DNA of 64,000 nucleotides, taken from NCBI RefSeq assembly GCF_000027125.1, contig NC_017626.1. One strand, 5' to 3'. Each line of letters opens with the position of its first letter. Position 1 is the stretch's first letter. Shown in pieces: positions 1 through 64,000 of this stretch. Source of the DNA: Escherichia coli 042. Lineage in GTDB: Bacteria; Pseudomonadota; Gammaproteobacteria; Enterobacterales; Enterobacteriaceae. A model generated the notes under the pieces. It searched no databases, was not told the DNA's origin, and saw only the letters and a list, made by a program, of their open reading frames with translations. The position numbers and the translations under genes were made by a program.

Positions 1-2
1 CC

Positions 3-1247
3 GAGCACCAAAAATTCCTGCTTGATGGCTATGCCAATGAAACCTCTCTACTCCAGGAAATGACCGCACGTTATCAGTTGTGGCATCAAAGCTGCCGTGA
101 CCTCGCGCATCATCAACAGTTAAGTCAGGAACGCGCCGCCCGTGCAGAACTGCTGCAATACCAATTAAAAGAACTTAACGAATTTAATCCGCAGCCCGGA
201 GAGTTTGAGCAAATCGACGAAGAGTACAAACGTCTGGCGAACAGCGGTCAATTGCTGACTACCAGCCAGAATGCATTGGCAGTAATGGCCGACGGTGAAG
301 ACGCAAACCTGCAAAGTCAGCTTTACACGGCTAAACAACTGGTGAGCGAATTGATTGGCATGGACAGCAAACTGTCCGGCGTACTTGATATGCTGGAAGA
401 AGCTACCATCCAGATTGCTGAAGCCAGCGATGAACTGCGCCACTACTGCGATCGTCTGGATCTCGATCCCAACCGACTGTTTGAACTTGAACAGCGCATC
501 TCAAAACAGATTTCGCTGGCACGTAAACATCACGTCAGCCCTGAGGCATTGCCACAGTATTACCAGTCGCTACTGGAAGAACAGCAGCAACTGGACGATC
601 AGGCCGACTCACAAGAAACGCTCGCGCTGGCGGTAACGAAACATCATCAGCAGGCACTGGAAACGGCGCGCGCGTTACACCAGCAACGCCAGCACTATGC
701 AGAAGAACTTGCACAGCTGATCACCGACAGTATGCATGCACTCTCTATGCCACATGGGCAGTTTACGATTGATGTTAAATTTGACGAGCATCACCTGGGC
801 GCTGACGGTGCCGATCGTATTGAGTTTCGGGTAACCACCAACCCAGGTCAGCCAATGCAGCCTATTGCCAAAGTCGCATCCGGTGGTGAATTGTCACGCA
901 TCGCATTGGCAATTCAGGTCATCACGGCGCGTAAAATGGAAACCCCGGCACTGATTTTTGATGAAGTGGATGTAGGGATTAGCGGTCCAACAGCGGCAGT
1001 TGTCGGCAAACTGCTGCGTCAACTCGGCGAATCAACTCAAGTGATGTGTGTTACCCACCTGCCACAAGTCGCGGGATGTGGTCATCAACACTATTTTGTC
1101 AGCAAAGAAACCGATGGTGCGATGACAGAAACGCATATGCAATCCCTGGATAAAAAATCGCGGTTACAAGAGCTGGCGCGCCTGCTTGGTGGCAGTGAAG
1201 TCACACGTAACACACTGGCGAATGCGAAAGAACTACTTGCGGCGTAA
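3..1247 (+). CDS. recN: DNA repair protein RecN, C-terminal part (5' end lies upstream of the window)
   Basis: Frame is open from window edge to stop at 1245-1247; translation matches RecN C-terminal region; conserved position upstream of bamE. Confidence 0.9.
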
Positions 1248-1395
1248 ACTTTTTTCCTGCTTCACGGTCAGAGTAAACAGCAAAACGCCGTAAGACCGGA
1301 AAGCAAAAGGTTTTAAAGTGATGAAAGGTCTATTATCATCGGCATATTACAGATGAGCCACGTACTGCTCGGGCCCGAAAAGGAATCAAATCACT

Positions 1396-1737
1396 ATGCG
1401 CTGTAAAACGCTGACTGCTGCAGCAGCAGTACTATTGATGTTGACCGCAGGCTGTTCCACTCTGGAGCGAGTGGTTTACCGTCCTGACATCAACCAGGGG
1501 AACTATCTGACCGCTAACGACGTATCCAAAATACGTGTTGGCATGACGCAACAACAAGTTGCGTACGCATTGGGTACACCGCTGATGTCCGATCCATTTG
1601 GTACGAATACCTGGTTCTATGTCTTCCGCCAGCAACCAGGTCATGAAGGTGTAACGCAGCAAACGCTGACGCTGACCTTTAACAGTAGCGGAGTGTTGAC
1701 CAACATTGATAACAAACCCGCGCTGAGTGGTAACTAA
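1396..1737 (+). CDS. bamE: Outer membrane protein assembly factor BamE (SmpA) lipoprotein
   Basis: 113 aa, lipobox LTAGCS, recognised BamE sequence; synteny recN-bamE-ratB. Confidence 0.93.
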
Positions 1738-1762
1738 TCATAAAGTTGCCCTCAAAGACGTT

Positions 1763-1791
1763 AAAAAAGGTGCTCAATGAGCACCTTTTTT
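1763..1791. terminator. Bidirectional intrinsic terminator between convergent bamE and ratB
   Basis: A-run, GGTGCT/AGCACC stem, then T-run (aaaaaaggtgctcaatgagcacctttttt). Confidence 0.7.
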
Positions 1792-1798
1792 CTGTCTG

Positions 1799-2089
1799 TT
1801 ATTTATTCGCTGATTTTTCTGCTCGTTGCCTGCGCAGCTCTTTCGGATCGGCAATGAGAGGACGATAAATCTCCACCCGATCGCCATCATGCACGGTATC
1901 GCTCAGTTTGGCCGGACGGCTGTAAATGCCGACTTTGTTTTTAGTTAAATCGATATCGGTACGCAATTCCAGCAAGCCACTGGCACGAATAGCTTCTTCA
2001 ACCGTCGCACCCTCCTGCAGCGTCACGCGCTGCAGGTACTGCTTCTCAGGTAGCGCATAAGCCACCTCAACGGCAATTTTACCTGGCAC
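1799..2089 (-). CDS. ratB: RatB / YfjF (RnfH-family, UPF0125)
   Basis: ORF 1799-2173; likely GTG start at 2089 giving about 96 aa ([19 protein letters not shown]...); overlaps ratA stop by 11 nt. Confidence 0.85.
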
Positions 2090-2555
2090 TGTAAACCTCT
2101 TTCGCACGAACCGTAAAAGCCTGGACCATATTAGCCGCCAGCTCTTTAAACACGCGACCAAAGGCGAGTTCAATCAACTTATTGGTAAACTCAAAGTCGA
2201 GATGAAACTCGATACGACACGCCTCCTGGCTCAGCGGCGTAAACTTCCATCCACCGATCAATTTCTTGAACGGCCCATCCACCAGATTCATAAGAATACT
2301 TTGGTTACTGGTCAACTGGTTGCGGGTAGTAAACGTTTTGCTGATCCCAGCCTTAGAGACATCTACCGCCGCAGTCATCTGCCCAGGAGTGGACTCCAGA
2401 ATCCGACTTCCGGTACAACCCGGCAAAAACTGAGGATAAGACTGAACGTCATTCACTAACTGATACATTTGCTCCGCGCTGTAGGGTACCAGTGCGGTCC
2501 GGCTAATCTGAGGCATAACAATTTCCATCAACAAAAATCCAACAAATAATATCAT
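2079..2555 (-). CDS. ratA: Ribosome association toxin RatA (SRPBCC-fold, YfjG)
   Basis: 158 aa ORF recognised as RatA; operon partner of ratB. Confidence 0.88.
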
Positions 2556-2686
2556 TTATCCTGCTGTAAAAAAAACGCTATCCCGGCGCTGGGTAACATC
2601 GGGTTCATGCTAAGATAGAGCCTTGTCCCCCGCAGGATTGATATGGGGTGTTTTCGATTTCAGATTACCGATGATTCACGACGCTT

Positions 2687-3169
2687 ATGACGAAGAAAAA
2701 AGCACATAAACCTGGTTCAGCGACCATCGCGCTTAACAAGCGCGCCCGTCACGAATACTTTATCGAAGAAGAGTTCGAAGCGGGACTTGCCCTGCAAGGC
2801 TGGGAGGTTAAATCCCTGCGCGCAGGAAAAGCCAATATCAGCGACAGCTACGTCCTTCTGCGTGACGGAGAGGCATTTCTGTTTGGCGCTAACATCACGC
2901 CAATGGCCGTGGCCTCCACGCATGTGGTGTGCGATCCTACCCGTACCCGCAAGTTACTTCTCAACCAGCGCGAACTGGACTCATTGTACGGTCGCGTCAA
3001 TCGAGAAGGCTATACCGTAGTGGCGCTCTCCCTGTACTGGAAAAATGCCTGGTGCAAAGTGAAAATCGGCGTCGCCAAAGGTAAAAAACAGCACGATAAA
3101 CGTTCAGATATCAAAGAACGCGAATGGCAGGTGGATAAAGCACGTATCATGAAAAACGCCCACCGTTAA
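2687..3169 (+). CDS. smpB: SsrA-binding protein SmpB
   Basis: 160 aa, [28 protein letters not shown]... is the SmpB N-terminus; immediately upstream of tmRNA. Confidence 0.95.
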
Positions 3170-3383
3170 ACCTGCACTCCAATTATTGACCAATTCCTCA
3201 CCGCGCCTCCCTCTCCGGCGGCGCGAATGAACATCTTATTGGCTATCACATCCGACGAAAATGTTGCCATCCCATTGCTTAATCGAATAAAAATCAGGCT
3301 ACATGGTCGCTAAATCTTTAACGATAACGCCATTGAGGCTGGTCATGGCGCTCATAAATCTGGTATACTTACCGTTACACATT

Positions 3384-3746
3384 GGGGCTGATTCTGGATT
3401 CGACGGGATTTGCGAAACCCAAGGTGCATGCCGAGGGGCGGTTGGCCTCGTAAAAAGCCGCAAAAAATAGTCGCAAACGACGAAAACTACGCTTTAGCAG
3501 CTTAATAACCTGCTTAGAGCCCTCTCTCCCTAGCCTCCGCTCTTAGGACGGGGATCAAGAGAGGTCAAACCCAAAAGAGATCGCGTGGAAGCCCTGCCTG
3601 GGGTTGAAGCGTTAAAACTTAATCAGGCTAGTTTGTTAGTGGCGTGTCCGTCCGCAGCTGGCAAGCGAATGTAAAGACTGACTAAGCATGTAGTACCGAG
3701 GACGTAGGAATTTCGGACGCGGGTTCAACTCCCGCCAGCTCCACCA
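3384..3746 (+). ncRNA. ssrA: tmRNA (SsrA), 363 nt
   Basis: Starts GGGGCTGATTCTGGATTCGACGGG, contains tag reading frame gcaaacgacgaaaactacgctttagcagcttaa (ANDENYALAA*), ends GGGTTCAACTCCCGCCAGCTCCACCA. Confidence 0.97.
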
Positions 3747-3781
3747 CTTTTTAGTAAAACAAAGTCTACTAAAGACTATCA

Positions 3782-3813
3782 AGGCCGCACCTCACAAGGG
3801 TTGCGGCCTTTTT
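3782..3813 (+). terminator. Stem-loop plus T-run downstream of ssrA
   Basis: AGGCCGCA ... TGCGGCCT inverted repeat followed by TTTTC, 36 nt after tmRNA 3' end. Confidence 0.55.
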
Positions 3814-3912
3814 CATGTCTAGCAGAGTCTACTGAGAATTGCTAGAAGCTACGCATTATGGGACCCTTATATGGACCCACCGACTGGGTCCAATAATTTG
3901 AGGGTCCAATAC

Positions 3913-5142
3913 ATGGCAAGGCAGACTAAAAAACTCACAGACACTGAAATCAAAAACACCAAACCAGCAGACAAAGAGATCAATCTCTTCGATGGTGATG
4001 GGCTACTGCTACGAATCGCTCCTTCATCAAAAGGAGGGAAGAAGAACTGGTATCTCAGATATCCAGTGCCAGTAACCAAGAAGCGCACCAAGATGAGCTT
4101 GGGTACCTACCCTCACCTCTCATTAGCAAAGGCAAGAGCTTTGCGTGATGAATACCTGTCGTTACTTGCTAATGGTGTTGACCCTCAAGTCCACATCACT
4201 GAAAAAACTAATGCTCTGAAAGATGCCACGGAGCACACGCTACAAGCAGTTTCTCGAAAGTGGTTAGATGAGAAAATTAAGACTTCTGGCATCTCTCTAG
4301 ACCATGCAGAAGATATCTGGCGCAGCCTCGAAAAAAACATCTTTTCAACTCTGGGTGATGTTCCTATCAAAGAGATCCGCCCCAAAATGCTCAAGCAGCA
4401 TCTTGACCCAATTGAGCAGCGCGGTGTTCTCGAAACTCTACGTCGTATAATTTCCAGACTGAATGAAATCTTTCGCTATGCTGCCACGGAAGAGCTTATA
4501 GAGTTCAATCCTGCCGACAATCTCGCTCAGCGTTTCAGTAAACCTAAGAAGCAAAACATGCCTGCCCTTCCACCTGATGAGCTACCACGCTTCATGGTTG
4601 CTTTATCTAACGCATCTATACGGTTAGAAACCCGTATGCTGATCGAGTGGCAATTGTTGACGTGGGTAAGGCCCGGTGAAGCCGTTCGGGCAAGATGGTG
4701 TGATATTGATGAAGAGAGCAGATTTTGGAATATCCCTTCAGAATTCATGAAAATGAAACGCCCACATAAGGTTCCATTGAGTAAAGAAGCTCTCCGCATT
4801 TTAGAAAACATGCGCCCTATCAGTGGTCATAGAGAATGGGTTTTCCCCAGCATCAAAGCTCCCCTCAGTCATATGCATGAACAAACAGCTAATGCAGCCA
4901 TAATTCGTATGGGGTTTGGCGGAGAGCTTGTTGCTCATGGTATGAGATCTATTGCAAGGACAGCAGCCGAAGAATACGGTAAGTTTAGAACGGAGGTGCT
5001 TGAATCCGCTCTGGCTCATACTAAAAAAGATGAAATAATAGCCGCGTATAACCGTTCGGAATACCTAGTTGAAAGAGAAGAACTAATGAAATGGTGGGGG
5101 GATTATGTCAGCAGCAAAAAATATAAGATGATGGCAGCATAA
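3913..5142 (+). CDS. Tyrosine recombinase / integrase, P4 family
   Basis: MARQTKKLTDTEIKNTKPADKEINLFDGDGL... with C-terminal R..HGMRS..A....Y catalytic-region pattern; similar to but diverged from K-12 IntA; ATG at 3913 preferred over ORF-track start 3871. Confidence 0.88.
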   Translation: MARQTKKLTDTEIKNTKPADKEINLFDGDGLLLRIAPSSKGGKKNWYLRYPVPVTKKRTKMSLGTYPHLSLAKARALRDEYLSLLANGVDPQVHITEKTNALKDATEHTLQAVSRKWLDEKIKTSGISLDHAEDIWRSLEKNIFSTLGDVPIKEIRPKMLKQHLDPIEQRGVLETLRRIISRLNEIFRYAATEELIEFNPADNLAQRFSKPKKQNMPALPPDELPRFMVALSNASIRLETRMLIEWQLLTWVRPGEAVRARWCDIDEESRFWNIPSEFMKMKRPHKVPLSKEALRILENMRPISGHREWVFPSIKAPLSHMHEQTANAAIIRMGFGGELVAHGMRSIARTAAEEYGKFRTEVLESALAHTKKDEIIAAYNRSEYLVEREELMKWWGDYVSSKKYKMMAA

Positions 5143-5163
5143 ATAAATTTTAATCATATAATT

Positions 5164-6501
5164 ATGACACAGCATAAGGTGAAAGTAATGAGAATATCAA
5201 AAACATTAGAATCATTATTTACATTTCTAAAGGAAAAAGAGCAGAAAGGTCAACTATTCAATAAAGAGGCTATACTCACAGCCACCGGTTGGAAAGCGGC
5301 TACATTTAGAACTTATTGGGTTAAAGGGCAGTTATCTGACTTTATTAGCGCAATTGATGAAGATACATTTGAGGCATCAAACTGTCAAAACATCTCAGTT
5401 ATAGAGTTTTCGAAACTATTATCTCAAAGTAAGCATAGAAGAGGGTTAGGTCATAATTGCCAGTCGAAACTAGCAAAAGCATTATTAACAAAATCTAGAG
5501 ATAATATGATGCTTGCTCTTGAATTATATAATAGACCTTCAATTGAGAATAGAATGGATGCATTTGTAATGTGTTTTTGCACTTCATGGGAACAATTATT
5601 AAAAGCTATTTTGATTGAAAAAAATGGTGAAGAGTCAATTTTCAAAAAAGAAAACAAGCGAGGATTCAGAGAAACTATTTCACTAAGAGACTGCTTAGAA
5701 AAAACATTCCCATCGAATTCAAAGGTAAGAAATAATATAGAACAAATAACAGTTTTCAGAGATCAGGCTGTACACCTTTTAATGCCAGAAATACAAGGGA
5801 TAGCCTCAAGGATATTTCAGTCTGGCGTTCTTAATTATTCATCATATTTTGAAAAATTCACAGAGGTTTCTTTTCTCAATAACAATAGCACAGGAATGAT
5901 ATCCTTGGTAGGTGAGTTTAGAACACCGCCAATATCCGTACTGAAATCCATTTATGGAGAAGTAGCGACTGATATATTAGACTTAGCAACAACTCTTCAG
6001 CAAGAAGTTGATGATAAAAATGACATAGAGTATGCAATTCCCTTAAATGTAAAACTTGTTTTTGCGACATCAGATGATGATGGGAATACCATAACCTTAG
6101 CTAAAGCTGATGAGGGAATCGAGGGGCTTAAGAAGGCTCTAATTATAGAAAAACCAGTAGATAGATCAAGAACACATCCGTATTTGCAGAAGGATGCCAT
6201 TGAGCATATAAATGAAAAAATCTACGAACTTTATAGTATAGAAAAGATAGAAAAGCATTTAGTATTCAAAGATAACAAAACAGGAAAGAAAGCGATAAAT
6301 AAAAATTGCTTTGATGCTGTTATTTGTAAGAACGGATGGAAAAAATCAAATAATAAATATCATCACAAAAACAATAATCCAGAATACCACTATTATTCAC
6401 CAGCATTAGTAGATGAATTTGTCAAGAAAGCTATGACAAACGAAGATTATCTAATGAATACAAAAAAATGGTATAATGCCAGAAGAAGTAAGAAAAAGTG
6501 A
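5164..6501 (+). CDS. Hypothetical protein, about 437-445 aa, low GC, Lys-rich C-terminus
   Basis: Long ORF; alternative ATG at 5188 has an AAGGTG Shine-Dalgarno; no family assignable by eye. Confidence 0.6.
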   Translation: MTQHKVKVMRISKTLESLFTFLKEKEQKGQLFNKEAILTATGWKAATFRTYWVKGQLSDFISAIDEDTFEASNCQNISVIEFSKLLSQSKHRRGLGHNCQSKLAKALLTKSRDNMMLALELYNRPSIENRMDAFVMCFCTSWEQLLKAILIEKNGEESIFKKENKRGFRETISLRDCLEKTFPSNSKVRNNIEQITVFRDQAVHLLMPEIQGIASRIFQSGVLNYSSYFEKFTEVSFLNNNSTGMISLVGEFRTPPISVLKSIYGEVATDILDLATTLQQEVDDKNDIEYAIPLNVKLVFATSDDDGNTITLAKADEGIEGLKKALIIEKPVDRSRTHPYLQKDAIEHINEKIYELYSIEKIEKHLVFKDNKTGKKAINKNCFDAVICKNGWKKSNNKYHHKNNNPEYHYYSPALVDEFVKKAMTNEDYLMNTKKWYNARRSKKK

Positions 6502-6835
6502 TGAATAGTGAAACTATGAACAGTACATATCATTTATAAGTGTGCTGTTCATAGTAATTCACAGAACATACTGATTAATTTTATTTTTTCCTAAAACCGG
6601 AAGAAAATAAACCAGTGAAATATTCTTTACATTTAAAATTCGGAGGCCACGGAAATATAAAATCTAATATTAATTACTAATTATATTTATAAAAGGTCTG
6701 CCTCTGACCATTTGAAATGAAAAACAAATCCCAATAATATAGAAAAAAATATCTGATATAATAATTTTGTAGATAAAATAGGCCTATATAAAAACATATC
6801 TTTAATTCCCCCCTTAAAAAGAGGGGCAAATACTG

Positions 6836-7801
6836 TCATTCCTCAAATCTATATAACGCGCCATCAAGATATTCTTCAACAGTATCTATACCGATCCATC
6901 TTCGGTTCAAACTCTCAGCTACAGCACCGGCAGTCATCGACCCACCAAATGGATCAAGAACTAAATCCCCTTCATCTGTAAGCATTTTAATGAAGAATTC
7001 AGGAAGCTGCATAGGGAAACGCGCAGGATGAATTTTGATACCATTAGCTTTACATTTTTTTGTATAAACGTCATTAGCTGCATTATTACCCATTTTCAAT
7101 ACATCAGACGGTGTTTCATCATCAATAAAATTAGGTGGGATAGACCCTCCATTATGGGTTTTATCAAAAGATTCATTAATATTATGTCCTGATGGTCGAA
7201 CAGTAGTTTTAACACCTTTTGCTGCAAGCCGAAGCATGTCCTTGCTATAAGGACGAAGCACTTTTTTATTACTTGCTTTTGGGTGTGGCCCTTTACTAAA
7301 CCAGAAAACATACTCTACAGAATCCTTCACTCGGACTCGTTTGACTGTAACCCATTGAGCAGGTACAGGCATCTTTGCAGGGTTGTACCAGAAAGTCTCT
7401 TGCGCTAGTCTGAATCCTACTTCCTCAACTAAAGCAATAACTAACTTAAAATGATAGATAGATCTAGTTGGCTCACCGGGATTCCAAGAGCCCCCGATGT
7501 TCAAAACGAAACTGCCATCTTCTGTCAGTATCCTTTTGATTTCTTTCGCAAAATCAACAAACCACTCAACGTAGTCCTTCTGACAGACATTACCATATTC
7601 TTTCTTAAAATGAAGTGCATATGGTGGAGATGTGAAGACTAAGTTAACCGAGTTATCAGGTATTGACTTCATCACGTCTAACGAATCGGCGTGGAAGATC
7701 GAACCCAAGTTAGATTCGTAAAACGGTTCAAACCCGTTGACTAACTTTGTAGTTGAATTTTTCTCTTTTGATGAAAAGTCAAGCGTTTTTTGAATAGTCA
7801 C
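6836..7801 (-). CDS. DNA methyltransferase, beta-class amino-methyltransferase (N4-cytosine or N6-adenine)
   Basis: Motif IV TSPPY near the N-terminus and motif [11 protein letters not shown] near the C-terminus (order IV then I); no ATG upstream of the conserved N-terminal region, so start is GTG at 7801 or GTG at 7882. Confidence 0.8.
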
Positions 7802-7869
7802 AACAATAAATCTCGAAATGGGCAATCGGATTGCATTGTTGCGTACATAACACAAGGGATCAAGTACAG

Positions 7870-8559
7870 ATGAACCAACCACAGGACTTTACAGCTCTTC
7901 TTAACAGCTTAACTCCTCAAGAGCAGCAAATGCTTTTCACGCAACTTCGCGGAAGAATTCCCATCCATCCTCTTGAACAGCAATGGAATATTACAGCAGA
8001 ATTCATTTTAGAAGCCATTGCGCGAAGCCAAGATATCACGAAACGAGGCGTAAGAGGAATCATTGCAGAGCTATGTTTCGATACATATATCATAGGTGCA
8101 ATGAAACATAAGGGCTGGATACAACATCAACTTTTTGGAGATTTACCCTATGATGCACTGATTTCTCATCCTCATGTCGGGGAAATAAAAATACAAACTA
8201 AAAACCAACGACTTGAACGTGGAGTCCCAAAATACGCAAATGGACCAATGATAAAATTCAATCCATATGTCGAAGGTTGGTATGTTTGCGAAACACAGAA
8301 AACGAGGACAGGAAAAAATGCGGAAGGGTTAGATACGAGGCCATATAGATTTGGTGAGTTTGATATACTATCAGTTTGCCTCCATCCGTCATCGGGTGAT
8401 TGGACACGATTCATGTTTTGCCCTGCATATACACTAATGCCAAGAGCGACAAATCCTGAACTAATTGCTGTTTTACAACCAGTACCACCTACACGACAAG
8501 GAAATTGGACTGATAATCTTGAGGAAGCGATTGAATGGCATTTGAACCGTAATCGTTAA
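7870..8559 (+). CDS. Putative restriction endonuclease partner of the methyltransferase (PD-ExK-like motif)
   Basis: Divergent from the methyltransferase with a short shared control region; ATG at 7870 has an AAGGG ribosome-binding site; motif [18 protein letters not shown] fits D...ExK. Confidence 0.45.
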
Positions 8560-8597
8560 AAACGGGGAATATAGCCAACTATATCTATAATATTAAA

Positions 8598-8725
8598 AGG
8601 GCCTTACGGCCCTTTCGTTTTCCCTTAAAGGGAACTCTCCCTTGGAGAGAATACATATCCCCACACTTGGGGCAAATCAATCAGCCCATTGGGCTGTACA
8701 CCACTCCCCATACATGGGGCAATCA
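8598..8725. repeat. Array of six consecutive GC-rich mini-hairpins (5-6 bp stems, 3-4 nt loops)
   Basis: GGGCC-TTAC-GGCCC, CCC-TTAAA-GGG, CTCTCC-CTT-GGAGAG, CCCCA-CACT-TGGGG, CAGCCC-ATT-GGGCTG, CCCCA-TACA-TGGGG; two units share the context TGGGGCAA(A)TCA. Confidence 0.6.
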
Positions 8726-9204
8726 GACACTTCCTGAAGTGAATATCCTCAAGGAACCATTATTAAATATAATATTAAATGTAGATTGTCAAATATATTT
8801 GAATATTTATTAAAAATATATTCACAACGACCAATCACAAATAAATTTAATCCCCCATAAATAATTAGAGGATCAAACCAAGTTCCTGATGCCTTATCTC
8901 TTTTATATCTCATGGTATATGTCTGAATGTCAAAACATGGTATATAACAACCAGAGAGCATTTTTATAGGCTGCTATTATCTGACACTCCTTTCCCCGTT
9001 GCTGTTTCCTATAAAAGAGCCAGAGATAGATAATAGCATTTTTATTTCTATCTTATTCACTCTGGATCGCTCGGCTCACAGCTTATTGGGGCGCTCGGAA
9101 CATCAACATAGGATAAAATACCTACCATTTAAATAAATCATAAGATTATACATGTCAAGATAAAGCATGAAATTATATATAGGTTTATCACGGCTATAGA
9201 TACT

Positions 9205-9516
9205 TCACTCCTGCCTCCCAATCATATCCCCAAGAAACCTTTTTCCTCGTAATTTTAATCTTGCTTTATCTTCAATGCTAATATTCGATAATTGTAATAT
9301 CAGTCCTAATATTAACTCCTTATCTACCTCTTCTACTTTACAGCCCATAGCTTTAGCTACCTCAGCACCAAGGATGATCTTCAAGCGTGTCTCTGCGCTC
9401 TTGGATAGAGATTTTTCTTTACTCTTAAGGCGATTCAGACGCATTTGAGCTGATGCTATTTTTTGCTTAATGGTTTTTTCTGATCTCGGCTTTCTACCTT
9501 TATCATCCGTATTCAT
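9205..9516 (-). CDS. mobC: MobC-like mobilisation accessory protein
   Basis: 103 aa basic protein; RL..L....E.R.K.ILGA.VAK pattern resembles RSF1010 MobC; divergent from the relaxase across the oriT-like region. Confidence 0.6.
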   Translation of the reverse strand: MNTDDKGRKPRSEKTIKQKIASAQMRLNRLKSKEKSLSKSAETRLKIILGAEVAKAMGCKVEEVDKELILGLILQLSNISIEDKARLKLRGKRFLGDMIGRQE

Positions 9517-9632
9517 AATTACTTTTCCTTCTAGTTGTCAAAAACATGGAATACAATTAAAAAAGGAAAAGGTCAAACCATAGGCAGAAGGTTGAATACT
9601 TTTTATTCCAGATTAAATAACGCAGCGCGAGA

Positions 9633-9696
9633 TGATTGTTCAAAACAATCACATTGCTGGAACAGGGTTCATCCCTGTTAATGATAGGATTCATCT
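9633..9696. promoter_or_regulatory. Copy A of a roughly 64-bp repeat: palindrome TGATTGTT-CAA-AACAATCA plus hairpin ACAGGG-TTCAT-CCCTGT
   Basis: Near-identical copy at 24961-25023; palindrome alone again at 25101-25121; lies upstream of the mobC-like gene. Confidence 0.55.
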
Positions 9697-10149
9697 CAAA
9701 AAATGATGTTTTGGTTTTAAAAATATGATATTAGTAAGCTCAAAATAAAAACATGCAACACATACGAATGCAGTCACTAACATTAATTACCTGATACTCT
9801 CCGCGTTACTTATTTTATTGAATCAATGAAAACAATTTTACCTCTTGCTTTTTGACTCTGATTTCTGGTCTTAACCTGTGAATTGTGCAACACATAAAAG
9901 TATTTATAATTTTCACTATTTATTTTAAATTCTGCTTTCCCGCCTTACGGCGAGAGACTAATTTAACTACTTTTGCCCTTACGGGCGTTTTCTAAACACC
10001 AGAATCCAATATTATTATCCTACCTCAACCGTTTATCCGATTCCTACCTTTTTAATTTCACAGTCTGTAAAACTAGAGCTATTATTTAACTATAGAAAAA
10101 CATAAAACATTGTCGTTATTTTTAGCTCCTTTAGGAGATATAAAAATAA

Positions 10150-10260
10150 AGCAATGCCCACCTATACACTGCTACGCAGTGTGTGGGGTCTACCGACGGT
10201 TGCCTGCCGCAGGCTAACACCGTTTCCTTCGGAAACAAGGTCAACGTCAACACCAGAGTT
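10150..10260. other. Candidate origin of transfer (oriT), MOBQ/RSF1010-like
   Basis: Between divergent mobC-like and mobA-like genes; inverted repeats ACACTG-CTACG-CAGTGT (10157-10188) and GTTTCC-TTC-GGAAAC (10222-10236), the latter resembling the RSF1010 oriT inverted repeat. Confidence 0.5.
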
Positions 10261-10351
10261 TTTCTTACGAAAAACTAAAACCAGCTGAGTCGTATTGGAG
10301 ATTTATATTTTGGTTTGATATTTAAATTTATTTTGAGGTTGTTTTTATTAT

Positions 10352-11860
10352 ATGGCTATTTTTCATCTGGATTTTAAAATTGTGAAACGTTCTGAAGGCA
10401 GATCTTCCGTTGCGAAAGCTGCCTATCATGCTCGTACACGTATAACAGATGAAAGAACAGGTGATACCTATGATTATAGTCGCCGTACCGATTTATACGG
10501 ACATTTCATATTAGCACCAATTAATGCTCCAGAACATATCGTGAAAGACTCTACAGCATTGTGGAATGAAGTTGAAAGAGTTGAGCGCCAGAGCAATGGT
10601 CAAACATCCCGTTATTTCGATGTTGCCATACCTGCCGAGTTAAACAATGACGACAAGAAAAGACTTGTCCTTGAGTATTGTCAGAAAAATTTCGTTGATA
10701 AAGGCATGATTGCCGATATCGCTTTCCACGATCTTGATAGCGATAATCCTCATGCTCACGTTATGTTGACATTAAAAACCATAGGCCCTGAAGGTTTTGG
10801 TAAAAAAGAAAGAAGCTGGAACGACAGAAAAATGTCTGTTATATGGCGTGAATCATGGGCATCTATGGCTAACAGCTACCTTGCTGCCGCTGGCTCGTCA
10901 GAACGTATTGACCATCGTTCTCTTCAGGCCCAGCATGAAGAGGCATTAGAAAAAGCGGCGGTAGCTTTAGATAATGAAGAAAAAGCGCTATGGCTTGCTA
11001 AAGCCGCTGAAACAAACCGTCCTCCAATGAAGCGTATCCATAGTGCCAAATGGCGTAGTAAAGCAGCACAAGAGCAAAGAGCAGCAGAACAGGCTGTTCG
11101 TGATGCTGCCAAGCAGGAAGCGGTTGAAGTCTACAAGACTTTCAGCGAACTTGATCTTGAAATCGTCGTTGATGTCAGAAGCTTCACCGTGGCTGCTCTT
11201 GCTGAACCAGAAGAGATTGTATTACCAGAAACGCGCTCCGGCTCTTCTTCTCATGAAGCACAAAGTCCTGTATTGGTAGCGCCTATTCCTCATACTCATG
11301 TGCGTGGAGTTAAATCTTACCGCGATAAAGAAAAAGTGAGTAAAGTTGTCATTAATAATATATCAGAACCAAATGTTGCTGATGCTGACATAAACACTCT
11401 TTGGAAAACATCTCCATCTAAAACCAAAAATATGGCATCCAAAAGTACCGCTGAAAGTGTTAAAAGGAAACAGGCTAATCCGCGTCAGGATAATATCTTT
11501 AAACGCTTTACAACGCTTTTGATCGGTTTCTTCAAAGAGAAATTTATATGGGCTAAGAAGAAACCTGATCCTACCGAGATTGAACATGACAGGCATGTAG
11601 CAGAAAATTACGTCTTTGATGAAGTGCTGGGTGTCTATGTATCACGCGCTGACCATGAACAACGAGCCAGATTCAACGGTGATGATAAAGAGTTCTCTGG
11701 TTACAAGCCAACACCTGATGAGATTAAGCGTTTTCCAAGCCGTCTAGCTAATACAGCACAAACTGATAGAGAGCTCGACTACATGCCTTCGCTCGTGGCT
11801 GATAAGAAATCGTTAGCACCTAAATTGAAACCAAATGCTCCCTATAAAAATAGATTATAA
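10352..11860 (+). CDS. mobA: Relaxase, MobA/MobL (MOBQ) family
   Basis: N-terminus MAIFHLDFKIVKRSEGRSSVAKAAYHARTR and NPHAHVMLT (HxH) motif parallel RSF1010 MobA (MAIYHL..., NPHCHLMIS). Confidence 0.85.
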   Translation: MAIFHLDFKIVKRSEGRSSVAKAAYHARTRITDERTGDTYDYSRRTDLYGHFILAPINAPEHIVKDSTALWNEVERVERQSNGQTSRYFDVAIPAELNNDDKKRLVLEYCQKNFVDKGMIADIAFHDLDSDNPHAHVMLTLKTIGPEGFGKKERSWNDRKMSVIWRESWASMANSYLAAAGSSERIDHRSLQAQHEEALEKAAVALDNEEKALWLAKAAETNRPPMKRIHSAKWRSKAAQEQRAAEQAVRDAAKQEAVEVYKTFSELDLEIVVDVRSFTVAALAEPEEIVLPETRSGSSSHEAQSPVLVAPIPHTHVRGVKSYRDKEKVSKVVINNISEPNVADADINTLWKTSPSKTKNMASKSTAESVKRKQANPRQDNIFKRFTTLLIGFFKEKFIWAKKKPDPTEIEHDRHVAENYVFDEVLGVYVSRADHEQRARFNGDDKEFSGYKPTPDEIKRFPSRLANTAQTDRELDYMPSLVADKKSLAPKLKPNAPYKNRL

Positions 11861-12097
11861 ATGATAATATAATTCCCAAAAATATATCTTTCCCCTAAAG
11901 ATTGACCATATCATATACTAAATAACATCATGACTATATTCCTAAGTACTCAAAACCTTGAATTCTATCAACTAAAATGGTATATTATTTTGTTTTTTTG
12001 ATTTTCAATTGCATTGTGATAAGATATTTCATACATTGATTGAGAATATTAAAGAAACGATAATGTATCTTACTTTCATCAATTAGTCGAGGTTATC

Positions 12098-12628
12098 ATG
12101 TCAACTCCTGAGGATGCTTTCAAAAAAAAATTACTAGCTGCTCAACAAGAAAAAGATGAACTTGTTAGGAAAAATCAAATTGATGCAGAGCGTAAAAAAC
12201 AAATCATTGCTGAAAAAATTAGTTTTTATCAAAAACACCAAAATGATTTCATACAACAAGTTATTGAATGGGCCAGTAGTGCAGATTTAAATATCTCATC
12301 ACTTAACATTAGTTATTACGATTATGGTCATTTATTTCAAACAACAGGCATAAGCATTGAATATGATGGTAAAAAAGTTCAGTTTATTCCGCAAGGAGTA
12401 GAACGTGGAACTTTTCTAGGTATCATAAAATTAGATTTTACTAACGCAAATTCATTCATTCAATACTATTTCGGTTTGTCTGCCAATAAAAATGAAGCCG
12501 AACCATATTGGACTTTTGTTCAATATGATACTCAAAACCCTAGTGCTTGGCAGGAAAACTCAAAGCGCATGTCAAAAGAGCTATTCTTTGAAATAATTGA
12601 AAGTATATTACTTCCACCAAAATCATGA
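12098..12628 (+). CDS. Hypothetical protein (176 aa)
   Basis: ORF in AT-rich island DNA; no recognisable motif. Confidence 0.5.
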   Translation: MSTPEDAFKKKLLAAQQEKDELVRKNQIDAERKKQIIAEKISFYQKHQNDFIQQVIEWASSADLNISSLNISYYDYGHLFQTTGISIEYDGKKVQFIPQGVERGTFLGIIKLDFTNANSFIQYYFGLSANKNEAEPYWTFVQYDTQNPSAWQENSKRMSKELFFEIIESILLPPKS

Positions 12629-12947
12629 ATATTGAATATTAGAAAAGCACTCAAGCAGTGCTTTTCTAAATACCATACTCATTTCATTATAAATGAACCT
12701 CGATTTTAATAATTTATACCCTGCCCCCATAATCTTTAATTGCCATATTTATTAATACTGAGATTTAAGCTGTGAGATATATATTTAATATAAAACCACG
12801 ATCGTGTGATAAGACGTTTTCTATATTTACTGGAAATATTAAAATCAAACTCTCCGCTTAAACATAACATTATCATTTATGCCTTGCTATTGGTAAGTAT
12901 TAATTTTTTATCTATACAAGAATCTATTATTCAGATAAAGATTCATC

Positions 12948-13208
12948 TTATTCCGCCCTGTCATAAAAATAAAATGACCAAGCATCACAGAACCATTTAA
13001 TATTTTTATCATCAGATGGATATTCATATCCTTTAAGATTCTCTTTGAGAAAAGATATTTGTGATGGCATCAGCATCCCAACAAGTATCTTTATTAGATC
13101 TTCTGAAGGATATTTATCAAACTCATCTCTGTTAATACCTGTTTTTTCTTCAATGATCACTGAAGCTTTAACTATCTCACATAAAACATCATCTTTTTTA
13201 TTTCTCAT
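12948..13208 (-). CDS. Hypothetical small protein (about 86 aa)
   Basis: ATG at 13208 preceded by AAGGAG Shine-Dalgarno; ORF-track start 13292 less likely. Confidence 0.5.
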   Translation of the reverse strand: MRNKKDDVLCEIVKASVIIEEKTGINRDEFDKYPSEDLIKILVGMLMPSQISFLKENLKGYEYPSDDKNIKWFCDAWSFYFYDRAE

Positions 13209-13379
13209 TATTATCTCCTTTATTGTTTTATATTTAATACCATATAAACAATAAATGTCAAAAATATTTAAAGACAATTTAAGAACAATCAACCCTGAAT
13301 GTATTTGATATGTTGTTCAATACAATAAGCCCTGTATCAAACAGGGCTATATGAATTAAAGGTTACAGATTAAAAAAAC

Positions 13380-14030
13380 TTACCAGCTATCATTATTTCG
13401 CTTTTCAATTGCATCACGATAACGCTGTTGTTCCACAACATCCAGATTTGGATCAAATAACACACTTGATCCTTTCACAGCAATATCGGCATCAATCTCT
13501 GATTGGGGAGCATAGGCCTTATAACCATTAGGCTGTGAAGTGGCTGTGCGGATATATGTCCCATAGTGTTTCCCATTCATAGAACAACCGATGTAAGCCA
13601 ACAGGCAGGCAAACAGGAAAAAGAATGTCCATACTGTATTATAGCCGTTAATCGTATATCCACTTCCATTCACATCTGAAAACACGCCATTAAACCTGAC
13701 CGCATAGACAATCAGGAACGATGAAAGGATAACGGTTCTGCTTTTACCAACAGTTAAATGTTTACGCACAAATTTCACTGTTGGTAGTAGAGTGACCATA
13801 AAAAGAGCGATAGCAACACATACCAGCCATATAGGAAACAGTCCATATTTTTGTGTAATGTTCTGCGATACCGTCACCAAGGACAGCACCAAGAAGGCGT
13901 TGAGCAGAAAAAGTCTGACCGCCATCCATACCTTCACGTTCTTTTGCGTCTTACGGAGAAACAGCATCGGAGTCAGTGATGGTATGTTCATCAGCAGACC
14001 GATGATAAGCACCCAATAGATAGAGTTCAT
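13380..14030 (-). CDS. Polytopic inner-membrane protein (216 aa), unknown function
   Basis: Several hydrophobic helices; last gene of a three-gene minus-strand operon. Confidence 0.6.
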   Translation of the reverse strand: MNSIYWVLIIGLLMNIPSLTPMLFLRKTQKNVKVWMAVRLFLLNAFLVLSLVTVSQNITQKYGLFPIWLVCVAIALFMVTLLPTVKFVRKHLTVGKSRTVILSSFLIVYAVRFNGVFSDVNGSGYTINGYNTVWTFFFLFACLLAYIGCSMNGKHYGTYIRTATSQPNGYKAYAPQSEIDADIAVKGSSVLFDPNLDVVEQQRYRDAIEKRNNDSW

Positions 14031-14046
14031 AGCGTTCTTCCTGTAA

Positions 14047-14601
14047 TTACCGGGCTTGCCAACCGTTATTGATTTTCACCAGAACAATTTTGGCTTCTTC
14101 TGGTTCAGACATCCCTTTCACGCCAGAGAAGGCATTTTTATCAACCCAGCCCGGCACGCCATCCAGTTTCCACGTATAGGTCACTTGCGTCATTTTAACG
14201 CCATTACCCTCACTCGGTTCAGTCCAGCTTTTAACCTCAGCTACGGCACGGTGACCAACACAGGCACCATCTTTACGATCCCAAAACTCAACCTCTTGGC
14301 CTTTGTCTGTTACTTCCAGAACATCTACGCTGCTAAAGCCGTTAGGTTGCTGCGAAACATCAAGCAGTCCCTGATTAGCCAGACCTTTCAAGATTTCATC
14401 ACTGGCACTGTATCCAGCAGAACGATAGCCATGGTTGACCTTAACCGGAAAACCTTTATTGAACGTAAAGTCATTGTCCTGAAGGGAGTAGCAGACCTTA
14501 GATTTTGATATATGCTCGTTTATCGCTTTCTCAAAGTCGCCTTTTTCACCGCAGCCTGATAACAACACGGCAAGTCCTGCAATGACTAAAAATTTACTCA
14601 T
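14047..14601 (-). CDS. Lipoprotein (184 aa), unknown function
   Basis: Signal peptide with lipobox LLSGC (MSKFLVIAGLAVLLSGC). Confidence 0.65.
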   Translation of the reverse strand: MSKFLVIAGLAVLLSGCGEKGDFEKAINEHISKSKVCYSLQDNDFTFNKGFPVKVNHGYRSAGYSASDEILKGLANQGLLDVSQQPNGFSSVDVLEVTDKGQEVEFWDRKDGACVGHRAVAEVKSWTEPSEGNGVKMTQVTYTWKLDGVPGWVDKNAFSGVKGMSEPEEAKIVLVKINNGWQAR

Positions 14602-14615
14602 GGTTCTTATTCCTT

Positions 14616-15194
14616 TTAATGATTGATAGTGCCGTTTCTCAGAACAACCAGACGAACTGGCATATCGGCATTGTTTACTGTGGCGAAGCCACGAACTTCG
14701 AAGTTGTTGACTGTTCCAGTGACACTGACTTTCTGGCCTTTCTTGTAAGTAAGAACCGCATCATCAATACCAGAGTAGTAATCCAGCCAGACCATCCCGC
14801 CGCAGTAGCTTGTATCGGCTGTTTTAAAGAGCAGATAATAATTAGGGGCTGATTTGGGCATTCCCGTCATCATATCGCTGGCACTTCTGCCCTTCGTAAC
14901 CTCAAGAACAGTGGCATTGGTGATAGCGATCCTTTTGCCAGTCCATTTTTTTTCTGCTGCCATCGCATTTTCTTCATAGTCTTTGCAGACAGCACCAAGG
15001 CCAGTAATGGACGTCGCTGGACCACTATCCTGACCGGAAGCTGAAACCCGCAGCGCTTTATCAACGGTGCTGTTCAATGATGCCAGTGAAGAGTTAATTG
15101 CCCCATTAACGCTATTCACGCCTTCGTTGAGTTGCTGGCAGCCAGAAAGAAACACCAGAGAGATCGCCAGTGGTAAGAAGTTATGTCCTTTCAT
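14616..15194 (-). CDS. Lipoprotein (192 aa), unknown function
   Basis: Signal peptide with lipobox FLSGC (MKGHNFLPLAISLVFLSGC); first gene of the operon. Confidence 0.65.
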   Translation of the reverse strand: MKGHNFLPLAISLVFLSGCQQLNEGVNSVNGAINSSLASLNSTVDKALRVSASGQDSGPATSITGLGAVCKDYEENAMAAEKKWTGKRIAITNATVLEVTKGRSASDMMTGMPKSAPNYYLLFKTADTSYCGGMVWLDYYSGIDDAVLTYKKGQKVSVTGTVNNFEVRGFATVNNADMPVRLVVLRNGTINH

Positions 15195-15317
15195 TTATTC
15201 CTCAAGGATTTAGTCAGATTCGTATACCCCAATCCCGGCGCACTGACCTATAGATCAGGAGTTATCGTCTAATCAATTGATAGAATTGAATTATTTTTAG
15301 TGTTCGTCACATCGTTT

Positions 15318-15460
15318 AAATCGATCGATATAAAACAAATGATAGACTCAGGCTATCATAGATAATATATCGATCGATAATATCAATTAAAAAACCGATC
15401 GATAAATCACTTTCAATCGTTAATGCCTATCAATATAAATTTATCGATCGATTTTACAGA
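15318..15460. promoter_or_regulatory. Four copies of the palindrome (A)TCGATCGAT(A), each with a Dam GATC site, in the divergent promoter region
   Basis: Copies near 15321, 15370, 15396 and 15444 with spacings about 49/26/48 bp; additional inverted repeat GATAG-N7-CTATC at 15341-15359. Confidence 0.6.
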
Positions 15461-15529
15461 TCATTTTGCTTGAGTATGTTGGCACTGGCGGCTATGCTGG
15501 GCTGAGATAAAGCAGTAAAACAGAGAGGG

Positions 15530-15985
15530 ATGAGCATGGAAAACAACAACGAGCGAAGCTCTATGGAAATCTTCGAAAAAGATCAAAAAATCGCTTTTGT
15601 TGACTCGTTCAGCGATGCTGCTTTGTCTTACGAATACGAACAGGCGGGCTTCACCATTAATTTAATGCAACGCTCGGTTCTTCTCTTTAACCATAATATA
15701 AAGAAAAACGTAACTGCCAAGCAGTTGCGTAAAAATAATATAAAGAATAACGTAATGTCTTCGACATTGCGTAAAAATATGAACAGCACATTTATATATT
15801 CATATAACAACATCAGGGAAATCAACTACTCGCTGCCTGATTGCAGATCCGATGATGCCGAGAACTGTATTATGATTGATGATGTATTAAATCCAGTCTG
15901 GACGTTCAGGGTTCCATCTCACGCACATTATATTTGCGAGCAATGGGTGGAAGTATTTAATAACCATATTTTCTTTGACCCATAA
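15530..15985 (+). CDS. Hypothetical protein (151 aa)
   Basis: ORF downstream of the GATC-palindrome region; low GC. Confidence 0.5.
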   Translation: MSMENNNERSSMEIFEKDQKIAFVDSFSDAALSYEYEQAGFTINLMQRSVLLFNHNIKKNVTAKQLRKNNIKNNVMSSTLRKNMNSTFIYSYNNIREINYSLPDCRSDDAENCIMIDDVLNPVWTFRVPSHAHYICEQWVEVFNNHIFFDP

Positions 15986-16110
15986 ACAAAGTATTAAGCA
16001 AAAGGAAAATAAATATCTGACTAATGATATTAATTAATAGAATTATTTGCTTTTTAGCAAATTAATGTTTAATTATATACACATAGAATAATTGATATCG
16101 AGGTATATTT

Positions 16111-16581
16111 ATGTCTGGGAAAAATCCTTTTTGGAATTATGATTATAATGCGGCGCAACGTAATAGAGAAATTGTAGACTCTTACCAACAGGCAAATGAG
16201 GCAAGGCTGGATTCTCAACAGGCGCAGTTTGAAGCGTCTATGGCTAATGACAGGGTTAGCAGAATACAGATGCAGTTGAATAACACAATCAATAGCCATA
16301 AGAAGGTTGTGGCTGATTATGAGCAACGTCTTGAAGAATATAAACAAAATTTCTTTCGTGTAGCTTTACATAAAAACATTCTCTTCAGAACGGTTCGCAG
16401 ACTTCAGGAGGAATGGCCGGATAAAAATGAATTCATCCTTGATGAAATGCAAAGACAAAGAATTTTGTGTAATCAGCAGGACTATAGAGAAAGATGGTGG
16501 AATGCCATAAAAGATAATAATCTTGCTGACGATTATCTTGAGTTTCCATTTCCTAATAGAGAGATAAAAAACAAACCATAA
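16111..16581 (+). CDS. Hypothetical protein (156 aa), charged and Gln/Glu-rich
   Basis: ORF with ATG start; no recognisable catalytic motif. Confidence 0.5.
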   Translation: MSGKNPFWNYDYNAAQRNREIVDSYQQANEARLDSQQAQFEASMANDRVSRIQMQLNNTINSHKKVVADYEQRLEEYKQNFFRVALHKNILFRTVRRLQEEWPDKNEFILDEMQRQRILCNQQDYRERWWNAIKDNNLADDYLEFPFPNREIKNKP

Positions 16582-16695
16582 TAAGTAATTAACTATTCGT
16601 TCATAACATTATATTTATTTTAATAAGACACTAACCTGCTGTGTCTCCTAAAAACACGCCTATACATCAACCATCCATTTTATGGAATACTCATC

Positions 16696-16974
16696 ATGAC
16701 AACTACTTTGCATCCAAATTACGTTGTTGTATCAAAGCTAATATCTAAGTTTGACATTACACATGATAGTAGAGATGAGAATATTAATATCTTGATTTCT
16801 GTCATTTATGACTTGGATAACGGCAATACAATCGAATACTACATTAATAATCAGGAAGAGGCCGAGAAAAAATGCATTGAGAAAAACAGATTTTCAAGGA
16901 AATTTAAAAACCGCATTGATAATATATCACCTGAAGAAATCCGCTCGGCTAAAGATAATCACAAACCCAAATAA
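16696..16974 (+). CDS. Hypothetical small protein (92 aa)
   Basis: ORF co-oriented with neighbours. Confidence 0.45.
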   Translation: MTTTLHPNYVVVSKLISKFDITHDSRDENINILISVIYDLDNGNTIEYYINNQEEAEKKCIEKNRFSRKFKNRIDNISPEEIRSAKDNHKPK

Positions 16975-17097
16975 TAAATTTGAACTCAGGATGGAACTAA
17001 TGTCTATACCGTATAATGTATTGATTTTGTGCACAGGAACGATTAAAACTATGATGTTATTGCTTGTATTCTTTACCACAAACATTAGGGAAATCGC

Positions 17098-17505
17098 ATG
17101 TCTGATGCTTTAAAGATCATCAACAATATTCGTACTCTCCGTGCTCAGGCTCGTGAACTGACACTCGAAACCTTGGAAGAGATGTTAGAAAAACTCACTA
17201 TCGTTGTAGAAGAACGTCGTGAAGAAGAGGCCTCATTTCTAAAACAGCAGGAAGAGAAACAGGCCAAGCTGGAAGCATTCCGTCAGAAGTTGTTGGAAGA
17301 TGGCATAGACCCGGCAGAGTTGCTTTCAACTGTTAGCCCATCTTCTTCCAAGACAGGAGCGAAACGCGCCCCACGTCCAGCTAAGTATAAATATGTTGAT
17401 ACCGATGGTTCGGAAAAGACGTGGACAGGTCAGGGCCGAACTCCTCGTGCTATCGCTGCTGCGCTCGAAGCCGGTAAGACACTGGAAGATTTCGAGATCA
17501 AGTAA
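17098..17505 (+). CDS. H-NS family nucleoid-associated protein, island-encoded paralogue
   Basis: 135 aa; ...[23 protein letters not shown]...[25 protein letters not shown] parallels the StpA encoded at 50350-50754 in this window. Confidence 0.85.
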
Positions 17506-17517
17506 TCTTCATACCAT

Positions 17518-18066
17518 ATGTCTACCAAATCCGCTCATTTTTCTTGGGCGGGTTTGTTGAACCAACCTACAGGGATTAACATGCCAATAAAAGAGTTCTT
17601 AATTATGAAATCAAAAGCCTTTATTAACTTCATGCGCACTGAACTAAAAAACACATTTACAACTTCTCCTTGCGAAAATAAATTAAGAAAGGCTATTTTT
17701 ATTTTTTCTTTATTAAATGCCTTAAATATCATAGGTTATTACATCCTCACATATAGTATGCAAATCCTGTTCCTGTTGCCTATTATTTGGGGAGGGTTAT
17801 TAGCACACGGGACTTACAAACGCTATGGAGATTTGCTTAGATCTGGTTCTGATTGTGCTCTTTTTCTGGTGGCTACTATTACATCAGCATATCTCGTCAT
17901 TAACACAGCAAGTGATGATGTCGATTTTTTTGAAAAGCATATGATAAATGGATTAGGTTTTTTGATTACATATGTTTTTGCTGTAGCTGCATCCGTTCGT
18001 TTTTATATCAGTGCAATAGATTTATATAATAGCTTTATTTCTTTTAAAAAATCAAAAGAAAAATGA
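17518..18066 (+). CDS. Membrane protein (182 aa), unknown function
   Basis: Hydrophobic helices; immediately downstream of the H-NS paralogue. Confidence 0.5.
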   Translation: MSTKSAHFSWAGLLNQPTGINMPIKEFLIMKSKAFINFMRTELKNTFTTSPCENKLRKAIFIFSLLNALNIIGYYILTYSMQILFLLPIIWGGLLAHGTYKRYGDLLRSGSDCALFLVATITSAYLVINTASDDVDFFEKHMINGLGFLITYVFAVAASVRFYISAIDLYNSFISFKKSKEK

Positions 18067-18324
18067 AATCACTCATCCTTAGAGTCCATATCTGCCCTGA
18101 GGATGATATACCAAAATACATGTATAAAGATAAACAATAAATTAAATGCATAAACCTTTTGATTCATTGCTATTAAGTTCACAAAAACACTCACAATAAG
18201 AAATAAATAGTTCTTTTTTCTATGTTCTTTTAGATACCTGATGAATAACATAATAACCTCCATATTGAAAATATGGAAATTATTTAACATCTATCATTAA
18301 TAAGTCAAGGCAGTCTACAGGAAT

Positions 18325-19578
18325 TTATTCACTTGCCTGAGTCGCTCTTGTCGCATTTGTTTTTAAATTATTCAGCATTTGCTTATCAACCGGTTGCAGT
18401 TGTTGTCCTAACAGAGCCGCAAGCAAAATATTTGTGTCTTCTGTTCTTTCGATTTGAAGCATTTGTAATCTTAAATCAAGTGCCTGCATTCTTGCCTGCT
18501 CATGCGCAGTTTCTTTTTCATCAGCACTACTGATTTTTACCTGCCAAGCGTCAGCACCTGTTGTATCTGCATAGCGTGAATAGATCTCATATCTTAACAT
18601 TTCCCACTCTGAAGGATTATCCGGGAATGTTGTGCCGGGAAATAAGGTCGCATACTTGTTTTTTACGGAAGCATCTGACCAAGCAAGGTTTGCTCCCTGC
18701 GTAGAGCCCAATGTGGATCCTATTTTGGCCCCTCTGGAGTTCACTGATATATTACTTGCTTTTTTCATTGCCAGTACGGAATCAATGGCGTTTGTTCCAG
18801 CAGTGCTTCTGGAGACAAAGCTCGAAAAGGCCGATAAATATTCTCGACCTTCATTTGTGTCTTCTAATCCTTTGTTCTTCAATGGTTCAACGGGCAAGTT
18901 CCCTATAAGATTTCTTTTTGCCGCTTCAGCAACCTCAATCTGCTCAACAGAATAGGACTGATTCGAAACCTTATTAGACAATGCATCGGATTTAGATAAT
19001 GGTGGTGTAATCAGGCTTGATGCCGACTTATCTTTATCAGGATACTGACCTATAGTATTACACCCACCTCTGTTATATTTCACATCATCTTCGGAGCAAA
19101 CATTTATTGATACTCTGCCCATGATGTTTTTCTTGGCCTCATTTATTCTGGTATTTGCTTGTGTAAACATCTTAACGCTGTTTTCAGATAAAGCCTCTTT
19201 AGCTGAGCTTGTATTCGATCCTGCTGCACCACGACCACCTGCGCTCGTGACTTCTTCACAGGCGTTGGCATCAGGTATTCTGTTTAAGATATTTTTCATG
19301 CGCTGTTCTTGGATTGCCTGACTGGCATTACTGACAACCGCATTCTTCTGATTCTCACTGGCTGTTATGGTTGCTTGTGCCAGCTTGTCGTTCATTGAGA
19401 CTAATGTTTCAATTATTCCATTGCCCATAGATTGGGGTGAAGCCCCCATAAGATACGGTGTCAAAACCTCTTCTGTGACGGGCCAGACAGCGAAAGCTGT
19501 ATTTGTATATAATACAGAAAAACACAAAGCTGAAACCACTGTTATTCTCTTTACTTTAAATTTATTATTACTCATCAC
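18325..19578 (-). CDS. Secreted/periplasmic protein (417 aa), unknown function
   Basis: N-terminal signal peptide (…LYTNTAFAVWP); third gene of a three-gene minus-strand cluster. Confidence 0.6.
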   Translation of the reverse strand: MMSNNKFKVKRITVVSALCFSVLYTNTAFAVWPVTEEVLTPYLMGASPQSMGNGIIETLVSMNDKLAQATITASENQKNAVVSNASQAIQEQRMKNILNRIPDANACEEVTSAGGRGAAGSNTSSAKEALSENSVKMFTQANTRINEAKKNIMGRVSINVCSEDDVKYNRGGCNTIGQYPDKDKSASSLITPPLSKSDALSNKVSNQSYSVEQIEVAEAAKRNLIGNLPVEPLKNKGLEDTNEGREYLSAFSSFVSRSTAGTNAIDSVLAMKKASNISVNSRGAKIGSTLGSTQGANLAWSDASVKNKYATLFPGTTFPDNPSEWEMLRYEIYSRYADTTGADAWQVKISSADEKETAHEQARMQALDLRLQMLQIERTEDTNILLAALLGQQLQPVDKQMLNNLKTNATRATQASE

Positions 19579-19948
19579 AACACTCCTGTTAACTTATTAC
19601 CTTCTTTATTATTTAACCAATTAAATATGAACTGTCAATTTTAACAAAAATATTCATCTGGCATCCAACTTTAAAATTATTATAAAAGAAGCGTATAAAT
19701 CCAACGAAGTAGATTCCATGAACTAGCGTGGTGCTTTTATAGCTTTATCGATGAAGATAGATAGCATGAAATAACTTTACTTTTACGGGAGCATAAAACT
19801 TTATAAAAGTAATGTTTCCATTCAAAAAAGCCGTAGCAATATTTTATTTTAGATGCAGCCATTTCAACTTTGTTTATAAGAAAAAATATAAAGTGAGTTT
19901 CATTGCAGATAATAATCAGTTAGAAAGAGGACCGAAGCCCTCTTAATA

Positions 19949-22609
19949 TCACATTCCATCATTACCTTCTTTTGATGATGAACTACCACCGGAAGATCCA
20001 CTACCGCTCCCTTTCTCTGGAGCCTTAAAGCTTTCAATTGGTGAAGCTTGGGCCTGTAAACTTACAGGCAGCAACGGTCTGTTATGTTCACCAAACGATA
20101 CCGCTCTGTTAGCAGCCTTTTGAGCTACATTCATATAACCTGCTGCGCCTGCTGTATCACCAATAGCATCTGCTGCCTCAGCTGCATGGTAAGCCGAGTT
20201 AGCACTTTCAAGAGACTGATATTCATCCTGCTGATCAAGTGGGCCAGCATTACTCATATGAGTTCTGAATGCAGATCCCGTATCATTGGCTTTATTAGCC
20301 GCCAGTGCTTTCCCCTGTTGAGCCTGTTGCTGTTGTTGAAGCTCACGTTGCTGTTCACGGTCTTTGTTAATTTGCGCATTCCTGATCTGATTACCCATCG
20401 CATTTGAGGTATGGGAAACCTGATCCAACACGGTTTTGGTAAACATAGCACCTTCAACACCTTTTGATGCCGACTGTGCGTAACCCGACATGCTCTGACC
20501 ACCATGAACACCAAGCCACTTCATAATTTCATCAGGGATGATGTGAATCAGTGAAAGTGATTTCTTCACTACCGTGAACATCATTGCAATATAAACAGCA
20601 ATGAGAGCCAGTGACTCGATGATACCTATCCCGGCATTGGCTGACATCATGCCAAAAGCGCCGGAGAATGTTTCGTTGACGATCCCACCAAGGATAGGGA
20701 GCATCGTATAGGCTGCTATTAATCCTGTTATCATTAGCGCTGGTCGCATGGTTAACGATAAAACCAGACCATAACCAGCGCCACCACGACCCACTACGCC
20801 ATCACCATCTGGATGTAAATGTGTTATTACCCATAATGGTGCTGCGACCATTGCTTCAAGGCACAGGATCATCCAGCCTACGCAAACACCAAACCACATG
20901 ACGTAAGGCAGCATAGGAATGACGACGGCTAAAGTATCGCCAGCTATCCATAAAGGGATAACCAGTGGCATAACAATCCCCATAGCGCCAAATGCACCCG
21001 ATACCCAGCTTGCAGTCGCTGATGTCCATGCGCCAAGACCTGCCCCAACAACAGCAGAACTCCCTAATAACGTCCAGCCAGCGGCACTGATCGTATCCCC
21101 AAGCCCTTTAACAGCTAATAACGGGTTTATTGCCTGTAAATTGGCAGCGGTTGTGTCCGTCGAGAACGAGACGATTTTCCCTTGTTTTCTTCCATTGATA
21201 ACGCTGGAACTGAGAAAACCCGCCATTGCACCAGAAATGCTCTTATTGGCTTCACTTTGAAGAGAAGAAACTATTTTTCCAGCATCATCTGTTTTAGGGC
21301 CTACACCACTTTTACCACTGGTATTGGCTTCCGTTCGGTTTTGCGCATCAATACCATTCGCATATCTTGAAGCTGTCGTTGATTTCGCCATATCTTGAGC
21401 CACTTTTGCCATAATCGCGTTCAGGCTGTTATCGAATATATCTCCGTATTCCATTGTCGCTTGCCCGGCTACAGGAAGATTATGAGCTGCTCCATTAATC
21501 GCATCCTGCACACGGATCAGTTTCATACTCCATGCGCCAGCCATAAACCATCCGTCTTTCTGGACATTCTCTTTGAAATCATCCCACTGGTCGCCAGTGG
21601 AGAAAACTGTTCGTACTGCAGTATCAATAATGGATACATATGAGGCCGTTGCGCTGTTTATTCCGGTCTGAATATCAATATTATTATCGGCCACATACTG
21701 TTCAGCCAGCGTTTTCATACTATTATCAAGGCCGATAAATGCGGCATTGTGTGCCTCAATAACATCTGAAATATTCGTCTTTATATCCTGTGGCATATAA
21801 GCCATATACATGCCGCCAGCAGCAATGGTAGCCTGAGCTTTAGCCTGTTCGTCATAAGAAGCTTTGGCCTTCGGGTCTGTAAGCGTGATGCTTCCACATG
21901 CAGCCTTGGATACCAGTAAATTTTTATTCATATCATTACCGGCATTGCTGGCTCCATAACTGTATGTGTATAAATAGGCACCTTTCTCCGGTGTCATTTC
22001 AAACGCAGGCGTGACGTGCGGGAAGGGATCGGCTGCTGCTGATTTCTTCCATAATTCTCCCGCCTTTAACATACAGACGTTATTGATAAAGGCGGTTTTC
22101 GCTATGCGATCAAGCTCCTGATAAGATGCAGATGTGGTAATAACAGCCCCATCTGAGGGGTTGGATGCATAGGTATTCCAGACGGTATCTGCCAGACCGA
22201 CTCCCTGATTAATCATCCACAGCACCATAACCTGAGCGGCACAGAAACCACCTGCTGCCGGGAGTATCATTGCCGTGCCTAATGCAGTTCTTACGGGCAA
22301 CCACATGGAAGACCATTTCTTACCCAGCATTTCTCCGTCATGTGCCGTTGACATGGTTCCGGCAATCAGTGTGTAGGCAGCTAAAATGCCACCAACCAGT
22401 AAAACAGCGCTGTTAAGGATTGTCATTGTGCTGGCTAAGGGACTTTCCGCTAAATTGTCCGGGAATAAGATATCCAGAAACCACAGCTTTGATTTGTCTG
22501 TCTCCGGGACGGTAAATAAATCTGCGGCATAAGCTGACTGAGTTAATAACAGGCAAGCTAATATTACTAATAATATCGATACTTCTTTTTTCTTTATATT
22601 TATCATCAT
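19949..22609 (-). CDS. Large polytopic membrane protein (886 aa) with signal peptide and Gln-rich / Gly-Ser-rich C-terminus; possibly mating-pore related
   Basis: Signal peptide ...LLTQSAYAADL; many hydrophobic segments; C-terminal ELQQQQQAQQ and GSGSGSSGGSSSS low-complexity runs. Confidence 0.6.
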   Translation of the reverse strand: MMINIKKKEVSILLVILACLLLTQSAYAADLFTVPETDKSKLWFLDILFPDNLAESPLASTMTILNSAVLLVGGILAAYTLIAGTMSTAHDGEMLGKKWSSMWLPVRTALGTAMILPAAGGFCAAQVMVLWMINQGVGLADTVWNTYASNPSDGAVITTSASYQELDRIAKTAFINNVCMLKAGELWKKSAAADPFPHVTPAFEMTPEKGAYLYTYSYGASNAGNDMNKNLLVSKAACGSITLTDPKAKASYDEQAKAQATIAAGGMYMAYMPQDIKTNISDVIEAHNAAFIGLDNSMKTLAEQYVADNNIDIQTGINSATASYVSIIDTAVRTVFSTGDQWDDFKENVQKDGWFMAGAWSMKLIRVQDAINGAAHNLPVAGQATMEYGDIFDNSLNAIMAKVAQDMAKSTTASRYANGIDAQNRTEANTSGKSGVGPKTDDAGKIVSSLQSEANKSISGAMAGFLSSSVINGRKQGKIVSFSTDTTAANLQAINPLLAVKGLGDTISAAGWTLLGSSAVVGAGLGAWTSATASWVSGAFGAMGIVMPLVIPLWIAGDTLAVVIPMLPYVMWFGVCVGWMILCLEAMVAAPLWVITHLHPDGDGVVGRGGAGYGLVLSLTMRPALMITGLIAAYTMLPILGGIVNETFSGAFGMMSANAGIGIIESLALIAVYIAMMFTVVKKSLSLIHIIPDEIMKWLGVHGGQSMSGYAQSASKGVEGAMFTKTVLDQVSHTSNAMGNQIRNAQINKDREQQRELQQQQQAQQGKALAANKANDTGSAFRTHMSNAGPLDQQDEYQSLESANSAYHAAEAADAIGDTAGAAGYMNVAQKAANRAVSFGEHNRPLLPVSLQAQASPIESFKAPEKGSGSGSSGGSSSSKEGNDGM

Positions 22610-22625
22610 TACATTCCTTTGCCTC

Positions 22626-23150
22626 TTACTTCATTGAATTACTGATGCTGCTCCAGACATCGTTTCCGTTGACTGTTGCTCCCGATCCTGATGAAGAGCC
22701 AGTTCCTGTAGAAACACTTCCATTTGCGATATTCCCAATCACGGGCATATCAATAGAAATGCTTTCGGATATACTTCCGGTCAGTTGACTTACTTTTTCC
22801 CTCGCAATCGAACAGGCTTTACTTATTGCTGCTTCCTTCGTTTTTTTAATTATTGAATCCACAGATGGCAGGCTGATGCCGAGGTTACCCACAGGCCAAG
22901 CGTCCGTACAACCAATCGTCTCAAGTGACTGATTGATGTTATCCATGAAATTCTTCGCTACCGGCTCTAACTGAGCCGCATCCTGCTTCATTGCGTTATA
23001 TTGCGCTTGTTTTAATGATGAGCTGACATCCGGGCTACAGACTGCTGCATTAGCTGTGGTTGCTGAAATTAATATTGTTGCGGGAAGGATTATTTTGAAA
23101 ATGCGGACACAGACATTTGTTCGCCATTTATTTTTATTAAGTTTATTCAT
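22626..23150 (-). CDS. Secreted protein (174 aa), Ser/Gly-rich C-terminus
   Basis: Signal peptide ...ISATTANAAVCSP; 16 nt upstream of the 886-aa gene. Confidence 0.55.
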   Translation of the reverse strand: MNKLNKNKWRTNVCVRIFKIILPATILISATTANAAVCSPDVSSSLKQAQYNAMKQDAAQLEPVAKNFMDNINQSLETIGCTDAWPVGNLGISLPSVDSIIKKTKEAAISKACSIAREKVSQLTGSISESISIDMPVIGNIANGSVSTGTGSSSGSGATVNGNDVWSSISNSMK

Positions 23151-23470
23151 TTGATACTCCTTTAATTTATTACATTTTATTCACCATATTTTCTTCTTGT
23201 GATTAAATAAAAATACAATGCCTTATTAATATATATTAAATAAAATAGAATTAATCAAGAGAACGATCATTTAATTTGACAATGACTTTATTTTTGATTA
23301 CTGTTTAAAAGTAAATAAATGATTACTCCAAAAAATTTATTACAATACTCTGAAGAGGCCAGTTTATCTGGCTTCTTTTAATTTAATAAGGATTTCACCT
23401 TCCACATTCCAACGTTTAAAATATGAATATATGTGTATAAAAAGTTCAGAGAAGTCGCGTTAATGGATCA

Positions 23471-24235
23471 CTAAATATTATCCCAATCTAACGGTTCTTC
23501 TGGTGGCACAAGACTTGTGTTCTCTACAGAAGGGATTTCATTTATACTTTCACTCTTCACTAACCCTTGAGACTTTTTAGCCTGCAATCTTGCGATTAAC
23601 AAATCTATCTCATCTTGGTTATTAACTTCTTGTATAACTGCTTCAATTGACCTGTTTTTATCTTTAAGTATGCTATTGCCACCGCCATTGACGACTATGC
23701 TTTCGGGTTGTTCTTCCATTGCTTCTTTCTTTTTTATAATCTCTGATACAAAGCGAGCACGATCACCATTGAAGACAATAGCAGGGTTTATGAAATACCA
23801 GTTTTTCTCATTGGTTTTAGCAATAATACGTTTTTCGATGAGTTCTTTGATACCTCTGTAAAAGATAGATTCAGACAAAACAAAGTGATCTATCTTTTCC
23901 GCAAGAGACATTGCCTTTTTACAGCTCAGGTAGAAATGATCTTTGCCTATCGCATCCTGATATATTCGTAAAAATATGAAAAACACTTTGTATGCTGTTT
24001 TCGTGAGATCAAAATATGCTTTTATCTGAGAGGTATAGAGTTTAATGAACTCTTCTTTATCGACCTCTTGTGTATGCACGATATTGGCGAAGTAGCTTTT
24101 ACCTGTATCTTTCTTTTCGATAAGTTCTGTGCCTCTTGAAACGGTCAGATTTTTCTTTCGTGTTTCAATCTTTAGCTCTGTCTCAAAGCAAAAAGGATTT
24201 AACCCTAAATCTAAGTCAACGTCTATTTCATTCAT
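23471..24235 (-). CDS. Winged-helix DNA-binding protein, candidate replication initiator or regulator (254 aa)
   Basis: Central ...SIFYRGIKELIEKRIIAKT...YFINPAIVFNGDR block is winged-helix-like; paralogous layout to the 25693 gene; iteron-like array 170-250 bp upstream. Confidence 0.5.
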   Translation of the reverse strand: MNEIDVDLDLGLNPFCFETELKIETRKKNLTVSRGTELIEKKDTGKSYFANIVHTQEVDKEEFIKLYTSQIKAYFDLTKTAYKVFFIFLRIYQDAIGKDHFYLSCKKAMSLAEKIDHFVLSESIFYRGIKELIEKRIIAKTNEKNWYFINPAIVFNGDRARFVSEIIKKKEAMEEQPESIVVNGGGNSILKDKNRSIEAVIQEVNNQDEIDLLIARLQAKKSQGLVKSESINEIPSVENTSLVPPEEPLDWDNI

Positions 24236-24401
24236 TTCATTATTACCTCTTGTTGTTTTATTTATAATAAATTAAATACCATGCACAAAAAAGATATCAA
24301 GTTTTTTGCATATTTTTTTGCGAAAATATTTTCAAAATCGCAACTATTCCAGTGACGATACTTTAAAGCACTGTCGTTTTTAAGCTAAAAATGACATAGA
24401 A

Positions 24402-24484
24402 ACTGACTGCAAAGTCAGGAAAGCTCACCGTGCAGTCAGGAATACTGACTATAGAGTCAGGAACACTGACTGTACGGTCAGTCG
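24402..24484. repeat. Iteron-like array: 3-4 tandem units of ACTGACT-N4/5-AGTCAGGAA at about 21-22 bp periodicity
   Basis: AGTCAGGAA at 24412, 24434 and 24455; ACTGACT at 24402, 24444 and 24465; each unit is an inverted repeat. Confidence 0.65.
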
Positions 24485-24960
24485 TATATTTTCGTTCTAA
24501 GCCTTATGCCGTAAGGGCTACAGGCCGGTTTTTTCTTAATTTAATTTTGCAAGAAGTAAGAGATAATACTTAATAGGATTAAAAGAAACCGGGCGATTTT
24601 TATAATCGCCATACAGGGTTTCAATATTTTAAATGATTAGTTTTTTTGAGTGCAATATTTATTTTTATTGCGAAGCATTTCTTTCTATTTCACTAACATC
24701 TTTTTTTTGAAAATCACCACCATCTATGAGCTGAAGCTCATGTGCTGACGCACGGCTACGCCCTAACTCTGAAATATGTATTTTTATCTTGATGAGGTGT
24801 CTTATTAATATTGATAGTAAAAAGAGGAAAGATCTTTTCCAGATCATTTCATCATAAAAAACAAAATTGATCCTATGTTTGAACATAGCATTACCGCAAT
24901 AACATATAGCATTTTCCCTTAAACGAATAGGAAAATTATATTTTCAGTAGCAGCACTTAG

Positions 24961-25121
24961 TGATTGTTCAAGACAATCACATTGCTGGAACAGGGTTCAT
25001 CCCTGTCAATGATGGATTTATCCATAAAGAATTGCGGCGATAGCCGCTATGAAATAAAGGAGAAACAATTTCATCTGTACTCATATATAAGCAGTGCTAA
25101 GTGATTGTTTAAAACAATCAC
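24961..25121. promoter_or_regulatory. Copy B of the 64-bp repeat (24961-25023) plus a third copy of the palindrome GTGATTGTTTAAAACAATCAC (25101-25121)
   Basis: Copy B is about 90 percent identical to copy A at 9633-9696, including hairpin ACAGGGTTCATCCCTGT. Confidence 0.55.
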
Positions 25122-25389
25122 TTCGCTGTAATAACATTATAGTAAAAATAAAATAGGTAGCACAAGGTGCCATTTTCATAAGGCACAAATGAGTTTCATA
25201 GCAAAACGTTTCTGGATAGATCAATTAAGAAATATTTCAATACAATTCATCCTTCATTGCTGAAAACCTCCAACGCCATTCATAAAACAGCAGGTGCCAT
25301 TCAACAGGCACACATTCCCTTTTACTATATTAAACTTATTACTATATTACAGCTGTTATTTCTCATATAAAACAACATATTACAGAAAA

Positions 25390-25480
25390 AAGGTTATAGG
25401 TTCCTATAACTATGGTTATCGATATCTATAACTCGGATTATAGTTTACTATAACCATAATTAGCAAAAACTATAACTATA
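25390..25480. repeat. Cluster of about six CTATAAC / GTTATAG motifs in direct and inverted orientation
   Basis: aggttataggttcctataactatggttatcgatatctataactcggattatagtttactataaccataattagcaaaaactataactatagtt; about 200-300 bp upstream of the 25693 gene. Confidence 0.55.
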
Positions 25481-25692
25481 GTTCCGCACTGAAACTAATC
25501 TTTAAAACTGGCGAGCATTCCACTCTCAATAAACTTATTCCAGTCACGAATCAATAACGGCTTCAATTTATCCTGTTCTGTGGATGGTTTTCCACTATAT
25601 TAAAACTTTTTCCACTTATTTTTGACTTTGTTATTGACCATAGTGTTTAATCTGTTATGTATTAATAAAAACAATAACAAAAGGAAAATACA

Positions 25693-26391
25693 ATGACACA
25701 AATAGATTTTCAATCTCTTAGCAGTTTATCCCCCTTTCAGCTAACACAGTATATTGATGATCATCTTTTCACTAATGAACAGAAAGTGCAGATATTCGAA
25801 CATTATCACAGCACACATAAAGACACTACCAATATCTATTCGAGAAAAGAAAACATTAAATCTATTAAAAAAGATGTTGATTATGTCCATATGTTCACAA
25901 AAAACTTCCAGCAACTCGCAGAACTTGATATTTCCAAGAATGAGTTGAAGGTTATCGCAAGGATTTTAAACATCATGGAGTTTGGAAACTGCTTTCATAT
26001 ATCGCAAGCAAAGCTATGCCGCGACTTAGATATTAAAAAATCAAATATGTCTCTTGTCTTTAAAAAGCTCAAAAAGAAAGGGATCATTATTGATAAAGAT
26101 GGAGATCTCTTTATGAACTCCAACATATTTCTTAAGGGACAAGCGCATTCTATCAATGCCAAACAACGCCCTAATGTTAAAAAGGCACAGGGATTTAACG
26201 CTAATAATGAACCAGTATTTGATAATGTTTATACATTTAATCAAACAAATGATTCTGACAATCAACCTACAGAAGGAATGACTACATCTGAGCCACCAAA
26301 AACATCTGATAGCTGTTCTAACAAAGAAACAGATCCAGCACTGACGCTGCAGTATCCTAAAACAGAAGAGCCAGCTTATGATGATGTTTAA
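25693..26391 (+). CDS. Winged-helix DNA-binding protein, candidate Rep-like or regulator (232 aa)
   Basis: ...ISQAKLCRDLDIKKSNMSLVFKKLKKKGIIIDKDGDLFMNSNIFLKG winged-helix-like block; repeat array upstream. Confidence 0.5.
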   Translation: MTQIDFQSLSSLSPFQLTQYIDDHLFTNEQKVQIFEHYHSTHKDTTNIYSRKENIKSIKKDVDYVHMFTKNFQQLAELDISKNELKVIARILNIMEFGNCFHISQAKLCRDLDIKKSNMSLVFKKLKKKGIIIDKDGDLFMNSNIFLKGQAHSINAKQRPNVKKAQGFNANNEPVFDNVYTFNQTNDSDNQPTEGMTTSEPPKTSDSCSNKETDPALTLQYPKTEEPAYDDV

Positions 26392-26422
26392 TATATAAGC
26401 GAAGAAGCAACATAGTGACTGG

Positions 26423-26719
26423 CTACTGCCAGTCAATGAGATCCTCTGGTGATATCCTATCCTTCTCCATCAATTTGAGGATCTTTTTCATTTTTAACTT
26501 ACGTGCCTTTTTCTCACCAATCTCCTGATAGTATTCTTCCCGCCGTTCCGCTACTACCTTGCGGAACTTCTTCAAGAGTTTGTTCAATGTCTTTATATCA
26601 GTGGTAGCCGCTTCAGCTTGGATTTTTCTATACATATACATAACGTGGAATTCATCAATCATATTAAACCTCTTAGTTTTATCATTCATGTGATTTCCCT
26701 CTTTCGAGGGAATACTCAT
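26423..26719 (-). CDS. Hypothetical small protein (98 aa)
   Basis: Last gene in a co-oriented run of small genes. Confidence 0.45.
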   Translation of the reverse strand: MSIPSKEGNHMNDKTKRFNMIDEFHVMYMYRKIQAEAATTDIKTLNKLLKKFRKVVAERREEYYQEIGEKKARKLKMKKILKLMEKDRISPEDLIDWQ

Positions 26720-26731
26720 TACATCTAAATA

Positions 26732-27082
26732 TCAAATAACTGTCATTTTTAGCTTCCAGTAAATCGGATCTTCATTTTCATCCTGATTTATATTTTTTGA
26801 AACAAGTTCAATGATGTGTTCTTGATGCCAATACAAGATTGTGGCTTTTAAATCTCTTCTATTGATATCAGATACATCATTTTTGACAGAGTATTTCTTC
26901 ATCTCACGAGCAATCAAAACGTCATATGTGATGCCTGAAAGGAAACCATCATTCAAAATATCTATTGCTGTTTCAGGATGTTTTTCATAAATACCATATA
27001 TCTCATCACAGTATCCTTGTAAGATGTTAGCAACAAGTTCGTTTTTTGTTTCCTCATAACTATTCAATATAATCTCTTTCAT
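26732..27082 (-). CDS. Hypothetical small acidic protein (116 aa)
   Basis: Tightly packed ORF, Asp/Glu-rich. Confidence 0.5.
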   Translation of the reverse strand: MKEIILNSYEETKNELVANILQGYCDEIYGIYEKHPETAIDILNDGFLSGITYDVLIAREMKKYSVKNDVSDINRRDLKATILYWHQEHIIELVSKNINQDENEDPIYWKLKMTVI

Positions 27083-27121
27083 CTTTAATCCTTTTATTTT
27101 GTTAATGGTTAGTAAAAATAA

Positions 27122-27358
27122 TTAGTTGTTATAACCGATATTGATGATAACGGAGCCATATTCCAAATCTAACTCATCAACTAAATCGTTATTGACATGT
27201 CTATTTAAAGCATCAATCAAGTTCTTATCCCCTATCATTTCTTCTACTGAATACCCACTTAGAGCAACAAATACATCAAAGCTTTCTTGAATAGTATTCA
27301 TTACGTTAGGAGTTCCTTCGCACAGCATACTTACTACTACAGATATTTTATTTGTCAT
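27122..27358 (-). CDS. Hypothetical small acidic protein (78 aa)
   Basis: Tightly packed ORF, Asp/Glu-rich. Confidence 0.45.
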   Translation of the reverse strand: MTNKISVVVSMLCEGTPNVMNTIQESFDVFVALSGYSVEEMIGDKNLIDALNRHVNNDLVDELDLEYGSVIINIGYNN

Positions 27359-27410
27359 TTATATTTTCCTTTATTACTAATCTTAGCCCCTTGCGGGGCA
27401 AAATGGATTC

Positions 27411-27707
27411 TTATTTTCTGAAGCTGTCTGAATATCTAACCAACATAGCAGCAACCATTTCAAAGTTAACCTGATTAATATCACCGTTATTACCCTCTTG
27501 GGCAGTGAATATTTCAAAGTTGTTCTGAATGTGGTCAATCGCATGGATAATAAATGGACTCATAAAATCCGGGTCATCTAGATAATCATTAGCATCCCCA
27601 TCGCCATTAACTTCCATGAACATATTCCAGCTTGTGGCAAATGATCTACATGCAAGGTCATAGAACAGTTCAGTTGATTTATTAATACCTATCTTCTCTT
27701 TAAACAT
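27411..27707 (-). CDS. Hypothetical small acidic protein (98 aa)
   Basis: Asp-rich (DGDANDYLDDPDF); followed by hairpin GCCCC-TTGC-GGGGC at 27386-27399. Confidence 0.5.
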   Translation of the reverse strand: MFKEKIGINKSTELFYDLACRSFATSWNMFMEVNGDGDANDYLDDPDFMSPFIIHAIDHIQNNFEIFTAQEGNNGDINQVNFEMVAAMLVRYSDSFRK

Positions 27708-27786
27708 ATTTATATCCTCATAGTTAAATGCTTATTTAATTCATTGTGTTTTTTATTAGCCCCTTCCGGGGCCGAATACGCGGTTA

Positions 27787-28146
27787 TTAGCTCATACTAA
27801 AAAGTAATGCTTGAGTATGTACATATCTCATTTCATGCATAACTTTATCCATATCAACATAAATCAGTCTTTCTCTTTTACCTGCCTCTTCCATATGTTT
27901 ATCAAAGCGCTTTTCCAGATATTCTTTAACATGCAAAAGATATGATTCAGTTCTATTACTATCTAACATTATGGCTTCCAATACCTCATACTCTTCCTGC
28001 TCTTTATATATACGTATTCCTGTGATATAAAGATTCTTCGCCATAGCAGTAAAAACTTTAGTTGATGAGTCCTTAATGTTATTTAGTTCTTCAGTATTCA
28101 TATAGTTACTCCATATTTTTTGATATATAGCCCCCTGCATTTTCAT
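27787..28146 (-). CDS. Hypothetical protein (119 aa)
   Basis: First gene of the small-gene run; followed by hairpin GCCCC-TTCC-GGGGC at 27759-27772. Confidence 0.5.
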   Translation of the reverse strand: MKMQGAIYQKIWSNYMNTEELNNIKDSSTKVFTAMAKNLYITGIRIYKEQEEYEVLEAIMLDSNRTESYLLHVKEYLEKRFDKHMEEAGKRERLIYVDMDKVMHEMRYVHTQALLFSMS

Positions 28147-28280
28147 GCATTATTTTGAGAGCAGCTTATTTTTTCGTTTTATTATGATGATAAGTTCGAT
28201 TGTGTTTACATATGACCTCCCACGTTTATATTTTTAGTTAATAGACTAACCAGCTACCGAAACCATTATTATTTTGATTT

Positions 28281-28514
28281 TTATGCTACTTTATTACGTG
28301 ATAAAGTAATCTTTTCATCAATCCACTTATCTATATCACTCTCTAAGAATGCTATTGCTCTTTCACCAAGTTTTATTGGCGATGGGAATTCATTACGACT
28401 AATCAAACGATAAATCCACGCTTTACATAAACCAGTACGATTTAATACTTCTGGTAAACGAATAAGTCTTTTACTGTTTGATACTACATTAGTATTCATC
28501 TTTATCTCCTTCAC
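28281..28514 (-). CDS. alpA: AlpA-family phage regulatory protein (small HTH regulator/excisionase-like)
   Basis: 77 aa; KRLIRLPEVLNRTGLCKAWIYRLISRNEFPSPIKLGERAIAFLESDIDKWI fits the AlpA pattern. Confidence 0.8.
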   Translation of the reverse strand: MKEIKMNTNVVSNSKRLIRLPEVLNRTGLCKAWIYRLISRNEFPSPIKLGERAIAFLESDIDKWIDEKITLSRNKVA

Positions 28515-28654
28515 GTTGTTCTCGATAGAGATAATTATCGTATTTTTTCTAGGAGCTAACTAGGGGTGTTCAGGCGAGAGATTTTAACGCTAAAGTGAGT
28601 TTTGATGAGTTTCGGGGAAGTTCAACCGGAGTGAAGTTCCCCATTTTTTGCTTT

Positions 28655-29521
28655 TTACTTTTCTTGTTCTTCTTGCTCGTCTTCGGGTAAGTAGTAGTTG
28701 ATGAAACTCCACACTTTCCAATCCCTGTCAGAGTCGTATTTAACTATAAAATCGCCTAACGATTTGATGTAGCTCTGGTTGGTCATAAAACCTACAGCCA
28801 AAGGATAATCAGTATCTTTTACCATGCCTTCACTGCGGTTATTTTCACTAATCAGATGAGGGTAAAGCAACCTCGTCAGCAGCGCTATACCAATTTTGGT
28901 GTTGTTCTTTTTCTCCCAGAACATGAGATCAAACATCGGTATAAGATTATATTTCATAACTTTTTTGATCGTACCGACCCCAAAACGATAACCTCTTTCT
29001 TCATGGGGCCTCACCTTAAGCTCCTTCTTCCATCGCGGTATCATCGTTTTCAGATGCTCAATGATGTCTTCTGTAGAAGCCTCTGAGAGATGAATTTCAA
29101 CAAACATGACATCTTTACTGATGCCCGCTTGATTAAGGTATTGCGAAAGCTGCCTTGACCTCTTAGCCTCTTCTTGCGGGCCAATAAGTCTATTCACCAT
29201 ATCAACAGCCCCAATAACATCTTTCGCACCAGCAATAGTCAGTGGATTTGCTATGTAGCTTGATGAAAGGATTTCTTCTGGCTTGTCAATTTTAGCGTCC
29301 TCATTAAAGAGGACTTGCCCGGACTGTATCTTCTGCTCATGATCATCAACAAGAGCTTTAAGTTGGGGTTTAAGCGAATCGTATTGGGTGAGCAGATTGT
29401 AAGCAAGAACACGTCTTTCTACTTCTATGTATATCTGTTCAACCGTCAGCTCGTTCAGCACATTATACTTGTCAACGTCGAACCATTTAGTCACTACCTT
29501 TACTATTTCTGTTCTCGTCAT
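28655..29521 (-). CDS. Hypothetical protein (288 aa)
   Basis: ORF; start overlaps stop of upstream gene by 4 nt. Confidence 0.5.
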   Translation of the reverse strand: MTRTEIVKVVTKWFDVDKYNVLNELTVEQIYIEVERRVLAYNLLTQYDSLKPQLKALVDDHEQKIQSGQVLFNEDAKIDKPEEILSSSYIANPLTIAGAKDVIGAVDMVNRLIGPQEEAKRSRQLSQYLNQAGISKDVMFVEIHLSEASTEDIIEHLKTMIPRWKKELKVRPHEERGYRFGVGTIKKVMKYNLIPMFDLMFWEKKNNTKIGIALLTRLLYPHLISENNRSEGMVKDTDYPLAVGFMTNQSYIKSLGDFIVKYDSDRDWKVWSFINYYLPEDEQEEQEK

Positions 29522-50349: not shown

Positions 50350-50754
50350 TTAGATCAGGAAATCGTCGAGAGATTTACCTTCTGCCAGCGCCTGAGCGAT
50401 TGGCTTCGGTGTACGGCCCTGACCGGTCCAGGTTTTAGTTTCACCGTTAACATCGGTGAATTTATATTTTGCCGGACGCGGCTGGCGTTTTTTACCAGCG
50501 CGTGGTGCAGCAGCAGAGCTATTACCCAATAACTCTTCCGGGTTAATTCCGTCAGCTTTCATCAGCTCCAGCCAGGTGCTAATTTTTTCCTGGCGCTCTG
50601 CCAGTTCACGCTGCTGCTGTTCTTCTTCTTCACGTCTTTCTTTAGTGACAACCCTGAATTTTTCGAGCATTTCTTCAAGAACGTCAATGGAGAATTCGCG
50701 AGCCATCGCACGGAGAGTGCGAATGTTATTTAAACTTTGTAACATTACGGACAT
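50350..50754 (-). CDS. stpA: DNA-binding protein StpA (H-NS paralogue)
   Basis: 134 aa, [33 protein letters not shown]...; synteny. Confidence 0.93.
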
Positions 50755-51421
50755 AATAAAGAAAACCTTTTAACGCCAAAACAAAAAAGTATTTCGTCGC
50801 GTAGTGTAAGCGATCACTTATTATATTTCCACAAAATTTAATCTATTTACAGTCCTGCGCGAGATTATTTCAGCTGTTATTTTCTGAAACTCTCAGAATA
50901 ATTTCAAGATTATATATTAGCCATTTTGATGAGTAATTTAGATTATTGGTGAACAGAGCGGCGCTCTCTGCTCGCTAATTCCGCAAGCCTGACAAAACCG
51001 AAGTGAATAAAAATGCAATATAACAGAATAAAAGAAAACACCCCTCACTGGTGCTTTCTGCTGTTAATGTACATTTTCTGGCATAAAAAATGCTGTAAAT
51101 GACCCGGTCACGACATACACCGAATTCTCTACGCTTATAGCGTTACCTCACCCCCAAACTTTCATTAGTTAAATTAAAGGTAATCTCATATCTAATTGAT
51201 TTAATTGAAAATAAATCATATCGGCATGTAAAAATCCACAATGTACAAAAAACGCGCCGTTACGGAATATTTTATCTACAAAAACTGACTAAATAAAAAT
51301 TTTTCACTAATTGATTAGTCATAGCTAGCGATATACGCTATGCGAAAATGCAGATGGCAATGAGATCCACTGTTTTCATCTCCATTAACATCCCATTACG
51401 CTTTTATTAAGGAGCATTAGC

Positions 51422-51871
51422 ATGTTCTCACCGCAGTCACGCTTGCGTCATGCAGTTGCAGATACGTTCGCGATGGTTGTTTACTGTTCTGTCGTGAACA
51501 TGTGTATTGAAGTTTTCCTCTCCGGAATGAGCTTCGAACAGTCTCTTTATTCCAGATTGGTAGCGATTCCGGTGAACATCTTAATTGCATGGCCATACGG
51601 TATGTACCGCGATCTGTTTATGCGCGCAGCACGCAAAGTTAGCCCGTCGGGCTGGATAAAAAATCTGGCGGATATCATGGCTTATGTGACGTTCCAGTCA
51701 CCGGTGTATGTGGCGATCTTGTTAGTGGTGGGCGCAGACTGGCATCAGATTATGGCGGCGGTCAGTTCAAACATCGTTGTTTCGATGTTGATGGGGGCGG
51801 TTTATGGCTACTTCCTCGATTATTGCCGCCGACTGTTTAAAGTCAGCCGTTACCAGCAGGTAAAAGCCTGA
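51422..51871 (+). CDS. alaE: L-alanine exporter AlaE (YgaW)
   Basis: 149 aa membrane protein at the conserved position after stpA. Confidence 0.88.
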
Positions 51872-51907
51872 GCCTTCTTTTCGCGACTGGCATCGCCAGT
51901 CGCGTCT

Positions 51908-52252
51908 TTAACTGGCTTCGCCAAATAAACCATTCAAATAACGTTCAAGCGCAACACGCGAACTAAAGCCATGGGGGATACCGTAATGCTCATGACGTTC
52001 ACCCGCTAAATAGAGCGGAAATTGCTGGTAATGATCGCAAGTTTTAATATCGGAAGCGGGTTCAGCCAGTGTCGAACTACGTTCTTTTAATGTTGGATGA
52101 ATTACCAGGGCGGTACGTCCCATTCGTGCTTCACGATTAACATAGACATAATTTTCCCCACGGCGGTAACCATACGCTTTCTGGGTTACCACATCGACAG
52201 TAAAACCGACTTTTTCAAGTACGCGCGCCACCTCGTCTGGTCGTAAATACAT
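51908..52252 (-). CDS. ygaC: Uncharacterised protein YgaC
   Basis: 114 aa; synteny. Confidence 0.85.
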
Positions 52253-52403
52253 ATTTGATCCTCGTTATTATCAACCGCGGGCCTACCTTACCTGATTGCG
52301 CATTCACAACGCTTTCAGAAAAGTCCATAAAGCCGCGATGAACCTCAGTTAAGAAAATTATGGTCTACACTGAAAATTACATCGAATTCTAATGGGGGAT
52401 CAT

Positions 52404-52733
52404 ATGTTTAACCGACCGAACCGCAACGACGTCGATGATGGCGTGCAGGATATCCAGAATGATGTCAATCAATTAGCTGACAGCCTCGAATCTGTATTGA
52501 AGTCCTGGGGCAGCGACGCCAAAGGGGAAGCCGAAGCCGCTCGTAGTAAAGCGCAGGCTCTACTGAAAGAAACCAGAGCGCGAATGCATGGTCGTACTCG
52601 CGTCCAGCAAGCCGCGCGCGATGCCGTTGGCTGCGCGGATTCTTTTGTTCGTGAAAGACCCTGGTGTAGCGTGGGTACAGCAGCTGCGGTTGGTATTTTT
52701 ATCGGCGCACTGTTAAGCATGCGCAAATCGTAG
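52404..52733 (+). CDS. ygaM: Ribosome-associated inner-membrane protein YgaM (ElaB/DUF883 family)
   Basis: Translation from ATG 52404 begins MFNRPNRNDVDDGVQDIQND...; C-terminal TM helix. Confidence 0.88.
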   Translation: MFNRPNRNDVDDGVQDIQNDVNQLADSLESVLKSWGSDAKGEAEAARSKAQALLKETRARMHGRTRVQQAARDAVGCADSFVRERPWCSVGTAAAVGIFIGALLSMRKS

Positions 52734-52789
52734 TGCAATAATGATATTAAATACGCGTCTTTGACCCCGAAGCCTGGCTTCGGGGTTTT

Positions 52790-54124
52790 TTAGCTTAAGG
52801 CTTTACGTAATTGTTGTGCTACCTGTCGCGCCATACCTTCGTTAACGATATTAGTAAACGAGAGCAGTAATCCACCTTCCCCACTTGAACGGATACGCCA
52901 GTCGCTAAGTGCCTGCACCGCAAGGCCTGCAGCATTGGCTTTACGCGCATGGGCAATATCATCGCCTATCATTCTGATCACCATCTGGATACCACCTTTC
53001 TGCGGCACAACCTGAAATCCTTGCTGCGTCAACGCTTGCTCAATCCATTGCCGACGTTGAGCATAATGCTGACGCATTTTCTTCAGATGCCGCCAGAAAT
53101 GCCCCTCGCGAAGAAAGTCTGCCAGTGTGTTCTGCCATAGAACAGGTACCGCACATGGAGCCAGTGACGCCTGGTGGCGGAATTGTGCAATTTGCTTCAC
53201 CGGCAACACCAGCCACGCACAGCGCAATGCAGGAAATAGCGCTTTGCTGAATGTTCCGGCATAAATTACCCGCTGCGGTGCGTCGAGACTTTTTAACGCC
53301 GGTAACGGCTTACCGTGATAGCGAAACTCACTGTCATAATCATCTTCAATAATCCATGCCTGACTACGATCTGCCCATTCCAGTATCTGATGCCTGCGCG
53401 CTAAAGAGAGCGCCACACCCAGCGGACTTTGGTGTGCTGGTGTTATCAGGGCAAAACGCGCATCAGGATAATTTTGTATTCCGCTTGTGATATCCAGTCC
53501 ATTGTCATCAACCGGCACAGGCAAAATTTCCACATCATGGCGAGTGACAATCGGGCGAATCAGTGGAAAGCCGGGATCTTCTATCCACATCCCGTTTCCC
53601 GGTTTCGCCAGCGCGTGCAGAATTAAAGCTATTGAGGCCGCATAACCGTGAGTGATAAAGACCTGCTCTGGCTGACAATCAATCCCACGTGAAACGCGTA
53701 AGTAATCAACTATTGCCTCGCGCAACGCCACCTCACCGCAGACATCGCCTAACGCCAAATCAAAGCGCGTCTGGGTACGAAGGCGACGCCCCATCACCCG
53801 CGCCCACAGCTCTCGCGGAAAGAGATCGAGTGCGGGTAATCCCATTTGAAATGGCAACGGTTGCTGACTTTCACCGGCAAAAGCTAAAACTTGTACAGTA
53901 GATTGTTGCGGATATATCCGCTCACTGACAAATGTGCCAGCCTGTCCCCGCCTGATCAGCCATCCTTGCGCCACCAGCTCAGCATACGCATTTTCGACAG
54001 TGGATCGAGACACCCCCAGCTCCTGCGACCAGGTACGACTTGAAGGCAGCCTTGCGCCGGGTTTCAGTTCCCCTTGCTCAATAGCCGTTTTTAACTGACG
54101 GGCGATATCCTGATAGCGCGGCAT
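52790..54124 (-). CDS. MocR-family transcriptional regulator (GntR HTH fused to aminotransferase-like domain)
   Basis: 444 aa; N-terminal HTH (RLPSSRTWSQELGVSRSTVENAYAELVAQGW) plus large PLP-fold domain; I recall no gene between ygaM and nrdH in K-12. Confidence 0.8.
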   Translation of the reverse strand: MPRYQDIARQLKTAIEQGELKPGARLPSSRTWSQELGVSRSTVENAYAELVAQGWLIRRGQAGTFVSERIYPQQSTVQVLAFAGESQQPLPFQMGLPALDLFPRELWARVMGRRLRTQTRFDLALGDVCGEVALREAIVDYLRVSRGIDCQPEQVFITHGYAASIALILHALAKPGNGMWIEDPGFPLIRPIVTRHDVEILPVPVDDNGLDITSGIQNYPDARFALITPAHQSPLGVALSLARRHQILEWADRSQAWIIEDDYDSEFRYHGKPLPALKSLDAPQRVIYAGTFSKALFPALRCAWLVLPVKQIAQFRHQASLAPCAVPVLWQNTLADFLREGHFWRHLKKMRQHYAQRRQWIEQALTQQGFQVVPQKGGIQMVIRMIGDDIAHARKANAAGLAVQALSDWRIRSSGEGGLLLSFTNIVNEGMARQVAQQLRKALS

Positions 54125-54211
54125 ATGGTCTGCTTTTTTAGGTAATTTATGGCTCTCTTTAGCAGTCCATTATAGTGCTACATTGCGGGCGTTAATAAGA
54201 GGAGAAACTGT

Positions 54212-54643
54212 ATGACTACATTACGTCAGCCTTACTACGAACTTAGCCCGGCAGTGTATAACGCACTAGTGCAGGCCAAAACGGCACTGGAAAATAGCAC
54301 GCTGGATACCACGTTGATGGAGTTAGTTTATTTGCGCGTCTCGCAAATCAACGGCTGCGCATTTTGTCTGGAGATGCACAGCAAAGCATTGCGCAAATCC
54401 GGCGTGCCACAGCACAAACTGGACGCCCTGGCAGGTTGGCGCGTAAGCCATCATTTTGATGAACGCGAGCGGGCGGCGCTGGCATGGGCGGAATCGGTAA
54501 CCGAAATTGCCAGAACCCATGCGGAAGACGAGGTTTATCAGCCTTTGCTTGAGCATTTCAGCGCAGCAGAGATCAGCGACTTAACGTTTGCCATCGGGCT
54601 GATGAATTGTTTTAACCGTCTGGCCGTTTCCATGCGGATGTAA
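54212..54643 (+). CDS. AhpD-like / carboxymuconolactone decarboxylase family protein
   Basis: 143 aa with CxxxH-type motif (CAFCLEMH); divergent from the MocR-like gene. Confidence 0.75.
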   Translation: MTTLRQPYYELSPAVYNALVQAKTALENSTLDTTLMELVYLRVSQINGCAFCLEMHSKALRKSGVPQHKLDALAGWRVSHHFDERERAALAWAESVTEIARTHAEDEVYQPLLEHFSAAEISDLTFAIGLMNCFNRLAVSMRM

Positions 54644-54774
54644 CTTCTTGATGCCGGGTATTCGCCCGGCAAAAAAACACAAAATCCCCTACCCCGTTGA
54701 GCCATTCATCGGTGGCGTAATCAATCTAAAATTCCCATATCTTGTATGGTTGAATCTTTTTTCAACTACATCTA

Positions 54775-54798
54775 GTATCTCTGTATCAACAGAGATAC
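54775..54798. promoter_or_regulatory. Perfect 9-bp inverted repeat GTATCTCTG-N6-CAGAGATAC upstream of nrdH; candidate NrdR-type operator
   Basis: Palindrome about 55 bp upstream of the nrdH start codon. Confidence 0.45.
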
Positions 54799-54851
54799 AA
54801 CCCGACGCGTATCATCGCGCCGTATCTTCATTTTAAACGGAAATACGAATC

Positions 54852-55097
54852 ATGCGCATTACTATTTACACTCGTAACGATTGCGTTCAGTGCCACGCCA
54901 CCAAACGGGCGATGGAAAACCGGGGCTTTGATTTTGAAATGATTAATGTCGATCGCGTTCCTGAAGCGGCAGAAGCGCTGCGTGCTCAGGGCTTTCGTCA
55001 GTTGCCGGTTGTGATTGCAGGCGATCTTAGCTGGTCTGGTTTCCGTCCGGACATGATTAACCGTCTGCATCCAGCGCCACACGCGGCCAGTGCATGA
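54852..55097 (+). CDS. nrdH: Glutaredoxin-like protein NrdH
   Basis: 81 aa with CVQC redox motif; first gene of nrdHIEF. Confidence 0.93.
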
Positions 55098-55495
55098 GCC
55101 AGCTCGTCTACTTCTCCAGTAGCTCCGAAAATACGCAGCGTTTTATCGAACGTTTAGGACTGCCCGCGGTGCGCATCCCGCTCAATGAGCGGGAACGGAT
55201 TCAGGTAGACGAGCCTTACATCCTGATCGTGCCCTCTTACGGCGGCGGCGGTACGGCTGGCGCAGTGCCACGACAGGTCATTCGCTTTTTAAACGACGAG
55301 CACAACCGGGTGTTGCTGCGCGGCGTTATTGCTTCGGGTAATCGCAACTTTGGTGAGGCGTATGGCCGCGCCGGAGATGTGATAGCCCGGAAATGCGGCG
55401 TGCCGTGGCTGTACCGCTTTGAACTCATGGGTACGCAAAGCGATATCGAAAACGTTCGTAAAGGAGTAACCGAATTTTGGCAACGACAACCGTAG
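55094..55495 (+). CDS. nrdI: Flavodoxin-like protein NrdI
   Basis: Begins [23 protein letters not shown]; overlaps nrdH stop by 4 nt. Confidence 0.93.
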
Positions 55496-57621
55496 AACGC
55501 CTGACGCAGGAAACGATGGATTATCACGCTCTGAATGCGATGCTTAACCTTTACGATAGTGCAGGTCGCATTCAGTTCGATAAAGACCGCCAGGCCGTTG
55601 ACGCCTTTATTGCGACGCATGTGCGTCCGAACAGTGTGACCTTCAGTAGCCAACAGCAGCGCCTGAACTGGCTGGTCAACGAAGGTTACTATGATGAAAG
55701 CGTTCTTAATCGGTACTCTCGCGACTTTGTCATTACGCTGTTTGCCCACGCACACACCAGCGGTTTTCGTTTCCAGACATTCCTCGGGGCATGGAAGTTT
55801 TACACCAGCTATACGCTGAAAACATTCGACGGTAAGCGTTATCTGGAAGATTTTGCCGATCGCGTCACGATGGTGGCGCTGACGCTGGCACAAGGCGATG
55901 AAACACTGGCGACGCAGCTCACTGATGAGATGCTGTCAGGACGCTTTCAGCCAGCCACGCCGACATTCCTCAACTGCGGTAAGCAGCAGCGCGGCGAACT
56001 GGTTTCCTGTTTTCTACTGCGTATTGAAGACAATATGGAGTCGATTGGCCGGGCGGTAAATTCCGCACTGCAACTGTCGAAACGCGGCGGCGGCGTAGCA
56101 TTTTTGCTGTCGAATCTGCGAGAAGCGGGCGCGCCAATTAAACGTATTGAAAATCAATCTTCTGGCGTGATTCCGGTGATGAAAATGCTGGAAGACGCAT
56201 TTTCCTATGCCAACCAGCTCGGCGCGCGTCAGGGTGCTGGCGCAGTCTATTTACATGCCCATCATCCCGATATTCTGCGTTTTCTCGATACAAAGCGGGA
56301 AAATGCCGACGAGAAAATCCGCATTAAAACACTGTCGCTGGGCGTGGTGATCCCGGATATCACTTTCCATCTGGCAAAAGAGAATGCGCAGATGGCACTG
56401 TTTTCGCCTTATGACGTTGAGCGGGTTTATGGCAAGCCGTTTGCTGATATCGCCATCAGTGAACACTATGCCGAACTGGTTGCCAATGAACGCATCCGCA
56501 AAAAATACATCAACGCCCGTGATTTCTTCCAGCGACTGGCAGAAATCCAGTTTGAGTCCGGCTATCCCTACATCATGTATGAAGACACGGTTAACCGTGC
56601 TAACCCTATCGCCGGGCGCATAAATATGAGCAATCTCTGCTCAGAAATTTTGCAGGTTAACAGCGCCTCAGAGTATGACGAGAATCTCGACTATGCCCGC
56701 ACAGGCCATGATATTTCCTGCAATTTAGGTTCGTTGAATATTGCCCACACCATGGATTCCCCCGACTTTGCCCGCACGGTAGAGACTGCCATGCGCGGTT
56801 TAACGGCAGTATCAGATATGAGTCATATCCGCAGCGTGCCGTCCATCGAAGCCGGAAATGCCGCCTCGCACGCCATCGGCCTGGGGCAGATGAATTTACA
56901 CGGTTATCTGGCGCGAGAAGGCATCGCTTATGGATCGCCGGAAGCACTGGATTTCACTAATCTCTATTTCTATACCATCACCTGGCACGCACTGCGTACC
57001 TCGATGTTGCTGGCGCGCGAACGCAGTGAAACCTTCGCCGGGTTCAAACAGTCACGCTATGCCAATGGTGAATATTTTAGCCAATATCTGCAAGGGAACT
57101 GGCAGCCGAAAACGGCGAAAGTTGGCGAACTGTTTACCCGTAGCGGTATTACGTTACCTACCCGTGAGATGTGGGCGCGGCTGCGCGACGACGTGATGCG
57201 CTACGGCATTTACAACCAGAATCTTCAGGCGGTGCCGCCAACCGGTTCTATCTCTTATATCAACCATGCTACGTCGAGTATTCATCCGATTGTGGCGAAA
57301 GTAGAGATACGCAAAGAGGGCAAAACAGGACGCGTTTACTACCCTGCCCCGTTTATGACTAACGAGAATCTGGCGCTGTATCAGGACGCTTACGAAATTG
57401 GCGCAGAAAAGATCATCGACACTTACGCGGAAGCGACTCGCCATGTCGATCAGGGGCTGTCGCTGACGCTGTTTTTCCCCGATACCGCCACCACTCGCGA
57501 TATCAACAAAGCGCAGATTTACGCCTGGCGCAAAGGTATCAAAACGCTCTATTACATCCGCCTGCGTCAGATGGCGCTGGAAGGCACTGAAATTGAAGGC
57601 TGCGTCTCGTGTGCACTTTAA
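55477..57621 (+). CDS. nrdE: Ribonucleotide reductase class Ib alpha subunit NrdE
   Basis: 714 aa, recognised NrdE sequence. Confidence 0.95.
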
Positions 57622-58590
<969 letters not shown>

Positions 58591-58850
58591 GGGTGTTATT
58601 TTTCAAAAATATCACTACCCGCAGCAGGGAAATAATTCCCACCAAATAGCTTTTTATCACGCAAATATTTTGTGGTGATCTACACTGACACTCTGTTGCA
58701 TTATTCGCCTGAAACCACAATATTCAGGCGTTTTTTCGCTATCTTTGACAAAAAATATCAACTTTTCTCGATTTGCTCTCAGCCCTTATATCATGGGAAA
58801 TTCCGGCGATTTGCTCACATCAATATTCATGCCACATTTGCCATCAGGGG

Positions 58851-58878
58851 TTGCCTCAGATTCTCAGTATGTTAGGGT
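58851..58878 (+). promoter_or_regulatory. proU (proVWX) sigma-70 promoter
   Basis: -35 TTGCCT (58851-58856) and -10 TAGGGT (58873-58878) with 16-bp spacer, about 70 bp upstream of proV. Confidence 0.6.
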
Positions 58879-58946
58879 AGAAAAAAGTGACTATTTCCAT
58901 TGGGTAATGTATCGACATAAACAAATAACAGGAATCTTTCTATTGC

Positions 58947-60149
58947 ATGGCAATTAAATTAGAAATTAAAAATCTTTATAAAATATTTGGTGAGCATCCA
59001 CAGCGAGCTTTCAAATATATCGAACAAGGACTTTCAAAAGAACAAATTCTGGAAAAAACTGGGCTATCGCTTGGCGTAAAAGACGCCAGTCTGGCCATTG
59101 AAGAAGGCGAGATATTTGTCATCATGGGATTATCCGGTTCGGGTAAATCCACAATGGTACGCCTTCTCAATCGCCTGATTGAACCCACCCGCGGGCAAGT
59201 GCTGATTGATGGTGTGGATATTGCCAAAATATCCGACGCCGAACTCCGTGAGGTGCGCAGAAAAAAGATTGCGATGGTCTTTCAGTCCTTTGCCTTAATG
59301 CCGCATATGACCGTGCTGGACAATACTGCATTCGGTATGGAATTGGCCGGAATTAATGCCGAAGAACGCCGGGAAAAAGCCCTTGATGCACTGCGTCAGG
59401 TCGGGCTGGAAAATTATGCCCACAGCTACCCGGATGAACTCTCTGGCGGGATGCGTCAACGTGTGGGATTAGCCCGCGCGTTAGCGATTAATCCGGATAT
59501 ATTATTAATGGACGAAGCCTTCTCAGCACTCGATCCATTAATTCGCACCGAGATGCAGGATGAGCTGGTAAAATTACAGGCGAAACATCAGCGCACCATT
59601 GTCTTTATTTCCCACGATCTCGATGAAGCTATGCGTATTGGCGACCGAATTGCCATTATGCAAAATGGTGAAGTGGTACAGGTCGGCACACCGGATGAAA
59701 TTCTCAATAATCCGGCGAATGATTATGTCCGTACCTTCTTCCGTGGCGTCGATATTAGTCAGGTATTCAGTGCGAAAGATATTGCTCGCCGGACACCGAA
59801 CGGCTTAATCCGTAAAACCCCCGGCTTCGGCCCGCGTTCGGCACTGAAATTATTGCAGGATGAAGATCGCGAATATGGCTACGTCATCGAACGCGGTAAT
59901 AAGTTTGTCGGCGCAGTGTCTATCGATTCGCTTAAAACCGCGTTAACGCAGCAGCAAGGTCTTGATGCGGCGCTGATTGATGCGCCGTTAGCGGTCGATG
60001 CACAAACGCCTCTTAGCGAGTTGCTCTCTCATGTCGGACAGGCCCCCTGTGCGGTGCCCGTGGTCGACGAGGACCAACAGTATGTCGGCATCATTTCGAA
60101 AGGAATGCTGCTGCGCGCTTTAGATCGTGAGGGGGTAAATAATGGCTGA
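58947..60149 (+). CDS. proV: Glycine betaine/proline ABC transporter ATPase ProV
   Basis: 400 aa with Walker [10 protein letters not shown] and C-terminal CBS domains. Confidence 0.95.
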
Positions 60150-61206
60150 TCAAAATAATCCGTGGGATACCACGCCAGCGGCGGACAGTGCCGCACAGTC
60201 CGCAGACGCCTGGGGTACACCGGCTGCTGCACCGACTGACGGCGGTGGTGCTGACTGGCTGACCAGTACGCCTGCGCCAAACGTCGAGCATTTTAATATT
60301 CTCGATCCGTTCCATAAAACGCTGATCCCGCTCGACAGTTGGGTCACTGAAGGGATCGACTGGGTCGTTACCCATTTCCGTCCCGTCTTCCAGGGCGTGC
60401 GCGTTCCGGTTGATTATATCCTCAACGGTTTCCAGCAATTGCTGCTGGGTATGCCAGCGCCAGTGGCGATTATCGTTTTCGCTCTCATCGCCTGGCAGAT
60501 TTCCGGGGTCGGAATGGGCGTGGCGACGCTGGTTTCGCTGATTGCCATCGGCGCAATCGGTGCCTGGTCACAGGCAATGGTTACTCTGGCGCTGGTGCTA
60601 ACCGCCCTGCTGTTCTGTATCGTCATCGGTTTGCCGTTGGGGATCTGGCTGGCGAGAAGTCCACGAGCGGCGAAAATTATTCGTCCACTGCTTGATGCCA
60701 TGCAGACCACGCCAGCGTTTGTTTATCTGGTACCAATCGTCATGCTGTTTGGTATCGGTAACGTGCCGGGCGTAGTGGTGACGATCATCTTTGCTCTGCC
60801 GCCGATTATCCGTCTGACAATTCTGGGGATTAACCAGGTTCCGGCGGATCTGATTGAAGCCTCGCGCTCATTCGGTGCCAGCCCGCGCCAGATGCTGTTC
60901 AAAGTTCAGTTACCGCTGGCGATGCCGACCATTATGGCGGGCGTTAACCAGACGCTGATGCTGGCCCTTTCTATGGTGGTCATCGCCTCGATGATTGCAG
61001 TCGGCGGGCTGGGTCAGATGGTACTTCGCGGTATCGGTCGTCTGGATATGGGGCTTGCCACCGTTGGCGGCGTCGGGATTGTGATCCTCGCCATTATCCT
61101 CGACCGCCTGACGCAGGCCGTTGGGCGCGACTCACGCAGTCGCGGCAACCGTCGCTGGTACACCACTGGCCCTGTTGGTTTGCTGACCCGCCCATTCATT
61201 AAGTAA
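60142..61206 (+). CDS. proW: Glycine betaine/proline ABC transporter permease ProW
   Basis: 354 aa polytopic permease; overlaps proV stop. Confidence 0.95.
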
Positions 61207-61263
61207 CTCTGCACTTGCCCGGTGACGCCGGGCATTATCACCCTGCCAAAAAAAGGAATAACA

Positions 61264-62256
61264 ATGCGACATAGCGTACTTTTTGCGACAGCGTTTGCCA
61301 CGCTTATCTCTACACAAACTTTTGCTGCCGATCTGCCGGGCAAAGGCATTACTGTTAATCCAGTTCAGAGCACCATCACTGAAGAAACCTTCCAGACGCT
61401 GCTGGTCAGTCGTGCACTGGAGAAATTAGGTTATACCGTCAATAAACCCAGCGAAGTGGATTACAACGTTGGCTACACCTCGCTTGCTTCCGGCGATGCA
61501 ACCTTCACCGCCGTGAACTGGACGCCGCTGCATGACAACATGTACGAAGCTGCCGGTGGCGATAAGAAATTTTATCGTGAAGGAGTATTTGTTAACGGCG
61601 CGGCACAGGGTTACCTGATCGATAAGAAAACTGCCGACCAGTACAAAATCACCAACATCGCGCAACTGAAAGATCCGAAGATCGCCAAACTGTTCGATAC
61701 CAACGGCGACGGTAAAGCGGATTTGACTGGCTGTAACCCTGGCTGGGGCTGCGAAGGTGCGATCAACCACCAGCTTGCCGCGTATGGACTGACCAATACC
61801 GTGACGCATAATCAGGGGAACTACGCAGCGATGATGGCTGACACCATCAGTCGTTACAAAGAGGGTAAGCCGGTGTTTTACTACACCTGGACGCCGTACT
61901 GGGTGAGTAACGAACTGAAACCGGGGAAAGATGTGGTCTGGTTGCAGGTGCCGTTCTCCGCACTGCCGGGCGATAAAAATGCCGATACCAAACTGCCGAA
62001 TGGCGCGAATTACGGCTTCCCGGTCAGTACCATGCATATCGTTGCCAACAAAGCCTGGGCCGAGAAAAACCCGGCAGCAGCGAAACTGTTTGCCATTATG
62101 CAGTTACCAGTGGCAGATATTAACGCCCAGAACGCCATTATGCATGACGGCAAAGCCTCAGAAGGCGATATTCAGGGCCACGTTGATGGCTGGATCAAAG
62201 CCCACCAGCAGCAGTTCGATGGCTGGGTGAATGAGGCGCTGGCAGCGCAGAAGTAA
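61264..62256 (+). CDS. proX: Glycine betaine/proline periplasmic binding protein ProX
   Basis: Translation from ATG 61264 begins [28 protein letters not shown] (signal peptide). Confidence 0.93.
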
Positions 62257-62708
62257 ATATTGATAACCGCGCAGATAATGCTCATGTGAGTAAAACAATT
62301 GCAGCGATGGTTTTAATCCGGCTGAAAATCGATGAGACGTTTTCTGAAGGCCGGGGCGACGCGCAGGGATGCGCGGCGAGGGCGCGTCTTACAGGGATGT
62401 TACCTCGCGCCCGTACCCGATAGCCGTAAGAAATAAGTCGAATGTACCGCGTAGCGGCGATTTTGTGCCAAAAGCCTGGGTCGCCAGGGCGGTGGCGACT
62501 GAGCCACCCTGGCACGTTCACCAGCAAAATAGTGACAAAGTAGCTATAATCTGGAAGTGAACGTAACATTTGCCTTAGTGGCATATTTCACCTTCAAATA
62601 CCCTCTCCCCATTACCCGCACATTTTAACAATCTATCTTTCGCCCCATATTCATAAACATCCGCTATTATTGATTCCCAGCTTAATCATCACCTGATGAA
62701 CAAAAATA

Positions 62709-64000: not shown

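What the first reader, a model, noticed from the sequence alone, without database searches (positions are those of the whole stretch)
52790..54643. Two-gene insertion (MocR-family regulator plus AhpD-like protein) between ygaM and nrdH
From memory of the K-12 gene order, ygaM is directly followed by nrdH. Here a divergent pair sits in between: a GntR-HTH/aminotransferase-fold regulator and a carboxymuconolactone-decarboxylase/AhpD-like protein. This is a small strain-variable module of unknown ligand and function with native GC content.
Basis: partly seen in the sequence, partly recalled or inferred. Interest (0 to 1): 0.4.

Follow-up and report, generated by a model that had tools for sequence, protein, structure and literature searches.

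The report
Ancestral MocR–AhpD-like gene pair, deleted in K-12
The two genes between ygaM and nrdH are a real regulator and redox-enzyme pair, but they are old enterobacterial genes that K-12 and about three quarters of E. coli have deleted, not an insertion, and their regulatory link was predicted in 2016, so the finding is correct but ordinary.

Summary
A 444-aa MocR-type regulator (52790-54124, minus strand) and a 143-aa AhpD-like CMD protein (54212-54643, plus strand) lie divergently between ygaM and nrdH, and K-12 lacks both.

The "insertion" reading is wrong. The pair occupies this slot in E. albertii, Salmonella, Klebsiella, Citrobacter, Kluyvera, Cedecea, Shimwellia, Pluralibacter and Rahnella. 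It has no mobility signatures and is never on a true plasmid.

Among 5,426 complete E. coli genomes:
- 1,276 carry the full module.
- 111 share a 589-bp deletion that removes the regulator's N-terminal half.
- 4,032 carry the K-12-type empty junction.

Both genes are under purifying selection (dN/dS 0.07-0.11).

The 87-bp intergenic region holds a three-box operator, ATGGYCT-N17-ATGGCNNT-N7-AGNCCAT. Its spacing is invariant in 26 Enterobacterales sequences, and its layout matches the PdxR operator of Bacillus clausii.

Suvorova and Rodionov (2016) already placed the orthologues (STM2803, CKO_04020) in MocR group "Spro_3719", with the AhpD-like gene as the predicted target.

Effector and physiological role remain untested. 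Relatives elsewhere add azoreductase-like and GNAT genes, which suggests a thiol/redox or electrophile defence. RefSeq's "PdxR" label is not supported by genomic context.

The parts
52763..52787 (+). ygaM intrinsic terminator (11-bp stem followed by a T run). It marks the left edge of the variable segment and is shared by the module-bearing and K-12-type haplotypes.
   Evidence: Terminator scan; alignment with K-12, O157 and E. albertii.
52790..54124 (-). MocR-type transcription factor gene, 444 aa. It has an N-terminal GntR winged helix-turn-helix (residues 4-66) and a C-terminal fold-type-I aminotransferase-like domain. Residues K294, D261, Y263 and R301 align with the PLP-site residues of GabR.
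   Evidence: ORF; Pfam and NCBIfam; alignments to PdxR 7PQ9 (E 1e-62) and GabR 4N0B (E 5e-55); dN/dS 0.11.
54125..54170 (.). Predicted 46-bp MocR operator. Box 1 is ATGGTCTGC (54125-54133), followed by a T-rich tract. Box 2 is ATGGCTCT (54149-54156). Inverted box 3 is GCAGTCCAT (54162-54170). Box 1 directly abuts the MocR start codon.
   Evidence: Boxes and spacing (24 bp from box 1 to box 2; a 22-bp box 2/3 palindrome) are invariant in 26 Enterobacterales sequences while the spacers vary. The composite pattern occurs once in the 64-kb window, with 0.01 expected.
54171..54176 (+). Candidate -10 hexamer TATAGT for the CMD gene, abutting box 3. The best -35 candidate is only 3/6 (ATGGCT, inside box 2). 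On the opposite strand, 54174-54169 reads TATAAT, a candidate -10 for the MocR gene.
   Evidence: Read directly from the sequence. TATAGT or CATAGT is conserved in Enterobacteriaceae. No promoter passed the consensus scan here, so both assignments are inferred.
54199..54204 (+). Shine-Dalgarno sequence GAGGAG, 7 nt upstream of the CMD start codon.
   Evidence: Sequence; GAGGAG is conserved in most orthologous loci.
54212..54643 (+). CMD-family AhpD-like gene, 143 aa. It carries the motif C49-A-F-C52-x3-H56 plus E37.
   Evidence: Pfam CMD and TIGR00778 AhpD core domain; hit to PA0269 (2IJC/2O4D) at E 3e-31 over the full length; dN/dS 0.07.
54652..54671 (+). Conserved GC-rich hairpin after the CMD stop codon, followed by an A run rather than a T run. 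It is not a canonical terminator on either strand. The right edge of the K-12 deletion lies just before or within it (about 54645-54670).
   Evidence: Fold: -19 kcal/mol, z = -2.1; not reported by the terminator scan; stem conserved with a variable loop in O157, L021 and E. albertii.

Best explanation
This is a two-gene, self-contained regulatory unit that is ancestral to Enterobacteriaceae at the ygaM-nrdH position. Most E. coli lineages, including K-12, have lost it by a clean deletion of about 1.86 kb (net 1,871 bp), running from the T run after the ygaM terminator to just past the CMD stop codon.

Shown:
- The gene identities.
- The conserved position of the pair across genera.
- The three states found in E. 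coli (full module, partial deletion, empty junction).
- Purifying selection on both genes.
- A three-box operator with invariant spacing in the 87-bp divergent region.

Inferred by analogy with GabR and PdxR:
- The MocR protein is a head-to-tail dimer that carries PLP on K294.
- Its two winged-helix domains bind either the direct pair (boxes 1+2) or the inverted pair (boxes 1+3) of the 46-bp operator.
- The operator lies in the regulator's own leader and abuts its start codon, so the regulator represses itself.
- A change in the PLP site (cofactor loading, or an amine forming an external aldimine) switches the binding mode. That switch turns on the weak-(-35) promoter of the divergent gene.

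The target is a small AhpD-like thiol oxidoreductase with a CxxC-x3-H motif. It most likely reduces a peroxide or other oxidised or electrophilic substrate, or serves as a disulfide reductase adaptor.

In Pseudomonas, Burkholderiales and other relatives, the same regulator/AhpD-like pair is extended by an azoreductase/quinone-reductase-like flavoprotein and a GNAT acetyltransferase. The regulon's theme is therefore probably defence against a redox-active or electrophilic compound, not vitamin B6 synthesis or aromatic-ring catabolism.
For: Conserved position:
- 22 of 22 enterobacterial loci carry the CMD gene divergent from the MocR gene, and most also have recognisable nrdHI and ygaM/ygaC/alaE on either side.
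- Salmonella Senftenberg and K. pneumoniae have stpA-alaE-ygaC-ygaM-MocR-CMD-nrdHIE.

E. coli census:
- 1,387 of 5,426 genomes carry at least part of the module, always one copy and always chromosomal.
- 1,276 carry the full length.
- 4,032 carry the K-12-type junction.
- The plasmid search returned only mislabelled chromosomes or distant homologues.
- No flanking direct repeats were found, and GC is native.

Selection: MocR dN/dS is 0.11 and CMD 0.07 between E. coli alleles.

Operator: invariant boxes and spacing in 26 sequences spanning four families of Enterobacterales, and unique in the window. The layout (two direct motifs, one inverted motif and an A/T tract in about 48 bp between divergent genes) is that of B. 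clausii PdxR (PMC10450172).

PLP site: the FSK lysine, the DDYDSEF motif and the phosphate-binding arginine align with GabR and PdxR.

Target: about 50% identical to PA0269 along its whole length. PA0269 is an AhpD-like protein with weak, thiol-dependent H2O2 reduction (PMC3141380).

Prior prediction: MocR group "Spro_3719" (STM2803, CKO_04020, KPN_03002, Ent638_0497, ECA2654) regulates COG2128. Sister regulogs add AcpD, GNAT, Bcp and a cupin (PMC5320631 supplement).

My own count among 57 non-enterobacterial homologue loci: 43 have CMD, 34 an AzoR-like gene and 23 a GNAT gene within about 4 kb.
Against: - No experiment on this regulator or its orthologues was found.
- The direction of control (activation or repression of CMD) is not determined.
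- No sigma-70 promoter in the intergenic region passed the consensus scan.
- The effector is unknown.
- PA0269's peroxidase activity is weak, and its catalytic Tyr50 is Phe51 here.
- Enterobacteria have only the minimal pair, so the azoreductase/GNAT association may not carry over.
- The NCBIfam PdxR equivalog model scores above its cut-off (407.7 against 320), which argues for a B6 role.
- 74% of E. coli genomes do without the module, so any role is dispensable.
Confidence: 0.75

Rival explanations
1. One reading: the pair is a small horizontally acquired insertion into a K-12-like ygaM-nrdH spacer in this strain's lineage.
For: Only 1,276 of 5,426 E. coli genomes carry the full module, and K-12 lacks it. 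The MocR alleles inside E. coli are unusually divergent (dS 0.41), which shows that recombination has acted at the locus.
Against: The same position and orientation occur in more than 20 species of Enterobacteriaceae, and in Rahnella, Salmonella and Klebsiella. Similarity falls off with host relatedness, from 90% identity in E. albertii to 62-77% in other enterobacterial genera. There is no integrase, tRNA, IS element or flanking repeat. GC is native. The module is never on a plasmid and never in a second copy.
Confidence: 0.03
2. The regulator is a genuine PdxR, a PLP-sensing controller of vitamin B6 metabolism, as newer RefSeq records name it.
For: The NCBIfam PdxR equivalog NF052282 scores 407.7 bits against a cut-off of 320. 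B. clausii PdxR is the best PDB hit. The operator layout resembles PdxR's. Like PdxR, the protein lacks the two arginines that hold GABA in GabR. PLP itself could be the only ligand.
Against: The adjacent, co-conserved target is an AhpD-like gene. It is not pdxST, pdxK or a B6 transporter. Suvorova and Rodionov place the C. koseri orthologue CKO_04020 in group Spro_3719, separate from that genome's PdxR2 (CKO_00371, target pdxK) and PdxR3 (CKO_02700). Identity to characterised PdxR is only about one third, and GabR scores nearly as well.
Confidence: 0.1
3. The second gene is a true gamma-carboxymuconolactone decarboxylase, and the pair is a remnant of an aromatic (protocatechuate) catabolic pathway.
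For: The Pfam family name (CMD) and the RefSeq product name.
Against: No PcaC-type NCBIfam model matched; only AhpD-core and peroxidase-related models did. The CxxC-x3-H redox motif is present, and PA0269 is the closest structure. No pca genes lie nearby in any of the 79 loci examined; the neighbours are redox flavoproteins and GNATs.
Confidence: 0.02
4. In E. coli the module is a decaying, effectively neutral relic with no current function.
For: It is completely deleted in 74% of genomes. A second, independent 589-bp deletion has destroyed the regulator in 111 genomes. CFT073 has a 3'-end indel in the CMD gene. A Salmonella study used STM2804 as a neutral marker-insertion site, calling it a gene of "no known function" (PMC3723669).
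Against: Where the genes are present, both ORFs are intact and under purifying selection (dN/dS 0.07-0.11 over dS up to 0.41). The operator is perfectly conserved between the two deeply diverged E. coli alleles.
Confidence: 0.1

Closest known systems
MocR orthologous group "Spro_3719" (Enterobacteriales regulog; Suvorova and Rodionov 2016, Microb Genom 2:e000047, PMC5320631)
   Same: This is the same family. The listed members are STM2803 (Salmonella LT2), CKO_04020, KPN_03002, Ent638_0497, ECA2654 and Spro_3719, each with a predicted one-gene regulon of COG2128 (AhpD/CMD). The Salmonella and Klebsiella loci fetched here show the identical arrangement.
   Different: E. coli K-12 was that study's E. 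coli representative (from my memory of the RegPrecise genome set). The E. coli copy, its presence/absence census and its two alleles are therefore not described there. The group is mentioned only in the supplement, with no function assigned and no experiment.
PdxR of Bacillus clausii (PDB 7PQ9; PMC10450172)
   Same: Same domain architecture, PLP lysine and divergent gene arrangement. The operator is about 46-48 bp, with two direct motifs, one inverted motif and an A/T-rich bendable tract. It is the best PDB sequence match (E 1e-62).
   Different: PdxR's target is pdxST (PLP synthase), whereas here the target is an AhpD-like gene. Identity is about one third, and the box sequences differ.
GabR of Bacillus subtilis (PDB 4N0B, 5T4J)
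   Same: A MocR-type head-to-tail dimer that represses itself and activates a divergent gene. The PLP-site residues K312, D279, Y281 and R319 align with K294, D261, Y263 and R301 here.
   Different: The GABA-carboxylate arginines R207 and R430 (their roles recalled from the GabR literature) are L188 and D408 here. The NCBIfam GabR model scores 264 bits against a cut-off of 600.
PA0269 of Pseudomonas aeruginosa, an AhpD-like protein (PDB 2O4D/2IJC; PMC3141380)
   Same: About 50% identical over the full length. It shares the CxxC-x3-H motif and the glutamate of the proton relay. It also lies next to a MocR regulator (PA0268, regulog target COG2128).
   Different: PA0269's Tyr50 is Phe51 here. 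PA0268 belongs to a different MocR orthologous group. Only weak H2O2 reduction was shown for PA0269, and its physiological substrate is unknown.
AhpD of Mycobacterium tuberculosis
   Same: Same CMD fold family and CxxC redox chemistry.
   Different: The TIGR00777 AhpD subfamily model scores 30.9 bits against a cut-off of 191.95. The catalytic helices sit at the opposite end of the chain (PMC3141380 abstract). No partner AhpC is encoded next to the gene in any locus examined here.

Membership tests
MocR subfamily of GntR transcription factors | N-terminal GntR-type winged helix-turn-helix domain | tested here: met
   PF00392, 63.6 bits, residues 4-66.
MocR subfamily of GntR transcription factors | C-terminal fold-type-I aminotransferase-like domain with the PLP-binding lysine | tested here: met
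   PF00155, 90.8 bits. K294 in the FSK motif aligns with GabR K312 and PdxR K309. The DDYDSEF motif and R301 are conserved.
MocR subfamily of GntR transcription factors | Repeated operator boxes in the region shared with a divergently transcribed target | tested here: met
   Three boxes with invariant spacing in 26 Enterobacterales sequences; unique in the window. Actual binding was not tested.
MocR subfamily of GntR transcription factors | PLP actually bound, and effector-dependent DNA binding | not testable with these tools
   Requires purified protein (absorbance spectra and gel-shift assays).
PdxR (vitamin B6 regulator) | Curated sequence model score above the cut-off | tested here: met
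   NF052282 scores 407.7 bits against a cut-off of 320.
PdxR (vitamin B6 regulator) | Controls adjacent PLP synthesis or salvage genes (pdxST, pdxK, B6 transporter) | tested here: not met
   The divergent gene is CMD/AhpD-like in all 22 enterobacterial loci. The C. koseri orthologue is classified apart from PdxR2 and PdxR3.
GabR | Model score above the cut-off, and the arginine pair that binds the GABA carboxylate | tested here: not met
   NF052285 scores 264 bits against a cut-off of 600. GabR R207 aligns with L188 and R430 with D408.
Rhizopine MocR / PtsJ / EhuR / YczR | Curated model score above the cut-off | tested here: not met
   Scores against cut-offs: 353 vs 650, 127 vs 573, 152 vs 480 and 164 vs 487 bits.
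CMD / AhpD-like superfamily | CMD domain and AhpD core domain | tested here: met
   PF02627 scores 75.4 bits (cut-off 23). TIGR00778 scores 54.9 bits (cut-off 27.8).
CMD / AhpD-like superfamily | Redox motif Cys-x-x-Cys-x3-His plus the relay glutamate | tested here: met
   E37, C49, C52 and H56 align with PA0269 E36, C48, C51 and H55. Tyr50 is replaced by Phe51.
Bona fide AhpD (AhpC reductase) | AhpD subfamily model above the cut-off, and a partner AhpC | tested here: not met
   TIGR00777 scores 30.9 bits against 191.95. No ahpC gene is adjacent.
Gamma-carboxymuconolactone decarboxylase (PcaC) | PcaC-type model match and pca pathway neighbours | tested here: not met
   No PcaC model is among the NCBIfam hits. 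No pca genes are in the locus.
Genomic island / horizontally inserted module | Mobility genes, flanking repeats, atypical composition, variable location, absence from outgroups | tested here: not met
   None of these was found. The module is present at the same site in outgroup genera.

The most novel reading that the evidence does not exclude
The regulator may use its bound PLP as a chemical sensor for carbonyl-reactive or redox-active toxicants such as arylamines, hydroxylamines, hydrazines or quinone-derived species. This would parallel the cyanide/PLP proposal for P. aeruginosa MpaR (PMC10790758).

On that reading it switches on an AhpD-like thiol reductase. No canonical terminator follows the CMD gene, so its transcription might also read into nrdHIEF. 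That would couple the stress signal to the oxidative-stress ribonucleotide reductase.

The K-12-type deletion would then have removed that input and replaced the distal NrdR-box region of the nrdHIEF promoter. Control of nrdHIEF would then differ between the roughly 26% of E. coli with some of the module and the 74% without it.
Probability: 0.07. Interest if true: 0.5.

Novelty: already known. Interest (0 to 1): 0.15.

Why it matters
The practical value is modest.

- It corrects the direction of the event. This is gene loss in K-12-type lineages, not gain in this strain.
- It flags a probable over-annotation now spreading in RefSeq, where the regulator is named "PdxR". Genomic context and the published orthologue classification do not support a vitamin B6 role.
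- It gives a precise, testable 46-bp operator and a natural allelic series in E. coli: intact B2-type, intact O157-type, regulator-deleted and fully deleted. These could be used to find the effector of a widespread but uncharacterised MocR/AhpD-like regulon.
- It shows that the nrdHIEF upstream region differs between module-bearing and module-lacking strains. That could matter to anyone extrapolating K-12 nrdHIEF regulation to B2 or O157 strains.

Tried and rejected
Insertion or mobile element. I looked for flanking repeats, plasmid copies, multiple copies and GC deviation. All were negative.

Known RNA elements. An Rfam scan of 49500-56000 found nothing.

Additional operator copies. The full composite pattern is unique in the window. 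The box 2/3 palindrome alone, with 2 mismatches allowed, gives 3 hits against 6 expected by chance, so the other two are noise.

Consensus promoters. None passed the scan in the intergenic region. The -10 assignments are therefore hand-read and inferred.

Terminator after CMD. There is a conserved hairpin but no T run. Read-through into nrdH is possible but unsupported.

Literature.
- "MocR" together with "carboxymuconolactone decarboxylase" returned no paper.
- Locus-tag searches (STM2803/4, Z3973/4, ECs3534/5, PA0268, Spro_3719 and others) found no functional study.
- STM2804 was used as a neutral marker site.
- "z3974" was among the proteins pulled down from O157 lysate on a salicylidene-acylhydrazide matrix, but it did not bind in Far-Western assays (PMC3191033). 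I could not verify that Z3974 is this CMD gene because the supplement is not held, so I treat it only as a lead.

Long-range complementarity. The operator and the MocR coding sequence share 12-nt and 11-nt perfect inverted matches. These are not conserved in O157, L021 or E. albertii and show no compensatory changes, so they are probably chance.

Strain P276M. It looked like a third type of empty site, but it is a frameshift-ridden assembly and I ignored it.

Not run: structure prediction, fold search and the large profile searches. Close solved homologues and a published classification already answer what they would have addressed.
Full report
**1. What is there**

Between ygaM (52392-52733, +) and nrdH (54852-55097, +) the window has two divergent ORFs. 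One is at 52790-54124 on the minus strand (444 aa). The other is at 54212-54643 on the plus strand (143 aa).

The first ORF has a GntR winged-helix domain (residues 4-66, 63.6 bits) and a class I/II aminotransferase domain (90.8 bits). The second is a CMD-family protein (PF02627, 75.4 bits). NCBIfam confirms the flanking genes as YgaM and NrdH. Module GC is 51.7%, against 47-49% in the flanks.

**2. K-12 and the E. coli population**

K-12 has a 247-bp ygaM-nrdH spacer and no trace of either gene (L001). That is 1,871 bp shorter than the window. Across 5,426 complete E. coli genomes the flanks are present in 5,421. The states are:

| State | Genomes |
|---|---|
| Full-length module | 1,276 |
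| Shared 589-bp internal deletion | 111 |
| K-12-type empty junction | 4,032 |

- The 589-bp deletion covers window 53537-54125. It removes MocR residues 1-196 and the first base of box 1, and leaves CMD intact (for example T309.Ta3, L003).
- The three states add up to essentially every genome.
- The module is always single-copy and chromosomal. The "plasmid" hits are mislabelled chromosomes or distant homologues.
- Two allele classes exist. A CFT073/Nissle type is at least 99% identical to the window (1,007 genomes). An O157:H7 type is about 92% identical (365 genomes).

**3. Insertion or deletion?**

A scan of one genome per species returned 79 loci encoding relatives of the regulator. In all 22 enterobacterial loci the CMD gene lies divergently next to it, and most also have recognisable nrdHI and ygaM/ygaC/alaE on either side. 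These loci cover E. albertii, a divergent Escherichia lineage, Kluyvera, Pseudocitrobacter, Cedecea, Pseudescherichia, Shimwellia, Pluralibacter, several "Enterobacter sp." and Rahnella. The three Citrobacter loci keep ygaC, the pair and nrdHI but gave no ygaM match.

Annotated Salmonella Senftenberg and K. pneumoniae records show stpA-alaE-ygaC-ygaM-MocR-CMD-nrdHIE. No integrase, tRNA, IS element or flanking direct repeat is present. The pair is therefore ancestral, and the K-12 state is a deletion.

The left breakpoint lies in the T run after the ygaM terminator (about 52788). The right breakpoint lies just after the CMD stop codon (about 54645). A further roughly 13 bp is missing in the downstream hairpin.

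**4. Selection and allelic divergence**

Comparing the window with O157:

| Gene | dN/dS | dS |
|---|---|---|
| MocR | 0.11 | 0.41 |
| CMD | 0.07 | 0.087 |

Both genes are constrained wherever they are present. The regulator gene and the 3' half of ygaM form a block far more diverged than nrdH (dS 0.056).

The two E. coli regulator alleles are 91.4% identical in amino acid sequence. Each is 89-93% identical to the alleles of E. marmotae, E. albertii and the L021 lineage. This points to introgression or an old polymorphism. I could not resolve which.

**5. The operator**

Intergenic regions from 26 Enterobacterales sequences share ATGGYCT-N17-ATGGCNNT-N7-AGNCCAT. Box 1 to box 2 is exactly 24 bp in every sequence, and boxes 2/3 form a 22-bp palindrome. 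The spacer sequences vary, apart from a T-rich tract after box 1.

In the window this is 54125-54170. The composite pattern is unique in the 64 kb, with 0.01 matches expected by chance. Boxes 1 and 3 are the best inverted pair: ATGGTCTGC against the complement of GCAGTCCAT, 8 of 9 matches.

- Box 1 abuts the regulator's start codon.
- Box 3 abuts a conserved TATAGT/CATAGT that I read as the CMD -10. The best -35 is only 3/6.
- The opposite strand reads TATAAT at 54174-54169, a candidate -10 for the regulator gene.
- No promoter passed the consensus scan, so these promoter calls are inferences.
- More distant homologue loci (Pseudomonas, Massilia, Derxia) do not have this motif.

**6. Comparison with characterised MocR regulators**

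The best solved relatives are B. clausii PdxR (7PQ9, E 1e-62) and B. subtilis GabR (4N0B, E 5e-55). The PLP lysine (K294), the DDYDSEF motif (D261, Y263) and the phosphate arginine (R301) are conserved. GabR's R207 and R430 are L188 and D408 here; those two arginines hold the GABA carboxylate (from my memory of the GabR literature). A GABA-like effector is therefore unlikely.

The PdxR operator is two direct motifs plus one inverted motif, with an A/T-rich bendable tract, in a 48-bp segment between divergent genes. Apo and PLP-bound forms choose different motif pairs (PMC10450172). The operator found here has the same layout.

I therefore propose the same mechanism: a dimer wraps about 46 bp, represses its own gene, and a ligand-dependent switch of box pairs controls the divergent promoter. 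This is inference. The sign of control is open, although the weak -35 favours activation.

**7. The target**

The CMD protein is about 50% identical over its whole length to PA0269 (2IJC/2O4D, E 3e-31) and to Atu0492. PA0269 is an AhpD-like protein with a proton relay of E36, C48, Y50, C51 and H55. It shows weak H2O2 reduction that thiol alkylation blocks (PMC3141380). The corresponding residues here are E37, C49, F51, C52 and H56.

It is not a bona fide AhpD: TIGR00777 scores 30.9 bits against a cut-off of 191.95. No PcaC-type decarboxylase model matches.

**8. What was already known**

Suvorova and Rodionov (2016) list STM2803, CKO_04020, KPN_03002, Ent638_0497, ECA2654 and Spro_3719 as the "Spro_3719 - Enterobacteriales" regulog, with COG2128 as the only target. 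Related regulogs in the same orthologous group add AcpD (azoreductase), PF00583 (GNAT), Bcp, COG4232 and a cupin. COG2128 appears in 53 reconstructed MocR regulons (PMC5320631 supplement).

C. koseri's PdxR2 and PdxR3 are separate groups. This undercuts the "PdxR" name that RefSeq now gives the E. coli gene, even though the NCBIfam PdxR model passes its cut-off.

My own survey agrees with the published one. Among 57 non-enterobacterial homologue loci, 43 have a CMD gene, 34 an AzoR-like flavodoxin-fold reductase and 23 a GNAT within about 4 kb, often as one divergent operon. The recurring partners suggest a redox or electrophile defence theme. From my own knowledge, E. coli AzoR protects against electrophilic quinones. 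No experimental study of any orthologue was found.

**9. Verdict**

The "insertion" interpretation is wrong in polarity. The unit is a previously predicted, experimentally uncharacterised MocR/AhpD-like regulon that is being lost from E. coli. It is ordinary accessory-genome variation, with a well-defined operator and a useful natural allelic series.

- Ancestry and deletion: confidence about 0.95.
- Regulator-operator-target logic: about 0.8.
- Redox or electrophile defence role: about 0.4.

Noticed in passing
window about 4,000-41,000: A roughly 37-kb stretch has GC of 32-46% in most 2-kb windows, apart from an interior stretch of about 49-51% at 30-34 kb, against about 50% in the flanks. 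Megablast of 4000-28000 hits DotA/TraY, MobQ relaxase, TraW-family and integrase genes. At least 80% coverage occurs in only 3 of 5,426 complete E. coli genomes. This looks like a rare integrative conjugative or mobilisable element, and it is the real insertion in this window.
   Followed up: partly
window 54680-54747 (compare L001:2010-2075): All module-bearing haplotypes (window, O157, L021, E. albertii) share one sequence upstream of the nrdH -35. The K-12-type empty haplotype has a strongly divergent roughly 60-bp segment there. That segment includes the distal NrdR-box-like 16-mer: K-12 TTGCTATATATTGTGT against window TTCCCATATCTTGTAT (54732-54747). The K-12 form resembles that of Klebsiella, Pluralibacter and Pseudocitrobacter. 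The NrdR-box consensus is from memory. The deletion haplotype may therefore differ in nrdHIEF repression.
   Followed up: partly
window 52510-54100 compared with L002 (O157:H7): A block covering the 3' half of ygaM and the whole MocR gene has dS of 0.32-0.41 between the window (B2-type) and O157-type alleles. The adjacent CMD and nrdH have dS of 0.06-0.09. At protein level the two E. coli MocR alleles (91.4% identical) are as far apart as either is from the E. marmotae or E. albertii alleles. The cause is introgression or an old polymorphism; the source is unidentified.
   Followed up: partly
L003 (T309.Ta3), equivalent to window 53537-54125: A 589-bp deletion shared by 111 E. coli genomes removes MocR residues 1-196 and the first base of operator box 1. 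Boxes 2 and 3, the candidate -10 and an intact CMD gene remain. This is a natural regulator knock-out.
   Followed up: yes
L002:1946-2039 (O157:H7 PA20), between window 52753 and 52754: O157:H7 carries a 94-bp insert between the ygaM stop codon and its terminator. The sequence resembles a REP/BIME element (...AACGCCTTGTCCGCCTACAGG...). The resemblance to REP is judged from memory.
   Followed up: no
L084:2623-3108 (CFT073): The CFT073 CMD gene is annotated as 486 bp rather than 432 bp. The match is 1 bp shorter than the query (1,853 against 1,854), which points to a 1-bp indel near the 3' end that extends the reading frame.
   Followed up: no
window 54141-54163 against 53260-53270 and 53400-53411: Two perfect inverted matches (11 and 12 nt) link the operator/leader region to two sites inside the MocR coding sequence. 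They are not conserved and show no compensatory changes in O157, L021 or E. albertii, so they are probably chance.
   Followed up: yes
window 50800-51400: The stpA-alaE intergenic region is AT-rich (GC 34-38%). It is only 51-57% alignable between E. coli and E. albertii or L021, while the flanking genes are 90-98% identical. Rfam found nothing there.
   Followed up: no
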